Positions 1 through 64,000 of a DNA stretch of 64,000 bases are shown here, in pieces. Source of the DNA: an uncultured Alphaproteobacteria bacterium (GTDB lineage: Bacteria; Pseudomonadota; Alphaproteobacteria; Sphingomonadales; Sphingomonadaceae); contig CAWKKZ010000001.1 of the NCBI GenBank assembly GCA_963850395.1, positions 23,559 to 87,558 of the forward strand, in the 5' to 3' direction. The notes beneath the pieces are model-generated. The model did not search any database, was not told the DNA's origin, and was given only the letters and a program-made list of their open reading frames with translations. Both the position numbers and the translations under genes were made by a program. Every line of letters starts with the position of its first letter. Position 1 is the stretch's first letter.

Positions 1-77
1 GGGCAGTGCCCGCCGAGTCGGAAACACAAGTGTTGAAGGCCAGGTCGCACAGCTGGTTTGGATTATGGGGGCAATAC

Positions 78-2115
78 GTGGATTTCAGGAACGGAGACGA
101 GCCAACAATGGCCGAGGTTGAGGCAGCACTGGTTGAAAGCACGGCAGCAAGCGAGGCTCCGGCCCGACAGGCAAAGCACAAGGAGGCAGCCCCCGCGGTG
201 AGCATGACCGACAAGAGCGACGCCGGATCGGACGCGCTGGTTGCGCAGCTTGGCGCGGAAGCGCTGGCGGGCGCGATCAAGGCCGCGGCGACCGCACCGG
301 ACGATTCGAAATCGATCCACGATCGCCGCTTCGAGATCGAGACCGACCACGCCCGCGACGTGCTGCTGACCGATTTCGGCAAGGAAACGCTCGACGATCG
401 TTATCTGCTCCCCGGTGAGCGCTATCAGGACCTGTTCGCCCGCGTCGCTGCGGCCTATGCCGACGATGAGGGCCACGCCCAGCGGCTTTACGACTACATC
501 AGCCGGCTGTGGTTCATGCCGGCCACCCCGGTGCTCTCGAACGGCGGCACCAACCGCGGGTTGCCGATCAGCTGCTATCTCAACTCGGTCGATGACAGCC
601 TCGAAGGGATTGTCGGGACCTGGAACGAGAACGTCTGGCTCGCCAGCCGCGGCGGCGGGATCGGCACCTATTGGGGCAATGTCCGCGGGATCGGCGAGCC
701 GGTCGGGCTCAACGGCAAGACCAGCGGGATCATCCCGTTCGTGCGGGTGATGGACAGCCTGACGCTCGCGATCTGCGCAAGGCAGCCTGCGCCGCGGTTC
801 GGCCGCCTGCTACCTCGATATCTCGCACCCCGAGATCGAGGAATTCCTCGAGATCCGCAAACCCTCGGGCGATTTCAACCGCAAGGCCTTGAACCTCCAC
901 CACGGCGTGCTGGTCAGCGACGAATTCATGGAATGCGTCCGCAGCGGCAGCGAATTTGCGCTGCGCAGCCCCAAGGACCAGTCGGTGCGCAGCACTGTCG
1001 ATGCCCGGGCGCTGTTCCAGAAGCTGGTCGAAACCCGGCTCGCCACCGGGGAGCCCTATATCGTCTTCTCCGACACGGTGAACCGGATGATGCCGCAGCA
1101 TCACCGCGACCTTGGGCTCAAGGTCTCGACCTCGAACCTGTGCTCGGAAATTACGCTCCCCACCGGCCGCGACCACCTCGGCAACGATCGCACCGCGGTG
1201 TGCTGCCTCTCCAGCCTCAACCTCGAGACCTGGGACGAGTGGCACCAGGAGGAACGCTTCGTCGAAGACGTGCTGCGCTTCCTCGACAATGTCCTGCAGG
1301 ACTACATCGACCGCGCCCCCAGCGAGATGGCCCGCGCCAAGTATTCGGCGATGCGCGAACGTTCGGTCGGCATGGGGGTGATGGGCTTCCACTCGTTCCT
1401 GCAGAAGAAGAGCATCGGTTTTGAAAGCGCCATGGCCAAGGCCTGGAACCTCAAGATGTTCAAGCAGATCGCGGCCAAGGCCGATGAGGCCAGCCTGATG
1501 CTGGCGCAGGAACGCGGCGCCTGTCCCGATGCTGCCGACATGGGGGTGATGCAGCGCTTCAGCTGCAAGATGGCGATCGCGCCGACCGCCTCGATCAGCA
1601 TCATCTGCGGCGGCACCAGCGCCTGCATCGAGCCGATCCCGGCCAACATCTATACCCACAAGACGCTGTCGGGCAGCTTCGTGGTCAAGAACCCCTACCT
1701 TGAGGCGCTGCTGCAAGCCAAGGCCAAGGATTCGACCAATGTGTGGAATTCGATCCTTGAGCGCGGCGGCTCGATCCAGCACCTCGATTTCCTCAGCCCG
1801 GAGGAAAAGGACGTGTTCAAGACCAGCTTCGAGATCGACCAGCGCTGGCTGCTCGAATTCGCCGCCGATCGCACCCCCTACATCGACCAGGCGCAAAGCT
1901 TGAACCTTTACATCCCCGCCGATGTCGACAAGTGGGACCTGGCCATGCTCCACTTCCAGGCCTGGGAGCGCGGGATCAAGTCGCTCTATTACCTGCGCTC
2001 GAAGTCGGTGCAGCGCGCCGGGTTCGCTGGCGGGGTCGAGGCCGACAACACCGCCGAGCCGGCCAAGTACGAGCTGCCGACCACCGACTATGATGAGTGC
2101 TTGAGCTGCCAGTAA
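78..2115 (+). CDS. nrdA: Ribonucleoside-diphosphate reductase class I alpha subunit, split by an apparent +1 frameshift at about 775
   Basis: Motifs FMPATPVLSNGG, GLPISCYL, SRGGGIG in ORF 6..1424 and TSNLCSEI, AIAPTASIS, SLYYLRS and C-terminal ECLSCQ in ORF 889..2115. Removing one base at about 775 restores LTLAISQGSLRRGSAA. Probable GTG start at 78. No ATP-cone recognised. Confidence 0.95.
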
Positions 2116-2146
2116 GGTGGCGGTGAAGCCGACCAGGAGGCCTGCC

Positions 2147-2554
2147 ATGGCATTTCGCGATTCACTCTCTGCCGGTACCGGCTGCACTGCAGTAACCGGC
2201 GGGATCGGGCTCGTCCTGCTCGCCGCGCTGCTGCTCGGCTGGCCGCAGTACCGGGTCTATCAGCAACGGCTGGCGGGCGAGGCGCGGCTGGCCGAGGCAC
2301 AAAGCTCGCGCCAGGTCGCGATCCTTGAGGCGCGGGCCAAGAAGGAAAGCTCGATCAGCCTCGCCGAGGCCGAGGTGATCCGCGCCGAAGGCGCAGCCAA
2401 GGCCAACCGGATCCTCCAGGATTCGCTCGGCGGCCCCGAAGGCTACCTGCGCTATCTGCAGATCCAGGCGCTTGAGGAAACCAAGGCGAACCTGATCTAT
2501 GTGCCGACCGAGGCCGGGCTGCCGGTCACCGAAGCACGCCGGCTCGGGCAATAG
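2147..2554 (+). CDS. Small single-TM membrane protein with coiled coil resembling the SPFH/stomatin-prohibitin C-terminal region
   Basis: AGGAGG RBS before ATG 2147; N-terminal TM, Ala/Glu-rich coiled coil (EAEVIRAEGAAKANRIL) and IYVPTEAGLP tail. Confidence 0.7.
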   Translation: MAFRDSLSAGTGCTAVTGGIGLVLLAALLLGWPQYRVYQQRLAGEARLAEAQSSRQVAILEARAKKESSISLAEAEVIRAEGAAKANRILQDSLGGPEGYLRYLQIQALEETKANLIYVPTEAGLPVTEARRLGQ

Positions 2555-2558
2555 CACG

Positions 2559-2744
2559 ATGACGCAGAACCAGGCCACCATGCTCGGCTTCGGGCTGGCG
2601 CTGATCGGCGGCGGAGCGTTTGTGTTCTCGCGCCCGGCACCCAGCGAGAGCGCGGTCTATGCCCGCCGCATTGTCGGCATGATGCTGCTCGGCCTTGGCC
2701 TGGCGCTCTCCGCGTTCGGCCTGTCGCTGGCGCTCGCCGGATGA
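2559..2744 (+). CDS. Small 2-TM hypothetical membrane protein (61 aa)
   Basis: ATG 4 nt after the upstream stop; two hydrophobic helices (MLGFGLALIGGGAFVF; IVGMMLLGLGLALSAFGLSLALA). Confidence 0.6.
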   Translation: MTQNQATMLGFGLALIGGGAFVFSRPAPSESAVYARRIVGMMLLGLGLALSAFGLSLALAG

Positions 2745-2844
2745 CGCCGCGCCCCCGCCCTATCCCCCGATTCACCGCCCCCACCGGTTCGCGCCGCGCG
2801 GGGGAATGCGCTATGCTGATCGTTCGTACTCCGGAGTCGTTCCC

Positions 2845-3909
2845 ATGCCCCTGCTAGAAGCCCGCAAGACCTACAAGCCGTTCGAATATCCCTGGGCCTA
2901 TGACATGTGGAAGCGCCAGCAGCAGGTCCACTGGATGCCCGAGGAAGTGCCGCTGGGCGAGGACTGCCGCGATTGGGCGCAGAAGATCTCCGATCATGAG
3001 CGCAACCTGCTGACCCAGATTTTCCGGTTCTTCACCCAGGCCGATATCGAGGTCCAGAACTGTTATCACGAGCATTACGGGCGGGTGTTCAAGCCGACCG
3101 AGGTCAAGATGATGTTGTCGGCGTTCTCCAACATGGAGACGATCCACATCGCCGCCTATTCGCACCTGCTCGACACCATCGGCATGCCCGAAAGCGAATA
3201 CGGGATGTTCCTCGAATATGAGGAAATGCGCGCCAAGCACGATTACCTCGCGCAGTTCGGGGTCGATACGGACGAGGACATCGCCCGCACCCTCGCCATG
3301 TTCGGCGGCTTCACCGAGGGGCTGCAGCTGTTCGCCAGCTTCGCGATGCTGATGAACTTCCCGCGCTTCAACAAGATGAAGGGGATGGGCCAGATCGTCA
3401 CCTGGTCGGTGCGCGACGAAAGCCTCCACTGCGAAGGCATCACCCGGCTGTTCCACGCCTTCGTGCAGGAGCGCGGCTGCCTGACCAAGGCGGTCAAGGA
3501 AGACATCATCGACTGCTGCCAGAAGACCGTGCGGCTCGAAGACGCGTTCATCGACCTCGCCTTCGAGCAGGGCCCGGTCCCGGGGATGAGCCCCAAGGAG
3601 ATCAAGCGCTACATCCGCTACATCGCCGACTGGCGGCTCGGCCAATTGGGCTTCCAGCCGATCTACATGATCGAAGACCACCCGCTGCCGTGGCTGGCGC
3701 CGCTGCTCAACGGCGTCGAACACGCCAACTTCTTCGAGACGCGGGCGACCGAGTATTCCAAGGGCGCGACCAAGGGCAACTGGAACGACGTCTGGTCGAG
3801 CTTCGACGCGCGGCGCAAGGCCAAGAACGGCGAAGGGGCGAATGACGGCGCCGAGGTGGATGCCGGGGCGGAGCCGGACATGTTTGGCGGGACGCAGGCG
3901 GCGGAGTGA
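2845..3909 (+). CDS. nrdB: Ribonucleoside-diphosphate reductase class I beta subunit
   Basis: YKPFEYPWA, HWMPEEV, FFTQADIEV, ETIHIAAY (radical Tyr), EGLQLFASFA, RDESLH, HANFFE di-iron motifs. Confidence 0.96.
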   Translation: MPLLEARKTYKPFEYPWAYDMWKRQQQVHWMPEEVPLGEDCRDWAQKISDHERNLLTQIFRFFTQADIEVQNCYHEHYGRVFKPTEVKMMLSAFSNMETIHIAAYSHLLDTIGMPESEYGMFLEYEEMRAKHDYLAQFGVDTDEDIARTLAMFGGFTEGLQLFASFAMLMNFPRFNKMKGMGQIVTWSVRDESLHCEGITRLFHAFVQERGCLTKAVKEDIIDCCQKTVRLEDAFIDLAFEQGPVPGMSPKEIKRYIRYIADWRLGQLGFQPIYMIEDHPLPWLAPLLNGVEHANFFETRATEYSKGATKGNWNDVWSSFDARRKAKNGEGANDGAEVDAGAEPDMFGGTQAAE

Positions 3910-3953
3910 GGGGGCGCTAGAATCAATCCCCTCGATAAAGCGAGCATGTTGGT

Positions 3954-4724
3954 ATGGGGCGGATTGCAAATCTCCTTCTGGCGGCAATTCTTGGACTCTT
4001 CTCCGCCTCACTGGCCGTGATATATCAGAATGAGATTGCCGGATTTTTCGGACGCGCTCCAATTACAGCAAAGGTCGACATCGGGCCTTGGTATCCTTTC
4101 TATGCCCGTGAAGGCGGACCGCACTATTCCAAGCAAGATGATGAAGCCATAGGTGAAATTTCTGATCCAAGAGAACTTTCCTTTGCACGAGTCTCACATA
4201 AAGAATAGAAGCGCATCAAAGATTGATAGCGTCATCTTTAGCGTTGACGATGTAAATCTTGAAAGCTCTAGCCCATACCATTTTCATGCAGTAGTTCTGC
4301 GAGGTGGCGGCAAAACTGCGTCGAGGTCATTCTATGACAACGCTTCTCACAATATTAATTTTGGCTCGCTTGAAGCTGCTCAGAGCTTAACTGCGTATGT
4401 ATGGAGCAATCGGACTTTTTCCTATCCGCACGATCCTAGTGATATCGTAATTTTGACTTCAAATGGAAACGCAGTTACGTCTGCAAATAGATACTCTGGA
4501 GATGTGGGATCGATTTAATATTTGACGTAGAAACTGAATTTATAGCATGGGTAATTGTGTTTGTTACATTGTTTATATCATTTCTAACCTATTTTTACGC
4601 CAATCACTTCTTCAATTTTATCAAATTAGTACTTAAGGATGATGATTATTACTTGAGTGAGAAAATCCGATACGAGGAGGATCCGCAAAAATACATAGTC
4701 CCGGAGAGCCTTCCAAAGCAATAA
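3954..4724 (+). pseudogene. AT-rich hypothetical membrane protein of about 256 aa, interrupted by a +1 and a -1 frameshift
   Basis: Three abutting frames (3954-4208, 4153-4518, 4491-4724; the last has no start codon) join into a protein with N- and C-terminal TM segments; markedly AT-rich versus flanks. Confidence 0.5.
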
Positions 4725-4869
4725 TTCCGGGGCGAGTTCCGGGCGGATTTCGGTGACACTTAATTACGGCGACAGCTTACTCAATCCCCAATTGCCGCCA
4801 CACTTCCAAACTTCACCTTCGCGCCGCGAGCGATCATCGCCAGCAGCATCCGCGCGGCGCAATCGGGGC

Positions 4870-4893
4870 GGCGGCGGGCCGGAGCCCGCCGCC
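4870..4893. terminator. GC-rich hairpin downstream of the 133-aa gene
   Basis: GGCGGCGGGC-CGGA-GCCCGCCGCC, 10-bp perfect stem; no clear U-tract. Confidence 0.35.
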
Positions 4894-4902
4894 TTCCGCG
4901 GA

Positions 4903-5304
4903 TCAGAAGCTGTGCGAAACCGTGTTCGATTTCTTCTTCACTTCGCTCGTCGTGTAGAGGTTGACCAGTTTGAACAGGGCATAGACCTCGTCCTTGCCCC
5001 AGTCCTCGTCGAGCACGCCTTCGCCGAGCAGGACATCGAAGGTGCGGTCTTCGCTCGCGGTCGGCGAGGCGTCGGGGAAGAAGAAGGCCTCCGAATAGGT
5101 GAACAGGAAGTCGTCACCGAAGGTCAGGCCCGAATCCTCGCCCCACAGCTGGCATTTCAGCTTGAAGAAGCGCGCGCCGCTGCAGTTCTTCATCTGGCAC
5201 AGCTCGAGCGCGGTGAAGTTGACCCGGCACTTGGCGGTCGCCTTGACGATCTTCTTGCGATGATCGTGGGCCAGGGCGAGGGTTGCGTTGGTAATCGTAG
5301 CCAT
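4903..5304 (-). CDS. Hypothetical protein (133 aa)
   Basis: AGGAG RBS upstream, GC3-rich codon usage typical of host genes, protein-like composition. Confidence 0.75.
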   Translation of the reverse strand: MATITNATLALAHDHRKKIVKATAKCRVNFTALELCQMKNCSGARFFKLKCQLWGEDSGLTFGDDFLFTYSEAFFFPDASPTASEDRTFDVLLGEGVLDEDWGKDEVYALFKLVNLYTTSEVKKKSNTVSHSF

Positions 5305-5555
5305 GAGACATTCTCCTGTATGGACAGGGCCTGCGAGCCAGGCCGATAGTCCAGTTGCGAATGCGACCCGGCTGTTTTGTTATTCGGGTGAAATAATGGC
5401 CCCCGCGCTGGCAAATCCCCTCCAGCATTATTCACGATCAGTTGCAGACGATGTTCTTCCAGTCCTGAGTGAAGGCAGAATTACCTTCACACCGGCTGCT
5501 TTTCGAAGCTGTTATTTAATTGAACTCTATGCCCCAAGGCTTGCAGTTCGGGTGG

Positions 5556-5570
5556 TTAAGAATTTGTTAG
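5556..5570. promoter_or_regulatory. CtrA-box-like motif TTAA-N7-TTAG
   Basis: TTAAGAATTTGTTAG in an AT-rich divergent intergenic region; one mismatch to TTAA-N7-TTAA. Confidence 0.3.
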
Positions 5571-5808
5571 GTTTTTGCCGATGCGCGACAGGGCGTGGCG
5601 GGCGCGAGGTGGAACTGCGATCCGCCAATTGCGGACCGGGCGGGGACCCGCACCAGCCTGTCCCCGTGCCCCGCGCTTTCCTACACCCCCGGCCCCGGCT
5701 ATCATCGTCCCCGGCGCCGGAATTGGGCTGTTTTTTTCATTTCCTGGACCCTGTCAGGTGTGTCAGGTTCCAGTCGGCACCCATCCCCGCCAACCGAAGG
5801 ACCGCCCG

Positions 5809-6300
5809 ATGAAGCTGCTCCCTGCCCTGCTTGCCGCCCTGCCCCTGCTGAGCGCCGCCCCCGCCGCCGTGGCGCAGGAGCTGCGTCCGGTGCTGACCGC
5901 GGCTTCGGCCCAGACCATCGTTGCGACCTGCGCCGCCATGGCGACCGAGCGCGGCTGGAAGGTTTCGATCGCGGTGCAGGACAATGGCGCCAACCTCGCC
6001 GCGTTCCTGCGGATGGACGGCACCGGGCTCGCCTCGGTCGAGGTCGCGCAGTGGAAGGCCGGGGCGGCGGCCAGCTGGGGCTGGCAGACCAAGCAGATGG
6101 TCGAGCGGATCGCCACCACCCCCAGCTTTGCCTTTGCCCCGCGCGTCGCCACCTTCGAAGGCGGGGTGCCGGTCTATTCGGCCGACGGCAAGGTGCTGCT
6201 CGGCGGGGTCGGGGTATCGGGCGCGGCCAGCGCCGACGATGCCGCCTGCGCCCGCGCCGGGATCGTCAAGGCCGGCCTCACCGATGTCCGCGCGCCTTAG
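5809..6300 (+). CDS. GlcG/HbpS family heme-binding protein with signal peptide
   Basis: Signal peptide MKLLPALL...AVA; VSIAVQDNG.NL.AFLRMDG, KA..AA, FEGGVPV, GGVGVSGA motifs. Confidence 0.85.
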   Translation: MKLLPALLAALPLLSAAPAAVAQELRPVLTAASAQTIVATCAAMATERGWKVSIAVQDNGANLAAFLRMDGTGLASVEVAQWKAGAAASWGWQTKQMVERIATTPSFAFAPRVATFEGGVPVYSADGKVLLGGVGVSGAASADDAACARAGIVKAGLTDVRAP

Positions 6301-6335
6301 AACATCAAACACTTCTCACGAAAAGGATCCCCCGC

Positions 6336-6623
6336 ATGGCCGCCTACATTGTCTTCATCAAGGAACGCGAGCACGACGCCGGCATCATGGCCGACTATGG
6401 CGGCAAGGCCGGGCCTTCGCTCGCCGGGCACGCGGCCAAGCCGCTCGCCGCCTATGGCGCGATCGAAACGCTGGAAGGCCCTGAGGCACAGGGCTGTGTG
6501 CTGATCGAATTCCCCGACATGGCAGCGGCGCGGGCCTGGTACAATTCGGACGCCTATCAAGAGGCCCGCAAGCTGCGCTTCGCTGGGGCGGACTACCGGG
6601 TGTTCATCACCCAGGGGCTGTGA
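6336..6623 (+). CDS. DUF1330 domain protein
   Basis: MAAYIVF start, LEGPE...VLIEFPDMAAARAWYNSDAYQ motif. Confidence 0.9.
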   Translation: MAAYIVFIKEREHDAGIMADYGGKAGPSLAGHAAKPLAAYGAIETLEGPEAQGCVLIEFPDMAAARAWYNSDAYQEARKLRFAGADYRVFITQGL

Positions 6624-6641
6624 CGGGGAGCCCCTGATCGG

Positions 6642-7001
6642 TCAAGCCGCGCTGCGCGCCTCCCCGGCGTGCACGCCGAGCAGGACGCGCTTCATGTCAC
6701 CCTTCTCGCGGTAGGTCAGGAACAGGATGTAGGCCATCGACACGGTGGTGCCGGCCACGAACGAGGCGATCGCGAGCACCCAGCCGAGCAGGCTCCAACC
6801 GTTGCGCCAGCCGGCCCACAGCCCGGTGAGGGCGAGCGCCGCGGCGAAATCGACGTTCATCTGCCCCTGCCAGGTCATCGCGGCGACCGCGCTGTTGAAT
6901 TCCGGGCCGATCTGATCGAGGCTGTGGACCTGGCCGACCATGGCCGAATAGATCTGCAGCGCCACCCAGGCGACGATCAGATAGAAGCGAAATGCGTTCA
7001 T
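6642..7001 (-). CDS. Small multi-pass membrane protein, paralog A
   Basis: Hydrophobic helices; LWAGWRNGWS and REKGDMKRVLLGV shared with the adjacent paralog. Confidence 0.75.
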   Translation of the reverse strand: MNAFRFYLIVAWVALQIYSAMVGQVHSLDQIGPEFNSAVAAMTWQGQMNVDFAAALALTGLWAGWRNGWSLLGWVLAIASFVAGTTVSMAYILFLTYREKGDMKRVLLGVHAGEARSAA

Positions 7002-7127
7002 GGTTGGGCTCCCTTCCCGTGGTTGGCGGGAAAGTGCCTGAGGATCGCGGCCTTGGGAAGGGCTGGAGCCCTATCAACTGAGACAGGGTGCAGGCATTTC
7101 CCGCTTGCGATAAGGCCCGCGCGGCAT

Positions 7128-7496
7128 CTAGTCAGTCCAGCGGCGGTGCGGCGCCTCGTCGGCGCGGACGCCCAGCAGCACGCGCTTGATGTCACCCTTC
7201 TCACGGTGGAGCAGGACGAGGAGGTAGGCCCACAGGACCACCCCGCCAAGGCTGAACACGCCGTAAGCCAGCACCCAGCCGAGCGGGCTCCAGCCATTGC
7301 GCCAGCCAGTCCACAGCGCTGCGGTGATCAGGAAGGTGGTGAAGTCGAGATTGGCCAGGCCGGGAAATCCGCCCTCCCTGATCGCAGCGAAGAACTTGGC
7401 CAGCTCAGTGAAGAAGTCGGCGCTGCCGAGCACATAGACGGTGTAGGCCACCAGCGCGGTCCAGGCGGCGATCAGAAACAGGCGGAATGCAATCAT
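7128..7496 (-). CDS. Small multi-pass membrane protein, paralog B
   Basis: GGGAG RBS before MIAFRLFL; LWTGWRNGWS and REKGDIKRVLLGV. Confidence 0.75.
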   Translation of the reverse strand: MIAFRLFLIAAWTALVAYTVYVLGSADFFTELAKFFAAIREGGFPGLANLDFTTFLITAALWTGWRNGWSPLGWVLAYGVFSLGGVVLWAYLLVLLHREKGDIKRVLLGVRADEAPHRRWTD

Positions 7497-7546
7497 GGCA
7501 GAGCTCCCGTGGATGTGCGGGAGCCAAACTGCCGCCAAGCGCGCGG

Positions 7547-7933
7547 TTAGTCCAGCCAGCCGAACCAAATGGCAATGAGCTGAGCCAGCATCCCCAGCAC
7601 GAACAGGTAGAGCATGCCCCACAGCAGCGGCCTGGACGGCCGGGCGAGATCGGGGCGGCCTTCGGGGTAGGTCAGCGCAACCTGGGTGCCGAGCGGCGGG
7701 CGCGGGGTGTGCACATAGACCGGGTCGATCACCTCATGCGGGCCGTCCTCAGCGGTAAACCGGTAGACTGCGGCATAGCTGACGCCATCGACGCCGTCAG
7801 ACTTTCGGTGATTGCAAACCTCGCTTTCAACCCGCCGGGTTGAGCGGGTCAGCCGCGGCCAGTCGCGCCATAGCAGCACCGCCAGCGTAAACAGCAGCAG
7901 CGCGATGCCGATACCAACGAACAGGTAGTGCAA
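7547..7933 (-). CDS. DUF3592-like membrane protein
   Basis: Two terminal TMs flanking YAAVYRFT...V.LTYPEGRPD.AR. Confidence 0.65.
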   Translation of the reverse strand: MHYLFVGIGIALLLFTLAVLLWRDWPRLTRSTRRVESEVCNHRKSDGVDGVSYAAVYRFTAEDGPHEVIDPVYVHTPRPPLGTQVALTYPEGRPDLARPSRPLLWGMLYLFVLGMLAQLIAIWFGWLD

Positions 7934-7942
7934 CGAAAGCTC

Positions 7943-9245
7943 CTAGCCGGCGAGCCGCAGACCCTCGGCAGCATAGTCCGCCGGCTTGGGCTGGTCGAGC
8001 CAGATCCCGCGGGTGTCGTAGACCAGGTGGCGAGCGCGTTCGGCCAGCGGCACGGCCTTGAACTGGTCGTGATCGACCAGCACGATCAGCACCTGGGTCG
8101 TCTTCGAGCGCGGTATCGATGTCGATCAGCTCGGCCGAAGTGCCTTCGAACTCGCGGGGGAGCTCGGTGGCATAGGGTTCGACCACCTTGATCCGGGCGC
8201 CGTACTTGCGGGCGAGTGTGACCGCGACCAGCCGCGCCGGGCTCTCGCGGAAATCGTCGATGTTGGCCTTGAAGGCGAGGCCGAGGCAGGCGACCGTCAG
8301 CCCCGGATTGGCCTCGAGCAGCGCCTCGGCGCGGGCGATGACGTGGCGGATCTTGCCGTCGTTGACGCCGCGGGCGGTGCGGATCAGCGGGGTCTGCTCG
8401 GGCGCGCCGTGGACTATGAACCACGGATCGACCGCGATGCAGTGGCCGCCGACGCCAGGGCCCGGGGTGAGGATGTTGACGCGGGGATGGCGGTTGGCGA
8501 GGCGGATCACTTCCCAGACGTCGAGTCCCATGTGGTCGGCGACCATCGACAGCTCGTTGGCAAAGGCGATGTTGACGTCGCGGTAGGCGTTCTCGACCAG
8601 CTTGGTCATCTCGGCGCTGCGGGCATCGGTGGTGACGCAGGTGCCGCGGACGAAGCGCTTGTAGAAGGCCAGCGCCTTGCGGGCGCAGCGCGGGGTGATC
8701 CCGCCGATCGAGCGATCGTTGTTGGTCAGTTCCTCGAGGATCTTGCCGGGCAGGACGCGCTCGGGGCAGTAGGCGATCGAGAGGTCGGGGATGTCGCTGG
8801 TCAGGCCAGGGCATTTCAGGTCCGGACGGGCCTTGGCGATCAGATCGCGCAGCGCCTCGGTGGTGCCGACCGGCGAGGTCGATTCGAGGATCACCGTGTC
8901 ACCGTTCTTGAGCACTCTGGCGACCGCTTCCCCGGCGGCGAGGACATAGGAGATGTCGGGCGCGTGGCTCTTGTCGAACGGGGTCGGCACCGCGATGATG
9001 AAGACGTCGCAGGGAGCAACTTCGGTCGAGGCCTTGAGCATGCCGCGGGCAACCACGCCGTGGACCAGCCCGTCAAGATCGACTTCCTCGATGTGAATTT
9101 CGCCGCGGTTGATCGTGTCAACCACGTGCTGCGAGACGTCGACGCCGTGAACCTTGCAGCCCGCGCGCGCCACCACCGCCGCGGTCGGCAGTCCGATGTA
9201 GCCCAGCCCGACAACACAAACGGCGGGTTTAACGTCCGATTTCAT
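7943..9245 (-). CDS. wecC: UDP-N-acetyl-D-mannosamine dehydrogenase, with an apparent +1 frameshift at about 8096-8102
   Basis: VVGLGYIGLPTA, IIAVPTP, LESTSPVG, YCPERVLPG, GPGVGGHCIAVDP, GLAFKANIDDFRESP; the conserved tail VLIVLVDHDQFK...YDTRGIW continues in the next frame to TAG at 7943. Confidence 0.93.
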
Positions 9246-10362
9246 TTCCAAGCAGCTCCACGATCCGCCGCGCGGTGTGCCCGTCCCCGAAGGGATTGTG
9301 GGCGCGCGCCATAGCTTCGTAGGCTGCCTTATCGTCGAGAAGTTTGAACATTTCGGTAACGATAACCGTTGTTTCGGTGCCAACCAGTTTGGCGGTGCCG
9401 GCCGCGACGCCCTCGGGCCGCTCGGTGGTCTCGCGCATGACCAGGACGGGCTTGCCCAGTGCGGGCGCCTCCTCCTGCACCCCGCCTGAATCGGTCAGCA
9501 TGATCTCGGCGAGTGAGAGCAGGCGGGCGAAGTGCGGATAGTCGAGCGGCTCGATCAGCGCGACGTTGTCGAGGCCCCCCAGCGCGCCGTTCATCACCGC
9601 GCGGACATTGGGGTTGAGATGGACCGGGAAAATCACCGCGACATCCGGCCGCGCGGCGATCTGGCGGATCGCCTCGGCAATGCTTTCCATCCCGCCGCCG
9701 AAGTTTTCGCGGCGGTGGCTGGTGACGCCGATGATCCGCTTGCCGGTGAAGCGCTGCTCGAGTTCGGCCAGTCCGGAGACCAGTTCGGGCCGCTCGGCGA
9801 TCTGCGCGGTCACCCAGTGGAGCGCGTCGATCACGGTGTTGCCGGTGACGTGAACCCGCACCGGATCGACGTTCTCAGCCTTGAGCGCCGCTGCCGAAAC
9901 CTCGGTCGGGGCGAAGTGCAGGCTGGCGACGGTGCCGATGATCTTGCGGTTCACCTCCTCGGGCCAGGGGTGATAGATGTTGCCTGAACGCAGCCCGGCC
10001 TCGACGTGATCGACCGGAATCTTTCGGTAGTACGCCGCCAGCGCCCCGCACATCGCGGTGGCGGTATCGCCCTGGACGATGACGCGGTCGGGCTGTTCGG
10101 CGTCCATCACCGCGCCCAGCCCGGTGAGCAAGGCCGCGGTCAGCGCGTCAAGGCTCTGGTCGGGCTTCATCAGGTCGAGATCGTGATCGGGGGTGAGGCC
10201 AGCGATCTCCAGCACCTGGTCGAGCATCTGCCGGTGCTGCGCGGACACACAGACCACGGGCACGAAACGCGGATCGGCCTTAAGCGCCGCAACCACCGGA
10301 AATAGCTTGATCGCCTCGGGGCGGGTACCGAAAATGATCAGGATCTTGGCCGGAGCGGACAT
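9229..10362 (-). CDS. wecB: UDP-N-acetylglucosamine 2-epimerase (non-hydrolysing)
   Basis: FGTRPEAIK, VQGDTAT, HVEAGLRS, HRRENFG, TDSGGVQEEAP, RETTERPE, NPFGDG. Confidence 0.96.
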   Translation of the reverse strand: MSAPAKILIIFGTRPEAIKLFPVVAALKADPRFVPVVCVSAQHRQMLDQVLEIAGLTPDHDLDLMKPDQSLDALTAALLTGLGAVMDAEQPDRVIVQGDTATAMCGALAAYYRKIPVDHVEAGLRSGNIYHPWPEEVNRKIIGTVASLHFAPTEVSAAALKAENVDPVRVHVTGNTVIDALHWVTAQIAERPELVSGLAELEQRFTGKRIIGVTSHRRENFGGGMESIAEAIRQIAARPDVAVIFPVHLNPNVRAVMNGALGGLDNVALIEPLDYPHFARLLSLAEIMLTDSGGVQEEAPALGKPVLVMRETTERPEGVAAGTAKLVGTETTVIVTEMFKLLDDKAAYEAMARAHNPFGDGHTARRIVELLGNEIGR

Positions 10363-10386
10363 GCGATTTCCCCTAACACCCGAGTG

Positions 10387-10401
10387 TTAACCATGAAATA
10401 A
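10387..10401. promoter_or_regulatory. CtrA-box-like motif (TTAACCAT half-site; TTAA-N7-ATAA) upstream of wecB
   Basis: TTAACCATGAAATAA between the divergent wecB and epimerase genes. Confidence 0.35.
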
Positions 10402-10446
10402 GGCGGCGAGTATAACGGTTCGGTTGGTTTATCGGAATCGCTTGGC

Positions 10447-10576
10447 AATCCTCCCCCACCGGGGGAGGTGGCCCACCGCAGGTGGGTCGGAGGGGGATCG
10501 GGTCACAAGGCCAGTGTGGTGACCCGATCCCCCTCCGCCTCGCTTCGCACGGCACCTCCCCCGGTGGGGGAGGATT
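10447..10576. repeat. Nested palindromic intergenic element (CIR/RIME-like, 130 bp)
   Basis: Perfect 24-bp terminal inverted repeat AATCCTCCCCCACCGGGGGAGGTG (10447-10470 / 10553-10576) enclosing a perfect 19-bp inverted repeat (10488-10506 / 10519-10537). Confidence 0.85.
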
Positions 10577-10590
10577 TGGTAGGGGTTTGA

Positions 10591-11589
10591 ATGCGCATCC
10601 TCGTTACCGGCGCCGCCGGATTTATCGGCCATGCCCTGACCCAGCGCCTGCTGGCGCGCGGCGACGTGGTGATCGGCATCGACAGTCTCAACGACTACTA
10701 CCAGGTCTCGCTCAAGCGCGACCGGGTGGCGACCTTGACCGAAGCCGGGGGCAACCGCTTCGCTTTCCACCACCTCGACTTCTCCGACATGGCCGCGCTG
10801 AACGCAGCGCTCGAGGGCATCCAGATCGACCGCGTGGTCCACCTCGGCGCCCAGGCCGGGGTGCGCTACAGCCTTGAGAACCCGCAAGCCTATGTCGCCA
10901 GCAACCTCGCCGGCCACGTCAACCTGCTCGAACTCGCGCGGCACCGCGCGGTCGAGCACATGGTCTATGCCAGCTCAAGCTCGGTCTATGGCGGCAACGC
11001 CAAGCTGCCGTTTGCCGTGGAAGACCGCGCCGACCACCCGGTCTCGCTCTACGCCGCGACCAAGCGCGCCGACGAACTGATGAGCGAAACCTACGCCCAT
11101 CTGTTCCGACTGCCGCTGACGGGCCTGCGCTTCTTCACCGTCTATGGCCCCTGGGGGCGGCCCGACATGATGCTGTGGATGTTCACCCGGCGGATTCTGG
11201 CGGGCGAGCCGATCCCGGTGTTCAACCACGGCGAAATGCACCGCGACTTCACCTATATCGACGACATCATCGCCGGGGTGGTGGCCGCGCTCGACCATGC
11301 CCCCGCCGATGACGGCGCCGAGAAGGCCGGCGGCAGCGTCAAACCCCACGCGCTCTACAACATCGGCAACAACCGCTCGGAGCACCTGATGAAGGTGGTC
11401 GCCCTGCTCGAGGAGGCCTGCGGGCGCAAGGCTGAGGTCGAGATGCTGCCAATGCAGCCGGGCGATGTGCCCGCGACCTACGCCGACATCAGCGCGATTG
11501 CCCGCGATCTGGGCTATGCCCCGACGACGAGCATCGAGGTGGGGGTGCCACGGTTTGTCGAGTGGTATCGGGGGTATCATGGGGTTTGA
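10591..11589 (+). CDS. NAD-dependent epimerase, UDP-glucuronate 4-epimerase type
   Basis: TGAAGFIG, HLGAQAGVRYS, YASSSSVYG, YAATK, RFFTVYGPWGRPDM, RDFTYIDDI, MQPGDV. Confidence 0.93.
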   Translation: MRILVTGAAGFIGHALTQRLLARGDVVIGIDSLNDYYQVSLKRDRVATLTEAGGNRFAFHHLDFSDMAALNAALEGIQIDRVVHLGAQAGVRYSLENPQAYVASNLAGHVNLLELARHRAVEHMVYASSSSVYGGNAKLPFAVEDRADHPVSLYAATKRADELMSETYAHLFRLPLTGLRFFTVYGPWGRPDMMLWMFTRRILAGEPIPVFNHGEMHRDFTYIDDIIAGVVAALDHAPADDGAEKAGGSVKPHALYNIGNNRSEHLMKVVALLEEACGRKAEVEMLPMQPGDVPATYADISAIARDLGYAPTTSIEVGVPRFVEWYRGYHGV

Positions 11590-11770
11590 GGCGTTGCCAC
11601 GTTGCGCCGGACATGTGAGTTATTGCAACTAACATCGCTACCCAGCAATGCTATGCTACTCGTTGTCGGCAATGCCAAATGGCGGTGTCAAAGCGAGCGC
11701 AATGGCATGTGGTAACATGGCGGCTATGCCAACGAGGTAATTGCGCTCTGGCGGGCGGCAAATCGGCTAG

Positions 11771-12592
11771 TCATTGGACCTTTGTAGGACGAAACCCCCT
11801 ATAGACCCAATTCACGGTCCACCCGAGCAGCCACATAAACAGGGCTGGGAACAGTGCATAAAGGATCGCAGGATAGGCCGCTGAAATGAACGACCGCTCG
11901 CACTCGATGTGGTAGTCGGGACCGTAAGATTCTTGGCTCATTTTCACAGAGTTGAGAATGCAGCCTTTTAAAGCAGGCTGCGTCGCATTCGCCTCCCGAT
12001 ATAGCGCATTCCAAAACGCCTGATCCTTCAGCGCTGCCGTAGCCTGCGAAGGTGAATGATACGCATTGACCGATCGGTCTTCGCCAAACTGGACAAGGAA
12101 TATCGGCGCGCCGATCAGCAAGGATAGGACAACCCAAAGTCTTTTCCATCCACTCATCCGCTTGCGCTCCGTCTTTTCCTGGCCTTCTTTTCGAGCAGTC
12201 GCCTTCAACCTGGCGGAAGAAGCGTCCAGCTGGCGTTGAATCTTTCGTTTAGCAACCCGCTGTCGAGCTGTCATTTGGAGATCAGAGGCCCACTCCCCCA
12301 GAGCTTCGCAAAGCGCGGACAGGATGGCAGGTGCAATCAACAGAAGCCACCAGACCCGATCCCAATTCAAAATTTTGTGCGGAGCTTTCGCCAAGCCAAG
12401 TGTTATCCAAAATGGTTCTTCTGAATAATGGCCGTCCACCAATAGGCCCCATAGTCCCTCGAATAGCTCGATTAGTCCCCACCAAAATGAGGCAATCGCA
12501 ACCAAGCCGAAAAAGAGCTGCCCCCCAGAAAGGATCATGCTCAACTTTGGATGCGGACGCGGAATGGCTGGCATAGCTCCCTCCTTCCGCAA
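11771..12592 (-). CDS. Hypothetical protein with about 4 TM segments, lower GC than host genes
   Basis: 273-aa ORF (possible start at 12574 after AGGAGGGAG); hydrophobic segments separated by a basic coiled linker. Confidence 0.7.
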   Translation of the reverse strand: MRKEGAMPAIPRPHPKLSMILSGGQLFFGLVAIASFWWGLIELFEGLWGLLVDGHYSEEPFWITLGLAKAPHKILNWDRVWWLLLIAPAILSALCEALGEWASDLQMTARQRVAKRKIQRQLDASSARLKATARKEGQEKTERKRMSGWKRLWVVLSLLIGAPIFLVQFGEDRSVNAYHSPSQATAALKDQAFWNALYREANATQPALKGCILNSVKMSQESYGPDYHIECERSFISAAYPAILYALFPALFMWLLGWTVNWVYRGFRPTKVQ

Positions 12593-12667
12593 CTATGTCT
12601 ATCAATGAGTATAAATTCAACCAAAGGAATTGCGGCGACGACTTGCATCGTCACAAAACTCCCTCTC

Positions 12668-13459
12668 CTATTTCCGCCGCTTGTAACCCGCAGGCAACTC
12701 GTCGCCCTTACGCGGGGCTTCGCCGCCGGGGCGGTTCATGATCCGCTCGAAGCTTGCGCCATCGGTGCGGCGGGCGCTTATGATCTCCGCCATCTGCTCT
12801 ACCGTCATACGTCTACCGAAGTCGAGCGTCTTGCGTATCGGCTCGAAAACCTGAAGCATGTTCCGGTAGTTTTCGACCATGTTGCAATGAGAATTCAATG
12901 AGCGCTGCTCTTCGCCAAAGCGGCTAAACCGTTTGAGGTCCCGCACCAAGAACAACGCGATGCTGTAGCATTCGCCTTCCTCGTTACCGTCGAAGCCCGA
13001 AAACCTAACGGTTTTGTAGGGTGCAATCTTCCCCGCAAGTTCAGACTTCTCCTCCTCGCTAAACCGATCGTAGTCCTCTTCGAGGAAACGCCACATATCG
13101 AGCACGTCAACGACAAAACCTACGCGGCGCTGCTTGTCAGCCTGGCCATGGAAAATGTGGGGCATTTCCCAGCCGAGCGCCCAATAATGCCCTCCCACGA
13201 TTGCCTTCTGGACAAGGCTCACATCGTTATCGACCCCGACGCCGGATTTTTCGATGAACTCCGCAAGGATCATCGCAATCAGCTTTTCGCCATCCGAGAG
13301 GTGCGGTGCGCGGCCGCGGTTGTCATGAGCCAAACCATCCTCAAGCAGGCGACGCACCGCTTCCGCTCGCGATGGCGTGTCATCTTCGGTGGACCGCCAG
13401 TTGTCGAGCCGATCTAGCAACTCGCTGTCGATTCGCATTTCAAATCGCTCCGATGCCAT
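12668..13459 (-). CDS. Ribbon-helix-helix domain fused to a YfbU (UPF0304) family domain
   Basis: N-terminal RFEMRIDSELLDRLDNWR...SRAEAVRRLLEDGL (RHH); C-terminal FVVDVLDMW, FSGFDGNEE, LNSHC, YRNMLQVF typical of YfbU. Confidence 0.8.
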   Translation of the reverse strand: MASERFEMRIDSELLDRLDNWRSTEDDTPSRAEAVRRLLEDGLAHDNRGRAPHLSDGEKLIAMILAEFIEKSGVGVDNDVSLVQKAIVGGHYWALGWEMPHIFHGQADKQRRVGFVVDVLDMWRFLEEDYDRFSEEEKSELAGKIAPYKTVRFSGFDGNEEGECYSIALFLVRDLKRFSRFGEEQRSLNSHCNMVENYRNMLQVFEPIRKTLDFGRRMTVEQMAEIISARRTDGASFERIMNRPGGEAPRKGDELPAGYKRRK

Positions 13460-13720
13460 ATCCGTAATTCCGTATATAGTTACGTAATACCGGCTCAGAT
13501 AACGAGGAATGTTGGATTTGGCAAGCCCCGGCTTGGGCAGTGCCAACCTGAAGCGCAAAATTCCCCATTCAACCAGCTCGAGGCTTTCCTACATGCCCTT
13601 GCATTGGCATTGTGCGGACGGTCTCGAAGTTGCTTTGCGTTCAAAATGCCCCGCCTGCCTGCAATTCAAGGCAAGTAACTGTTTATATTGAATTACACCA
13701 GATTCCGGTTACCCCTCTCA

Positions 13721-13783
13721 GCCGCTTTGAACCCGCTCCAGGTCGCCTTGTACCCCTCCTAGGTCGCTTTGTGCCCCGTCTGT
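13721..13783. repeat. Imperfect 21-bp tandem repeat, 3 copies
   Basis: GCCGCTTTGAACCCGCTCCAG / GTCGCCTTGTACCCCTCCTAG / GTCGCTTTGTGCCCCGTCTGT. Confidence 0.5.
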
Positions 13784-13903
13784 GCCCCCTTGTGCGAACC
13801 ACTGGCCGCAAGCGCCAAAATCCGCCGGTTTCGGGATAAATGCTACAACATCCCGCTCAGCCTGAGCTTGTCGCCGGCCCCGCGCCCGCGCCATCACCGC
13901 GCC

Positions 13904-14458
13904 ATGGCGATTCTTTCCGACAAGTGGATCCGCACCCAGGCGCTCGAGCACGGGATGATCGAGCCGTTCGTCGAGGCGCAGCGGCGGGACGGGTGCATCA
14001 GCTACGGCCTCTCCTCCTACGGCTACGACGCGCGGGTGGCGGAGGACTTCAAGATCTTCACCAACGTCAATTCCTCGATTGTCGATCCCAAGAACTTCGA
14101 TCCCGACAGCTTCGTCGACCGCAGCACCGATGTCTGCGTGATCCCGCCCAATTCGTTCGCGCTGGCCCGCACGGTCGAATACTTCCGGGTGCCGCGCGAC
14201 GTGCTGGTGATCTGCCTGGGCAAGAGCACCTATGCCCGCTGCGGGATCATCGTCAACGTCACCCCGCTCGAGCCGGGCTGGGAAGGCCACGTGACGCTGG
14301 AGTTCTCGAACACCACCCCGCTGCCCGCCAAGATCTATGCCAACGAGGGCGCCTGCCAGTTCCTGTTCCTCCAGGGCAACGAACCCTGCGAGACCAGCTA
14401 CGCCGACCGCGCCGGCAAATACATGGGCCAGCGCGGGGTGACGCTGCCCAAGCTTTAG
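13904..14458 (+). CDS. dcd: dCTP deaminase
   Basis: [59 protein letters not shown]. Confidence 0.97.
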
Positions 14459-14469
14459 AAAGGCCTGCG

Positions 14470-15642
14470 ATGGAAACGCCCTTGTTCGACCAGTGGCGGG
14501 CCCGTTCGCCGCATTACGACGACAGCCACGAGGCGGTCTGCGATTCGGTCCGCGCCTTCGTCAGCCGAGAGATCACCCCGCATATCGATGCCTGGGAAGC
14601 GGCCGGGGAACTGCCGCGCGAGCTGCACAGGAAGGCTGCGGCAGCAGGGGTGCTGGGGCTCAACTATCCCGAGGAATACGGCGGCACCGGTGACGGCTTC
14701 ACCCTGTTCCATAGCCTGGTCCAGAGCGAGGAGCTGGCCCGGCCTGGTGCTGGCGGGATCAGCGCCTCGCTGATGACCCACGGGATTGGACTGCCGCCGG
14801 TGCTGGCTGCGGGCAGCGCGGAACTCAAGGCCCGGATCGCGCCGCAAGTGCTGGCCGGAGAGAAGATCATCGCGCTGGGGATCACCGAGCCGGGCGGCGG
14901 TTCGGACGTTGCCAACCTGCGCACCCGGGCCGAGCGCCGGGGCGCGGCCTATGTGGTCAACGGCGCCAAGACGCTGATCACCTCGGGCATGCGCGCGGAC
15001 TATATCACGCTCGCGGTGCGCACCGGCGGGTCCGGGATCGGCGGGGTTTCGCTGCTGCTGGTCGAGACCGACCGCCCTGGCATTTCGCGCACCCGGCTCG
15101 ACAAGATGGGCTGGCTCTGTTCGGACACCGCGACGATCCACTTTGACGATGTCGAGGTTCCCGCCGAGAACCTGATCGGCCCCGAGAACGCCGGGTTCGG
15201 CGCGATCATGCGCAATTTCAACGGCGAGCGGCTCGGCATGGCCCAGGGCGCCGCGGCCTATGCCCGGATCTGCTATGAGGACGCGCTCGACTGGGCGCGG
15301 CAACGCGAGACTTTCGGCAAGCCGCTGGTGACCAACCAGGCGATCCGCCACAAGCTGGCCGACATGGTCCGGCGGATCCAGGCGACCCAGGCCTGGATCG
15401 ACCACTGCGCCTGGCAGGTGCTGAACGCCAAGGCCTTCCCCGGCGACTTCGCGCTGCTCAAGGTCCAGGCCACCCAGACCATGGAATTCTGCGCCCGCGA
15501 GGCCTGCCAGATCCTGGGCGGGGCGAGCTTCGTGCGCGGCAGCCGGGTCGAGCGGATCTACCGCGAAGTTCGGGTGATGGCGATCGGCGGGGGGAGCGAA
15601 GAGATCATGTTCGACCTCGCCAGCAGGCAGTATCGGTTCTGA
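14470..15642 (+). CDS. Acyl-CoA dehydrogenase
   Basis: ALGITEPGGGSDVA, NGAKTLITSG, GWLCSDTATIHF, FNGERL, QRETFGKP, YREVRVMAIGGGSEEIM. Confidence 0.94.
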   Translation: METPLFDQWRARSPHYDDSHEAVCDSVRAFVSREITPHIDAWEAAGELPRELHRKAAAAGVLGLNYPEEYGGTGDGFTLFHSLVQSEELARPGAGGISASLMTHGIGLPPVLAAGSAELKARIAPQVLAGEKIIALGITEPGGGSDVANLRTRAERRGAAYVVNGAKTLITSGMRADYITLAVRTGGSGIGGVSLLLVETDRPGISRTRLDKMGWLCSDTATIHFDDVEVPAENLIGPENAGFGAIMRNFNGERLGMAQGAAAYARICYEDALDWARQRETFGKPLVTNQAIRHKLADMVRRIQATQAWIDHCAWQVLNAKAFPGDFALLKVQATQTMEFCAREACQILGGASFVRGSRVERIYREVRVMAIGGGSEEIMFDLASRQYRF

Positions 15643-15750
15643 GCGCGAGGCTTCCGTAACGTCGGGCGGAATCGGTTCGACATTGCCACCGGACTGTGGC
15701 CTTCTGCAGGCGACGCCGACCTTGAGATTCGGCCAACCGGAGAGCTTCGC

Positions 15751-16929
15751 ATGACCGCCAAGGCAGACCGCCCCTATGATCTCGTCGTTTACGGCGCCAC
15801 TGGCTACACCGGGCGACTGGTGGCCGAGTACCTGGCGCATCACTACCAGGGTAAAGGCCCGAAGTGGGCGATGGCCGGGCGCTCCAAGGACAAGCTGGCC
15901 GAGGTCCGCGACCTGATCGGCGCGCCCAAGGACACCCCGCTGATCGTTGCGGATTCCGACGATCCCGCCAGCATGACGGCTTTGGCCGAGAGCACCCGCG
16001 TGGTCGTCACCACGGTCGGCCCCTACCAGCTCTACGGCGAGCCCTTGCTCAAGGCCTGCGTCGAAGCCGGCACCGACTATGCCGACCTCTGCGGCGAGCC
16101 GGGCTGGATGCGCGAAATGATCGACAAGTACCACGACGCGGCCAAGGCATCGGGCGCGCGGATCGCGTTCTCATCGGGCTTCGATTCGATCCCGTTCGAT
16201 CTCGGGGTCTTGATGCTGCAGAAGGAGGCCGTGGCCCGCCACGGCAGCCCTGCGCCGCGGGTCAAGGGCCGGGTCCGCGCTATGCAGGGGACCTTCTCCG
16301 GCGGGACTGCAGCCAGCCTGACCGAGACGATGAAAGCGGTGGCCAGGAAGCCCAGTTTGATCGCAATCCTGCAAAGTCCGTTCGGGCTGACTCCCGGTTT
16401 CGAGGGGCCGAGCCAGCCGATGGGCTTGATCCCGGAGTACGAGGAAAGCGTCGGCAAATGGGCCGCGCCGTTCATCATGGCGACGATCAACACCAAGAAC
16501 GTCCACCGCACCAACCTGCTGCTCGGCCACCCCTATGGCGCCGATTTCAAATATGACGAGATGATGCTGACCAGCGCCGGTGAATTGGGCGAGAAGGCCG
16601 CGCACGCGGTCGGCGAAATGCTCAAGAACCCGTTCGGGGCCAAGCCGCCCAAACCCGGCGAAGGCCCGAGCAAGGAAGAGCGTGACAACGGCTTCTACGA
16701 CGTGCTGTTCATCGCCGAATGGCCGGATGGCAAGACGCTGCGCTACGGGGTCAAGGGCCGCTACGATCCGGGCTATGGCTCGACCAGCCGGATGATCGCC
16801 GAAACCGGGATCGCGCTGCTCAGCTGCACGGCCGCAGGCGCGGTGGCGACCCCGGGCGCGCTGCTCGGCGAGGACCTGGTCAAGCGGCTTGGCGAACACG
16901 CCGAGATCACTTTCGCGGTCGAGGAATGA
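15751..16929 (+). CDS. Saccharopine dehydrogenase-like / trans-acting enoyl reductase family oxidoreductase
   Basis: YGATGYTG, AMAGRS, TTVGPY, YADLCGE, GFDSIPFDLG, GEGPS, DPGYGSTS. Confidence 0.88.
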   Translation: MTAKADRPYDLVVYGATGYTGRLVAEYLAHHYQGKGPKWAMAGRSKDKLAEVRDLIGAPKDTPLIVADSDDPASMTALAESTRVVVTTVGPYQLYGEPLLKACVEAGTDYADLCGEPGWMREMIDKYHDAAKASGARIAFSSGFDSIPFDLGVLMLQKEAVARHGSPAPRVKGRVRAMQGTFSGGTAASLTETMKAVARKPSLIAILQSPFGLTPGFEGPSQPMGLIPEYEESVGKWAAPFIMATINTKNVHRTNLLLGHPYGADFKYDEMMLTSAGELGEKAAHAVGEMLKNPFGAKPPKPGEGPSKEERDNGFYDVLFIAEWPDGKTLRYGVKGRYDPGYGSTSRMIAETGIALLSCTAAGAVATPGALLGEDLVKRLGEHAEITFAVEE

Positions 16930-18152
16930 ACACACCGCCCGCGCCGCCAGGCGAGGAGAGCGAGTGGGCGCAGGGCTGGCGCATCGTGCTGGGCTGCGCG
17001 CTGGCTTCGGGCAGCGGGATCGTGCTGCTGTTCTTCACCTTCAACCTGTTCGTGCTGCCGCTCGCCGCAGAGCTGGGCGTGACCCGCGGCGAGATCGGCA
17101 CGATCCAGGCGCTGATTGTCACCGGCGCGCTTGGCGCCCCGGTGATCGGACGGGCAGCGGACATCTGGGGGTTCAAACCGGTTTATCTGGCCTGCACCGG
17201 TTTGCTGGTTTGCGGCGAGGTCATCTCGGCGTTGTTCGCCAGCACCCTCACCCATATGGCGATAACCGTGGCCTTGCTCGGTTTCATTGGTGTCGGCAGC
17301 ACAGCGGTGGTGACCACCCGCCCGGTCAACGCGCATTTCACGCGCTATCGTGGGCGGGCGCTGGGACTTGTCGCAGTGGGTGTTTCGATTACTGCTTTCA
17401 TTGCCCCGCTGCTGCTCCAGCCGGTTATCGAAAGCTACGGCTGGCGCGGCGGATTCCTCGCGCTGGCAGCTTTCGCGGTTTTGCTCGGGATGCCCGCAGC
17501 GGCACTGATCGTCCCGGCCAGCGCCAGTCGCGCCCATATCGCCAGCAAGGGCGCCGCAAAGCCTGACTGGACTTTTCTGACCGACCGCGATTTCGTGCTG
17601 ATGGCGCTGGCGATTGTCGCCATGGGCATGGCCACAGCAGGCTTCGTCGGCCAGCTTTCACCCATTATCCAGGACGAGGGGTTCGGCCCCGAAATCGGCG
17701 CCTTGGCAGTTTCGGTGTTTGCCGCGGGGCAGTTCTTCGGACGGCTTGGCGGCGGCTGGCTGCTCGACACGTTTCGGCCCCAGACCGTGGCGGTTGTCCT
17801 GACTATTGTTCCGGGATGCGGTTTTCTGCTGCTCGCGATGACCGAACAGATGCAAGGGGCCGCGATTCTGGCTGCAGGAATGATCGGTCTGCAGCAAGGG
17901 GCCGAGCTTGACCTGTTTGCCTATTTCGTCGCGCGGCGCTTCGCGATCGCCCGGTATGGCACGATCTACGGCGCGCTCAACGGGGTCAGCTGGATCGGCA
18001 ACGGTATCGGCATCGCCGGAGTTGGGCTGCTGCACGACCGGCTTGGTTCCTATACCCTGGCGCAGGGTCTAGGCATGGCTGCGCTGATCGTGGGCGCGGT
18101 GCTGATCGGCTTCATCCGCCTGCCGCCTGCCGAACCTCGCTTCGCAGCCTAG
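16926..18152 (+). CDS. MFS transporter
   Basis: About 12 hydrophobic helices; GRAADIWG and GGWLLDTF loop motifs; ATGA overlap with the upstream gene. Confidence 0.88.
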   Translation: MNTPPAPPGEESEWAQGWRIVLGCALASGSGIVLLFFTFNLFVLPLAAELGVTRGEIGTIQALIVTGALGAPVIGRAADIWGFKPVYLACTGLLVCGEVISALFASTLTHMAITVALLGFIGVGSTAVVTTRPVNAHFTRYRGRALGLVAVGVSITAFIAPLLLQPVIESYGWRGGFLALAAFAVLLGMPAAALIVPASASRAHIASKGAAKPDWTFLTDRDFVLMALAIVAMGMATAGFVGQLSPIIQDEGFGPEIGALAVSVFAAGQFFGRLGGGWLLDTFRPQTVAVVLTIVPGCGFLLLAMTEQMQGAAILAAGMIGLQQGAELDLFAYFVARRFAIARYGTIYGALNGVSWIGNGIGIAGVGLLHDRLGSYTLAQGLGMAALIVGAVLIGFIRLPPAEPRFAA

Positions 18153-18185
18153 CCAGGGACCCAAGCGCCGGTTAGTCTGACGCAG

Positions 18186-19361
18186 ATGATCTCGCTCGCC
18201 GACCGCCTGTCTGTCCCCGCTGCCACTACCGTGTTTGAGCGGATGTCAGGCCTCGCCCGCGAGCTGGGGGCGATCAACCTTGGCCAGGGCTTTCCCGATA
18301 TGGCCGAGCCGCCCGAGCTGGTCGATGCGGCGCAGCGCGCGCTGGCCGGTCGTTCCAACCAGTATCCGCCAATGCGCGGGCTGGCGGAACTGCGCAGCGC
18401 GATCGCCGGCTACTACAGCCGCAAGCAGGGGCTGGAGATTGCCGAGGACAATATTGTCGTTACCTCGGGCGCGACCGAGGCGCTCGCCGCCAGCCTGCTC
18501 GCGCTGGTCCGCCCGGGCGACGAGGTGGTGCTGGTCCAGCCGCTTTACGATGCCTACCTGCCGCTGGTCGAGTGGGCCGGCGGCAGCGCCAAACTGGTCA
18601 GCCTGACGCCGCCGGACTGGACCTTGCCGGTGGACGCGCTGGCGGCGGCGATAAGCCCAAAGACCCGCGGGATCGTGCTCAACACCCCCAACAACCCGGC
18701 CGGCACGATGCTGACCCGCGCCGAGCTCGAAGCAATCGGCGAACTGGCCCAGGCTTACGACCTGTGGGTGATCTGCGACGAGGTCTGGGAAGGCATGGTG
18801 CTCGATAACACCGCCCACAGCTCTCCGCTCGCAATCCCGTCGCTGGCCGAGCGCACGGTCAAGATCGGCTCGGCTGGCAAGATCTTCTCAATGACCGGGT
18901 GGAAGGTTGGCTGGGCCGTAGCCGCGCCGCCGCTGGCCCGCGCGGTCGCTTCGCGTCACCAGTTCCTGACCTTCACCACCGCGACGCCGCTGCAATGGGC
19001 AGTGGCTGAATGCCTTGCCTTGCCCGCGGCCTGGCACGCAGCACATCGCGCCCGTTATGCCAGAGCCAAGGCGCGGCTGGTCGAAGGCCTGACGCAAGCC
19101 GGTTTCGCGGTGCTCCCAGCCAATGCCACCTGGTTCGTGACCCTGGACCTTGCCGCCTCGGGTTTACCAGCAGACGACATGACCGTCGCCGAGCGCCTGA
19201 TCCGCGAAGCCGGGGTCGCCTCGATTCCGGTTTCCGCGTTCTACGCGCAGCAGCCCGAGCGCGGCTACTTGCGGCTGTGCTTCGCCAAGGCAGACGCAAC
19301 GCTCGACCAGGCTGTCGAACGGCTGGTCAGCTTCAGAAGCCAAGGGAAATGGAGCGGGTGA
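18186..19361 (+). CDS. PLP-dependent aminotransferase class I/II (YbdL-like)
   Basis: INLGQGFPD, QYPP, VTSGATEAL, NTPNNPAG, CDEVWE, GSAGKIFSMTGWKVGW. Confidence 0.92.
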   Translation: MISLADRLSVPAATTVFERMSGLARELGAINLGQGFPDMAEPPELVDAAQRALAGRSNQYPPMRGLAELRSAIAGYYSRKQGLEIAEDNIVVTSGATEALAASLLALVRPGDEVVLVQPLYDAYLPLVEWAGGSAKLVSLTPPDWTLPVDALAAAISPKTRGIVLNTPNNPAGTMLTRAELEAIGELAQAYDLWVICDEVWEGMVLDNTAHSSPLAIPSLAERTVKIGSAGKIFSMTGWKVGWAVAAPPLARAVASRHQFLTFTTATPLQWAVAECLALPAAWHAAHRARYARAKARLVEGLTQAGFAVLPANATWFVTLDLAASGLPADDMTVAERLIREAGVASIPVSAFYAQQPERGYLRLCFAKADATLDQAVERLVSFRSQGKWSG

Positions 19362-19423
19362 AGGGAATCGAACCCTCGTCGTAAGCTTGGGAAGCTTCTG
19401 CTCTGCCATTGAGCTACACCCGC
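19350..19423 (-). tRNA. tRNA-Gly(CCC)
   Basis: GCGGGTGTAGCTCAATGGCAGAGCAGAAGCTTCCCAAGCTTACGACGAGGGTTCGATTCCCTTCACCCGCTCCA: 74-nt cloverleaf with encoded CCA. Confidence 0.97.
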
Positions 19424-19513
19424 CCGGATGCGTTTCGGCATCGGGCCGCGCCCTTGCCACAAGCCGCCTGGCGAGGTCAACCACCGGCGCGGGAGTTTGG
19501 CGGCGTGGACCGG

Positions 19514-20857
19514 CTATTTCGGCCCGTACATCCTGGGATCGACCTCGGTCCTGGCAATCCCGAAATGGCCGCGCAGCCGGTTGAGCTGGGCGAGCATCCC
19601 GAATTCGGCCAGCAAGGTGCCGAACCGGGCGATTTCGCTGTCGACCGTCGAGCTGTAAACCGAGTTTTGGGCGTCGAGCAGATCGAGCAGCGAGCGGCGC
19701 CCGATCCCGAACTGGGCGCGGTAGGAATCGAGCACCAGCGCCGAGACCGCAAAGCGGGTTTGCTGCTCGGTAAATTTGGCGCGCCAGGTTTCCAGCGTGA
19801 CCCAGGCTTTGCGCACTTGCAGCTCGGTGTCGCGCTGCTGGGCGGCCAGGGCGAAGCGGGCCTGGTCTTCAAGGAAATCGGCTTGGCGGATCTTGGCGGC
19901 CGCAATTCCGCCGTCGAACAAAGGCCAGCGCATCGCGAACAGCAGTTCGTATTCGCGGGTTTCGCCGCGATAGCCCTGGAAGTCCTCACCCGCCCGGGCC
20001 GAGCCGCGCATGCTGACCGTCGGCCAGCGCTCTGAGCGGGTTCGTTTGGCGCTCCACCCGGCTGCCACCAGCTTGTCCTGGGTTGCCTGCAGTCGCTGAT
20101 CGTCAGCAGCGGCAGCGGCAATGGCCGCGTCAAGCGAGGCCGGCAACGAACTGCTTGGGCCGGCTGGCAGGCTCAGATCGAAATCATCGCTGCCGACCAG
20201 CAGCGCCAGTTCCGAACGCGCCGAAACCAGATCGCTCCGCGCCTGCGCAGCCTGCACCTTGGCGCTTTGCAGACGTTCCTCGGCCTGCTGCCGTTCGGCG
20301 ATGCTCATGGCGCCGCGCTTGACCCCTTCGGCAACATCGGCGGTCAGCTCCTGGTGGAACGCCAGATTGTCATCGGCAGCAGCCAGAATGCGCAGCTGAA
20401 CCATGGTCTGCAGATAGGCCCGCGTGACATTGAAGGCAGCGGTCTCCCCCGCCACCTGCTCATCGTGCCGACTGGCGGAAAGGTTGGCTTTCTGCGCCTT
20501 GGTCTCATTGCCGATCCGGCCAAAATCCCACAGCGCCTGATCGAGCGAGATCGTGCCATAAAGCGGCTTCTCGTTGACCGCCGAAAAGCCCAGGTTGATC
20601 CGGGCATCGTTTTCCAGGTGCCGCCAGCCGGTTGCGGCATCGACCGTCAGCTTGGGCAGCCACTCGCGCTTGACCTGATCCTTGACCGCCTCGGCCGCGC
20701 CGACCCGGGCCTGGGCATGTCCCAATTCGGGACTGCGTTTAAGCGCGATATACTGCGCCTGAGCCAGGGTCAGCGGCTCGGCAAAACCGGGCGTTGCAGC
20801 CACCGCCAATAGCGCCAGCGCACTCGCCGCCAGCCGGAATCTTCCATGTCGCCCCAT
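19514..20857 (-). CDS. TolC family outer membrane protein of a type I secretion system
   Basis: Signal peptide; QF.IGRRSLLDLLDAQ motif typical of LapE/AggA-type TolC; divergent from the adhesin. Confidence 0.92.
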   Translation of the reverse strand: MGRHGRFRLAASALALLAVAATPGFAEPLTLAQAQYIALKRSPELGHAQARVGAAEAVKDQVKREWLPKLTVDAATGWRHLENDARINLGFSAVNEKPLYGTISLDQALWDFGRIGNETKAQKANLSASRHDEQVAGETAAFNVTRAYLQTMVQLRILAAADDNLAFHQELTADVAEGVKRGAMSIAERQQAEERLQSAKVQAAQARSDLVSARSELALLVGSDDFDLSLPAGPSSSLPASLDAAIAAAAADDQRLQATQDKLVAAGWSAKRTRSERWPTVSMRGSARAGEDFQGYRGETREYELLFAMRWPLFDGGIAAAKIRQADFLEDQARFALAAQQRDTELQVRKAWVTLETWRAKFTEQQTRFAVSALVLDSYRAQFGIGRRSLLDLLDAQNSVYSSTVDSEIARFGTLLAEFGMLAQLNRLRGHFGIARTEVDPRMYGPK

Positions 20858-21301
20858 CACGTAACCTCCCGATTCGCATCGCTGCGCCGCCTGCTTGGTA
20901 CCGCGAAAAGCGCCGCAGCCCAAATGTTTGGATCGATTCGCCGGTTCAAGCGCTGGTTGGAATCACCCGCGATCGCCCTGCATCTCGATCGGGTTACCTA
21001 GCGCCACCCGGCGAATTGCCGCAATCCCGGCTTGATCAGCGCGGCAAAGCGGGCGTTTCGTCGAGTCTGCAAACGGCCTGTCGCAGTTGAGGTAAACCGA
21101 AAAGAACCTTTGCTTTCCCGGATTTGAATGGTAGCAAAATAGTTAACGAATCGAGGTCGCACTCACTGCCCTGCCCTGTTCGCCGTTCTGGCGAACGCGA
21201 TGCGCGGGAGGTGAGTCGGCGATCAAAGCCGGACAATCTGGATGCTTGGCGGCAAGTGCGCGGCGGGATGCCTGCGCGCTTGCGAGGGAGAGGAATGAGC
21301 G

Positions 21302-24300
21302 ATGGCTGAAATTCTGAATGCTGATGTCGTCCTGGCAACCACATTGTCCGTCAATCCCTACACGTTTCAACGCAACTACGATGAAGACGCAGCACTCGAA
21401 ACGCTGTTCATTCAGCAGCTGGGGGTCGGCAGTTCGCTTACCTCGGGCACGGGATCCTACATTCCGTTCCTCAACCAGAACTCTAACGATGCTTCATCGC
21501 AGGGCTTCAACACCAGCGACGGCCTTGCCAAGGCTCCTGGCAATGGCGCCGGCCTCGATATGTCGAATACCGGGGCGACCACCGCGATCCAGCTCAAGGA
21601 TATTCCGATCGTCATCGGGCCGGATGGGCAGCGGTACTACGAGATTCGGCTGGACCTCAACGAGGAGAACAATAGCGGCACTGATGCTTCCGGCGCGCCT
21701 AATCGACTGCTCAGTTTGACGGAGTTCCAGCTTTATTGGTCCGATGGTCAGGCGACCCTTGCCGACTATAACGCCGTGACTTTCGAAAACCGTGCATTTG
21801 ACGCAGTCGATGGTTTCCACCTTGGCTTCGACCTTGACGCCAATGACGATCGCACCATCGTGCTGCGCGATTCAAACCCCGGCGGCGGCAAGGACGACTA
21901 TGTATTCTATATCCCGATCGATTCGTTCGCGGGCGCTCTCCCGACTTCCAATGTCACCTTGTTCTCCCAGTTCGGCCCCAATCCGGACGAGGGCGCGACG
22001 CCAGAGGAATGGCGAATCCGCACCACTTCGCAGATCGACGGCTTCAAGTTCAACGATCTCGACAGCGATGGACAGGCCGACGCGGGCGAAACCGGCGCAG
22101 GAGTATTCGGCGTATCCGGCATCACGATCAAAATCTATCAGGACCAGTACATCGATACCAATGGCAACGGCTTTCAAGATGCCGCGTCGGGCAATGGCGC
22201 CAACGCGGTGCCTGCTGAAACCGGAAACGGCGTGTTCGATGCTACCGACGATCTCATCGGAACGGTTACGACCGACACCAATGGCAATTTCACCTTTTAC
22301 AACCTGCTGCCGGGTACCTATTTCATCCAGGAAGTCGTGCCACCCGGCGCCGTGTCGACAACCGACGATTTGATAACGATAACGATAACGTCATCGGGGC
22401 AAGATATTGCCGGTATAGGCATCGGCAACCACTACCTCACCCCCAACATCAGCATCGACAAGAACTTCGTCAACGTCACCGATGGACCCGATCCCTCGGG
22501 CGGGACCACGGTCATCAACGGCGCTGGCGATATTGCCAATTACACCATTGCCGTGACCAACAACGGCGAGACCGGACTGGTCAATGTCCAGCTGACCGAT
22601 ATCCTGGCGACTACGCTGACCGAACAAGTTGACGGCGGGGGCTTCAACGTCGGCGATCTCAATGACGACGATGTGCTCGATATCGGCGAAATCTGGCAAT
22701 GGACCGCGACCCAGACCGCGACCCAGGCCGACCTCGACACCAACGGCGGCACCAACGACAGCGATCTTGACAATTCCGCCACCGTAGTCGCGACCCAGCA
22801 GGGGGTTCCGGGGACGCAGGTTACCGACACCGATCCCGCCGCGGCGCCGATTGTCCGGGCACCTGCCATTGCGATCACCAAGGTCTTCGATGGCTGGTCG
22901 GGCGGCGACGGCGACAACCTTGGCGATGCTGCGGGTGATGTCGCAAACTATACCATCGTGGTCACCAATACCGGCAATGTCACACTGACCAATGTCGTTG
23001 TCACCGATCCGTTGACCGGCAACGTTTACAATGTCGGAATTCTGGCACCCGGTGCGTCGAGCGCACCGCTCATCGAAAACTACATTTTGACACAGGCCGA
23101 TCTCAACTCGAACGGTACGCTCGAGGTAAATAACGTCTTCGTGGGTTCGATCGACAACACCGCGACCGCGACCAGCAACCAGACTGGTCCGGCTTCGGCC
23201 AGCGCGGTCGCGCCGATTGTTCAGACCCCGGTGCTGCTGATCGACAAGACCGGGACCACCGACGGTGGCGATCCGGACTGCGCCGATGTGATCGGCGAGA
23301 ACATCAACTGGACGGTCAGCGTCAGCCGTGCCGGCAATGTTGATATCGACGGCGTGGTGGTGACCGACGACATCGACGGCGACGGCGATCTCGACGTTCT
23401 GGTCCGCGATGACACGCTGAGCAGCGGCGACGACGATGGCGTGCTCGAAGCGGGCGAGACCTGGGTCTACACCTTTGCCAACCCGGTGACCGCGGGCATG
23501 ATCAATGCCAACCAGGACATCGTCAACACCGCCTATGCCAATGGCGAAGCGGTCAACTCAAGCACTGCCGCACAGGAAGTCAGCGACAGCGCTTCGGTCG
23601 ATATCTGCCAGTACCCGGTGCTGCTGATCGACAAGACCGGGACCACCGACGGTGGCGATCCGGACTGCGCCGATGTGATCGGCGAGAACATCAACTGGAC
23701 GGTCAGCGTCAGCCGTGCCGGCAATGTTGATATCGACGGCGTGGTGGTGACCGACGACATCGACGGCGACGGCGATCTCGACGTTCTGGTCCGCGATGAC
23801 ACGCTGAGCAGCGGCGACGACGATGGCGTGCTCGAAGCGGGCGAGACCTGGGTCTACACCTTTGCCAACCCGGTGACCGCGGGCATGATCAATGCCAACC
23901 AGGACATCGTCAACACCGCCTATGCCAATGGCGAAGCGGTCAACTCAAGCACTGCCGCACAGGAAGTCAGCGACAGCGCTTCGGTCGATATCTGCCAGTA
24001 CCCGGTGCTGCTGATCGACAAGACCGGGACCACCGACGGTGGCGATCCGGACTGCGCCGATGTGATCGGCGAGAACATCAACTGGACGGTCAGCGTCAGC
24101 CGTGCCGGCAATGTTGATATCGACGGCGTGGTGGTGACCGACGACATCGACGGCGACGGCGATCTCGACGTTCTGGTCCGCGATGACACGCTGAGCAGCG
24201 GCGACGACGATGGTGTGCTCGAAGCGGGCGAGACCTGGGTCTACACCTTTGCCAACCCGGTGACCGCGGGCATGATCAATGCCAACCAGGACATCGTCAA

Positions 24301-27300
24301 CACCGCCTATGCCAATGGCGAAGCGGTCAACTCAAGCACTGCCGCACAGGAAGTCAGCGACAGCGCTTCGGTCGATATCTGCCAGTACCCGGTGCTGCTG
24401 ATCGACAAGACCGGGACCACCGACGGTGGCGATCCGGACTGCGCCGATGTGATCGGCGAGAACATCAACTGGACGGTCAGCGTCAGCCGTGCCGGCAATG
24501 TTGATATCGACGGCGTGGTGGTGACCGACGACATCGACGGCGACGGCGATCTCGACGTTCTGGTCCGCGATGACACGCTGAGCAGCGGCGACGACGATGG
24601 TGTGCTCGAAGCGGGCGAGACCTGGGTCTACACCTTTGCCAACCCGGTGACCGCGGGCATGATCAATGCCAACCAGGACATCGTCAACACCGCCTATGCC
24701 AATGGCGAAGCGGTCAACTCAAGCACTGCCGCACAGGAAGTCAGCGACAGCGCTTCGGTCGATATCTGCCAGTACCCGGTGCTGCTGATCGACAAGACCG
24801 GGACCACCGACGGTGGCGATCCGGACTGCGCCGATGTGATCGGCGAGAACATCAACTGGACGGTCAGCGTCAGCCGTGCCGGCAATGTTGATATCGACGG
24901 CGTGGTGGTGACCGACGACATCGACGGCGACGGCGATCTCGACGTTCTGGTCCGCGATGACACGCTGAGCAGCGGCGACGACGATGGCGTGCTCGAAGCG
25001 GGCGAGACCTGGGTCTACACCTTTGCCAACCCGGTGACCGCGGGCATGATCAATGCCAACCAGGACATCGTCAACACCGCCTATGCCAATGGCGAAGCGG
25101 TCAACTCAAGCACTGCCGCACAGGAAGTCAGCGACAGCGCTTCGGTCGATATCTGCCAGTACCCGGTGCTGCTGATCGACAAGACCGGGACCACCGACGG
25201 TGGCGATCCGGACTGCGCCGATGTGATCGGCGAGAACATCAACTGGACGGTCAGCGTCAGCCGTGCCGGCAATGTTGATATCGACGGCGTGGTGGTGACC
25301 GACGACATCGACGGCGACGGCGATCTCGACGTTCTGGTCCGCGATGACACGCTGAGCAGCGGCGACGACGATGGTGTGCTCGAAGCGGGCGAGACCTGGG
25401 TCTACACCTTTGCCAACCCGGTGACCGCGGGCATGATCAATGCCAACCAGGACATCGTCAACACCGCCTATGCCAATGGCGAAGCGGTCAACTCAAGCAC
25501 TGCCGCACAGGAAGTCAGCGACAGCGCTTCGGTCGATATCTGCCAGTACCCGGTGCTGCTGATCGACAAGACCGGGACCACCGACGGTGGCGATCCGGAC
25601 TGCGCCGATGTGATCGGCGAGAACATCAACTGGACGGTCAGCGTCAGCCGTGCCGGCAATGTTGATATCGACGGCGTGGTGGTGACCGACGACATCGACG
25701 GCGACGGCGATCTCGACGTTCTGGTCCGCGATGACACGCTGAGCAGCGGCGACGACGATGGTGTGCTCGAAGCGGGCGAGACCTGGGTCTACACCTTTGC
25801 CAACCCGGTGACCGCGGGCATGATCAATGCCAACCAGGACATCGTCAACACCGCCTATGCCAATGGCGAAGCGGTCAACTCAAGCACTGCCGCACAGGAA
25901 GTCAGCGACAGCGCTTCGGTCGATATCTGCCAGCTTCCCGAAATCACGATCGTCAAGACCGCTTTCGTCAACAGCGACTGCGCCGATAGGGCGCTTGAGG
26001 AGATCGATTACACCATCAAGGTGACCAACACCGGCAATGTCAGCCTTACCCAGCTTACTGTCACAGACGATTTCGCCAATGCCGTCCCGCTCTATATCTC
26101 GGGCGACCACGATGCCGACGATCTGGATGGCGACGGCGATCTTGTTGAAGGCAACGGCGTTTTCGATGTCGGCGAGACTTGGGAGTTCGGCGCCTATCAC
26201 GTCGTCACCCAGGCCGAGATCGACGCCGGTGGCAATTATGACAGCAACAACGACGGCAAATACGATTCGCTGCGCAATGTCGCCTCCGCAATCGGCTACA
26301 CGGTCAACAACGTAGCCACCGAGCTGGTCCAGGACGACGCGGTGGTCAAAGTTTGCCACGATCCCGAGATCAAGATCGTCAAGGTTGGCACCCCGCCTGA
26401 CGATTGCCTCGATGCCGGTGACACGATTTCCTACACCTACACCGTCACCAACACTGGTAATGTCGCGCTCGCCAATGTGGTCGTCGATGACGACAAGGTG
26501 ACGGTTGTGGCTGTCGATACCGACGGCGATGCCATCGCCGACAACGACGGCGACATCGACGGGGACGGGCTGCTCGATCTCGATGAAGCCTGGATCTATA
26601 CCGCCCAATACACCGTCACCCAGGAAGATATGGACACCTATGGCGGCACCGGCGACGACAAGATCGAGAACCGGGTCACTGCCAATGCAGTGGCGGCGGT
26701 TTCGGGCGTGATCGCGGAAGAAGCGTTTGACACGGAAGAGCTCCTGCTCTGCCACGAATACGCGATCGACCTGGAAAAGTACGTCTCAGTCGATTCGACC
26801 GATGGCGTCAACGGCACTTTCACCGATGCCGACTCCCTCACTGGCCTGCAGGTGGTCAATGTCCTGTCCGACGTCTGGTTCCAGGTAACCCTGACCAACG
26901 GAGGCAATACCCAGCTGACCGGGATCGACATCAAGGATGTCAATACCAGCAACGGCCAGGCCGGTATCCTGTTCGACCTGATGGTTGACGGCGCGCTGAC
27001 CGCCAATGCGGCCAACAACTTCGCCGCGACGCTGGATGGCGATCTCGACAACGATGGCAACCTTGATGTCGATGAGACTTGGACGATCACCTACAAGCAG
27101 GCGTTCGATGCGGGTCAGCACATCAACACCGCCACCGTGACGACCAACGAACTGGTGACCGACAAGGACGATGCCTATTACTACAGCCTGACCGATTGCG
27201 GCCCGGGCGTGGGTACACCAGGGTTCTGGAAGAACCTGGGCTATCAGTTCTGGGACGTAAACCCGAACAACCAGACCAAATCGGGCGACAACTTCCCCGA

Positions 27301-27943
27301 TCACGATCTGCTGGTGGTCGATAAGGACATGGACGGCGACTACCAGGTCGGGGCCGTGGGCAGCACCGACGCCTATCTGACGGTCAACGGGGTCAAGGGC
27401 CTGCTGCTCGGCGATTACAACATGAACGGGCTCACCGATGCAGGCGAGAACACGCTGTTCATCAGCGTCACCGACGGCAGGAAGCTGATCGACGCCTCGC
27501 AGAAGCAGCAGCAGGACGGCAAGTGGATGCTCGGGCGCGACATGGTCGCCAGCTGGCTCAACTACCTCGCCGGCAATGCGATCGACTTTGGTGACAATAC
27601 CACCGCAGGCTTCAACGATCCGTTCAGCCCGAAGGCCTACCTCAACGATGCGATCGAGTGGCTGAAGGAATACGGCGATCTCAACGACGACGGAATCCTC
27701 GATTCGACTACCGGCTCGACTTTCGTTGCGAAGGCCAATGCGATCTCGACCAGCAGTGTCAAGTGGAGCAACGCAGCTCTGGATGGCGTCGCCGGCAACA
27801 ATTTCTCCGCCAGCCAGGCGCACACCGCGCTCGATTACTACAACAACACCGGCGATGTCTGGAACCCGGTTACGATGCAGTACGTCGAGTTTGCCTGCGA
27901 CCGCGACGACTTCATGCAGATGCAGGCAGTCAGCTTGGTCTGA
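21302..27943 (+). CDS. Large repetitive T1SS adhesin (2213 aa): N-terminal domain, SdrD-B-like domain, about 12 DUF11/DUF7507-type Ig repeats, GTPGFWKN C-terminal domain
   Basis: No signal peptide; acidic, D/G/T/V-rich; FNDLDSDG...TTDTNGNFTFYNLLPGTY (SdrD-B-like); repeated (I/L)xK...YT..V.N.GNV....V.D...NTA units; flanked by TolC, ABC and HlyD genes. Confidence 0.9.
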   Translation: MAEILNADVVLATTLSVNPYTFQRNYDEDAALETLFIQQLGVGSSLTSGTGSYIPFLNQNSNDASSQGFNTSDGLAKAPGNGAGLDMSNTGATTAIQLKDIPIVIGPDGQRYYEIRLDLNEENNSGTDASGAPNRLLSLTEFQLYWSDGQATLADYNAVTFENRAFDAVDGFHLGFDLDANDDRTIVLRDSNPGGGKDDYVFYIPIDSFAGALPTSNVTLFSQFGPNPDEGATPEEWRIRTTSQIDGFKFNDLDSDGQADAGETGAGVFGVSGITIKIYQDQYIDTNGNGFQDAASGNGANAVPAETGNGVFDATDDLIGTVTTDTNGNFTFYNLLPGTYFIQEVVPPGAVSTTDDLITITITSSGQDIAGIGIGNHYLTPNISIDKNFVNVTDGPDPSGGTTVINGAGDIANYTIAVTNNGETGLVNVQLTDILATTLTEQVDGGGFNVGDLNDDDVLDIGEIWQWTATQTATQADLDTNGGTNDSDLDNSATVVATQQGVPGTQVTDTDPAAAPIVRAPAIAITKVFDGWSGGDGDNLGDAAGDVANYTIVVTNTGNVTLTNVVVTDPLTGNVYNVGILAPGASSAPLIENYILTQADLNSNGTLEVNNVFVGSIDNTATATSNQTGPASASAVAPIVQTPVLLIDKTGTTDGGDPDCADVIGENINWTVSVSRAGNVDIDGVVVTDDIDGDGDLDVLVRDDTLSSGDDDGVLEAGETWVYTFANPVTAGMINANQDIVNTAYANGEAVNSSTAAQEVSDSASVDICQYPVLLIDKTGTTDGGDPDCADVIGENINWTVSVSRAGNVDIDGVVVTDDIDGDGDLDVLVRDDTLSSGDDDGVLEAGETWVYTFANPVTAGMINANQDIVNTAYANGEAVNSSTAAQEVSDSASVDICQYPVLLIDKTGTTDGGDPDCADVIGENINWTVSVSRAGNVDIDGVVVTDDIDGDGDLDVLVRDDTLSSGDDDGVLEAGETWVYTFANPVTAGMINANQDIVNTAYANGEAVNSSTAAQEVSDSASVDICQYPVLLIDKTGTTDGGDPDCADVIGENINWTVSVSRAGNVDIDGVVVTDDIDGDGDLDVLVRDDTLSSGDDDGVLEAGETWVYTFANPVTAGMINANQDIVNTAYANGEAVNSSTAAQEVSDSASVDICQYPVLLIDKTGTTDGGDPDCADVIGENINWTVSVSRAGNVDIDGVVVTDDIDGDGDLDVLVRDDTLSSGDDDGVLEAGETWVYTFANPVTAGMINANQDIVNTAYANGEAVNSSTAAQEVSDSASVDICQYPVLLIDKTGTTDGGDPDCADVIGENINWTVSVSRAGNVDIDGVVVTDDIDGDGDLDVLVRDDTLSSGDDDGVLEAGETWVYTFANPVTAGMINANQDIVNTAYANGEAVNSSTAAQEVSDSASVDICQYPVLLIDKTGTTDGGDPDCADVIGENINWTVSVSRAGNVDIDGVVVTDDIDGDGDLDVLVRDDTLSSGDDDGVLEAGETWVYTFANPVTAGMINANQDIVNTAYANGEAVNSSTAAQEVSDSASVDICQLPEITIVKTAFVNSDCADRALEEIDYTIKVTNTGNVSLTQLTVTDDFANAVPLYISGDHDADDLDGDGDLVEGNGVFDVGETWEFGAYHVVTQAEIDAGGNYDSNNDGKYDSLRNVASAIGYTVNNVATELVQDDAVVKVCHDPEIKIVKVGTPPDDCLDAGDTISYTYTVTNTGNVALANVVVDDDKVTVVAVDTDGDAIADNDGDIDGDGLLDLDEAWIYTAQYTVTQEDMDTYGGTGDDKIENRVTANAVAAVSGVIAEEAFDTEELLLCHEYAIDLEKYVSVDSTDGVNGTFTDADSLTGLQVVNVLSDVWFQVTLTNGGNTQLTGIDIKDVNTSNGQAGILFDLMVDGALTANAANNFAATLDGDLDNDGNLDVDETWTITYKQAFDAGQHINTATVTTNELVTDKDDAYYYSLTDCGPGVGTPGFWKNLGYQFWDVNPNNQTKSGDNFPDHDLLVVDKDMDGDYQVGAVGSTDAYLTVNGVKGLLLGDYNMNGLTDAGENTLFISVTDGRKLIDASQKQQQDGKWMLGRDMVASWLNYLAGNAIDFGDNTTAGFNDPFSPKAYLNDAIEWLKEYGDLNDDGILDSTTGSTFVAKANAISTSSVKWSNAALDGVAGNNFSASQAHTALDYYNNTGDVWNPVTMQYVEFACDRDDFMQMQAVSLV
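23228..25933 (+). repeat. Intragenic tandem array: 7 x 387 bp (129 aa)
   Basis: Unit PVLLIDKTG...SASVDICQ(Y); by eye the copies differ only at one synonymous site (GGC/GGT). Confidence 0.97.
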
Positions 27944-27967
27944 GCCCGACCGTCCGAAATACCCCTG

Positions 27968-27999
27968 CGGGCGCGCCACACCGGCGCGCCCGTTTTGTT
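27968..27999 (+). terminator. Rho-independent terminator after the adhesin
   Basis: CGGGCGCGCC-ACACC-GGCGCGCCCG followed by TTTTGTTT. Confidence 0.85.
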
Positions 28000-28077
28000 T
28001 CGGGGCGCCGGCACAAGGTTAAGAGCATTGACTGCGCGGGCGCTAAGGGATTGAGATAGCGCGCCACAACGTGAGGA

Positions 28078-29814
28078 TTGACCTTGGCTTCGCCTACTGA
28101 CGTCGAACTGCCCAAATCGCGGATAGCCCCGTGGCTGGCGGGGCCGCTGCGCAAGAACCGTGCGATCTATTTCAAGGTCGGCGCGGCGGCAGCGATGATC
28201 AACTTCTTCGCGCTGATCACCGCCTTGTTCACGATGACGGTTTACGACCGGGTGGTTCCCAACAATGCCACCGAATCGCTGATCGGGCTGACCATCGGCC
28301 TTGCCATCGTGGTGATTTTCGACTTCACATTGAAGCTGTTGCGCGCCTATTTCGTCGACGTGGCGGGCGCGCGGATTGACCGCGATATCGGCCGCTCGAT
28401 CTTCCAGCAGATCCTCGACATGCGGCTCGATTTTGGCAAGGGTTCGACCGGCGGGCTGGCCAGCCTGGTCCGTGAAATCGAGACGCTGCGCGATTTCTTT
28501 GCCAGCGCGACGCTGACCGCGCTGGTCGATCTGCCATTCATTTTCATCACCCTGGCGGTAATGGGCTGGATCGGTGGCTGGCTGGTGATGGTGCCGGTGG
28601 TGCTGATCCCGCTGGTGGTGATCACCGGGCTCGCCTCGCAGCCGGTGATGCGGCGCCTGTCCGCCGAATCGCTGGGTGAGGCGATGGGCAAGCAGGCGGT
28701 GCTGGTCGAGACGATCGGCAGCCTTGAGACAGTCAAGTCGGCCAATGCCGGCGCCATGCTGGCCGAACGCTGGGACAAAGCGGTGATGGGCCATGCCGGC
28801 GCTTCACTGCGCCAGCGCGTGGTTTCCACGCTTTCGATCAATATGGCCGGCACCGTGCAGACCCTGGCCTATACCGGGGTGGTGATCTTCGGGGTCTATA
28901 TGATCGCCGATCAGACCCTGACCATGGGCGGGATGATCGCCTGTTCGATCCTGGCCGGGCGCGCGGTGGCGCCGCTGGGCGCGATCGCCCACCTGCTGAC
29001 CCGGATCAACGCGGCGCGCACCGCCTACACCCAGATCGACCGGATGATGCAGCAGCCGCCCGAGGGGCCGGCTGGGGCCGGCCTGCAGATCGGTAAGATC
29101 GAGGGCGGGCTTGAATTCCGCGACGTCGATTTCCGTTATCCCGGAGCGCCCGAACTGGCGCTCACCGGCGTCAACTTCAAGATCAAGCCGGGCGAGCATG
29201 TCGCGCTGATCGGTCCGATTGGCTCGGGCAAATCGACCATCGCGCGGCTGCTGATCGGCCTCTATCCGCCCAGCAGCGGGTTGATCCTGATCGACGGCAC
29301 CGACATCCGCCAGCTCGCCCCGCAGCTGCTGCGCCGCAAGGTGGGGGCGCTGTTCCAGGACAACGTCCTGCTGACCGGCACCATCCGTGAAAACATCATG
29401 CTCGGCCGCGAAGACGTTGATGACGAAGAGATGCTGCGCGCCTCGCGGGTCAGCGGGGCGCACGATTTCATCTCGGCGTTCCCATCGGGCTACGAACTGG
29501 TCATGACCGATCGCGGCGAAGGGCTCTCGGGCGGGCAACGCCAGGCGATCGCCATGGCCCGGGCCCTGGCCGGAAAACCGCCGGTGCTGATCCTCGACGA
29601 GCCGACCTCGTCGGTCGATACCGAAACCGAGGGTCGCCTGATCCAGCGGCTGCGCGACGAATTCGAGGGGCGCACGCTGATCCTGATCACGCACCGTCCG
29701 TCGATGCTGGCCCTGGTCGATCGGGTGATCCTGATGGCGCGCGGTCGCGTGGCGATGGATGGCACGCCCGAGCAGATCACCGGCCGGGTCCGGGCCATAT
29801 CCGCAGCGAGGTAA
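28078..29814 (+). CDS. T1SS ABC transporter (permease/ATPase) lacking an N-terminal C39-like domain
   Basis: MTVYDRVVPN, GPIGSGKST (Walker A), LSGGQRQ, LILDEPTS; TTG start at 28078 or 28084. Confidence 0.95.
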   Translation: MTLASPTDVELPKSRIAPWLAGPLRKNRAIYFKVGAAAAMINFFALITALFTMTVYDRVVPNNATESLIGLTIGLAIVVIFDFTLKLLRAYFVDVAGARIDRDIGRSIFQQILDMRLDFGKGSTGGLASLVREIETLRDFFASATLTALVDLPFIFITLAVMGWIGGWLVMVPVVLIPLVVITGLASQPVMRRLSAESLGEAMGKQAVLVETIGSLETVKSANAGAMLAERWDKAVMGHAGASLRQRVVSTLSINMAGTVQTLAYTGVVIFGVYMIADQTLTMGGMIACSILAGRAVAPLGAIAHLLTRINAARTAYTQIDRMMQQPPEGPAGAGLQIGKIEGGLEFRDVDFRYPGAPELALTGVNFKIKPGEHVALIGPIGSGKSTIARLLIGLYPPSSGLILIDGTDIRQLAPQLLRRKVGALFQDNVLLTGTIRENIMLGREDVDDEEMLRASRVSGAHDFISAFPSGYELVMTDRGEGLSGGQRQAIAMARALAGKPPVLILDEPTSSVDTETEGRLIQRLRDEFEGRTLILITHRPSMLALVDRVILMARGRVAMDGTPEQITGRVRAISAAR

Positions 29815-29817
29815 ACG

Positions 29818-31122
29818 ATGTCCAGACTGCTCGATCTTCTCAAAGGCGACGAAGCCGAACTCGAAGAACAGGAATTCGCCGCCAAGCGCTCGGCCGGTCT
29901 GATTATCTGGCTGATCGCCGGATTTCTCGCGCTGTTCCTGCTGTGGGCGTGGCTGACCGAGCTCGACCGCTCGGTCAGCGGGGTTGGCCGGGTGGTGCCG
30001 AACTCGAAAATGCAGGTGGTTTCCAACTTCGAAGGCGGCGTGATCGAGGAAATCGTCGTCAAGCCCGGACAGCTGGTGAAGAAAGGCGACATCCTGGTTC
30101 GCCTCTCGCCAACAATGAGCACGGCCGAGCAAGGCAGCAATTCAGCTTCGGTCGACGCCTTGCGCGCCAAGGTCGCGCGCCTCAACGGCGAAGTCCGGGG
30201 CACCGCGCCCAGCTATGCCGGGGTAGCCGCCAGCCAGATCGCGATCGAGCGATCGCTACACAGCGCGCGCAGCGCCGAGCTCTCCGGCCTGGTTGCGGCG
30301 GGCAATGCCCGCGGGGTTCAGGCCGAACGCTCGGTTGCGGAAGCCCAGTCGATCCTTGCCGCGCGGCAATCCAACCTTTCGACCGCGCAGCGCGAGCTTG
30401 AAATGCTGCGGCCCCTGGCTGAACGGGAAATCGTCAGCCGGATCGACCTGATCAAGGCCGAGAACGCCGCGGTCGTCGCTCAGAACGAAGTCGCCGCCGC
30501 CCAGGCCTCAGTCGCACGCGCCCAATCGGGCGTCGCCGAGGCCCGCGCCTCCGCCGCTCAGGCCCGCAGCGACTGGTTGAGCCGCGCCGGGCTGGAACTG
30601 ACTACAGCCCAGGCCGAACTGAATGCGCGGGTACAATCGATGCCGGCCTATAGCGACAAGGTTGATCGCACCACAATCCGCGCGCCGATGACCGGCCGGG
30701 TCAACCGCATGCTGGTGACAACGGTGGGCGGCTCGGTTTCTGCGGGCATGCCGATCGCCGAGATCGTCCCGACCGAGGATGCGCTGTATGTCGAGGCGAT
30801 GGTCCGCCCGCAGGACATTGCCAATGTCGGCATGCGCCAGAAGGCCCGGATCGAGATCACCGCCTACCGCTCGGCGGTCTATGGCACGCTCGATGGCGAG
30901 GTCACTTCGATCTCGCCCGATGCGGTCGTCAACGAAGAGACCGGCGAATCGTTCTATACCGTCGAGGTTCGAACCTCTGCCGCTCTGATGCATGAGGGCA
31001 AGAAGCTGGAGATCGGACCGGGCATGGTCGCCAATGTCAGCTTGCTGGGCGACAAGCGTTCGGTGCTGTCGTACATTTTCTCACCGCTCACCCGGCTTTC
31101 GGAGAAGGCCTTCCGCGAATGA
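29818..31122 (+). CDS. HlyD family T1SS periplasmic adaptor
   Basis: N-terminal TM, GRVVP...QVVSNFEGG, IRAPMTG, EIVP, GPGMVA. Confidence 0.95.
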   Translation: MSRLLDLLKGDEAELEEQEFAAKRSAGLIIWLIAGFLALFLLWAWLTELDRSVSGVGRVVPNSKMQVVSNFEGGVIEEIVVKPGQLVKKGDILVRLSPTMSTAEQGSNSASVDALRAKVARLNGEVRGTAPSYAGVAASQIAIERSLHSARSAELSGLVAAGNARGVQAERSVAEAQSILAARQSNLSTAQRELEMLRPLAEREIVSRIDLIKAENAAVVAQNEVAAAQASVARAQSGVAEARASAAQARSDWLSRAGLELTTAQAELNARVQSMPAYSDKVDRTTIRAPMTGRVNRMLVTTVGGSVSAGMPIAEIVPTEDALYVEAMVRPQDIANVGMRQKARIEITAYRSAVYGTLDGEVTSISPDAVVNEETGESFYTVEVRTSAALMHEGKKLEIGPGMVANVSLLGDKRSVLSYIFSPLTRLSEKAFRE

Positions 31123-31916
31123 GCGAAGCGGAAATTACCGTCGCTGCGCAAGGTCCGGTCGAAATCGTCAGCCTCAACCGGCCAGAGCGGCTCAACGCGA
31201 TGAACGAGCCGCTGATTTGCGCGCTGCTCGATTACTTCACCGGTCTGGCCCAGCGCCACGAAGTGCGCGTGGTAGTGCTCCGCGCCGAGGGCCGGGCGTT
31301 TTGCGCCGGGCTTGATCTGACCGGCTGGCCGCGCGATCCCGATGCCGAAGCGATCCACCAGTCTTGGCGCACCCAGCGGATGATCGCGGCGGTGATGCAG
31401 GCGATGCGCAAGTGCCCGCAGCCGGTGATAGCGGCTGCACAAGGCGCGGCCTGCGGCGGCGGCTTTTCGCTGCTGCTGGCCAGCGACGTGCGCTATGCCG
31501 CGCCCGACCTCAAGGCCAATGCCGCTTATATCAAGATCGGCCTGGGCGGCTGTGACATGGGGTCGAGCTATTTCCTGCCGCGGCTGGTGGGCAGTTCGGT
31601 CGCCGCCGAATACCTCCTCACCGGCAAGTTCATGACCGCCGAGAAGGCCTTGGCTTGCGGGCTGGTAAGCGCGATTGTGCCGCATGCAGAGCTGCTGCCA
31701 ACGGCCATGGCGCTGGCCGAGGACATGCTCCAAACCTCGCCAATGGGCCTGCGCCTGACCAAGGACGCGCTCAACCTCAACATCGACGCAGCCTCGATGG
31801 AGCATGCCTTTGCACTAGAGGATCGCCAGCAGGTAATGCTGGGTCAGGCCGGTGATTTTGCCGAAGCCAGGGCCGCGTTCTTCGAGAAGCGTCCGCCTAA
31901 CTGGTCCGATACCTAG
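31119..31916 (+). CDS. Enoyl-CoA hydratase/isomerase family protein
   Basis: LNRPERLNAM, AFCAGLDL, GAACGGG, DMGSSYFLPRLVG. Confidence 0.92.
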   Translation: MSEAEITVAAQGPVEIVSLNRPERLNAMNEPLICALLDYFTGLAQRHEVRVVVLRAEGRAFCAGLDLTGWPRDPDAEAIHQSWRTQRMIAAVMQAMRKCPQPVIAAAQGAACGGGFSLLLASDVRYAAPDLKANAAYIKIGLGGCDMGSSYFLPRLVGSSVAAEYLLTGKFMTAEKALACGLVSAIVPHAELLPTAMALAEDMLQTSPMGLRLTKDALNLNIDAASMEHAFALEDRQQVMLGQAGDFAEARAAFFEKRPPNWSDT

Positions 31917-32692
31917 CCCTGTTGCATGCGGCCGCGCTCCAGCACTGCGCGGCGACGGCTTTCGACATCTTCGGCGTTGACTGCTCGGTTGGCGGCCGAC
32001 GAGCGGGTGTGTTCGATCGCCAGACCCTCGCCCAAATTCACCGCGTAGCCTTCATCGATCAGCGCCTTATAGGCTTGCACCATGCCAGGATCCGCAGAGG
32101 CGATGTCATTGGCAAGCGCCACGGCGGCCGGCAACAGTTCGTCTGGCGCCACCACCCGGTTGACCAGCCCCCAGGCGCAGGCCGTCTGGGCGTCGAGGAA
32201 ATTGCCGGTCAACGAGAGCTCCTTGGCCCGCGAGATTCCGATCAGCCGTGAAAGCTTCTGCGACAGTCCCCAGCCGGGCATGATCCCGACCCGCGCGTGG
32301 GTATCGGCAAAGCGGGCGTTTTCTGACGCGATCAAGATGTCGCAGGCCAATGCCAGCTCGAAACCTCCGGTGATCGCCACCCCGTTGATCGCCCCGATCA
32401 CCGGCTTGCGGCATTGCTCGATCGCTTTGACCGGGTTGGCCAGGGCATCTTCGGCATTGGCCGCACCGAGGTTTGAGGTATCGGCCCCCAGCTCCTTGAG
32501 GTCGAGCCCGGCAGTGAAGGCGCGGGTTCCGGCGCCGGTGAGCACCACCGCGCGGATCCGCTCCTCCCCATCAAGCTCGCGCATCGCCTGGGCCAGCTGT
32601 GCCCGCAGGCCGCGGGAGAGCGCGTTCATTGCCTCAGGCCGGTTGAGTGTCACCACCGCCACCGCGCCCTCGCGCTCGACCGTTACTAGCAT
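31913..32692 (-). CDS. Enoyl-CoA hydratase
   Basis: LNRPEAMNAL, AFTAGLDL, GVAITGGFELALACD, FADTHARVG. Confidence 0.92.
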   Translation of the reverse strand: MLVTVEREGAVAVVTLNRPEAMNALSRGLRAQLAQAMRELDGEERIRAVVLTGAGTRAFTAGLDLKELGADTSNLGAANAEDALANPVKAIEQCRKPVIGAINGVAITGGFELALACDILIASENARFADTHARVGIMPGWGLSQKLSRLIGISRAKELSLTGNFLDAQTACAWGLVNRVVAPDELLPAAVALANDIASADPGMVQAYKALIDEGYAVNLGEGLAIEHTRSSAANRAVNAEDVESRRRAVLERGRMQQG

Positions 32693-32703
32693 TGCCTCTC
32701 CCC

Positions 32704-33456
32704 TTACTCGAATTCGGCGTTCTCTCGGATCGTTGCCCATTGCCGGCCATCGTGACCGAACAGGATGCGGGTGCCGCCAGCACGGACCTTGGCGAGACGC
32801 TCAAAGGTCAGCAAGCCCTGTTCGAGGTCAGCAGTGGCCCTGGGCAGGACCATGACGTCGAGATTGCGCTCGGTATAGCAGCAGTCCCCAGCGAGCAGCA
32901 CTTCGCCTTTCTCCAGCCGCACGATCACGCTCTGATGGCCGTGGGTATGGCCCCATGTCGGCACAATTCGCACCGTGCCATCGCCAAACAGGTCGTGCTC
33001 GCCATCGATCAGCTTGATCGGCTGGCCGGTGTCGAAATCGACCGGGTCATACAGCCCTGGCTCGGCGGAAGTGGTGGCATCCCACTCGCGGCGCTGGAGG
33101 ATCACCGTGGCATTGGGCAGCAAAGCGTTGCCGCCGCAGTGGTCGAGGTGAAGGTGCGAATTGACGATCCAGTCGATGCTGTCCGGATCGACTTCGATGG
33201 CCGTGAGCCGGGTCGCAATGTCCATCCCCTCAAACCATTGCAGACCAAATTTGTTGGGCGGCAAGGCATCGCCCAGCTCGCGGCGCAGCCGCACTCCCAT
33301 CCCGGTATCGAACAGCGCCCGGCCCCTGGGATGTTCGATCAGATAGGCGGGAACCGGCCCCCGCAGATAGTCACCCTCGTCACCTTCGACGAAATAGCCA
33401 GGGCGGCACTGGAACCAGCCGCAGTTGAAGGCGTAGAGCCGGATCATCGCCGTCAA
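32704..33456 (-). CDS. N-acyl-homoserine lactonase family (AiiA-like) metallo-beta-lactamase fold protein
   Basis: LFDTG, SHLHLDHCGG (HxHxDH), GHTHGH, LAGDCCY, GHD. Confidence 0.85.
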   Translation of the reverse strand: MTAMIRLYAFNCGWFQCRPGYFVEGDEGDYLRGPVPAYLIEHPRGRALFDTGMGVRLRRELGDALPPNKFGLQWFEGMDIATRLTAIEVDPDSIDWIVNSHLHLDHCGGNALLPNATVILQRREWDATTSAEPGLYDPVDFDTGQPIKLIDGEHDLFGDGTVRIVPTWGHTHGHQSVIVRLEKGEVLLAGDCCYTERNLDVMVLPRATADLEQGLLTFERLAKVRAGGTRILFGHDGRQWATIRENAEFE

Positions 33457-34247
33457 TCCTTGAGCCGGACTTGCGACGACTGGCCATCATCGACCCGGAT
33501 CACAGCGCCGGTCACGCATTCGCTCGCCGGACTGACTAGGAAAAGTAAGGTAGAATCGACCTGGGCGGGTACGAACACCCGCTTTCTGGGCAGGTTCGGC
33601 GCAGGATTGCCGCCCATCCGCGCGAACATTCCGTCGGTCATTTCCGATACGAACATCCCCGGAGCGATCGCGTTGACGTTGATCCGGTAGGGCGACCACT
33701 CCATCGCCAGGGTCTCGGTCATCCGCGCCACCGCGGTCTTGGTGGTGGCATAGAGCGCCGCCGCACCGCCGGTGTACTGGAAGTGCGCGACCGAACTGAT
33801 GTTGACGATGTTGCCGCCCTTGCCCGCCGCGATCAGCCGCCGCGCCACTTCGCAGCACATGATCCACGGCCCGCGCAGATTGGTCCCGAGCACCTGGTCG
33901 ATCGCCGCGACGCTCATCTTGTGAGCCCATTGCGCATCGGGGATGCCGGCGTTGTTGACCAGGATGTCGATCGTCCCGAACGCCGCCTCGCCGGCAGCGA
34001 CTGCGGCAAGCAGGCTGTCAGCATCGGTCGCGTCCATTTGCACAGCCAGCGCCTTGCCGCCAGCTGCGACAATCTCGGCGGCGAGGGCATCGAGCCGATC
34101 CTTGCGCCGCGCGCAGAGTACCACTGCGGCGCCTTGGGCGGCGAGCACCCGGGCGAAGCGCTCGCCCAGGCCCGAGGAAGCGCCAGTGACCAGCGCGACG
34201 CGGCCAGACAAGTCGTTCGAGACGTTGGGAAGGGGGAAGTTGCTCAT
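33453..34247 (-). CDS. Short-chain dehydrogenase/reductase
   Basis: TGASSGLG, LVNNAG, YATTK, VNAIAPG. Confidence 0.92.
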   Translation of the reverse strand: MSNFPLPNVSNDLSGRVALVTGASSGLGERFARVLAAQGAAVVLCARRKDRLDALAAEIVAAGGKALAVQMDATDADSLLAAVAAGEAAFGTIDILVNNAGIPDAQWAHKMSVAAIDQVLGTNLRGPWIMCCEVARRLIAAGKGGNIVNISSVAHFQYTGGAAALYATTKTAVARMTETLAMEWSPYRINVNAIAPGMFVSEMTDGMFARMGGNPAPNLPRKRVFVPAQVDSTLLFLVSPASECVTGAVIRVDDGQSSQVRLKD

Positions 34248-34248
34248 C

Positions 34249-34842
34249 TCAGTCTCCGGTTGCGGCTTCAATGACGTCGCGCAGGCGGTCCTTGCCGAAA
34301 TAGAGTTCCTCGCCCAGCAGGAAGCTGGGAATCCCGAACACCCCGCGCGCCACGGCAGCTTCGGTATTGGCGACCAGCCGCGCCTTGATCTCGGGATCGC
34401 CGACTGCTTCGGTCAGTGCGGCGGGCAGCCCGGCCTCGGCCAGCGCCGCCTGCCACACGTTCGGATCGTCCATCTTGAGGCCGCGCTCCCACATCGCGGC
34501 GAACATCGCCTCGGTATAGGCCGGCGCGCAGCCCAGCGCCTCGGCCGCCACCGCGCCGCGCATCATCTGCAGGGTATTGACCGGGAAATGCGGGTTCATT
34601 GTATAGCCCGTGATCGCGTGTCTGGCGATGAAACGGCGCATCTCGAGCATGTCGTAGGCGCGCTTGGCGGCAATGTGGCCATAGGCCTGCATCGGGCTCT
34701 GGTTGCCGGTTGCCTTGAATATCCCGCCGAGCAGCACCGGCGTGTAGCGAAAGTTGGCCTTGCCCTGGGCCAGGATCGCACGGTGGACCAAGTAGGCGTT
34801 GGGGCTGCCAAAATCGTAAAGGAACTCGATCGTTTGCGGCAT
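34249..34842 (-). CDS. 2-hydroxychromene-2-carboxylate isomerase / DsbA-family protein
   Basis: FLYDFGSPNAY, PVLLGGIFK, FPVNT, RGVFGIPSF, YFGKDRL. Confidence 0.88.
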   Translation of the reverse strand: MPQTIEFLYDFGSPNAYLVHRAILAQGKANFRYTPVLLGGIFKATGNQSPMQAYGHIAAKRAYDMLEMRRFIARHAITGYTMNPHFPVNTLQMMRGAVAAEALGCAPAYTEAMFAAMWERGLKMDDPNVWQAALAEAGLPAALTEAVGDPEIKARLVANTEAAVARGVFGIPSFLLGEELYFGKDRLRDVIEAATGD

Positions 34843-35552
34843 CACCAGGCCTCCCCAAAGGGCCGGATTTCCTGCTCGAAAGTCCAGGCCGTGCGCGGCT
34901 GATTGAACAGCGCCCAATAGGCATCGGCGATCGCGGCCGGCGGCATCAGCAGATCAGGCTGCGCGGCCAGCGCGTCGGCGCCGATCCGTTCGGTCACCCG
35001 CGCGCGGACCCAGGCGGTATCGACCCCGGCGTCAATCACCAGATGGGCGACGTGGATCCCCTGCGGCCACAGCTCGCGCGCCGCCGACTGGGCCATCGCG
35101 CGCAGCCCGGACTTGGCGGCGGCAAAGGCGGCATAGCCGGGATTGCCGCGCATGCCCGCGGTTGCGCCGGTGACGAAGATCGCCCCCTCCCCGCGCGGCA
35201 CCATGATCCGCGCCGCTTCACGCACCGAGACGAACCCGGCGAAGCAGGCCATTTCCCAGACCTTGCGGAACACCCGATCGGTGGTTTCCAGCAGCGGGAA
35301 CTGGACGTTGGCACCGACGTTGAACACTGTCAGCGCCAGCGGGGCGATAGCTTCGGCCTCATCCAGAAAGGCGGCGACATCCTCGGGTACCCGGGCATCG
35401 AGCGAGCGGCCGCTGATCGCTCCGCCGAGCAGCGGCGCCAGCTTGTCACCATTGCGGCGCCCGGCGTGGACGGCAAAGCCCTCGGCGGCGAACTTGCGCA
35501 CGATCGCGGCGCCAATATGGTCGCCCGCGCCGATCACCGCGACCGACCTCAT
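34842..35552 (-). CDS. Short-chain dehydrogenase/reductase (YciK/DHRS-like)
   Basis: IGAGDHIG, TGATAGMRG, FAAAKSGLR, HVAHLVIDA. Confidence 0.88.
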   Translation of the reverse strand: MRSVAVIGAGDHIGAAIVRKFAAEGFAVHAGRRNGDKLAPLLGGAISGRSLDARVPEDVAAFLDEAEAIAPLALTVFNVGANVQFPLLETTDRVFRKVWEMACFAGFVSVREAARIMVPRGEGAIFVTGATAGMRGNPGYAAFAAAKSGLRAMAQSAARELWPQGIHVAHLVIDAGVDTAWVRARVTERIGADALAAQPDLLMPPAAIADAYWALFNQPRTAWTFEQEIRPFGEAW

Positions 35553-35995
35553 TTGCGCTCCAGCGGGATCACCGCCATCGTCAGCCGCGAAATGCAGATC
35601 AGCTTGCGGGCCTCATCCTCGATCCGGATCGACCAGACCTGCGTGGTCCGGCCCAGCGCTTCGGGCCGGGCGGTGGCATTGACCCAGCCTTCATAGGCCG
35701 GGCGGATATGGTTAGCGTTGATCTCCATGCCGACCGCGACGAATTTCGTGCGATCGACGCAATAACTGGCAGCGACCGAACCGATCGTTTCCGCCAGCAC
35801 CACCGAAGCACCGCCGTGGAGCCGCTTGAATGGCTGCTGGGTGCGGTGATCGACCGGCATGCGGGCGCGAACCCAGTCATCTCCGCAGTCAAGAAATTCG
35901 ATGCCAAGCAGGCCAGGCATGAAGCCTTCGCCCAGCGCGTTCATCGATTCCAGCGGCGGGAGCTCGTCACCCCACCAGATTGTTGCGTTTCCCAT
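35549..35995 (-). CDS. Hotdog-fold thioesterase (PaaI/MenI-like)
   Basis: QQPFKRLHGGASVVLAET, GMEINANH, TTQVWSIRI. Confidence 0.92.
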   Translation of the reverse strand: MGNATIWWGDELPPLESMNALGEGFMPGLLGIEFLDCGDDWVRARMPVDHRTQQPFKRLHGGASVVLAETIGSVAASYCVDRTKFVAVGMEINANHIRPAYEGWVNATARPEALGRTTQVWSIRIEDEARKLICISRLTMAVIPLERK

Positions 35996-36206
35996 TGCAA
36001 CCCAGACTGGCGCAAGAACCGGTCGCTGGCAACGCCCTATAGGCCTAGCTCGGGAAGCCCGGGATGATCGTTGGGCCGGCGTCCCTGCGGCCATGCAAAC
36101 AGGCACTAGCCGCCGGACGTCTGGTCGAAGCCGCGCGCGGCAAATCGCCCGCCACCCGCGCCTTCATTGAAGCCATGCGTCAACGCGCAGCCGAAGGCCG
36201 CTGGAA

Positions 36207-37736
36207 CTAGGCGGCCTCGGTGACCTTCTTCCCCGCCCGAACCCCATCGTAGAGGAACTCGCTCCCCTCAAGGTCGATCGCCGGGATCTGTTCCTTTTCG
36301 CGCCAGTAATCCTGATTGTGGCGCCATTCGGGCTTGGCGCCGCGGCGCGGCATCGCGTCGAGCCCGCGCTTCAGGTAACCGGGGTTGAAGTTGTCATCCT
36401 CGATCCACGGCAAGATTTCCATGTCACGGTCCTCGTCACGCAAAGCGACGTCGACCCGCTTGGCGCCGCGTTTGTCCATGTGGTTGAGCAACCGGCAGAC
36501 GAGATCGCCCAATATATCGACCCGCAGCGTCCAGCTTGCGCGGAAATAGCCGAACACCCAGACCACATTTGGCACTCCGGTGAACATCATGCCGCGGTAA
36601 TTGACCGTATCGCTCCAATCGACCGGCTTGCCATCGACCGTGAAGGGAATGCCGCCCATGACCAGCAGCTTGAAGCCGGTGCAGACGACGATGAGGTCGG
36701 CCTCAAGCTCTTCGCCGCCCTTGGTCCGCAGACCCGTCTCAGTAAAGGTATCGATCTCGTCGGTAACCACGCTGACCTTGCCGGCGGCAGCGGCCTGGAA
36801 CAGATCGCCTTCGGGGCAAAACGCAACGCGCTGTTGCCACGGCCGATACTTGGGGACGAAATGCGGCTCGATCGGGAAATCCGCTCCGGCATAGGCGCGG
36901 ATCGCCTCCTTCAGTTCCTCGATCACGACGTCAGGTTCCTCGACGCAGCGGCGCGTGATCGTTTCAAAGTCGTGCGCAATCGACTGGCGAACCACGCGGT
37001 GGATGGTCGGCTCGTCCACTTCGATTTCACGCAGGCGGTTGGCCAACACGTTCTCGTTGGGTTGGCACAGAAAATAGGTCGGCGAGCGCTGCAGCATTGT
37101 CACATGCGCCGCCTTTTCGGCCATGGCCGGGATGACAGTGGCAGCGGTGGCGCCGGACCCGATTATCAGCACCCGTTTATCGGTATAGTCGGTCGCCGGA
37201 TCCCACAGCTGGGCGTGAACCATCTGGCCCTGATAGCGCTCCATCCCCGGCCATTCGGGGGTGTAGGGGTTCTCGTGATCGTAATAGCCCTGGCACATCC
37301 AAAGGAAGTTGCAGGTAAAGCTGACCGCGGCGCCATCGGATTTGCGCACTGCCTCAACCGTCCAGAGGTTGGCCTTGGAGTCCCAGGCGCAGCCGGTGAT
37401 ACGGTGGCCATAGCGGATATGCGGGGCGATCCCGTTCTCCTCGATCACTTCGGCCATATAGCGCAGGATCTTGTCCGAAGTGGCGATTGGCGCGTCGATC
37501 CACGGCTTGAACCGGTAGCCGAAGGTGTAAAGGTCCGAATCCGAGCGTACTCCCGGATATTTGTGGGTTTCCCAGGTGCCGCCGTGGCTGTCCTTCATCT
37601 CGAGGATAGCATAGCTCTTGCCCGGACACTGGTCTTGCAAGTGATAGGCCGAACCAATGCCCGAAATCCCGGCGCCGACGATCAGCACATCGACGTGGGT
37701 TGTGGCAGCTGGCCGGGCAGTGGTCTGGGCATCCAT
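36207..37736 (-). CDS. Flavin-containing monooxygenase (EthA-like Baeyer-Villiger type)
   Basis: GAGISG, GGTW...YPGVRSDSD, IGSGATA, LQRSPTY, YRGMM, GYFRASWTL. Confidence 0.92.
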   Translation of the reverse strand: MDAQTTARPAATTHVDVLIVGAGISGIGSAYHLQDQCPGKSYAILEMKDSHGGTWETHKYPGVRSDSDLYTFGYRFKPWIDAPIATSDKILRYMAEVIEENGIAPHIRYGHRITGCAWDSKANLWTVEAVRKSDGAAVSFTCNFLWMCQGYYDHENPYTPEWPGMERYQGQMVHAQLWDPATDYTDKRVLIIGSGATAATVIPAMAEKAAHVTMLQRSPTYFLCQPNENVLANRLREIEVDEPTIHRVVRQSIAHDFETITRRCVEEPDVVIEELKEAIRAYAGADFPIEPHFVPKYRPWQQRVAFCPEGDLFQAAAAGKVSVVTDEIDTFTETGLRTKGGEELEADLIVVCTGFKLLVMGGIPFTVDGKPVDWSDTVNYRGMMFTGVPNVVWVFGYFRASWTLRVDILGDLVCRLLNHMDKRGAKRVDVALRDEDRDMEILPWIEDDNFNPGYLKRGLDAMPRRGAKPEWRHNQDYWREKEQIPAIDLEGSEFLYDGVRAGKKVTEAA

Positions 37737-37757
37737 CAACGACTCTCCTTGGGGCGC

Positions 37758-37775
37758 CTTAATCGCGCGATTAAG
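37758..37775. promoter_or_regulatory. Perfect 18-bp palindrome, putative operator
   Basis: CTTAATCGCGCGATTAAG just upstream of the monooxygenase RBS. Confidence 0.5.
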
Positions 37776-37816
37776 CCCTTAATCGGAGCAAATGCCAAGC
37801 GGGTAATTGTTGAGCG

Positions 37817-38416
37817 TCAAACCGCTCCTTGCCAGACTTTGATCGCCTCGATCGGATAGGCCAGCATCAGCACGTTGAGCGTCAGGTTATCGCGGATGAT
37901 CGCCAGCGTCATCAGCTCGAAGGCAAGCGCGATGGCCAGGGTTGCTTTCGAGGGCAGCCGCGCGGCGATCCAGAAGCCGAGCGACATCCAGACGATGTCA
38001 GCGGCAGAATTGATGATGCTGTCACCGGCATAGCCGAAGTTGGCGGTGACCGAGCGGTAGCGGTCGATGATCAGCGGCGAGTTTTCGAGCAATTCCCAGC
38101 TCGCCTCCAGCGCCACTGCGATCGGGAAGGCCCAGCGCGCCGGCACGCCGTCGAACCACCGCCAATGCCGCCACAGCAGGTGGGCACCGGCATAGAAGAT
38201 CATCCCGTGGATGATGTGGCTGAAAGTGTACCAGTCAGACAGTTGCTGGCTGTTCTCGGGCGAATTGACCGCCCCAGTCCACAGCCGGACCACGCCGCAT
38301 TCGCAGATCGGCGGACGGCCCATCGCAAACAGGATCGCGATCCCGTAGGCCGCGATCAGGAATGCAAGGATCCAGGCGCCGCGGTGCGGCACAAGACTGT
38401 CGGTGTGATCGGTCAT
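37817..38416 (-). CDS. DUF2585 (UPF0314) membrane protein
   Basis: MGRPPICECG, SQQLSDWYTFSHIIHG, WELLENSP, YAGDSIINS. Confidence 0.92.
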   Translation of the reverse strand: MTDHTDSLVPHRGAWILAFLIAAYGIAILFAMGRPPICECGVVRLWTGAVNSPENSQQLSDWYTFSHIIHGMIFYAGAHLLWRHWRWFDGVPARWAFPIAVALEASWELLENSPLIIDRYRSVTANFGYAGDSIINSAADIVWMSLGFWIAARLPSKATLAIALAFELMTLAIIRDNLTLNVLMLAYPIEAIKVWQGAV

Positions 38417-38943
38417 TCAGGCTCCTTGTCGGGTGGGATATTATCGCCAGCGCCCAGTTCGCGTTGCATGTAGAGTGTGTCGAGCCATTGCCCGTGTTTG
38501 CGGCCGATGCTGCGCAAGTTCCCGGCTTCATCGAAACCGCAGGCGGCGTGCAAGCGACGCGAGGCTGGTTCGGTCCCGCCGATCACCGCGACGATCTGAC
38601 GGAATCCGGCACGCTCGGCCTCGACCAGCAGCAACGCCAGCAAGGCCCTGCCGACCCCCTCTCCGCGGCGGTCATGGCGGATATAAACCGAGTTCTCGCA
38701 TGTGAAACGATAGGCCGCGCGGTCGCGGAACTGGGTGACATAGGCAAAACCGAGCACTTCACCGTCTTCGCTGCGGGCCACCAGCCAAGGCCAGCCTGCA
38801 TCGCGAACCTTGGCGAACCGTGCCGCCATTTCAGCTTCCTCTGGCGGCTCAATTTCATAGCTGGCGGTGCCGTGAACCACATGATGGGCATAGATCGCCG
38901 TGATTTCAGCAACATCGCTGGTCTGGGCTGGTTCAATCCGCAT
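38413..38943 (-). CDS. GNAT acetyltransferase (phosphinothricin acetyltransferase/MnaT-like)
   Basis: IYAHHV.HGTASYE, RDRAAY..TCENSVY, GVG, GRKHGQWLD. Confidence 0.92.
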   Translation of the reverse strand: MRIEPAQTSDVAEITAIYAHHVVHGTASYEIEPPEEAEMAARFAKVRDAGWPWLVARSEDGEVLGFAYVTQFRDRAAYRFTCENSVYIRHDRRGEGVGRALLALLLVEAERAGFRQIVAVIGGTEPASRRLHAACGFDEAGNLRSIGRKHGQWLDTLYMQRELGAGDNIPPDKEPE

Positions 38944-39020
38944 GCCGGGCATTGTGGCGCATTGTGCGGCCCGCGCCAAGGCCGTTGCAAGAATACGCGG
39001 CGCAGCTAAAACGCGCCGCA

Positions 39021-40526
39021 ATGGCCCGCACCGCACCCCCCAGTCCGGCCCGCCGCGCCTGCGTGATCGGCGCAGGCGCAGGCGGACTGGCGCTGGCGAT
39101 CCGGCTTCAGGCGGCGGGGATCCAGACGACCCTGGTCGAAGCGCAAGAACAGGTTGGCGGCTCGATTCAAGGTTGGGAGCGTAAGGGCTTTCGCTTCGAG
39201 GAAGGACCCGCATCGATCCCCGATCCGGCGCCGCTGCGCGAGCTATGGGCACTGGCCGGACGCGAGCTGGACGAAGCCGTAACCCTGCTCGAGGTCAGTC
39301 CGCAATGCCGCTTTTCCTGGCCCGACGGCACCACCTTCGACCTTTCCAGCGACGAGGGCGCGCTGGCCCGCGAAGTCTCCCGGCTTGCACCCGGCGATCT
39401 GGTCGGGTTTGAAGATTTCCAGCGCTGGCGCGAGCACACCCTGTCCGACGGGTTCGAAGACCAGGCGCAAGCGCCGCATCGCGGGCCGATAGACCTTGCG
39501 CGGGGGCTGCCCTTGCTGGCGCGCCACCAGGGTTGGCGCAGCGCTTATGGTCTGGCCGCCCACTTCGTCAAGAACGAGCGGCTGCGCGAAGCATTGGCCT
39601 TTCCCGCGCTGCTCGCGGGCGGCAATCCGATGCGCGCGCCAGCCTTTACATTGCTCACCCAGAACCTGTCGAGGGGCGCCTCCGCATGGTGGCCCGAGGG
39701 TGGGATGTGTGCATTGGTTGCGGCGTTGGCAGCCTTGTTCGAAGGAATCGGCGGAACCATCCGCCGCCACGATCCGGTGATCCAGATCCACACCTTGGGT
39801 AACCGCGCGCACGAGGTGGAAACGCTAAGCGGATGGCGCGCGCATTGCGACATGGCGGCGAGCAACGCCGATCTGGTCCACACCTACCGCGATCTTCTCG
39901 GCAGCAATCTCCGAGGACCTGAAATGGCCCGCAGGCTTGCCGCCGGACACTTTTCACCCGGACTGTTTACGGTCCACTTCGCGCTTGAGGGCTCCTGGCC
40001 GGGCATCCCGCACCGCTCGGTCCTGATGGGGCCGCGCTTTGCCGGGCTGTTTGCCGACCTGTTCGATCACGGGGTGTTGCCGCAAGACTTCGTGATGATG
40101 CTCGATCACCCCAGCGTCACCGACCCGACGCTCGCCCCGGCGGGCAAGTCGGTGCTGCGCGCTGCGATTCCAGTCCCCAACCAGCGGCGACTGCCGATCG
40201 ATTGGGAGACCATTGGGCAAGTTATCGCCAAACGCATCCTGGCCGAGGTTGGCCGGCGCCTGGTCCCTGACCTGTCCGACCGCCTCACCGCCGTGTTCCA
40301 TCGCAGTCCGCGCGATGCCGCGCTGGACCGCAATGCTTACGCTGGCGCGGCCTGGAGCCTTGAGCCGCGCAGCCTGCTGAGCCCGACACGGCGACCATCG
40401 GCGCGTGATGCGAAGATCCCCAACTTGTTTCTGGTCGGCGCCGGGACGCACCCTGGCGCAGGCTTGCCAGCGGTGCTTGGCGGAGCCAAGGGTGTCGCCA
40501 GGATGATGCTGGAGAGCACCACGTGA
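39021..40526 (+). CDS. crtI: Divergent phytoene desaturase (CrtI-like)
   Basis: VIGAGAGG, FVKNERLREALAF, GGNP, WWPEGG, NADLVHTY, PSVTDPTLAP, LVGAGTHPGAG; several canonical motifs altered. Confidence 0.7.
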   Translation: MARTAPPSPARRACVIGAGAGGLALAIRLQAAGIQTTLVEAQEQVGGSIQGWERKGFRFEEGPASIPDPAPLRELWALAGRELDEAVTLLEVSPQCRFSWPDGTTFDLSSDEGALAREVSRLAPGDLVGFEDFQRWREHTLSDGFEDQAQAPHRGPIDLARGLPLLARHQGWRSAYGLAAHFVKNERLREALAFPALLAGGNPMRAPAFTLLTQNLSRGASAWWPEGGMCALVAALAALFEGIGGTIRRHDPVIQIHTLGNRAHEVETLSGWRAHCDMAASNADLVHTYRDLLGSNLRGPEMARRLAAGHFSPGLFTVHFALEGSWPGIPHRSVLMGPRFAGLFADLFDHGVLPQDFVMMLDHPSVTDPTLAPAGKSVLRAAIPVPNQRRLPIDWETIGQVIAKRILAEVGRRLVPDLSDRLTAVFHRSPRDAALDRNAYAGAAWSLEPRSLLSPTRRPSARDAKIPNLFLVGAGTHPGAGLPAVLGGAKGVARMMLESTT

Positions 40527-41104
40527 AACGACTTGCGGTCTATTGCGGTTCGGCCAGCCCGGCCGATCCGCGTTATCTGGAATTGGCGCGCGAAGTGGGG
40601 GAGAGCCTGGCCTCGCGCGGCATCGGCGTGGTCTATGGCGGCGGGCGACTGGGGCTGATGGGGGCAGTGGCGAATGCCGCACTTGCAGCAGGCGGCGAAG
40701 TGATCGGAGTGATACCCGAAGCGCTCGAGCAGAGCGAAGTCGCCAACCGCGATTGCACTGAACTTCACGTGGTCAAGGACATGCACGAGCGCAAGGCGCT
40801 GTTCACCCGGTTGTCGGACGGTTTTCTGACCATCCCCGGCGGGGTTGGGACGATGGACGAGCTGTGGGAAGCGGTCAGCTGGGCACAGCTGGGCTATCAT
40901 GCCAAGCCGGTTGGTCTGCTCAACGCGCTGGGTTTCTTTGATCAGCTGATCGCCTTCAACCACCACATGGCCGCGGTCGGCTTCATCCGGCCCGCGCACC
41001 AAGGGATCCTGATCCACGAATGCGAGCTTGACCTGCTGCTTGCCCGGATGGCCGCGCACCAACCGCACACCCCGATCTTCGGAATGAAAAGTTCGGAGTT
41101 GTAA
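40523..41104 (+). CDS. LOG family nucleotide phosphoribohydrolase (TIGR00730-type)
   Basis: VYCGSA, VYGGGRLGLMG, MHERKA, PGGVGTMDELWE. Confidence 0.94.
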   Translation: MKRLAVYCGSASPADPRYLELAREVGESLASRGIGVVYGGGRLGLMGAVANAALAAGGEVIGVIPEALEQSEVANRDCTELHVVKDMHERKALFTRLSDGFLTIPGGVGTMDELWEAVSWAQLGYHAKPVGLLNALGFFDQLIAFNHHMAAVGFIRPAHQGILIHECELDLLLARMAAHQPHTPIFGMKSSEL

Positions 41105-41137
41105 GCCAAGGCCTCACCCCCTAGGCGCAAATCCGTC

Positions 41138-42031
41138 ATGCATTCCTACCCTGCCCCCGCGCTCGCCCTGGTCGAGAAAATGAGCGTTGCAGCAGCAACC
41201 GAGCCGACGCGCGCGATTGCCTTTCAGGGCGCTCCGGGTTGTAACGGACACCGCGCGGCCATGGAATACGATCCCGCCTGCCTGCCGCTGGCCTGCTTCA
41301 GCTTCGAGGACGCGATCGACGCGGTCCGCGAAGGCCGGGCGGACCGGGCGATTATTCCGATCGAGAATTCGCAGCACGGGCGCGTCGCGGATATTCACTT
41401 CCTGCTGCCCGAAAGCGGACTGTTCATCACCGGTGAGCACTTCGTGCCGATCACATATGCGCTGATGGCGCTTGGCGAGGGTCCCTTTGCTGCCGCTTAC
41501 AGCCATCCCCAGGCGCTGGGACAAACCAGGCATTACTTGCGGACGCGCGCGATCGTGCCGATGGCCTATGCCGATACTGCCGGAGCGGCTGCCTATGTCG
41601 CCGAGATGGGCGATGCCAAGGCCTGCGCGATCGCCCCGCCGATCGCCGCAAAGCTTTATGGCCTGAAGATTGTCGCCGAAGGGATCGAAGATTCGCCTGA
41701 CAACACCACTCGCTTCGTGGTGCTGGCGCGATCCCCGCGCGATCCCGCGAGCCTGATCGGCAAACCGGCAATGACGACTTTCGTGTTCGAGGTGAAGAAC
41801 ATACCCGCCGCGCTTTACAAGGCGCTTGGCGGCTTTGCCACCAACGGGGTCAATATGACCAAGCTGGAAAGCTATCAGAAGGGCGCGAGCTTTTCAGCGA
41901 CCACATTCTTTGCCGATATCGTCGGCGCCCCGGGCGATCCGGCGATCGACCGCGCGCTCGAAGAGCTGGCGTTCCACTGCAAGGAACTGCGCGTGCTCGG
42001 CACCTATCCGCTCGAACGCAAGCGCGGTTAG
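41138..42031 (+). CDS. pheA: Prephenate dehydratase
   Basis: AFQGAPG, IPIENS, YSHPQALGQ, DTAGAA, DNTTRF, PAALYKALGGFATNGVNMTKLES. Confidence 0.95.
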   Translation: MHSYPAPALALVEKMSVAAATEPTRAIAFQGAPGCNGHRAAMEYDPACLPLACFSFEDAIDAVREGRADRAIIPIENSQHGRVADIHFLLPESGLFITGEHFVPITYALMALGEGPFAAAYSHPQALGQTRHYLRTRAIVPMAYADTAGAAAYVAEMGDAKACAIAPPIAAKLYGLKIVAEGIEDSPDNTTRFVVLARSPRDPASLIGKPAMTTFVFEVKNIPAALYKALGGFATNGVNMTKLESYQKGASFSATTFFADIVGAPGDPAIDRALEELAFHCKELRVLGTYPLERKRG

Positions 42032-42090
42032 CGCCGGATTAGCCATTTCTCTCGCTTGCCCCGCGCCTTGGGCCATGCGAACAAGACCAG

Positions 42091-42735
42091 GTGACGGCGG
42101 CACCAGCAATCCAGGGGGCAGAGGCAGCGCAAGATGCCGCGCGCGCTTGGCAAGCGGTCCATGCCGATCCGGCGATCCAGTACGCCCCGGTCAACGTCAC
42201 AACAAAGCCGCCCGAACTGCCCGAATGGCTGACCCAGGTGCTTGAGGCGATCGCCCGCGCGCTTGGCATGTCGGCGCCGGTGCTCAAATGGGTACTGCTG
42301 GGCTGCGTCGCGCTGATCGTGATCTACGCATTATGGCGGCTGGCCGAGCCGCTGTTCGAGCGCGGGGCCAAACCCGTCGATCAGCCCGAAGACTGGACGC
42401 CCGCGCAAGCCGAAGCGCTGGCGTTGCTCGAAGATGCCGACCGGCTCGCTGCCGAAGGGCGCTTTGATGAGGCAGCACACCTGCTGCTCCAGCGCTCGGT
42501 CGCGCAGATCGCCGGGGCCCGACCCGACTGGGTACAGCCGGCCAGCACCGCGCGCGAGATCGCCTCGATCGGCGCCCTGCCCGAACGTGCCCGCAGCGCC
42601 TTCGCCACGATCACCGCGCGGGTCGAACGCAGCCGCTTTGCCCTGACCACGCTTGACGCAGCCGACTGGCAGGCGGCCCGCGCCGCTTATGCCGAGTTCG
42701 CGCTTGAGCGCATGCCGGCACTGTTAGCGACATGA
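42091..42735 (+). CDS. Membrane protein with DUF4129-like C-terminal domain
   Basis: One TM followed by GRFDEAAHLL...STARE...ERSRF. Confidence 0.7.
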   Translation: MTAAPAIQGAEAAQDAARAWQAVHADPAIQYAPVNVTTKPPELPEWLTQVLEAIARALGMSAPVLKWVLLGCVALIVIYALWRLAEPLFERGAKPVDQPEDWTPAQAEALALLEDADRLAAEGRFDEAAHLLLQRSVAQIAGARPDWVQPASTAREIASIGALPERARSAFATITARVERSRFALTTLDAADWQAARAAYAEFALERMPALLAT

Positions 42736-44054
42736 ACGGCGGCAGCGAGGATGGGGGTTTTTCACCCCGGGTGATGCTGGGGCTGGTGCTGTTTGGCGCT
42801 TTCGCGTTCATCGCCCTGTTGTGGATGATCGGTTCAGGCATGGCCGACCGCGAGCCCGATGCCACCGGCGCCCATGCCGGGGGGAAAGGCCTCAATGGCT
42901 ATGCCGCGCTGGCCAAGTTCATGGACAAGCGCGGCTGGGAGGTCAGCCAGGCGCGCAGCCGCGGGGCGCTCAAGCAAAGCGGTGTGCTGGTCCTGACCCC
43001 GTTGCACCGCAGCGATCCCGACGAGATTGAGGCCGCGGTCAAACTTCACCGTCAGGCTGGCCCGACCTTGGTGATCCTGCCCAAGTGGCAGGCCGCTTCC
43101 CTGCCGCGCACGACGATCACAGCGAAAGAAGGCTGGGTTTCGCTGGTCGGCGCCGATTCGCCCCAATGGCCGGGCTTCCACGACGAAATCGGGCTAAACC
43201 TCAAGCCAATGGACGGCGGCGGCTGGTCAGGCGGCGGGCTTCCGGGCACTCTGCCGCAGCCCGAGAAGGTTGCCTCAGCCGTCGTTGTCAATCAGCAAGG
43301 TAAACAGGCCTGGCCGCTGGTCCCGCTGGTGGTTGGCGAGGATGACGGGCGGATGCTGGCCGGATATGTTGCCGACGCCGACGGCTATCCGGGACTTGAG
43401 GATATCGCAGAGGGTGATCTGCCGGTGTTTGATGAAGAGATTGAGGGTGATGGTTCCTATCCGCTGATCTTCGTGTTCGAACCGGACTTGCTGAATAATT
43501 ATGGCTTCGCACAGAAGAGCAACGCCCTGCTTGCCGAAGTTTTGCTGCGCGCCGCGCTTGATGGCGAGGACAAGAAGCTGATCTTCGACCTGACCCTGCC
43601 CGGCTATGGCCGCTCGGAAAACTTGCTGACGCTGGCCTTCACCCCGCCATTCCTGGCCGCGACGCTGTGTCTGTTGCTGGCCGCTGCCGTGGTGTTGTGG
43701 CGGGCATTCAACCGTTTCGGACCGCCGTTCGCCTCAGGCCGGACGATCGCCTTCGGCAAGCGCGCACTGGTTGCCAATGCCGCCGGACTGGTCCGCCGGG
43801 CGCGGCGGTTGCACTTGGTCGGCCCGCCCTATGCCGATGCGGCACGCGATCGCCTGGCTCGCGCCCTCGCGCTGCCCCACCGGCTCGACTCTGCCGCAGC
43901 CGAAGCGGCAATCGACCGTGCGCTGGCCGTCCGCGCGCCCGACGCCAGACCATTTTCCGAGGCCGTTGCTGCTATGCGCAGCGCGCGGCGCCCTGCTGAT
44001 CTGTTGCGCGCCGCGCAGACCCTCCATTCGCTCGAAAGGATCCTGACCCGATGA
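42732..44054 (+). CDS. DUF4350-like membrane-anchored protein
   Basis: N-terminal [17 protein letters not shown]-terminal TM then RFGPP...LVANAAGL; operon context. Confidence 0.75.
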
Positions 44055-45007
44055 CCCTTACAGAAGTAGCCGCGCTCGCTCGGGCAATCCGCGCCGAAGT
44101 GGGCAAGGCCGTGGTCGGCCAGACCGAATCCCTCGACGGGCTGCTGGTGGCGCTGTTTGCTCAGGGCCACGTTTTGCTCGAAGGTCCGCCGGGTACCGCC
44201 AAGACCTTTCTGGCGCAGTGCTTCGCGGCCAGCCTGGGGCTCGATTTTGGGCGAATCCAGTTCACCCCGGACCTGATGCCGGGCGATATTCTGGGGTCCA
44301 ACCTGTTCAACTTCCAGACCAGCAAGTTCACGCTCACTCAGGGACCGATCTTCTGCGAGCTGCTGCTGGCCGACGAGATCAACCGCACCCCGCCCAAAAC
44401 CCAGGCGGCGCTGCTCGAAGCGATGCAGGAGCGCCGGGTGACGCTTGATGGTACGTCGCACGCCCTGCCCGCCAACTTCCTGGTGGTGGCGACCCAGAAC
44501 CCGATCGAGAGCCAGGGGGTCTATCCGCTGCCCGAGGCCCAACTTGACCGCTTCCTGTTCAAGCTGCTGGTGCCTTACCCCAGCCTGGAGGAGGAAGCCC
44601 GGATCGTTGCCACTTTCGGCGAACGCGCCGGCCCGCAGCGCCCCGCCGATCTGGGGGTGAGCGCTGTCGCAAGTGCCAAGGACGTGACCGAAGCAGCGCA
44701 GGCGGTAAAGTCCGTCAAGCTTGCCGATTCGGTGATCGACTATGTCGTTCGCCTGATCCGCGCCACGCGTGACAGCGCCGATCTGGCCGCCGGAGCAAGC
44801 CCGCGCGCCGCGGTGCTGCTGGCCAACGCCGCCCGCGCCCGCGCCGCGCTCGACGCACGCGACTATGTCGTGCCCGACGACGTCAAGGCGCTGGCTGGCG
44901 CGGTGCTACGCCACCGCCTGCTGCTCTCCCCCGCCGCCGAGATCGAAGGCAAGGCGGTGGAAGTGCTGGTCGCCGATCTGGTCGAAGCGACCGAGGCGCC
45001 GCGCTAG
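44051..45007 (+). CDS. MoxR family AAA+ ATPase
   Basis: [61 protein letters not shown]. Confidence 0.96.
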
Positions 45008-45011
45008 GCCG

Positions 45012-46340
45012 ATGCACCCCCGCGCGCTCATCTTGCCAACGCCTCGTGCGCTGCTGCTGATCGCGGCGGCGGCGCCGGCAGCGTTATTGCTCGCGGTGCT
45101 GGCTCCGCAGGCCGCCGCCGCCGCCCCGGTGCTGGGGATCGCAGTGTTGGCGCTGATCGTGATCGACGGATTGCTGGCGGGCCGGATCAAGCAGCTGGAC
45201 CTCACCATCGTTCCCGATGTCGAAGTGGGCGAGGAAGGCTGGTTCCAGCTGTTCGCGCGGTTCACCAAGGGGCTGCGCAGCAAGGTTGAATGCGCGCTTG
45301 CCGCCGATCCGCGACTGCTACCCGGAGGGCGCAGTGAACATGCGCTGTTCCGGCTGGAGGACGGGGCCTGGCAAGTTGCGATCGGCTATCGCCCGACTCG
45401 GCGCGGTTCGGGCCTGGTCGAACGCGTGTGGCTGCGTTGGACCGGACCGCTGGGGCTGGGCGCGCGGCAGATGAAGCAGGACGCCGGGCAGGCAGTGCGG
45501 GTCTGGCCCAACCTGGCGCCGGTGCGCTCGCCAGCGTTGCAGGCGTTCCTGCGCAATTCCGAATTCGGCTTGATCGCACGGCGGATTCGCGGCGAAGGCT
45601 CGATGTTCGAAGCGCTCGCCGAGTTTCAGCCAGGAATGGACAAACGCCGGATCGACTGGAAAGCTAGCGCCCGCCACGCCCATCTCTACGCCAAAGAGTA
45701 TGAGGCCGAGCGCAACAACCAGATCGTTTTCGCTTTCGATTGCGGTCAGGCGATGTGCGAGCCGGTTGGCGGCCTGCCGCGGATCGATCGGGCGGTTTCG
45801 GCCGCGCTTGCCACCGCCTATGTCGCGCTGAAAGGCGGCGACCGGGTGGCGCTGTTCGGGTTTGCCGCAAGGCCCGAGGTGTTCACTCCGTTCGTAGCCA
45901 GCCCGCGCGAGTTCAAACGGCTGCAGATGGCCGCCGCAGGGCTCGACTACCATGCCCAGGAACCCAACTTCACGCTTGCGCTCGCCACGCTTGCCGGGCG
46001 CTTGCAGCGTCGCAGCCTGATCGTGGTGTTTTCTGACTTTACTGACCCGACCAGCGCGGAGCTGATGGTGGAGAGCATTTCCCGACTCACTTCGCGCCAT
46101 CTGGTGCTGTTCGTAACGCTCAGCGATGAAGAGCTCGACAGTCTAGCTACCGCCGCACCTGCAGATATGGAAGCGCTGGGCATGGCGGTCAGCGCCGATG
46201 CTCTGCTGCGCCAGCGTGCACTGGTGCTCTCCCGGCTGCGCCAGATCGGGGTGGACGTGATCGAGGCGCCCCATGAGCAGATCGGCACCCGGCTGATCGA
46301 CGCTTACCTGGCGATCAAGAACAAGGGGGCGATCGGCTGA
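45012..46340 (+). CDS. DUF58 (vWA-like) protein
   Basis: GEGSMFEAL.E, RIDWKASAR, E.ERN...FAFDCG..M, IVVFSDF. Confidence 0.92.
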   Translation: MHPRALILPTPRALLLIAAAAPAALLLAVLAPQAAAAAPVLGIAVLALIVIDGLLAGRIKQLDLTIVPDVEVGEEGWFQLFARFTKGLRSKVECALAADPRLLPGGRSEHALFRLEDGAWQVAIGYRPTRRGSGLVERVWLRWTGPLGLGARQMKQDAGQAVRVWPNLAPVRSPALQAFLRNSEFGLIARRIRGEGSMFEALAEFQPGMDKRRIDWKASARHAHLYAKEYEAERNNQIVFAFDCGQAMCEPVGGLPRIDRAVSAALATAYVALKGGDRVALFGFAARPEVFTPFVASPREFKRLQMAAAGLDYHAQEPNFTLALATLAGRLQRRSLIVVFSDFTDPTSAELMVESISRLTSRHLVLFVTLSDEELDSLATAAPADMEALGMAVSADALLRQRALVLSRLRQIGVDVIEAPHEQIGTRLIDAYLAIKNKGAIG

Positions 46341-47398
46341 TGGCGGTGTTCGGCCTGTTCGGCAGCAAGTCCGCTGCAGCGGACCAGGCGATCGTCGCTG
46401 CTGCCCTGCGCTCGGATCGTTTCCGGCAACAGCGCGAGGGTGACTGGAAGCGGCTCGAGGAAATCGTCGAGCGGATGGAAAATGGCCGCTTGCGCCGGGT
46501 CTCTGACGAGGACGTACTGGCGCTGCCGGTGCTCTACCGTACCGTTGCCTCAAGCCTGTCGGTAGCGCGCGAGACTTCGCTCGATGCGGCGACCCTGGCC
46601 TATCTCAACGGGCTGGTGCAGCGCGCCTGGTTCCTGGTCTATGGCCCGCGTACCACGCTGTGGTGGTGGCTGCGCGGCTGGCTGGGCGGCGGGTGGAGCG
46701 CAGCGGTGCGCAGTATCTGGGGCGAATGCCTGGTTGCCTTCGCACTGATGGCAGCGGGGGTGCTGGTCGGTTGGCTGCTCTGTGCCAGCGATCCCGACTG
46801 GTACTATTCGCTGGTCCCCACCCAGTTCCTCGACACCCGCATTCCAGGAGCGAGCCGCGAGGTGCTGCAAGCCACCCTGTTTGGGCAAAGCGGCGAGGAT
46901 GGGTTGAGCGTCTTTGCAGCGGCGCTGTTCAGCAACAACGCCAGCGTTGCGATCCTGTGTTTTGCGCTGGGCTTTGCTTTCGGCATCCCGCCGTTGCTGC
47001 TGCTGATCCACAACATGACCTCGCTGGGGGCCATGCTGTGGCTGTTCCACGGCCAGGGGCTGACGTATGAATTCGTCGGCTGGCTTTCCATCCACGGTAC
47101 GACCGAGCTGTTGGCGATCCTGCTGTCGGGCGCGGCAGGACTGCATGTCGGCCGTTCGATGGCGTTTCCCGGTGAGGCTTCGGTGCTCGAGGCGGCGGCC
47201 GCGGCGGGCCAGCGCGCTGCCACAGTGATGGCCGGCGCGGTGCTAATGCTGGTGATCGCCGCGATGCTGGAAGGGCTGGGTCGCCAGCTGATCGACAGCA
47301 CTCCGCTGCGTTACGGCATCGGCTATGGCATCCTGGCTTTCTGGCTGGCCTATTTCGCGCTGATGCGCCGCCGTCATGAAGACCGGCGCAGCGTATGA
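46340..47398 (+). CDS. SpoIIM-family membrane protein
   Basis: LYR...SLS.AR, LFSNNA, IHGTTELLAI, AAMLEG. Confidence 0.9.
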   Translation: MAVFGLFGSKSAAADQAIVAAALRSDRFRQQREGDWKRLEEIVERMENGRLRRVSDEDVLALPVLYRTVASSLSVARETSLDAATLAYLNGLVQRAWFLVYGPRTTLWWWLRGWLGGGWSAAVRSIWGECLVAFALMAAGVLVGWLLCASDPDWYYSLVPTQFLDTRIPGASREVLQATLFGQSGEDGLSVFAAALFSNNASVAILCFALGFAFGIPPLLLLIHNMTSLGAMLWLFHGQGLTYEFVGWLSIHGTTELLAILLSGAAGLHVGRSMAFPGEASVLEAAAAAGQRAATVMAGAVLMLVIAAMLEGLGRQLIDSTPLRYGIGYGILAFWLAYFALMRRRHEDRRSV

Positions 47399-48321
47399 AC
47401 GCGGCTGCCCTGCCCGCCCGCGCCGACCGTCGCCGCACCCTGGTGACGCCCGAAGGGATCGCCATGCCGGTGCTGCTGGCCAGCCGCGGAACCCGGTTCG
47501 GAGCGCTGCTGATCGACCTGACGATCATCTCGACCGCATTATTCGCCGTCACTCTGGTGTTGGTTCTGATCGCGGCGCAACTCTCAAAGTTTACCGGCGG
47601 CAAGTTCGAATCGGCCGAAGGCGGGTTCGGTCTGGCGCTGCAGGGGATAGTCATCCTCTATATCGCGTTCGCATTCCTGGTCCGCTACGGCTACTTCCTG
47701 TTCTTCGAGCTTGGCCCGCGCGGCGCCACGCCGGGCAAGCGGATGACCGGAATACGGATCGCGGCGCGCGGCGGCGGGCGGCTTTCGACCGAGATGGTGC
47801 TGGCCCGCAACCTGCTGCGCGATATCGAAGTGTTCATGCCGATTGCCGCACTCGCCTCGGCCCAGGGCGCGGGCCCAACCGGGTGGGCGGCGGCAGCCTG
47901 GTTCCTGGTCTTCGCACTGTTCCCGTTCTTCAACCGTGATCGCCTGCGCGCTGGGGATGTAATCGGCGGGACCTGGGTAATCGAGGCTCCCAAGCGCAAA
48001 CTCGAAGCCGCGATGTCTACCGGCAGGGTTGCAGCAAGCGGCACCAGCACGGCGACCGGAGCGTCCTACCGCTTCGGTGAGGCCGAGCTGGCGATCTATG
48101 GCGAATACGAATTGCAGACTTTGGAGCGAGTCCTGCGCGAGGACCGAGCGGAAGCGATCGTTGCGGTCCACGAGGCGATCTGCCGCAAGATCGGCTGGGA
48201 CCCCGGTGCAGGCGACGAGCGCGCCTTTCTGGAAGCCTTCTATACCCAGCTGCGCGGCCGGCTGGAGGCAGGCATGCGGCTGGGCCAGCGCAAGGCCGAC
48301 AAGCATACGGCCGGCGGCTGA
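47395..48321 (+). CDS. RDD family membrane protein
   Basis: TPEGI, ASRGTRFGALLID, GATPGK, RNLLR, RAGDVIGGT. Confidence 0.92.
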   Translation: MNAAALPARADRRRTLVTPEGIAMPVLLASRGTRFGALLIDLTIISTALFAVTLVLVLIAAQLSKFTGGKFESAEGGFGLALQGIVILYIAFAFLVRYGYFLFFELGPRGATPGKRMTGIRIAARGGGRLSTEMVLARNLLRDIEVFMPIAALASAQGAGPTGWAAAAWFLVFALFPFFNRDRLRAGDVIGGTWVIEAPKRKLEAAMSTGRVAASGTSTATGASYRFGEAELAIYGEYELQTLERVLREDRAEAIVAVHEAICRKIGWDPGAGDERAFLEAFYTQLRGRLEAGMRLGQRKADKHTAGG

Positions 48322-48339
48322 GAGCCGCCGGCCGTATGC
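48303..48339. terminator. Hairpin between convergent genes
   Basis: GCATACGGCCGGCGGCT-GAG-AGCCGCCGGCCGTATGC, 17-bp perfect stem overlapping the RDD stop codon. Confidence 0.7.
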
Positions 48340-48351
48340 CCGGGGTAAATC

Positions 48352-48795
48352 TTACCGGAAGTTGAGCACCTGCCACAGCTGGGAGCCGAGCACCTTGCGG
48401 TACTTGGCGCGTTCACCCGAGGCTGCCTGCATCTGGACGTCGGTTTGTTTGACGTGGTCACGATACTGCTTGTTGCGCCGCTCTTCTTCGGCTGTGTCGG
48501 CAAAGTTCTTGAACCGCGTGACAAGAATCAGGTCTGGCTCGCCGGGACGCCCGTTGACGTTACTCAGCACTTCATACCCGGTGATCCAGCCTTGCGACTT
48601 GGCGTATTCCTGGTTGGCGCGCCACACCCCGGCAAGATGGTTGGCATAGTCAAGGAAGTGCCCGTCATCGATCGAGATAGATGAAACTTCGACATACTCC
48701 CCGCCGATCATCGGATTGGACTGCGCTAGCGCCGGGGCGGCGAAGGCCAGTGAAAGTGAAGCGGCAAGCACAGCCGCGCGACGTAGTGCATTCAT
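48352..48795 (-). CDS. Secreted hypothetical protein
   Basis: Signal peptide ending AFAAPALA; sphingomonad-type small alpha/beta protein. Confidence 0.75.
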   Translation of the reverse strand: MNALRRAAVLAASLSLAFAAPALAQSNPMIGGEYVEVSSISIDDGHFLDYANHLAGVWRANQEYAKSQGWITGYEVLSNVNGRPGEPDLILVTRFKNFADTAEEERRNKQYRDHVKQTDVQMQAASGERAKYRKVLGSQLWQVLNFR

Positions 48796-49030
48796 ATCAT
48801 TCTACTCCTCGGGTGGTCGCAAACAGGCACCGGCTAATTACCGATCCTTGCGCTGACAAAACTCGGAGCCGGGCGACCCGTGTCCCAAAACGAATCCGCC
48901 CCCAAGTACTGCAGAGGCTAAGGTCGTCGCTGGCTGATGCCTAGTTACCCTTCGATAGGGGGTATCGTTCCGCGCCGCTGCCACGCCCTTTCGACTTGCC
49001 ATGGCCGCGTCCTGCGGCAAGAGAGCCGGG

Positions 49031-49495
49031 ATGGCTGAGTATTCCATCCGTGAGGACGATTTGAGCGGCGCGCCAGTTGCTGCACTGCTGCAGCTGCACC
49101 TCGACGACATGTACAAATGGACGCCGCCAGAGAGCGTCCATGCGATGCCAATCGAGCGGCTGCGCGCGCCCGACGTTACATTTTATACCGCCTGGGACGA
49201 AAGTCGGCTGGCAGCCTGCGGCGCGCTCAAGCAGCTTGCTCCCGATCATGGCGAGATCAAGTCGATGCGCGCCGATCCGCAATACCGCGGTAAGGGCGCA
49301 GGGCGCGCGATCTTGCTGCACCTCCTCGCCGAGGGTCGGACGCGTGGCTATACCCGCCTCAGCCTGGAAACCGGCGCGCCTGAGGATTTCCTTCCGGCAC
49401 GCCGGCTTTACGCCAGCCACGGCTTCAGCGAATGCGGCCCGTTAACCGGCTATGTCGATGATCCGTTCAGCTTATTCATGACGAGGACGCTATGA
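49031..49495 (+). CDS. GNAT acetyltransferase
   Basis: SVHAMP, GEIKSMR, RGKGAG, LSLETG, A.RLY...GF. Confidence 0.92.
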   Translation: MAEYSIREDDLSGAPVAALLQLHLDDMYKWTPPESVHAMPIERLRAPDVTFYTAWDESRLAACGALKQLAPDHGEIKSMRADPQYRGKGAGRAILLHLLAEGRTRGYTRLSLETGAPEDFLPARRLYASHGFSECGPLTGYVDDPFSLFMTRTL

Positions 49496-50013
49496 GCGAG
49501 CTGACCCTGCGTCCTGCCACCCCGGCTGACACCGCCGCGCTTTCGCGGCTTGGCATCGAGAGCTTTGTCGACGCGTTCGGTGATATGTACCAGCCCGAAG
49601 ATCTTGCTGCTTTCCTCGCCCAGACCAAGTCCGAAACCTCGATCGCGGCCCAGATTGCCGACCCTATGGCGCCGATCCAGCTGGCCGAACGCGCCGGGCA
49701 GCTGCTCGGCTATTGCCGGCTTGGTCTCGAATGCGGCTGGCCTGACCATGCTCGCGGCAACATGGCGATGGAGCTCAAGCAACTTTACCTGGATTCGGCC
49801 GCGACCGGATTGGGAATTGGTGGATTGCTGATGGGCTGGGCAACCGCCGAATGCGCGGCGCACGGTGCGGATGAAATCCAGCTCTCGGTATTCTCTGGCA
49901 ACCACGGGGCCCAGCGATTCTACGCCCACCACGGTTTCGAAAAGATCGCCGACGTGACCTTTCGTGTTGGCCAGCAGATCGACCACGAATTCCTGTTCGC
50001 GCGGATGATTTAG
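49492..50013 (+). CDS. GNAT acetyltransferase (PaiA-like)
   Basis: ELKQLYL, GLGIG, AQRFY..HGF; ATGA overlap with the upstream gene. Confidence 0.9.
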   Translation: MSELTLRPATPADTAALSRLGIESFVDAFGDMYQPEDLAAFLAQTKSETSIAAQIADPMAPIQLAERAGQLLGYCRLGLECGWPDHARGNMAMELKQLYLDSAATGLGIGGLLMGWATAECAAHGADEIQLSVFSGNHGAQRFYAHHGFEKIADVTFRVGQQIDHEFLFARMI

Positions 50014-50055
50014 GCGGGCTTTACCTCGGTGGCGCGTCCGCCTAGGGAACGCGCG

Positions 50056-50433
50056 ATGACCGCGCGGCGCCGCCTCTCACCGACCTGGGTCTGGTTGCTG
50101 CTTGTTTTAGCGCTAGCGCTGCGGCTGGCTGCGCCGCCGGGCTGGATGCCGGTGGCCGACAGCGGCGGGATCCGCGTCGCGCTGTGCACTGACAGCGGGA
50201 TCAAAACGGTGCGACTCGATACCGGCGAACCCGCCAAGAGCGGAGCCGAAAGGCGCGATCCCTGCCCATTTGGTCTTGCTGGCGGCAAGGCAATAACCGG
50301 TCCACCTGCGCCGGAGCTGACACAAGCACCCGCAATGCTCGCCGCCTTGCACTTGCCGATGCTGAGCGCGGCCAGGCTCACTGTCCAGCGAGCGCTGCGT
50401 CCGCCGGCCCGGGGACCCCCGTTGTCTGCCTGA
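50056..50433 (+). CDS. DUF2946-like small protein
   Basis: PGWMP, VALCT, CPF and C-terminal PPARGPP. Confidence 0.75.
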   Translation: MTARRRLSPTWVWLLLVLALALRLAAPPGWMPVADSGGIRVALCTDSGIKTVRLDTGEPAKSGAERRDPCPFGLAGGKAITGPPAPELTQAPAMLAALHLPMLSAARLTVQRALRPPARGPPLSA

Positions 50434-50479
50434 TCTCCTACCGAACCCAATTCGCAAGATCAGATGAAAGACCAATACG

Positions 50480-51547
50480 ATGATGAACATTATGATGCGC
50501 GGCGCATTGGCGCTGCCGCTGCTGCTCGCCGCACCGATGGCGCGAGCTGAGTTTGCAGAAGCTGAAGCCGATATTGTCGCACTGGGCCTGCGCCCCGAAG
50601 CCCACGGGCCCGCCGGGACGATGGCAGACCACGTCCACAAGCGCGGCGATCTGATGATCGGGCTGATGTGGATGCACGAAGACTTTGGCGGCGCCAATCG
50701 CCGGGGCAGCAGGCCCGTCGCCGATGCCGAAGTCTCCGCTGCCGGATTTGCCACCAAGGCCGACGCGATGACGATGGACATGGCCATGCTCCACGTCATG
50801 TACGCCCCTTCCAACCGGGTTACGCTGATGCTGGTGCCAAGCTGGATGCGGATGAAGATGCGGATGGAGGGTCTTCCCGGCGCGAGCGGCGACGGACACG
50901 GCGGGCATGGCGGCCACGCATTGTTGCCGGGCGAGACTATGACGCACGCTGTGTCCGGCCTTGGCGACACCCAGATCGGGGCGCTGGTTTCGCTCTCGCG
51001 GCGACCGCAGCTGTCAATCCACTCCGGACTTGTGGTCTCGGCACCGACCGGCAAGGCCACCCGCAAGGACGCCGATGGCACCTACCTTCACTACATGATG
51101 CAGGGCGGATCGGGAACCTGGGACCTCAACCCCAGTCTGACCGTGCATGGCGCCAACGCGAGCTTCGGCTGGGGTGCGCAGGCGGCTTATTTGTTCCGCG
51201 CCGAGAACAAGAACCAGGCCGGATTTCGCTTTGGCGACCGATTCACCGCGACCGTCTGGGCATCGAAGCCGCTATTACCGCAGGTCTCGCTCTCGGGGCG
51301 TCTCGCATGGAGCGACGAAGGGACAATTGAGGGGCATTACAACGGCCCGCACAGCCACAGCTCGCCGCCCGACCGTCAGGCCAATTATGGCGGGCAGCGT
51401 TTAGAAGGCGCTCTCGGCGTCAATGCGATCGTCGGCGGGCGGGTGCGGATTGGTGCCGAAACATCACTGCCGCTCTTCCAAAACGTCAACGGCATCCAAC
51501 TGTCCAAGCGTTTCGGTGCCAATCTAAACGCGAGCACGATGTTCTGA
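50480..51547 (+). CDS. His/Met-rich outer-membrane beta-barrel (transporter family), probable metal uptake
   Basis: Signal peptide; HGP...M.DHVH, MTMDMAMLHVMYAP, GHGGHGGH, G.GD, C-terminal Phe. Confidence 0.75.
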   Translation: MMNIMMRGALALPLLLAAPMARAEFAEAEADIVALGLRPEAHGPAGTMADHVHKRGDLMIGLMWMHEDFGGANRRGSRPVADAEVSAAGFATKADAMTMDMAMLHVMYAPSNRVTLMLVPSWMRMKMRMEGLPGASGDGHGGHGGHALLPGETMTHAVSGLGDTQIGALVSLSRRPQLSIHSGLVVSAPTGKATRKDADGTYLHYMMQGGSGTWDLNPSLTVHGANASFGWGAQAAYLFRAENKNQAGFRFGDRFTATVWASKPLLPQVSLSGRLAWSDEGTIEGHYNGPHSHSSPPDRQANYGGQRLEGALGVNAIVGGRVRIGAETSLPLFQNVNGIQLSKRFGANLNASTMF

Positions 51548-51570
51548 AAATGTCGGGAGCTCCGCTTGCC

Positions 51571-52434
51571 TCAACGCAGCGGAGCCTCGACTTCACGGAT
51601 GCCGAGCACGGCGGAAACGTAGTTGATCGGGGCGTGATCGGTCATCCCGCGCAGCGGCAGCTCACCCCGGCGCAGTTTGGTCGAGGTCCGGCCAGCACGC
51701 CGCGCTGCCTTGGCATCGGCGCGGCGCAAGGCCGCGTCGGGCGCCGTTGCAACGACCTGCCCGAAGCGGTCAATGTAGCGCTCGTCGCCGACGTGGGCGT
51801 AGCCCAGCCAAGGCCACGGAACCGAGGCAACGCCGTCGCACCCTGCGGCATAGCGGCGGGCACTGCGGCCAGCAAAGCGTTTGGCAAAGGCTGGGTTCCC
51901 GACCCGCGGCGAGCCGAAGGTGACCAGTTCAGCCTCGGGCCGGTCGGCCGCGAGCAAGGTTGCCAGCGCCCCGCCAAGGCTGTGCCCGGTCGTGATCAGG
52001 CTCGCGTGCGGGTTGCCCGCCAGCCAGACCGCGATCGGTCCCGCCAACCGCCGATAAGCCCAGCGAAAGCCCGCGTGAACCTTCGCTTCGCCATCCCAGG
52101 CGACCCGCCACGCAGAGAGGTCAACCGGAACATCGGTCCACGAAGCGACATGAGTCCCGCGCCAGGCGATCCAGGCGGATCCCTGAGCATCGAGCGTTGC
52201 AAAGGCCTGGGTGCCCGAACGGCGGTCCGAAAAGCCGGTGGCGGCAGTGAAACCCAACTCCGCCAACGCCACGTCGAGCCGCGCCATGCCGCCGCTTTCG
52301 TGGCGGTAATAGGCTAGCCGCGACAGTTCCGCGCCCAGCGCATCGCGATTCCAGCCTTGCGCTCCCGGCGCGGGCGTGTCGTTGCTTTCAGGCACGAACA
52401 GGCTGCGCCATGTGGCATCGTAGCGCATCGCCAT
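51571..52434 (-). CDS. Lipase, class 3 family
   Basis: [21 protein letters not shown] (GxSxG), [10 protein letters not shown]-terminal DH. Confidence 0.9.
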
Positions 52435-52476
52435 CTCCCCCATTGCCCCGCGATCAGGCCCACCTATATGCAAGGC

Positions 52477-53616
52477 ATGTCTTCAATCAGACCCTGGCGC
52501 GATATCGCACGCCGCAGCAGCAGGCAAATCATGGTCGGCAAGGTGCCGGTTGGCGGTGATGCGCCGATCACGGTCCAGACCATGACCAACACCCTGACCA
52601 GCGACGCCGCCGCGACGATCGACCAGATCCGCCGCTGCGTGGAGGCTGGAGCCGACCTGGTCCGGGTCTCCTGCCCCGACGCGGCGAGCACCGCGGCGCT
52701 GCCGCAGATCGTCCGTGCCGCTGAAGTGCCGCTGATCGCCGACATCCATTTCCACTACAAGCGCGCACTCGAAGCCGCAGATGCGGGAGCGGCATGCCTC
52801 AGGATCAACCCCGGCAACATCGGTTCCAGCCAGCGCGTTGCCGAAGTGGTCCGCGCCGCCAAGGCCAACGGCTGCGCGATCCGGATCGGGGTTAACGCCG
52901 GCAGCCTCGAGAAAGACCTGCTCGAAAAATATGGTGAGCCCTGCCCCGAGGCGCTGGTGGAGAGCGCGCTTGATCATATCAAGCTGCTGCAAGACCATGA
53001 TTTTCACGAATACAAGGTGGCGGTGAAGGCCAGCGACGTGTTCCTGGCAGTGGCCGCCTATATGCAGCTAGCCGAGACGGTCGACTGCCCGCTGCACCTC
53101 GGAATTACCGAGGCCGGCGGGCTGATCGGTGGCACAGTGAAAAGCGCGATCGGGATGGGCAACCTGCTGTGGGCCGGAATCGGCGACACCATCCGCGTTT
53201 CGCTCTCGGCCGAGCCCGAGGAGGAAGTGCGGGTCGGCTATGAGCTCCTCAAGAGCCTGGGACTGCGCACCCGCGGAGTGCGGATCGTCTCGTGCCCGAG
53301 CTGCGCACGCCAGGGCTTCGACGTGATCCGCACGGTCGAGAAGCTCGAAGACGCGCTCAGCCACATCAAAACCCCGATGAGCCTTTCGGTACTCGGCTGC
53401 GTGGTCAACGGCCCCGGCGAAGCGCGCGAGACCGACATCGGCATCACCGGCGGCGGCCAGGGCAAGCACATGGTCTATCTCTCCGGCGTCACCGATCACC
53501 ACGTCCAGGACACCGGGATGATCGCACACATCGTCACCCTGGTCGAAGCTAAAGCCGCAGAGATTGAAGCCGGACACGCGGTATCGATGGACGTAACCCA
53601 CGGCAAAGCAGCGTAA
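52477..53616 (+). CDS. ispG: (E)-4-hydroxy-3-methylbut-2-enyl-diphosphate synthase
   Basis: [50 protein letters not shown]. Confidence 0.97.
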
Positions 53617-53656
53617 AAACACTGTTCGCAATCCGGTAACCAGTGGCGCGTAGACT

Positions 53657-54178
53657 ATGGCCGCGATGAACAGACTTTACCTCATCCTGCTCGGATCAGT
53701 CGGAGCGATGAGCCTGCTGGCGGCGGCATTCAGTGCGAACCAGCCGGAACAAGCAGAACCGATCGCAGCTGCTACCACGGCAGGGCGCGATGCGGTCCCC
53801 GATGGCTGGCACGATAGCCAGGCGCTGATCTTGCGACGTGACAGCTCGGGCCAGTTCCACGTCAATGCCCAGGTCAACGGCGAAAGCGTGAATTTTCTGG
53901 TCGATACCGGCGCCGACCTGGTCGCGCTGACCCCGGAAGACGCTGAAACACTGGGCCTGGTGTTCGGGGAAATGCAGCCGATCATGCAAACCGCTTCCGG
54001 CGTAGGTTACGGCGCCCCGGTGACAATCGACGAGATCGAAGTGGCTGGAACAATTCTGCACAATGTTGATGCGGTGGTCGCTCAGGACTTGCCGGTCAAT
54101 CTGCTCGGCCAGACAGTGCTGCGCCAGCTTGGCGGGGTCGAGATGAGGGGCGACCAGATGGTGCTTCGCCCCCGCTGA
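53657..54178 (+). CDS. Clan AA aspartic protease (TIGR02281-type)
   Basis: GQFHV.AQVNG, FLVDTGAD, TASG, LLGQTVL. Confidence 0.9.
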   Translation: MAAMNRLYLILLGSVGAMSLLAAAFSANQPEQAEPIAAATTAGRDAVPDGWHDSQALILRRDSSGQFHVNAQVNGESVNFLVDTGADLVALTPEDAETLGLVFGEMQPIMQTASGVGYGAPVTIDEIEVAGTILHNVDAVVAQDLPVNLLGQTVLRQLGGVEMRGDQMVLRPR

Positions 54179-54209
54179 CAAACGCCGAACGATCGGTTAG
54201 GGGCGAGCG

Positions 54210-55121
54210 ATGCGCGCCTCACGACCTGGACTTCCGCCACTTTCCCTGCTGCTCGCGCTGGCCGTTATGGCGGTCTGGGGCTCGAATTTCGTTGTCATCA
54301 AGTTCGCGCTGAGCCATTTGCCGCCGCTGACATTGGCCTTGCTGCGGTTTACCCTGGCGTTTTTCCCGCTGGCGCTGTTTCTGCCGCGCCCGCGGGTCCC
54401 GTGGCGCAACCTCGCCGCGTATGGCCTGCTGATCGGAGCAGGGCAGTTCGGATTGCTGTTTACCGCGATGCGCGCTGACATCACCCCAGGGCTCGCTTCG
54501 CTGGTGGTCCAGGCTCAGGTGTTCTTCACGATCGGGCTTGCGGCCTGGCTGAGCGGTGAGCGGCCCGCCGTAGCACAGCTTTGCGCACTGCTGCTGGCCA
54601 GCGCCGGGATCGGCGTGATCGCTCTCAACACCGATGGTAGCGCCACCCCGCTGGGCCTGGCGCTGGTGCTTGGCGCAGCGGCGAGCTGGGCCGGAGGCAA
54701 CATAGTTTCGCGCAGCGCGGGGTCGGTCAATATGCTGGCCTACGTCGTCTGGTCGAGCCTGTTCGCAGTTCCTCCGCTGCTGGGGTTGGCGGTGATGCTG
54801 GAAGGCTGGCCGCGGATTGCCGCCGGGATTGCCGATGCCGATGGAGCGACCTGGGCCGCGGTGCTGTGGCAAAGCGTGGGCAACACGATGTTCGGTTACG
54901 GTGCCTGGGGCTGGCTGCTGGCCCGGCATGACGCGACCAGCGTCGCACCACTGGCATTACTGGTGCCGGTGTTCGGCTTGTCGAGCTCGGCATTGGTATT
55001 GGGTGAGACGCTTCAGCCCTGGAAACTTGCCGCTTTTGCCCTGGTCATGGTCGGCCTAGCTTTGGGCATCCTGTGGCCGCGGTTGGCGACTTGGCTGAGT
55101 GAACGGCGGCACAAGATTTAG
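54210..55121 (+). CDS. EamA/DMT family transporter
   Basis: WGSNFVVIK, LRF, GLASLVVQAQVFFT, LLVPVFG. Confidence 0.92.
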   Translation: MRASRPGLPPLSLLLALAVMAVWGSNFVVIKFALSHLPPLTLALLRFTLAFFPLALFLPRPRVPWRNLAAYGLLIGAGQFGLLFTAMRADITPGLASLVVQAQVFFTIGLAAWLSGERPAVAQLCALLLASAGIGVIALNTDGSATPLGLALVLGAAASWAGGNIVSRSAGSVNMLAYVVWSSLFAVPPLLGLAVMLEGWPRIAAGIADADGATWAAVLWQSVGNTMFGYGAWGWLLARHDATSVAPLALLVPVFGLSSSALVLGETLQPWKLAAFALVMVGLALGILWPRLATWLSERRHKI

Positions 55122-55125
55122 GGTA

Positions 55126-55186
55126 TGGTGGCGGAGCGGGAGGGATTGTCCTTCGCTTCGCTTCGGTCGCCTTCGGCTCGAACCCT
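55126..55186 (-). other. Displaced tRNA-Ser-like 3' fragment (putative att site) with a 31-nt T-loop insertion
   Basis: Minus strand reads AGGGTTCGA-[31 nt]-ATCCCTCCCGCTCCGCCACCA: T-arm, acceptor 3' strand, discriminator G and CCA; no 5' half of a tRNA adjoins it. Confidence 0.7.
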
Positions 55187-55246
55187 ACAGGCTCCTCGCC
55201 CAGCCCAATCCGCCGTCCCGCCCCGCCTTCGGCAGGGCAGGCTGGC

Positions 55247-56064
55247 GGTGCTGTCAGGCAAACGCTAACTTGTCTCTGCCGGCGGCCTATTGCCGCGTAG
55301 AGGGACAGGCATGAAACCCATTTCCTACAAGCGCCACCGATTTCCGCCGGACACGATCCGCCTGGCGGTGTGGCTTTATTTCCGTTTCACCACGGGCCTG
55401 CGCGACGTTGAGGAGATGCTCGCCGAACGCGGCATCGACGTCACCTACGAGACCGTTCGCTGCTGGGCCAACAAGTTCGGCCCGGCCATCGCCGCCAACA
55501 TTCGCCGCAAGCGCGGACGTGCCGAAAGCGTCTAGCATCTCGACGAAATGGTGGTCCGCATCGGTGGCAAACGGATGTTCATGTGGCGGGCCGTAGACCA
55601 GGAAGGTGAGGTGCTGGACATGCTGGTCCAGAAACGACGGAACAAGACTGCCGCGCTAAAATTGCTCAGGAAACTGCTCAAAAGCCAAGGCTACATGCCG
55701 GACGAAATTGTGACTGACGGATTGGCTTAATACAAGGCCGCGATGAAGGATCTGGGTTGTAAGGATCGCCATCGACCAGGCCGATTGCGAGACAACAACA
55801 GGGTCGAAAATTCCCACCTGCCTGTCCGACGACGAGAGCGAAAGATGCAGCGGTTCAAGTCCCAGGGTCAGGCCCAGCGGTTCGTTTCCACCCACAGTGC
55901 AATCTACAACACCTTCAATATCCAGCGTCACCTCATCAGCCGAAACACCATGCGTCAGCTCCGAGCGTCGGCCATAGAGGAGTGGCTCGCCGCGTCCGCT
56001 GTCGCAGCGTGAAATCCCACGTATCGGGCGTCGTGCGATCTTGGGAAGTTAACTTGACAATGCC
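55247..56064 (+). mobile_element. IS6 family insertion sequence (about 818 bp)
   Basis: Imperfect terminal inverted repeats GGTGCTGTCAGG (left) and GGCATTGTCAAG (right, reverse complement) around an IS6-type transposase. Confidence 0.75.
55311..56012 (+). pseudogene. IS6 family transposase with two in-frame nonsense codons
   Basis: YKRHRFP, V.YETVRCW, (W)HLDEM, WRAVD.EGEVLD, NNRVENSH; TAG at 55533 and TAA at 55728, all fragments in one frame. Confidence 0.92.
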
Positions 56065-56073
56065 AGGTGGAGA

Positions 56074-57726
56074 CTAAGCGGCCGTCATGCCCACGTCCAA
56101 GCTCTGCGCAATCTCTCGCAGCACAACTTTCTGGACCTTTCCAGTCGATGTTCTTGGCAGTGGTGCAAAGGAATATGCTCTTGGCAGCTTGAAGCCGGCG
56201 AGCTGGGCGCGACAGAAGGCGTCCAGTTCAGCCGAGCCTGCCTGACAGCCGTCGCGAAGTTCAATGAATGCGCAGGGTACTTCTCCCCATCGGGTATCCG
56301 GCTTGGCAACGACTGCCGCATGCAGCACTGCCGGATGTTGGTGAAGGATATCCTCCACCTCAAGCGACGAGACATTTTCGCCACCCGAAATGATGACGTC
56401 CTTGGATCGATCGGTGATGCGCGCATACCCGTCGGGATCCAGCACCGCCAGGTCGCCGGTATGAAACCAGCCCCCGTGGAACGCCATATCGGTAGCATCG
56501 GGATTCTTCAGGTAGCCGCTCATAGTAGCATTCCCCCGAAACATGATTTCGCCCACCGTTTCCCCATCTGCCGGGACGGGCAGCATCGTCTCAGGATCGA
56601 GGACGCACATCTCCTCCTGCGAAATCATCGCCATGCCTTGGCGGGCATTGAGCCGTGCCCGTTCCGCAGCCGACAAGGAACGCCACTCGGGCTGTTTCGC
56701 GCACACGGCGGCAGGTCCGTAAACCTCGGTGAGCCCGTAGACGTGCGTAAAATCGAAGCCGAGACTATCGCCGCTCTCGATCATGGCGCTTGGGGGCGCA
56801 GCGCCTGCAACCATCCCGTCCAACCGTCGCGGTAGCACCGCGCCCGTCCGGGCCAGCTCGTCGATCAACATCGTGTAGACAATGGGCGCGCCGCTCATGT
56901 GCGAGACGCCATGCGTTTGGATCAGATCTAGTGTGACGACGGGATCGACCCGCCTCAGACAGATGTTCGTGCCCCCCTGAGCCGCAATGGCCCACGGAAA
57001 GCACCAGCCATTGCAGTGGAACATTGGCAGCGTCCAAAGGTAGACCGGATTGTGCGGCATGGACCAGGTTATGATCTGGGCAAGGGCATTCAGATGCGCA
57101 CCGCGGTGGTGCGTCACGACGCCCTTGGGATCGCCCGTGGTCCCGGAGGTGTAGTTGAGGGCGATGGGCTCTCGCTCGTCCTCAGGGAAAAGCCATGCGA
57201 AGTCGGCGCTGCCTTCTTCGAGCAGCGCCTCGTAGTCGAGTTCGCCAACCAGCTCGTGCGGTCCGGAATAGACCTCGTCGACTATATCGATGAGGAGGGG
57301 CTTCGCCGCCAGAGAAGCCACGGCAGCCGCGACCGGAGTGCCATATTCGGAGTCGACAAGAACCACCCGCGCACCGCTATGCGCGAGCTGAAATGCGATT
57401 TCGTCGGCCTTGAGACGTGTATTGAGTGTATTGAGAACGGCCCCCGCCATCGGAACACCGAAGTGCGCCTCATACATGGCCGGGATATTGGGAGAGATGA
57501 CCGCTATGATGTCTCCCCGGCCAATCCCGCGTTTCTCCAATGCCGAGGCCAGTTTCCGGCAACGATTGTAAGTCTCCCGCCAAGTCCTTCGGAGTGATCC
57601 ATGAACGAGCGCGATCCGCTCGGGATAGACATGTGCGGCTCTGGGCAAAAACGACAATGGCGTCAGCGGCGTGAAATGCGCCCGCTGGTGTTGCATGCCA
57701 AGAAAGACCTCATTTCCGTCAGTCAT
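56074..57726 (-). CDS. Acyl-CoA synthetase (AMP-forming)
   Basis: TPLTPLSFL, YTSGTTGDPKG, LPMFHCNGW, YGLTE, WFHTGD, DRSKDVIISGGEN, TSTGK. Confidence 0.95.
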   Translation of the reverse strand: MTDGNEVFLGMQHQRAHFTPLTPLSFLPRAAHVYPERIALVHGSLRRTWRETYNRCRKLASALEKRGIGRGDIIAVISPNIPAMYEAHFGVPMAGAVLNTLNTRLKADEIAFQLAHSGARVVLVDSEYGTPVAAAVASLAAKPLLIDIVDEVYSGPHELVGELDYEALLEEGSADFAWLFPEDEREPIALNYTSGTTGDPKGVVTHHRGAHLNALAQIITWSMPHNPVYLWTLPMFHCNGWCFPWAIAAQGGTNICLRRVDPVVTLDLIQTHGVSHMSGAPIVYTMLIDELARTGAVLPRRLDGMVAGAAPPSAMIESGDSLGFDFTHVYGLTEVYGPAAVCAKQPEWRSLSAAERARLNARQGMAMISQEEMCVLDPETMLPVPADGETVGEIMFRGNATMSGYLKNPDATDMAFHGGWFHTGDLAVLDPDGYARITDRSKDVIISGGENVSSLEVEDILHQHPAVLHAAVVAKPDTRWGEVPCAFIELRDGCQAGSAELDAFCRAQLAGFKLPRAYSFAPLPRTSTGKVQKVVLREIAQSLDVGMTAA

Positions 57727-57867
57727 AATGCCAAGCCACGCGAAGTTGAAGTTTCAGATCCCAAGTCCGTCCAGACGATTTGAGAGTAGTGATCACGGCG
57801 CCGTAGGCGATCTGCAGTGTCGCGACGTCTGTTATATCCAGCGTCGCCGATAGTTCGCGAGGGCTGA

Positions 57868-58884
57868 CTAGTTGGGTAGGTCAAGCTTGGTATCGCGGTA
57901 TCGATACTCGCGGGGGCCCATGCCAAATTCTCGCCTGAACGCCTTGCTGAAATGGCTCATGTCGTTGAACCCCCATCGCAAAGCGATTTCGGTAACGCTG
58001 CGTCGCGCAAGCGCCGACGCGTCGAGGTCACGACGGCACATCTCAAGGCGGCGCTTCCGAATCCAGTTCGACACCGTCACCCCGGTGCCGGCAAAAATCT
58101 TGTGCAGATAGCGCACATTAATGCCGTTCTCAGCGGCGATCGTCGCGATATCGAGGTCGGACTCCCGCAGCTTTGCCTCCATATAGGCCTTGAGGCGGGT
58201 CAGCTGCCGCTCGCGTGGCGTAATCATCCTGTCCGCGTCGAGCGAACTAAGCGTCATTGCCAGCAGGTCCAACGTAGCGTTGAGCACCGTAACGGCATGC
58301 ACATCCTCGAACGTGCCCAAATGATGCTCGATCGACGACAAGTGATCTAGGAAAAAAGAAAGCAGTCCCTGATCTCGACCCAAAGGAACGCCAACGAACT
58401 CCTCCACGAACGGAAAGACTGAAAGAACTCGGTTTTTTGGGAAGATAAAGTATATCTGGCGAAAGCTGGACGGAATATCCAGCGTCATCGGCCTCGCGCT
58501 GTCGGTAATCGTGAACATTCCCGACTTCAAATCGATGATCCGGCCACCAACATCCAGCTGCGCATCGCCCTCGGCCGCGTAGACAATCGAGAAGTCTTGC
58601 CGCGTCGTTCGCCTGGCAGCGCGGATGTCGTGCGAACATCGAACGCCTTCGGCTCCGCCAAAAGCAACCACGCGAGAATCGCAGACCGTGCGAACTCGGC
58701 TGAATCCGGGGGTTCCGACCGGCATGGGCCGTTCGATATGCCACTCATGCGCGGTATGAGCAGAGACGGTCGTGTCCCAAATCCCTCGGGCAATGCCGCC
58801 GTCGATCCGCTGCGATGTCCACATTCGCGGATCGATCGAGAAATCGCTCTCTGGCGCAATAGGGACCTGCAAGGCGATAGCCAC
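57868..58884 (-). CDS. AraC family transcriptional regulator (FeaR-like)
   Basis: C-terminal dual HTH (IAAENGINVRYLHKIF; RRLEMCRRDL; IALRWGFNDMSHFSKAFRREFG.GPREYR); GTG start after a purine-rich RBS. Confidence 0.92.
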   Translation of the reverse strand: MAIALQVPIAPESDFSIDPRMWTSQRIDGGIARGIWDTTVSAHTAHEWHIERPMPVGTPGFSRVRTVCDSRVVAFGGAEGVRCSHDIRAARRTTRQDFSIVYAAEGDAQLDVGGRIIDLKSGMFTITDSARPMTLDIPSSFRQIYFIFPKNRVLSVFPFVEEFVGVPLGRDQGLLSFFLDHLSSIEHHLGTFEDVHAVTVLNATLDLLAMTLSSLDADRMITPRERQLTRLKAYMEAKLRESDLDIATIAAENGINVRYLHKIFAGTGVTVSNWIRKRRLEMCRRDLDASALARRSVTEIALRWGFNDMSHFSKAFRREFGMGPREYRYRDTKLDLPN

Positions 58885-59008
58885 GAATCCTCTCCCTCCT
58901 TCGACGGTGCATCCGCCCATCTTATGCTTTTACGGTTATCTTCACAATCATTGGCTGCCCCGCGTGACGCTTGCCAAATGCCCCGTGCGGGCAGCCGCAT
59001 AATCCATA

Positions 59009-59440
59009 TCAGGCGGCCTGCGCCTGCTGTCCTTCAATGATTTTGTCGATCCATCGCGAATCCATGATCTGGGACGGATTGCTATTCTCATCCATGAACA
59101 TGATTGGCCCATGGGTGATGAACAGCATCTCGGTTTCTTCGGGGAACACCGTCTTCTCGTGCAGCGAGCCATAGGGCTCATAGCCGGAGTCACCTGCGGG
59201 GGCGAGCTGATCACGATAATTGAGCGCGCCGCTCATTATCAGATAATCACAACCGGCGAGGTGAAGATGCGGCGCAAAAGTGCCACCTTTCTGGCCGCGA
59301 AGAATGCAGGAAAATCCACCGGTCGAGGGGTCGGTGCTGATCACCTCCATCTTCACGCCCTCCGCTAATGGAGCAGGAATATCGAATACCGGCTTCTCGG
59401 CCTTCGTGACGTGCATTTCATTGGCAGCTCTGGACTTCAT
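59009..59440 (-). CDS. Cupin dioxygenase of the Dke1 (acetylacetone-cleaving) / 2,4'-dihydroxyacetophenone dioxygenase type
   Basis: FAPHLH ... GYEPYGSLHEKTVFP ... GPIMFMDE resembles the recalled Dke1 pattern FASHIH ... GFESSGALHGKTFFP ... GPLNFIDD; three His positions conserved. Confidence 0.7.
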   Translation of the reverse strand: MKSRAANEMHVTKAEKPVFDIPAPLAEGVKMEVISTDPSTGGFSCILRGQKGGTFAPHLHLAGCDYLIMSGALNYRDQLAPAGDSGYEPYGSLHEKTVFPEETEMLFITHGPIMFMDENSNPSQIMDSRWIDKIIEGQQAQAA

Positions 59441-59516
59441 ATCACTCTCCTAAGATATGGGATTTTTATAGGGCCAAGCGCCAAGACATTCTTGGACGAA
59501 CGGCCCTAATAACTTG

Positions 59517-60215
59517 TCACAGAGCGCCCTCGACTTGCGGGAGAGCGCGCTCGATACGTTCGGCAAGCGCGGTAAGAAACGCACCGCTTGGTGCTCCGTC
59601 GATCACGCGGTGGTCGGTCGTGAGTGAGAGCCCGAGTTCAGGGCGCGTACCGATCTGGCCGTCCTCTCCGATGAATACCGACGGCGATATCCGTCCAATC
59701 CCAAGGATGCCGACCTGGCCACCGTTCAGGATCGGCGTGAAATACTCTACCCGGGTCGTGCCGAGATTGCTGATCGTGAACGTCCCGAACGACATCTCCT
59801 CGACCGTCAGCTTTCGTTCCTGCGCGCGTTTGGCCAGAGCGCGACGGGCCGCGACGACCTCTGGTAGCGTGAGGCCGCGCAGATCAGGCAGTGCCGGCGC
59901 GACGAGGCTGTCTCCGACCACCATTGCGACGGAGATACGAATCTCCTCATAGATCTGGACTGCATCCGCTGTCGCCGTGGCGTTGAAGCGCGGATGATCG
60001 AATAGGGTGTCGCGGATTGCGACGAGTAATAGGTCCTCAAAGCCGGCCTCGACGCCTGCCTCTTTCCAGGCCTTGCGGGTCGCGACGAGCTGCGTCGCTT
60101 CGATGCGGGCGCAGAAGGAGAGCTGGGCGGTCGTAGCCAGGCTTTCCATCATCTTGCGCGCAATCATCTTGCGCATGCCTGTAATCGGCAGCGACTGTGA
60201 CGGCAACGGGATCAT
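59517..60215 (-). CDS. 2-oxo acid dehydrogenase E2 acyltransferase, catalytic domain only
   Basis: GMRKMIA, TFTISNLG, FTPILN, ILGIG, TTDHRVIDGA. Confidence 0.92.
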   Translation of the reverse strand: MIPLPSQSLPITGMRKMIARKMMESLATTAQLSFCARIEATQLVATRKAWKEAGVEAGFEDLLLVAIRDTLFDHPRFNATATADAVQIYEEIRISVAMVVGDSLVAPALPDLRGLTLPEVVAARRALAKRAQERKLTVEEMSFGTFTISNLGTTRVEYFTPILNGGQVGILGIGRISPSVFIGEDGQIGTRPELGLSLTTDHRVIDGAPSGAFLTALAERIERALPQVEGAL

Positions 60216-60454
60216 GCCACTGAGATGACGCCGAGCAAGGCACCAACCGAAACGACATCCTCGACGGCAGCGCGCTGTGCGAGGCGCCCAGCGATGGGGG
60301 CCGCCACCTCGAACGTCACCTTGGTGACCATCAGCTCGCAGACGACGTCGCCCTCGTCGACATGCTCGCCTTCATCAACGAGCCAGTTCGCCAGAACGAT
60401 TTCGGCGTCCTCCTCTGCCATCCCTTCCGGGACGCGGATTTCAGTGCTGCTCAT
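60212..60454 (-). CDS. Stand-alone lipoyl domain protein
   Basis: WLVDEGEHVDEGDVVCELMVTKVTFEVAAPIAG; ATGA overlap with the E2 gene. Confidence 0.88.
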   Translation of the reverse strand: MSSTEIRVPEGMAEEDAEIVLANWLVDEGEHVDEGDVVCELMVTKVTFEVAAPIAGRLAQRAAVEDVVSVGALLGVISVA

Positions 60455-61499
60455 ATGAAATGATCTCCAAAACCGTGTCTACGATCTTCTCGGCCGAGGG
60501 CAGCGCGGCTTGCTCGAGCACGCGCGCAAATGGCGGCGGCATGTCGGGATAGGCGATGCGCGCGGGAGGACTGCGCAGGTCGCGGAACCCACGCTCACTC
60601 ACCTGCGCGATGATTTCGCCCGCGACACCGCAATTCGAATAATCCTCGTCGATGACCACGAGGCGGCCAGTACGCCGAACCGACTTGAGGATCGTGTCGA
60701 TATCCAGCGGAACGATCGAGCGGATGTCGATGACCTCGGCATTGATGCCCTGTTGCTTGAGCGCGTCGGCGGCATCGATTGCGAGATGGACCGTCGAGGC
60801 CCAGCCGACCAGCGTCACGTCACTTCCTTCGCGGACGATGGCCGCTTCGCCGATCGGTATCGTGTAGAGCTCCTCGGGAACGTGCACGATCGTGCGCTTG
60901 ACCGTGCCGAGCCATCCGATGCCCTGGAGGCCCTTATGGCACATGAAGATCACCGGGTTCGGATCGCGCATCGCCGACACCATCAGGCCCTTGGCATCAT
61001 AGGCGTTGGACGGGGATACGATCTTCATACCCGGCATGTGCGCGAAGGTGGCGTAGAGGCATTGCGAATGCTGGCCGGCGTCGGAATAGCCGCCGCCGGC
61101 GGAGGTGGTGAGTACCATCGGGCAGGTGACGCTGCCGCCGGAAAAGTAGGATTGCTTGGCGGCAAGATTGTAGATCGCGTCGAAGCACACGCCGAGGAAA
61201 TCGACGAACATCAGTTCCACGATTGGCTTCATCCCGACCGCCGCCGCGCCAACGGCGGCACCGATGAAGGCGGTTTCAGAAATCGGCGTGTCGCGTATGC
61301 GCTCAGCACCGAACTCGGCTAAAAGGCCGGTCGTCATTCCGAACACGCCACCGAAGGCGCCGATATCCTCGCCCATGACGAATACCGATGGATCGCGTCG
61401 CATCTCTTGGGCAGTGGCCTCAGTAATCGCTTTCGCGATGCTGATCTTCCGTTGCTTGGCGACCTTTTGGGGGGCGAGCAGGACTGAAGTGGCTGTCAT
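60441..61499 (-). CDS. TPP-dependent dehydrogenase E1 beta subunit (acetoin/pyruvate dehydrogenase-like)
   Basis: GEDIG, RIRDTPISE, VELMFVDF, GQHSQ, PSNAYDAKG, IDIRSIVPLD. Confidence 0.94.
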   Translation of the reverse strand: MTATSVLLAPQKVAKQRKISIAKAITEATAQEMRRDPSVFVMGEDIGAFGGVFGMTTGLLAEFGAERIRDTPISETAFIGAAVGAAAVGMKPIVELMFVDFLGVCFDAIYNLAAKQSYFSGGSVTCPMVLTTSAGGGYSDAGQHSQCLYATFAHMPGMKIVSPSNAYDAKGLMVSAMRDPNPVIFMCHKGLQGIGWLGTVKRTIVHVPEELYTIPIGEAAIVREGSDVTLVGWASTVHLAIDAADALKQQGINAEVIDIRSIVPLDIDTILKSVRRTGRLVVIDEDYSNCGVAGEIIAQVSERGFRDLRSPPARIAYPDMPPPFARVLEQAALPSAEKIVDTVLEIISYEQH

Positions 61500-62497
61500 A
61501 GTTCCTCACATTCGGCAAAAACGGTGGCAAGCGCGCCTGCGATTTCCGGGTCGGGGCTGCCTCGCGAATAGGACACGGCCTCATCGACCAACCGTCGGCC
61601 GTTCTGCTCGATCGATGAGACCACGGTCTCGTCCGCGATGCCGGTCTCGATGAGCATCGCCCGGAAAAGCGGCAACTCATCCTTGGCGAACAGCGCGTCC
61701 TTCTCCCCTGCGGGCCGATAGGCTTCGACATCGCCCATGAAGTGGCCCTCGAGACGATATGTCTCGATTTCGATCAGGGTCGGACCGTCGCCGGCGCGTG
61801 CCCTGGCGATCGCTTGACCCGCCGCAGCATGGACCGCGAGCGTGTCGTTGTTGGGAATGAAAACCCCGGGAATGCCATAGGCCAGCGCGCGCACGTCGTT
61901 GCGCGGCACGGCCGTCGATGAACTCTTAGGCACTGAAACGCCGTAGGCGTTGTCCTCGATGATGCAGATGAACGGAAGCTTCCACACGGCGGCGAGGTTC
62001 ATCGCCTCGTGCCAAGCGCCTTGGTTAACCGCAGCTTCGCCGACATAGGCGACGGCAACATGAGGTTCGCCCCGCATCTTAAAAGCGAGCGCCGCACCCA
62101 CCGCCGGACCCATGCCCTGGGCGATGATGCCCGAGCATGTAAAATTCACGGCCGGGTCGAACAGGTGCATGTGGCCAGCAAGGCCGCCTGAAAGGCCAGT
62201 CGACTTTCCGAGAATTTCCGCAGTCATCGCCTGCAGGTCGACGCCTTTGGCGATGGCAACATGGTGCGGGCGATGACCGGCCGATACGAAGTCTTCAGGC
62301 CCGAGATGAACGCAAACCCCGACCGCACAGGGTTCTTGGCCGTTAGATAAATGCATCTCGCCGGGGAGCGGGCCGTTGGCCATATTGAAGAGCGGCGTCT
62401 TGCCCTCGAGATAGATGTCGCGAATGCACTCCTCATAATAGCGAGACATCGCCATACGGTCGTACATCCACAGCAGGGTATCGTTGCGTGCGGTCAT
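61496..62497 (-). CDS. TPP-dependent dehydrogenase E1 alpha subunit (acetoin dehydrogenase-like)
   Basis: GEMHLSNGQE, HRPHH, GHMHL, GEAAVNQGAWHEAMN...EDN, TYRLEGH. Confidence 0.94.
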   Translation of the reverse strand: MTARNDTLLWMYDRMAMSRYYEECIRDIYLEGKTPLFNMANGPLPGEMHLSNGQEPCAVGVCVHLGPEDFVSAGHRPHHVAIAKGVDLQAMTAEILGKSTGLSGGLAGHMHLFDPAVNFTCSGIIAQGMGPAVGAALAFKMRGEPHVAVAYVGEAAVNQGAWHEAMNLAAVWKLPFICIIEDNAYGVSVPKSSSTAVPRNDVRALAYGIPGVFIPNNDTLAVHAAAGQAIARARAGDGPTLIEIETYRLEGHFMGDVEAYRPAGEKDALFAKDELPLFRAMLIETGIADETVVSSIEQNGRRLVDEAVSYSRGSPDPEIAGALATVFAECEEL

Positions 62498-62506
62498 GGG
62501 AAGTCC

Positions 62507-64000
62507 TTAAAATCGGGCCGTCAACGTGAGGCCGTAAGTCCTGGGGGCAGCCTGGCGCTGCGCATCGCCCAGTCCGGCCTGTTCGGATCGGCCGGCATAA
62601 TAGGTGACGTCGGTGAGGTTCTTGACCCATAGCTGGGCATCGAAATGGTCGCCCGGGAGAGCCCAGTTTAGCGAGGCGTTGACCAGCCAGAAGCTGGGCT
62701 GAGTCAGGCGATTGTCGGCGTAGAAGAAGTAGCCGTCGTTGTAGGCGGCGTTGACCGCAAGGCGGAATTCGCCGATTTTCGTCTGAACCCCATAGTCACC
62801 GCCGATGCTGGCGGTAAACTTCGGCGTCGAGATCGTCCGGTTGCCCTTTGCATCTATCGTGAGAATGTTTCCAAAGGCGTCAGTCGACTCGCCATTGGGC
62901 CCCACGGCGGGAGCGTTCGGATAGCTGGTATATTTGCCGTCCAGCAGCGAAATGCTGGCATCCAGATTGAGGTTGCTGACCGGCCGAGCCTGCAGCGTAG
63001 CTTCCAGCCCCTTGATCCGCGCTCGCGCCGCATTGCGCGTAACGATGCTGCCGAGCTGAGGAATTGTAACTTGAATATTTTTATATTCGTAGAGGAAGGC
63101 CGCGATGTTGAAGCGCAACCGCCGGTCAAACCATTCGGTTTTAAAGCCGGCTTCATAGGCGTCGAGGACCTCGGGTTTAAAAGGCGCGTCGGTCGGCGCA
63201 AGCAGGTTGAAGCCGCCACTCTTGAAACCCCGGTTATAGGAGACATAACCGAGGACATCGGTGGTGAAGTGGTGGTCGAGCGCGGCCCGCCACGTCAGCT
63301 TGCTGAATGTCTGCCGATCGTTCGGCAGGGGGATGACAGCGCCACCAACGGCGAAATTGTCGACGATCAGCTTCTGGCGCTCGTAGGTGTAGCGCAGACC
63401 GCCCGTAAGATTGGTATCTGGGAAGATCTCTGCGGTCGCCTGACCAAAACCTGCAAACGACTGAGTCTTCTGTTTGTCGGCAAGAACCACTACGCCATAA
63501 TCGACATCGAACGGCGTGTAAGCGGCAACCGAATCAAAGAAGAAGCCGCCTAGAACCCATTTGATCGGTGCGGTAGACGCGCCATGCAGCTGGACTTCTT
63601 GGCTCCAGTTGTGCGCCTTTGAGGGGAGGCTCAGGTCGGCCACAATAGCGGGTGTGTCATCCTGATCGAGCAGGTAGCGCACGTTGGAGCGGCGATAACT
63701 CGTGATGCTGACGAGTTTGAGATCCCCTAAGCCCTGTTCGATCTGCAGCGAGCCACCGCCAGTGTTGAGACGCTCAAGGTCGCGCAGTCCGGTCGTCGAG
63801 TTGTACTCACCGGGATAGGTCGAAACCCCGTCCGCGCCGATAACTCCGGGAACCAGCTGATAGGAGTAACGCGAGAGAGAGTGCGAATAATCGAACGCTA
63901 GCAGGACGGTGGTCGGGCCGGTCGGGCCGAACTTCAACTTCGTGCGAACGGCATAGTTGTTATCGGCCATGATACCATTGTCTTGACCAGTGTTGAGGTT
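62507..64000 (-). CDS. TonB-dependent receptor (C-terminal part; truncated by the window edge)
   Basis: WSQE, LTGGLRYT.E, SYNRGFKSGGFN, LDAYEAGFK, WVKNLTD, PRTYG...C-terminal F; frame stays open past 64000. Confidence 0.94.
   Translation of the reverse strand, partial: NLNTGQDNGIMADNNYAVRTKLKFGPTGPTTVLLAFDYSHSLSRYSYQLVPGVIGADGVSTYPGEYNSTTGLRDLERLNTGGGSLQIEQGLGDLKLVSITSYRRSNVRYLLDQDDTPAIVADLSLPSKAHNWSQEVQLHGASTAPIKWVLGGFFFDSVAAYTPFDVDYGVVVLADKQKTQSFAGFGQATAEIFPDTNLTGGLRYTYERQKLIVDNFAVGGAVIPLPNDRQTFSKLTWRAALDHHFTTDVLGYVSYNRGFKSGGFNLLAPTDAPFKPEVLDAYEAGFKTEWFDRRLRFNIAAFLYEYKNIQVTIPQLGSIVTRNAARARIKGLEATLQARPVSNLNLDASISLLDGKYTSYPNAPAVGPNGESTDAFGNILTIDAKGNRTISTPKFTASIGGDYGVQTKIGEFRLAVNAAYNDGYFFYADNRLTQPSFWLVNASLNWALPGDHFDAQLWVKNLTDVTYYAGRSEQAGLGDAQRQAAPRTYGLTLTARF

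Follow-up and report, generated by a model that had tools for sequence, protein, structure and literature searches.

Cargo of type I secretion systems (T1SSs) has to remain unfolded until it has left the cell, and every covalent staple in such a protein must therefore form after export. SpaA-type pilins and MSCRAMMs are exported by Sec, anchored by sortase, and oxidized by a membrane-bound thiol-disulfide oxidoreductase. The CLIPPER_2 family comprises Lys-Asn isopeptide domains, and a crystal structure is available for its sister family (9IFR) (PMC12617251). According to a 2025 survey (Costa et al., Protein Sci 2025), 34.9% of the isopeptide domains assigned to CLIPPER_2 have predicted disulfides, and the figure for isopeptide domains in Pseudomonadota is 58.2% (PMC12617251). 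Ig-domain (scFv) fusions secreted by the Hly T1SS form disulfides with no need for Dsb (Fernandez and de Lorenzo 2001, cited in PMC6410518). Here, we analyzed an adhesin gene in a 64,000-nucleotide stretch of alphaproteobacterial DNA (the window). With a probability of about 0.7, the product is a fibrillar adhesin without RTX repeats that leaves the cell through the flanking T1SS and has an isopeptide-bonded stalk and intradomain disulfides that would form outside the cell without Dsb enzymes.

Domain organization of the adhesin

The features of the locus are listed in Table 1. In addition to 11 CLIPPER_2/DUF7507 stretches, Pfam detected DUF11 and SdrD_B/SpaA matches in the adhesin. The CLIPPER_2 model (PF24346, formerly DUF7507) scored 360.3 bits (gathering cut-off, 27), and the genome search recovered the same 11 stretches. 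The triad of Lys (strand A), catalytic Asp, and Asn (penultimate strand) could be aligned in all six domain types of the adhesin, with the triad Asn of d11 offset by two alignment columns (RVTANA), and the three columns were invariant in the alignment of homologs (in A1, K150, D186, and N246; the other domains have equivalent residues). By family and alignment, the stalk domains are CLIPPER_2, CnaA-like domains with a predicted Lys-Asn isopeptide bond. This isopeptide nature was absent from the earlier note on this DNA, and it alters the purpose that a disulfide would serve. The repeats begin at residue 641 and differ from one another at 0 to 3 bases each over 387 nt, while d10 and d11 are 35 to 41% identical to one another and to the repeat.

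Table 1. Coordinates of the adhesin, its domains, and the adjacent secretion genes in the window
Feature	Coordinates	Strand	Basis
TolC-like outer-membrane factor, 469 aa	19514..20923	-	Pfam OEP 9.1e-44; divergent from adhesin gene
Adhesin gene, 2213 aa, single ORF	21302..27943	+	Translation; Pfam
N-terminal beta-sandwich domain, aa 42-267, Cys-free	21425..22102	+	Motif GTGxYxPFL...GFNT; domain conserved in about 45 homologs
SdrD_B/SpaA (CnaB-like) domain, aa 283-369	22148..22408	+	PF17210 2.5e-08; PF17802 5.2e-08
d1 (aa 379-518) and d2 (aa 519-640), CLIPPER-type, Cys-free	22436..23221	+	Pfam DUF11/DUF7507; Lys/Asp/Asn aligned
Seven tandem CLIPPER_2 copies, 387 nt/129 aa each	23227..25933	+	TRF: 7.0 copies, 99% matches
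d10 (aa 1544-1685) and d11 (aa 1686-1817), diverged CLIPPER_2, both Cys sites kept	25931..26752	+	C1560/C1685, C1702/C1817; alignment, AF2
d12, CLIPPER_2-like, aa 1818-1961, Cys-free	26753..27184	+	Alignment, AF2
C-terminal domain (CTD), aa 1962-2213, C1966 and C2199	27185..27943	+	Conserved; found in homologous genome loci
T1SS ABC permease/ATPase, LssB subfamily, 578 aa	28078..29814	+	TIGR03375 722.9 bits (cut-off 693.1)
HlyD-family T1SS periplasmic adaptor, 434 aa	29818..31122	+	TIGR01843 326.9 bits (cut-off 208.65)

The N-terminal domain, whose AF2 model is all-beta with a pTM of 0.75, had no Pfam match and no significant PDB fold match. The CTD, modeled with mixed confidence, likewise had no Pfam match; it contains the motifs (R/G)TPGFW, LLxGDYNxNGxTDxGE, and GRDxVAxWLNYLAGN and is presumed to carry the T1SS signal. 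All stalk domains and the CTD contain acidic DxDxDG-type, calcium-loop-like motifs.

Secretion locus and related proteins

The adhesin gene lies between the TolC-like gene on one side and the LssB-type ABC and HlyD adaptor (MFP) genes on the other. The TolC-like protein scored slightly below the cut-off of TIGR01844 (205.7 versus 225 bits), and the ABC protein aligned only to positions 134 to 690 of the TIGR03375 model, its N-terminal C39-like domain being missing. The CTD was found in 145 loci of species-representative genomes, 80 of which were kept for analysis, and ABC and MFP genes adjoin the homologous gene in at least 54 of these 80. Three homologs bearing the cysteine pair (P0040, P0121, and P0036) each have an adjacent ABC gene, followed by an MFP gene at P0040 and P0036, while the contig of P0121 stops 98 nt past the ABC gene. 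By inspection, the N-termini of the adhesin and its homologs are acidic, and no basic n-region followed by a hydrophobic core was seen in them. It is synteny that marks the adhesin as very probably a T1SS substrate, and the link to type I secretion drawn in the earlier note is upheld by the three neighboring genes and by the association of the CTD with ABC and MFP genes.

A search for tandem RTX nonapeptides (GGxGxDxUx) in the adhesin returned a single loose GGxGxD match (GGTGDD at residue 1781), and Pfam gave no HemolysinCabind match in it; an RTX identity was rejected on these grounds. The LapG-type dialanine motif [TAPS]AA[GV] is absent from the adhesin sequence, and the sole Peptidase_C93 (LapG-like) gene of the genome sits on contig 3, a contig other than that of the adhesin. 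With the ABC protein also devoid of a C39-like domain, a LapA-like two-step (BTLCP-linked) adhesin was rejected as well.

The adhesin is the richest in cysteine pairs among the family members compared. Most of its relatives in this T1SS-linked family are cysteine-poor, and 31 of the 80 have no cysteine, which agrees with the expectation that T1SS substrates contain few. These proteins appear to represent an undescribed alphaproteobacterial, and in part cyanobacterial, family of RTX-less T1SS adhesins, defined by N-terminal and C-terminal domains without a Pfam match and with a stalk that would be cross-linked covalently only after export. This view is better supported than that of a dedicated oxidation route, which is considered below.

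Arrangement and conservation of the cysteines

Translation yielded exactly 20 cysteines, at residues 660, 769, 789, 898, 918, 1027, 1047, 1156, 1176, 1285, 1305, 1414, 1434, 1543, 1560, 1685, 1702, 1817, 1966, and 2199, with gaps that alternate between 109 and 20 and continue as 17, 125, 17, 115, 149, and 233. The count of the earlier note, two cysteines in each of the seven repeats and the next two domains and two in the CTD, was thus confirmed, and every context that it quoted (DPDCAD, NSDCAD, PDDCLD, DICQ, KVCH, LLCH, LTDCGP, and FACDR) was found. It had also described a cysteine-free N-terminal stretch of 641 residues; the stretch exists, but it is 659 residues long, 641 being the start of the repeats. 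The domain preceding the array closes with ...APIV and without a cysteine, as had been noted. Each of the seven repeats has an N-site cysteine (DPDCAD) and a C-site cysteine (VDICQ). The N-site has Asp on both sides (D-C-x-D), and the residue right after the C-site is His in d10 and d11. In total, 9 of the 12 stalk domains contain a cysteine pair, and d1, d2, and d12 contain no cysteine. The cysteine content of the adhesin is 0.90%, compared with a crude genome ORF average of 1.06% overall and a median of 0.97%; the distinctive point is the arrangement of the cysteines, not their amount. The repeats are nearly identical at the nucleotide level, and the 14 repeat cysteines therefore represent one recently amplified pair, leaving four independent pairs, those of the repeat, d10, d11, and the CTD.

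The conservation of the two sites was analyzed in a set of 98 proteins that supplied 238 unique homologous domains, each covering both cysteine columns. The sites are nearly all-or-none: 74 domains have both cysteines, 160 have neither, and 4 have a single one (Fisher p about 8e-57, with domains treated as independent of phylogeny). The pair is also retained in distant T1SS-linked and Bacteroidota homologs. Near-freedom from singletons, together with retention in d10, d11, and these distant homologs, indicates that selection acts on both cysteines together. Such cysteines occur in 10 CTD-family proteins, and in all of them the array starts at an N-site without an upstream C-site and finishes at a C-site without a downstream N-site, and the numbers of N-sites and C-sites match in 9 of the 10. 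The CTD cysteine columns are both occupied in 29 sequences, one is occupied in 5, and none in 6. Other CLIPPER_2 arrays have cysteine pairs at different sites, namely, a C-x13-C loop and a C-x21-C F/G hairpin; the site used by the adhesin is one among several CLIPPER_2 solutions and a less surveyed one.

The AF2 model covering d10 and d11 has a pLDDT of about 90. It contains strand A at model residues 4 to 12 and 146 to 153, with cysteines at 16 and 158, and the last strands at 132 to 140 and 264 to 272, with cysteines at 141 and 273. The N-site cysteine thus lies 4 to 5 residues past strand A and the C-site cysteine immediately past the last strand. For a tandem rod, these positions lead the model to put both cysteines of a domain at the same (distal) pole, on the basis of secondary structure and tandem-domain topology. 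Covariation alone is also compatible with free thiols in pairs or with a metal site of two cysteines. Taken with array parity and the modeled secondary structure, it favors intradomain disulfides, the pairing that the earlier note had preferred, and the homolog survey that it had suggested bears out the co-occurrence of the sites. Most likely, the pair acts as a disulfide staple that supplements the predicted isopeptide bond of the domain.

Proposed maturation

The adhesin chain would be unfolded and reduced in the cytoplasm and threaded out with its C-terminus leading, and folding would take place outside the cell, probably aided by calcium through the DxDxDG-type loops. Once folding, each stalk domain should form by itself the isopeptide between Lys of strand A and Asn of the penultimate strand. 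This bond would leave the last strand unsecured. The cysteine pair, one member located 4 to 11 residues past strand A and the other ending the final strand, would be brought together by folding and oxidized extracellularly in a Dsb-independent manner, as for Hly-exported Ig domains, and the resulting disulfide would fasten the end of the last strand to the A-B loop. With 109 of the 129 residues per domain covalently short-circuited, the stalk may resist extension and proteolysis, the disulfide acting as a mechanical clamp. The tenth pair, C1966-C2199, probably joins the start of the CTD to a point 14 residues before the C-terminus. Bond formation, the site of oxidation, and the mechanical role are what this model proposes for the sequence pattern, domain family, cysteine covariation, and T1SS synteny observed directly.

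Alternative explanations

The adhesin disulfides may instead need catalyzed or dedicated oxidation, for example, by periplasmic DsbA that the threading chain meets transiently or by a surface or extracellular oxidant. If true, this would link oxidative folding to one-step type I secretion in an undescribed way. The earlier note had proposed an unusual maturation route, and its foundation, domain-wise cysteine pairs on a probable T1SS cargo, stands; however, a Dsb-independent route has a precedent (cited in PMC6410518), and CLIPPER_2 disulfides have been published (PMC12617251). The cysteine pairs are largely covered by the 2025 survey and this older work on Dsb-independent disulfides, and a need for dedicated oxidation is unlikely.

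The cysteines could also remain reduced, as metal ligands or as reactive thiols in metal or surface binding or in intermolecular matrix cross-linking. All-or-none covariation suits a two-ligand site as well, and the Asp residues around the N-site and the His after the C-site in d10 and d11 could be seen as further ligands. However, the residue past the C-site varies in homologs (Q, H, E, D, or W), which indicates that there is no conserved extra ligand, and a pair of thiols alone makes a poor metal site. In addition, the AF2 survey scores such CLIPPER_2 pairs as disulfides (PMC12617251), and the extracellular milieu of an aerobic alphaproteobacterium would favor oxidation, making persistently reduced cysteines rather improbable.

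There is little likelihood that the pattern has minor functional meaning and reflects one ancestral pair copied by very recent repeat amplification. The few differences among the seven repeats fit such copying, and the cysteine-less members of the family indicate that the fold does not require the pair. However, the same two columns hold cysteines in d10 and d11 despite their divergence from the repeat, and the pair persists, almost without singletons, in the distant T1SS-linked and Bacteroidota homologs.

The earlier note had also considered a periplasmic intermediate, in which the Dsb machinery would make the disulfides during stalled or two-step secretion of a LapA-like kind. Two-step T1SS adhesins exist (PMC8861453), and the genome has 8 DSBA-family matches in addition to its Peptidase_C93 gene. 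However, the one DSBA-family gene in the window (34276-34833, minus strand) has no CxxC and resembles the cytoplasmic HCCA-isomerase type; the LapG-like gene lies outside the adhesin locus; the adhesin has neither a [TAP]AA[GV] motif nor RTX repeats; and the ABC protein is without the C39-like domain that exporters of adhesins and RTX proteins typically have. Moreover, the LapA model keeps only the N-terminal retention module in the periplasm, with the cysteine-bearing stalk (aa 660-1817) already outside. The periplasmic intermediate was not borne out, and this route is very unlikely.

Interdomain bonds from the C-site of one domain to the N-site of the next, which would stiffen the linkers and leave two cysteines, C660 and C1817, unpaired, would suit the recurring gaps of 17 to 20 residues and the mostly short-gap ends of alternating cysteine runs in the wider family (110 short-gap at both ends [SS] versus 24 long-gap [LL]), but they are highly improbable given that the SS runs are other sites inside one domain (the C-x13-C loop and the F/G hairpin), that arrays running from N-site to C-site in the adhesin and 10 of 10 relatives would always strand two cysteines, and that the two cysteines flank the 8- to 9-residue strand A (about 25 to 30 Å) at opposite poles of the following domain.

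Significance and comparison with known systems

With predicted isopeptide bonds and probable disulfides, the adhesin would pair two self-installing staples per domain. It would be a good natural system for studying how one-step secreted proteins gain disulfides, what a disulfide contributes to an isopeptide-locked domain under mechanical load, and the nature of the N- and C-terminal domains, both unannotated, that set a widespread T1SS-linked family apart. Practical interest is modest, with the repeat being a possible compact, doubly stapled scaffold domain.

Like other CLIPPER_2 (PF24346) and CLIPPER (PF01345, DUF11) proteins, the adhesin has a tandem fibrillar stalk, a Lys/Asp/Asn triad, and a probable disulfide alongside the isopeptide (PMC12617251). 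The characterized example, B9T28_05395 of A. silvestris, uses an OmpA-like anchor, and its CxxC falls within the last strand (PMC12617251), whereas the adhesin pair would connect the A-B loop with the last strand's end. The adhesin also lies in a T1SS locus, while PMC12617251 discusses no secretion route. With the giant T1SS adhesins SiiE, LapA/MapA, and MpIBP, which have Ca-binding BIg stalks, it shares a huge, acidic, repetitive Ig-like stalk, adjacent ABC, MFP, and OMF genes, and acidic calcium-loop-like motifs in each domain; like them, it shows no Sec signal, as judged by inspection of its N-terminus. It differs from them in having no RTX nonapeptides, no LapG dialanine site, and an ABC protein without a C39-like domain, as well as a CnaA-like stalk predicted to be covalently cross-linked and terminal domains outside Pfam. 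As in Gram-positive pilins and MSCRAMMs (e.g., SpaA-type pilins), isopeptide and disulfide would occur together in an Ig-like domain of a tensile fiber. The scFv- and nanobody-HlyA fusions exported by Hly resemble the adhesin in their Ig-type domains with one cysteine pair each and in one-step type I secretion (PMC6410518); these fusions are engineered and use an RTX/HlyA signal, whereas the adhesin would carry its nine to ten pairs as a natural cargo.

Adhesin gene and cysteine arrangement

The adhesin is encoded by a single open reading frame (ORF), and the stretch at 23228-27943 to which the earlier note had assigned the protein is just the Cys-bearing portion of this ORF. The translation contains exactly 20 Cys, the first at residue 660, with a spacing that alternates 109/20, and all positions and sequence contexts quoted for them were found. 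The 387-nt copies in the stalk differ by 0 to 3 bases each, which indicates that 14 of the 20 Cys are one pair that was recently amplified. The independent observations of a Cys pair number four (the repeat, stalk domains d10 and d11, and the C-terminal domain), and three further stalk domains are free of Cys. With a Cys content of 0.90%, compared with a crude genome average of 1.06% overall (median, 0.97%), what is notable about the adhesin is the arrangement of its Cys, not the amount.

Nearly all variation among the repeat copies comes down to a single C/T site that looks synonymous (unit position 214, with T in copies 3, 4, 6, and 7), a pattern that points to a very recent expansion or to conversion that is still going on. 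Assembly could have collapsed or inflated the number of copies.

Features located in the window and on contig C3 of the same genome
Feature	Location	Strand	Remark
Adhesin ORF, 2213 aa	21302-27943	+	single ORF, translation
N-terminal domain, residues 42-267	21425-22102		conserved in adhesin family
Tandem 387-nt unit, 7.0 copies	23227-25933		adhesin stalk
C-terminal domain, residues 1962-2213	27185-27943		conserved
DSBA-family ORF (PF01323)	34276-34833	-	6 kb downstream of adhesin
2532-aa ORF	contig C3, ~533966	+	only 2 Cys; end ...DFLDIALVDNNGRR
Single Peptidase_C93 (LapG-like) gene	contig C3, 1510461-1510826	-	

Stalk domains belong to CLIPPER_2

In Pfam searches, 11 stretches of the adhesin matched DUF7507 (360 bits), together with matches to DUF11 and an SdrD_B/SpaA domain at residues 283-369. 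DUF7507 and DUF11 became CLIPPER_2 and CLIPPER in 2025; both are described as CnaA-like domains with an intramolecular, Asp-catalysed Lys-Asn isopeptide bond, and 9IFR is the crystal structure of one CLIPPER domain (PMC12617251). The Lys of strand A, the Asp that closes the VTD strand, and the Asn of the penultimate strand align in all six domain types of the adhesin, and none of the three columns varies when 15 homologs are aligned with it. A PDB sequence search with the full adhesin and a profile of the six domain types returned no significant match and did not reach 9IFR. The acidic loop showed a sub-threshold resemblance to dockerin and EF-hand calcium loops (E values of 0.2 to 0.5), which is a lead and not evidence. 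A fold search with the 669-residue AlphaFold2 model (residues 1545-2213, 16-row alignment) retrieved generic tandem-Ig arrays, including integrin legs, antigen I/II C-domains, PrgB, and SiiE, and nothing specific for the C-terminal domain.

Cysteines probably pair within domains

The proposed pairing of Cys within each domain was supported by covariation, array parity, and the strand positions in the model. The suggested survey of Cys conservation was run on about 260 homologous proteins and 80 genome loci. In the 238 unique domain sequences, drawn from 98 proteins, in which both columns were covered, the Cys following strand A (N-site) and that at the end of the last strand (C-site) were both present in 74, both absent in 160, and present singly in only 4, the all-or-none behavior predicted for a bonded pair. 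Covariation extends to the Cys pair in the C-terminal domain (both in 29, one in 5, and none in 6). In the arrays of the adhesin and of 10 out of 10 relatives that have the same C-terminal domain and Cys at these stalk sites, the first Cys is an N-site with no C-site upstream and the last is a C-site with no N-site downstream. This parity fits intradomain pairing; interdomain pairing would strand two Cys every time. In the model, where d10 and d11 have a pLDDT of ~90, the N-site Cys comes 4 to 5 residues past strand A and the C-site Cys directly past the last strand, which would place both at the distal pole of one domain in the tandem rod. Cys spaced 17 to 20 residues apart are predicted to flank the whole of strand A and to lie at opposite poles.

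A metal or thiol function of the Cys, and neutral amplification of the pair, each fit the covariation and parity less well than disulfide formation within domains. Bonding between neighboring domains, which also fits these data less well, was considered because Cys runs bounded by short gaps dominate the wider family; it was rejected on array parity and on the finding that those runs use other intradomain sites, namely, a C-x13-C loop and the F/G hairpin. These alternative sites match the remark that disulfides occur "at various sites" (PMC12617251). The CLIPPER_2 arrays of three homologous proteins (P0031, P0046, and P0051) carry Cys pairs at different sites: where the acidic calcium-type loop would be there is a C-x13-C pair, and the last hairpin is spanned by a C-x21-C pair. 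From these sequences, calcium-type loop and loop disulfide look mutually exclusive.

Secretion locus and terminal domains

The adhesin gene is followed by genes for an ABC permease/ATPase and an HlyD-family adaptor (TIGR01843, 326.9 bits) and preceded by a divergent TolC-like gene. The ABC protein belongs to the LssB subfamily (TIGR03375, 722.9 bits; cutoff, 693.1), and the model was matched only from position 134 on, which indicates that it is without a C39-like domain. No RTX nonapeptides were found in the adhesin sequence and no signal peptide was seen by inspection; the N termini of its relatives are likewise acidic and signal-less. The C-terminal domain was detected in 145 loci of species-representative genomes, and the best 80 of these, mostly from Sphingomonadales, Caulobacterales, and Hyphomicrobiales with a few cyanobacteria, were kept for analysis. 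ABC and adaptor homologs occurred within the flanks in 54 of these best 80 loci, usually immediately downstream, and some of the loci without them lie on short contigs. When three homologs bearing Cys pairs were inspected one by one, the ABC gene adjoined in all three, followed by the adaptor gene for P0040 and P0036; the contig of P0121 stops just past the ABC gene. The flanking genes, this synteny, and the apparently signal-less N termini support the reading of the adhesin as a type I secretion system (T1SS) substrate.

Neither the N-terminal nor the C-terminal domain matched Pfam even at an E value of 10. The N-terminal domain was modeled as a beta-sandwich (pTM, 0.75), and a PDB fold search with it gave nothing significant; since the best match was a viral jelly roll (E = 0.075), no function was assigned. 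The adhesin family, found mostly in Alphaproteobacteria, appears to be defined by Pfam-less terminal domains, usually with T1SS ABC and adaptor genes after the gene (loci L011-L089), and the C-terminal domain is possibly a module for secretion and folding that is specific to this family. Within the genus the gene is patchy, a homolog of the C-terminal domain being present in 3 of 24 genomes.

Proposed route of disulfide formation

T1SS cargo must be unfolded (PMC8277102). The adhesin chain would be exported unfolded, C terminus first, and each domain would fold outside the cell, probably with help from calcium at DxDxDG-type loops. Each of the nine Cys-bearing domains has such loops, as does d12. 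The isopeptide would then form unaided, and the thiols, by then adjacent, would oxidize. The Lys649-Asn745 isopeptide would leave the last 24 residues, final strand included, able to peel away when load is applied, and a C660-C769 disulfide would bind the terminal residue of the domain to the A-B loop, so that about 18 of 129 residues per domain would remain in the force path. Such a clamp role, which we infer, fits the alternative F/G hairpin site in relatives, which secures the last strand too.

The earlier note also allowed for a periplasmic intermediate, in which Dsb enzymes would catalyze oxidation. This is unlikely and was not borne out: the adhesin has no LapG site, neither lapG nor lapD is present at the locus, and the ABC protein is without a C39-like domain. 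Two-step adhesins, moreover, keep the N-terminal plug alone in the periplasm. LapG-type processing was rejected on the same missing site and gene. The DSBA-family ORF was rejected as a local oxidase, having FGSPNAY where CxxC is expected and no signal peptide; its product is probably cytoplasmic, of the HCCA-isomerase or GST-kappa type, and unrelated to the adhesin.

Other features of the window and genome

The G+C content is ~0.55 at 4001-6000 and 12001-14000 of the window, against 0.63-0.67 around them, and these segments are possible foreign insertions. The 2532-aa ORF on C3 may encode another giant secreted protein, and the Peptidase_C93 gene elsewhere on C3 is a hint of a distinct adhesin system of LapA type.

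Comparison with known systems

The premise that T1SS substrates are generally Cys-poor draws on the family statistics together with general knowledge; a literature search found no explicit published statement of it. Among the homologs from the best 80 of the 145 loci, 31 contain no Cys, most others have 1 to 5, mainly in the C-terminal domain, and only about 5 possess a stalk pair. Metagenomic relatives have 2 to 6 pairs, and the adhesin, with nine stalk pairs, is extreme among the members examined here. In Cys load, the adhesin does stand out among T1SS cargo. The maturation route had been called unusual, which is supported only in part: both halves of the phenomenon have published precedent, so it is not new. 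A 2025 survey that never discussed secretion routes predicted disulfides beside isopeptides in 34.9% of CLIPPER_2 domains; for isopeptide domains in Pseudomonadota, the share was 58.2% (PMC12617251). Ig domains exported via the Escherichia coli hemolysin T1SS do not need Dsb enzymes to form their disulfides (Fernandez and de Lorenzo 2001, summarized in PMC6410518). The adhesin, which appears to belong to a T1SS-linked family whose terminal domains lack a Pfam or solved-structure match, adds a new member, rich in Cys pairs, to a known domain family.

Follow-up and report, generated by a model that had tools for sequence, protein, structure and literature searches.

A mobile sphingomonad gene cluster joining a Dke1-family cupin to an acetoin-dehydrogenase-like E1/E2 module is a candidate pathway for dicarbonyl degradation

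A previous reading of the sequence alone described, near the end of the 64,000-nt stretch of sphingomonad DNA analysed here (the window), a co-oriented run of genes from a TonB receptor to an acyl-CoA ligase, and Pfam and NCBIfam profile searches confirmed all eight genes, each on the minus strand. The run begins with a TonB-dependent receptor (TBDR1; 62507..64000, minus strand), of which the C-terminal 497 aa lie inside the window (TonB_dep_Rec_b-barrel 1.6e-44); the gene is cut by the window end and extends to window position ~64657, and the complete ORF (L001 9507-11783) contains both a plug domain and the barrel. Only 9 nt separate the receptor stop codon from the start of a gene for a 333-aa AcoA-like TPP-dependent E1 alpha subunit (61496..62497, minus; E1_dh 1.1e-63), which is followed by genes for a 352-aa E1 beta subunit (60441..61499, minus; Transket_pyr 6e-41, Transketolase_C 3e-39; NF006667, 349 bits, above cut-off), a free-standing 80-aa lipoyl carrier protein (60212..60454, minus; Biotin_lipoyl 2.5e-10) with its lipoyl lysine K45 in TKVTFEVAAPIAG, and a 232-aa E2 acyltransferase that consists of the catalytic domain only (59517..60215, minus; 2-oxoacid_dh 1.9e-55). 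These four genes overlap successively by 4, 14 and 4 nt. The remaining three, with upstream gaps of 76, 88 and 141 nt, respectively, encode a 143-aa 3-His cupin of the Dke1 family, a putative Fe(II)-dependent C-C-cleaving dioxygenase (59009..59440, minus; Cupin_7 1.6e-22), a FeaR-like AraC-family regulator with an AraC_binding_2 sensor domain (57868..58920, minus; HTH_18 1.7e-21, AraC_binding_2 5e-07) and a 550-aa PRK08162-type acyl-CoA synthetase (56074..57726, minus; NF006020, 848 bits against a cut-off of 677). Outside the window the run goes on with a second TonB-dependent receptor (51% identical to TBDR1) and a LipA paralogue, that is, an extra lipoyl synthase.

The cluster sits on a ~21.5 kb mobile island integrated at tRNA-Ser, and the term 'island' used in the sequence-only reading is borne out by a GC dip, a recombinase, a tRNA-Ser gene and a repeated tRNA end. 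GC content falls from ~0.65 to 0.54-0.62 across ~22 kb, and at the far end genes for a DUF2924 protein and a large serine recombinase adjoin an intact tRNA-Ser(GGA) (G000 C1:100128-100218). The near boundary of the island, inside the window, is marked by an att-like repeat of the tRNA-Ser 3' end (55126..55186, minus) with an exact copy of ~19 nt (window ~55126-55145), AATCCCTCCCGCTCCGCCA; the GC dip falls between the two copies of the tRNA-Ser 3' end.

Sequence, fold and tree all place the cupin in the Dke1/DAD family, as had been proposed. Its closest sequence match in the PDB is Dke1 (3BAL, 2.2e-11), with a weaker match to the 2,4'-dihydroxyacetophenone dioxygenase DAD (3e-4), and a Foldseek search with an AF2 model (pLDDT 88.7) returned 2O1Q from Methylibium (TM 0.85), 3BAL (0.81) and, third best, DAD (0.73). 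A ChrR-type domain was ruled out by sequence, by the tree and by the distant fold match of ChrR (rank 47, TM 0.53). The three histidine ligands of the metal are kept, H58/H60/H94 aligning with Dke1 H62/H64/H104, and cupin Y66/R76/E88/T97 align with the Dke1 outer-shell residues Tyr70, Arg80, Glu98 and Thr107, which mutagenesis has shown to be required for Fe binding and O2 reduction (PMC4019311). All of these catalytic residues of Dke1 are invariant throughout the cupin clade. Where Dke1 has the hydrophobic pocket residues Phe115 and Phe119, the cupin has Met and Thr, and it lacks a 6-residue loop, so that its substrate need not be that of Dke1. In the tree the cupin clade is about equidistant from Dke1 and from a broad 'DAD family' clade, DAD itself standing on a very long branch, and NCBI names related cupins '2,4'-dihydroxyacetophenone dioxygenase family'. 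No signal peptide was found in the cupin.

The E1 alpha subunit scores below the PDH equivalog cut-offs of NCBIfam and shares ~65% identity with thousands of copies of the module, some of which are automatically annotated as acetoin:DCPIP oxidoreductase; the TPP motif across this family is GE[GA]A...EDN. The DHRVIDG catalytic motif of the E2 protein is intact and aligns with that of PDB 6ZZI, and a profile search of the same protein gave no match for a lipoyl or E3-binding domain; candidate E3 and LipB genes are located elsewhere in the host genome. The FeaR model matches the regulator with 139 bits, below its cut-off, and the closest PDB match of the ligase is a Thermus long-chain fatty acyl-CoA synthetase (1ULT, 4e-80). 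For the receptor the top subfamily model is the siderophore receptor TIGR01783 (115 bits, below cut-off), and its PDB matches are siderophore receptors over the plug domain only.

E1 alpha, E1 beta, the free lipoyl protein and the E2 catalytic domain constitute a widespread portable module, and the free lipoyl gene holds the same position in every copy examined. Elsewhere the module is found beside Rieske oxygenases or acetol-dehydrogenase-like GMC dehydrogenases: of six genomes with the module that were sampled across the phylum, four have it next to small-plus-large-subunit GMC dehydrogenases, as do two named examples, and these GMC-linked copies come with a glyoxalase and a sigma-54 or MimR-type regulator. 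The two-subunit type of acetol dehydrogenase converts acetol to methylglyoxal (PMC7364539; PMC8630023; bioRxiv 10.64898/2026.06.11.731722); the GMC genes are candidates for this type, and their nearest solved relatives are the large subunits of fructose and glucose dehydrogenases. Neighbours of this methylglyoxal-forming type lend indirect support to the view that an oxo fragment may be passed to the TPP complex. Lipoylation genes also travel with the module (LipA in this cluster, LplA/B-like genes in others), with a precedent in acoS of the Pelobacter aco cluster (PMC3543383). Our literature search found no published characterisation of the GMC-linked E1/lipoyl/E2 module.

In a survey of 401 genomes of the order (cupin threshold E<=1e-21), the cupin was present in 9 and the E1 module in 15, all 9 cupin-bearing genomes being among those 15; the distance between cupin and module is <=5 kb in 7 of the 9, and in the other 2 they are split at matching contig ends. 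The synteny search suggested by the sequence-only reading recovered cupin, E1, lipoyl, TonB receptor, AraC and ligase genes together in several families. The association extends over four or more families of the order and also to one genome beyond it; in that genome, which belongs to another family of the same class, AraC, ligase, receptor, cupin and SDR genes are found together with the module. Seven close-ortholog loci (Sphingobium, Sphingomonas and MAGs) share the order TBDR-E1 alpha-E1 beta-lipoyl-(E2)-cupin-AraC-(ligase), and in six other loci TBDR1 orthologues (68-82% identical) directly precede the E1 alpha gene. The order of the genes differs from variant to variant, an argument that their co-occurrence is selected for and does not merely reflect common descent. 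Two details depart from the cluster as originally pictured: the ligase, present in five of the seven close-ortholog loci and missing from Sphingomonas sp. Y57 and Root710, is non-orthologous between variants (PRK08162 type here, PrpE-like in others), and the E2 catalytic gene is absent from Y57 and the variant-B clusters; the proposed reaction chain is thus not invariant. Variants B and C additionally encode an SDR and a PrpE-like short-chain ligase (819 bits to PDB 5GXD). An AraC gene of the AraC_binding_2 type accompanies the cupin in every context examined; the pair, with the regulator immediately after the cupin, stands by itself in one myxobacterium and one marine TARA scaffold, and an AraC|TBDR-cupin arrangement is found without E1/E2 in Niveispirillum.

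From gene content, catalytic residues, fold, conserved co-occurrence and mobility, we infer the reactions, substrate class, step order and inducer of an AraC-controlled catabolic operon that, with a probability of roughly one half, imports and degrades a dicarbonyl, most likely a beta-diketone. The compound would cross the outer membrane through one or both TonB-dependent receptors, and in the cytoplasm the Fe(II) cupin would use O2 to cut a C-C bond beside a carbonyl; the products would be a carboxylic acid and either a 2-oxoaldehyde or a vicinal dicarbonyl. The PRK08162 ligase could activate the acid to its acyl-CoA, while the AcoAB-like E1, through TPP, would attack the keto carbon of the oxo fragment, release a C1 unit (formate or aldehyde) and reductively acylate the free lipoyl protein. 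The stand-alone E2 domain would transfer the acyl group to CoA, a host dihydrolipoyl dehydrogenase would reoxidise the carrier and the extra LipA copy may aid its lipoylation; the FeaR-like regulator is probably a sensor of the substrate or of the aldehyde product. The mechanism envisaged in the sequence-only reading (oxidative C-C cleavage, after which the ligase would take the acid and the TPP complex the oxo fragment) is plausible and better supported than before, those of its proposed refutation tests that were run having all favoured it, and nothing among the findings points to the aromatic or lignin-derived substrate that it also entertained. A small neutral diketone would not usually be expected to enter through a TonB receptor, which counts against our reading, and we know of no enzyme of the E1 family that turns a 2-oxoaldehyde into acyl-CoA and formate. 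The recurrence of the cupin/E1/E2 partnership in many other bacteria suggests a probably undescribed pathway for a dicarbonyl or hydroxyketone nutrient, and a literature search found no published description of a pathway combining cupin, E1/E2 and TonB receptor.

A possible, though clearly less probable, account is that an alpha-hydroxyketone or 1,2-diketone is imported and converted by the AcoAB-like E1/E2 to an aldehyde and acyl-CoA, as by acetoin dehydrogenase, with a DAD-like cupin acting on a terminal alpha-hydroxyketone to yield acid and formate in a parallel branch or a later step. The acetoin:DCPIP annotations, the NCBI label of the cupins, the rank of DAD among the fold matches and, in variants B and C, the short-chain ligase and an SDR of a type that converts diols, acyloins and diketones into one another would all fit; however, the cupin is nearer in sequence to Dke1 than to DAD, which has a very long branch and lacks the equivalents of Tyr70, Arg80 and Thr107, and clusters of the type described here have no SDR. 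It is unlikely that cupin and regulator are mainly a sensing or detoxifying pair, in which the cupin converts or binds a small reactive molecule and so controls transcription, the E1/E2 link in sphingomonads being secondary: such pairs do occur alone, and Cupin_7 takes its name from the sensory domain at the C terminus of the anti-sigma factor ChrR, but the invariant catalytic residues fit an enzyme, ChrR is distant in fold and the E1 module accompanies the cupin in every cupin-bearing genome of the survey.

Beta-diketones chelate metals, and the receptors might instead import a complex of iron or another metal with a diketonate-type ligand, which the cupin would destroy to free the metal, leaving the other enzymes to clear the fragments. 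The siderophore-receptor matches agree with this, yet we consider it very improbable, since the regulator is of the AraC/FeaR type, a profile search of the cluster found neither a periplasmic binding protein nor an ABC importer or a reductase, a complete acyl-CoA-forming catabolic set exceeds the needs of metal release, and sphingomonads take up many non-metal nutrients through TonB receptors (PMC7142613). Just as improbable is a chance landing of an ordinary acetoin-dehydrogenase-like module beside unrelated cupin, regulator, ligase and receptor genes; the module is indeed portable and known from several other contexts, but the recurrence of the association in rearranged order, and the presence of the module in 9/9 cupin genomes against 15/401 overall, argue strongly against it.

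Four known systems invite comparison with the cluster. Dke1, the acetylacetone dioxygenase of Acinetobacter johnsonii, and Methylibium Mpe_A3659 (2O1Q) are, like the cupin, single-domain Cupin_7 proteins of ~145 aa with a 3-His site and the same Tyr, Arg, Glu and Thr outer shell, and are its best sequence and fold matches; they are nevertheless only ~22-30% identical to it and differ in the pocket and loop, and the cupin forms a separate clade of narrow distribution and sits in an operon with a TonB receptor and an E1/E2 system, an arrangement for which our literature search found no published description in the case of Dke1. DAD shares the Pfam family, the 3-His site and the C-C-cleaving dioxygenase fold, but is the more weakly matched in sequence. 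The acetoin dehydrogenase system (AcoA/AcoB/AcoC/AcoL, with AcoS in Pelobacter carbinolicus) resembles the cluster in its heteromeric TPP-dependent E1 of AcoA/AcoB size, in lipoyl-dependent acyl transfer to CoA and in a lipoate-synthesis gene in or beside the cluster (PMC3543383). In contrast to that system, the lipoyl and catalytic parts of E2 are here separate proteins, the cluster itself lacks an E3 gene, an AraC regulator takes the place of the sigma-54 activator AcoR, and a TonB receptor, a dioxygenase-like cupin and an acyl-CoA ligase are added. The GMC-linked E1 alpha-E1 beta-lipoyl-E2-LplA/B module of Pseudomonas, Amaricoccus and others has the same four-gene core, the same split E2 and an E1 alpha 55-69% identical to that described here; it is accompanied by a GMC dehydrogenase, a glyoxalase and a sigma-54/MimR-type activator, the core in the island cluster by the cupin, the TonB receptor, the AraC regulator and the ligase.

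All eight genes that the sequence-only reading had named were recovered by ORF listing and profile searches, each on the minus strand. Read from the upstream end, they encode a TonB-dependent receptor (TBDR; 62507-64000, extending past the window end), an E1 alpha subunit with an E1_dh domain (61496-62497), an E1 beta subunit with Transket_pyr and Transketolase_C domains (60441-61499), an 80-aa lipoyl protein in which the expected lysine context TKVTFEVAAPIAG is present (60212-60454), a 232-aa E2 protein that consists of the 2-oxoacid_dh domain only and retains an intact DHRVIDG catalytic motif (59517-60215), a 143-aa Cupin_7 protein (59009-59440), an AraC regulator (57868-58920) and an acyl-CoA synthetase (56074-57726). 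The regulator has an AraC_binding_2 sensor domain and its best named model, FeaR, scored 139 bits, which is below the cut-off; the synthetase matched NF006020/PRK08162 with 848 bits against a cut-off of 677. The genes from receptor to E2 are tightly packed, with overlaps of 4-14 nt or one 9-nt gap, and gaps of 76, 88 and 141 nt precede the cupin, AraC and ligase genes, respectively. The cupin gene has a good ribosome-binding site (AGGAG), and a scan for promoters and terminators gave a result no better than shuffled sequence. The contig sequence beyond the window end (locus L001) revealed that the same-strand run is longer than the window: the first receptor is complete there, with plug and barrel, and a second TBDR lies upstream of it (L001 11883-14057, window ~64883-67057, minus strand) that is 51% identical to the first. 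Both receptor copies are found in Sphingomonas sp. Root710 (73% and 82% identical to the pair described here). Upstream of both receptors is a gene for lipoyl synthase, LipA (L001 14208-15323, window ~67208-68323, minus strand), which is the second copy in the genome and whose protein is 84% identical to the copy at C3:1157835-1158698.

The view of the sequence-only reading that the cluster belongs to an island was borne out. Across window ~54.4-76.4 kb, GC content drops to 0.54-0.62 from ~0.65 (genome 0.64), and the far end of this region has phage-like DUF5681 genes, a DUF2924 gene, a 522-aa large serine recombinase and, directly thereafter, an intact tRNA-Ser(GGA) (the last three at C1:97368-100218, equivalent to L053 810-3660, beyond the window). 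The last ~19 nt of this tRNA are repeated exactly at window ~55126-55145. Since recombinase, tRNA-Ser, repeat and GC dip delimit such an element, we place the cluster on an integrated island of ~21.5 kb, which shows the adjacent site-specific recombinase, the tRNA 3' direct repeat and the deviant composition of a tRNA-integrated genomic island. The island also holds a Flavodoxin_2 gene (NAD(P)H quinone-oxidoreductase or KefF-like; L001 15545-16336, plus strand) that is divergent from the lipA gene, and between the att-like repeat and the ligase gene lies an IS6-family (DDE_Tnp_IS240) transposase gene (window 55290-56012, plus strand) that in-frame stop codons leave in three pieces. Just outside the island, a gene for a 173-aa retropepsin-like aspartyl protease (window 53657-54178, plus strand; gag-asp_proteas 7e-21) is followed by an EamA transporter gene.

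The sequence-only reading had made recurrence of this gene combination elsewhere a check on its proposal, and the combination was indeed found in other families and in one genome outside the order. A related-locus search on genome contigs returned 3 close loci only, and the broader picture comes from searches of genome samples. Close orthologues of the cupin, which occur in Sphingobium fuliginis, Sphingobium sp. YBL2, two Sphingomonas strains (Root710 and Y57), one metagenome contig and two records of MAGs or genomes, share the order TBDR-E1 alpha-E1 beta-lipoyl-(E2)-cupin-AraC-(ligase). E2 and ligase are missing from Y57 (L005) and the ligase from Root710, and a further close-ortholog locus from a MAG or genome record (L007) retains an 85-aa E1 alpha remnant (7684-7941) and no receptor, which suggests that the cluster is decaying there. 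Around more distant cupins (35-41% identical) the same partners appear in shuffled gene order. One arrangement, variant C (Kordiimonas pumila and others), consists of an AraC gene and TBDR-cupin-SDR-PrpE-like ligase-E1 alpha-E1 beta-lipoyl-E2-LplA/B-MOSC; another, variant B (L041, L044, L045 and L046), consists of two divergent operons, one running from TBDR through cupin to ligase and the other from AraC through SDR, E1 alpha, E1 beta and lipoyl to an LplA/B-like gene, which directly follows the lipoyl gene, the E2 catalytic gene being absent. The close-ortholog clusters of other genomes lack the lipA gene, and variants B and C carry the LplA/B-like gene instead. Among 401 sampled genomes of the order, a related cupin (E<=1e-21) was present in 9 and the E1 alpha module (>=55% identity) in 15; all nine cupin-bearing genomes were among the 15, counts that are not independent trials because the sampled genomes are related by descent. 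Cupin and E1 lay within 5 kb of each other in seven of the nine, and in the remaining two they were at contig ends that fit together. The phylum-wide sample contained the module in 6 of 400 genomes, and one of these six, which belongs to a different family within the same class, has genes for AraC, ligase, TBDR, cupin and SDR adjoining it.

We next consider the cupin, which the sequence-only reading had grouped with Dke1 (acetylacetone dioxygenase) and DAD (2,4'-dihydroxyacetophenone dioxygenase), naming a ChrR-type affiliation or a missing metal triad as what would speak against it; sequence, fold and tree evidence agree on the grouping, and three histidine ligands are present. The protein is single-copy in the genome and consists of a single domain (Cupin_7 profile, 79.8 bits, gathering cut-off 27; 143 aa, no other domain). 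Its best solved relatives by sequence were Dke1 (PDB 3BAL, 2.2e-11) and the Methylibium homologue 2O1Q (1.9e-10), DAD being far weaker (3e-4). An AlphaFold (AF2) model based on 12 orthologues (pLDDT 88.7) gave 3BAL (TM 0.81), 2O1Q (0.85) and DAD (0.73) as its top Foldseek matches, and the ChrR anti-sigma factor appeared at rank 47 (TM 0.53). Residues H58, H60 and H94 align with His62, His64 and His104, the metal ligands of Dke1 (PMC4019311), and Y66, R76, E88 and T97 align with the outer-shell residues Tyr70, Arg80, Glu98 and Thr107, which, according to the review by Straganz, Dke1 needs for Fe(II) binding and O2 reduction (PMC4019311). Six of these seven residues are invariant in 12/12 known orthologues, at least 90% of which also retain R76. 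Of the three phenylalanines of Dke1 that we take to form its hydrophobic substrate pocket, Phe59 is kept (F55), and Phe115 and Phe119 are replaced by Met105 and Thr109; the six-residue loop at Dke1 residues 88-93 is absent from the cupin. Judged from the alignment, the changed pocket residues and the missing loop suggest that the substrate differs from that of Dke1. Maximum-likelihood analysis placed the 12 orthologues in a long-stemmed, well-supported clade of their own (98/99), apart from both the Dke1 clade and the large clade of the NCBI 'DAD family'. The clade is rare (12 clusters among 5.8 billion proteins), and 400 sampled genomes of the order held no further close member, that of the source genome aside. 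Three other assignments were rejected: KdgF/KduI-type uronate cupins belong to another cupin family, the similarity to the DMSP-lyase cupin is that of the generic fold only (TM ~0.5), and acireductone dioxygenase gave no family match. Elsewhere, in one genome (L052, G034 contig 447, 1426-6170), genes for a TonB receptor and an AraC regulator are flanked by two paralogous Cupin_7 genes; the product of one of these is close to canonical Dke1, as both Phe115/Phe119 and the Dke1 loop are present.

The split TPP- and lipoate-dependent dehydrogenase of the sequence-only reading was likewise upheld, with E1 alpha and beta domains and separate lipoyl and E2 catalytic genes. Relatives of the E1 alpha at ~65% identity number thousands, in Pseudomonas, Marinobacter, Paracoccus and others, and some of them bear the name acetoin:DCPIP oxidoreductase, which comes from automated annotation only. 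In each context examined, E1 beta and a free lipoyl protein of 75-82 aa come after E1 alpha, then usually a catalytic-only E2 (220-234 aa) and often an LplA/B-type gene; since the split E2 recurs in module copies, it is a family trait and not a local accident. Where the thiamine-diphosphate (TPP) motif usually reads GDG...NN, the E1 alpha family has GE[GA]A...EDN, and it also has a 10-residue insertion (TPLFNMANGP) that is absent from the PDH-type E1 alpha of the same genome. The module E1 is one of five E1ab systems in the genome, the other four being 31-37% (alpha) and 40-43% (beta) identical to it. None of the genome's Pyr_redox_dim (E3) genes is on the island and five are elsewhere, and its only LipB/LplA-type gene is also outside the island. 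Where sphingomonads have the module but no cupin, its neighbours are genes for a Rieske oxygenase, a TBDR and a ligase. In P. aeruginosa, Amaricoccus and four of the six phylum-sample genomes it is accompanied by a GMC dehydrogenase made up of a small and a large subunit, together with a sigma-54 (MimR/AcoR-type) activator and often a glyoxalase. In Methylocella and Methylacidiphilum, two-subunit GMC enzymes of this kind oxidise acetol, and the product is methylglyoxal (PMC7364539; PMC8630023; bioRxiv 10.64898/2026.06.11.731722). A PDB search with the Pseudomonas GMC protein found no acetol dehydrogenase structure among its matches, so that the GMC genes beside the module are at most putative orthologues of AceDH or Msil_1641. 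Methylglyoxal is also a product of Dke1. The module thus has two main partners that are unrelated to each other, the Dke1-like cupin and a GMC enzyme resembling acetol dehydrogenase, and since each of them hints at 2-oxoaldehydes or small acyloins, we infer that the module takes as its substrate a 2-oxoaldehyde or else a small acyloin close to one.

Overall, the conserved and mobile cluster probably encodes an uncharacterised catabolic pathway, and its genes very probably constitute one functional, selected unit. That they are merely chance neighbours is scarcely credible, as the synteny data speak against it. The pathway that we propose, from import through cleavage to ligase and TPP complex and on to acyl-CoA, has as a whole a probability of about 0.5. 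The substrate would be imported through the TonB receptors, and the Fe(II) cupin, using O2, would then split it; the products would be an acid and an alpha-dicarbonyl fragment. The ligase would activate the acid; since the ligase here, of PRK08162 type, has a long-chain fatty acyl-CoA synthetase as its nearest structure, and that of variants B and C is PrpE-like (819 bits to 5GXD), the acid may be longer in the source genome. The TPP of E1 would bind the keto carbon of the other fragment, free a C1 unit or an aldehyde and acylate the lipoyl carrier, whereupon the E2 domain would form the acyl-CoA and a host E3 would reoxidise the carrier. The extra LipA would aid lipoylation, and acoS of Pelobacter is a precedent for a lipoylation gene in such a cluster (PMC3543383). 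By analogy, the FeaR-like AraC regulator may respond to the aldehyde product. More tentatively, and with considerable doubt, we suggest that the module could be a CoA-acylating 2-oxoaldehyde (methylglyoxal-type) dehydrogenase complex (R-CO-CHO to R-CO-CoA and formate), recruited independently in sphingomonads, by Dke1-like dioxygenases that are accompanied by TonB receptors, and in acetone/propane-type clusters, by GmcAB acetol dehydrogenases. We know of no description of such an activity in the 2-oxoacid/acetoin dehydrogenase family.

Other roles for the cupin lead to different pathways. If it acted like DAD, the cluster would serve an acyloin or vicinal-diketone pathway; DAD itself is very distant in the maximum-likelihood cupin tree, and we regard this possibility as rather unlikely. 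Outside the lineages that carry the module, the AraC regulator is the closest partner of the cupin: a myxobacterium and a marine scaffold each have a cupin-AraC pair on its own, and an AraC gene adjoins a TBDR-cupin pair in Niveispirillum. It is nonetheless improbable that cupin and regulator together serve in sensing or detoxification. We consider it very unlikely that a metal diketonate is taken up and its ligand destroyed. A PDB search with the first receptor gave only generic plug-domain matches. The suggestion of the sequence-only reading that the substrate might be aromatic or lignin-derived found no support, as nothing was found that points to aromatics; a paper on Novosphingobium aromaticivorans (PMC8612281), followed up as a lead on the lignin G-diketone, makes no mention of acetoin, cupin, TonB, lipoyl or thiamine genes.

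Returning to the proposed oxidative cleavage pathway, its interest lies partly in Dke1, which has reportedly served for two decades as the subject of work on 3-His iron enzymes, as a model of this type. To our knowledge, its natural substrates and pathway context are poorly known, and a conserved, horizontally mobile pathway around a Dke1 relative offers a handle on both. If the module were a 2-oxoaldehyde dehydrogenase, it would provide a direct, non-glyoxalase route from toxic ketoaldehydes to central metabolism, and thus a further route for methylglyoxal-type compounds, a new reaction type in a textbook enzyme family and an annotation for a recurrent TonB-receptor nutrient locus of sphingomonads. 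The split-E2 module, with its thousands of sequences, appears to be uncharacterised. In the literature outside subscription journals, searches on Dke1 or acetylacetone dioxygenase with TonB, acetoin, Sphingomonas or gene cluster gave no description of the cluster, nothing relevant emerged on lipoyl carriers that stand alone in connection with either acetoin dehydrogenase or 2-oxoaldehyde, and no paper on the split-E2 module was found.

Compared with known systems, the cupin has every sequence and fold feature examined for the Dke1 family save the hydrophobic pocket. Dke1-type enzymes use O2 to split a beta-diketone, yielding a carboxylate and a 2-oxoaldehyde. A ChrR-type anti-sigma factor, in contrast, has an N-terminal zinc-binding anti-sigma domain and a partner ECF sigma gene, whereas the cupin has neither and neighbours E2 and AraC genes. 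The module differs from PDH and branched-chain 2-oxoacid complexes in that its E1 alpha scored 251 bits to TIGR03182, short of the cut-off of 394, and in that neither E2 piece has the peripheral-subunit-binding (E3_binding) domain of the E2 of those complexes. AcoABCL, which splits acetoin to give acetaldehyde and acetyl-CoA, has a single E2 (AcoC) with its own lipoyl domain, a dedicated E3 (AcoL) and the sigma-54 activator AcoR, whereas here lipoyl and catalytic genes are separate, with an ATGA overlap, the cluster has no E3 and the regulator is of the AraC type; what the two systems share is a heteromeric TPP-dependent E1 of alpha and beta subunits, which in the module is AcoA-like.
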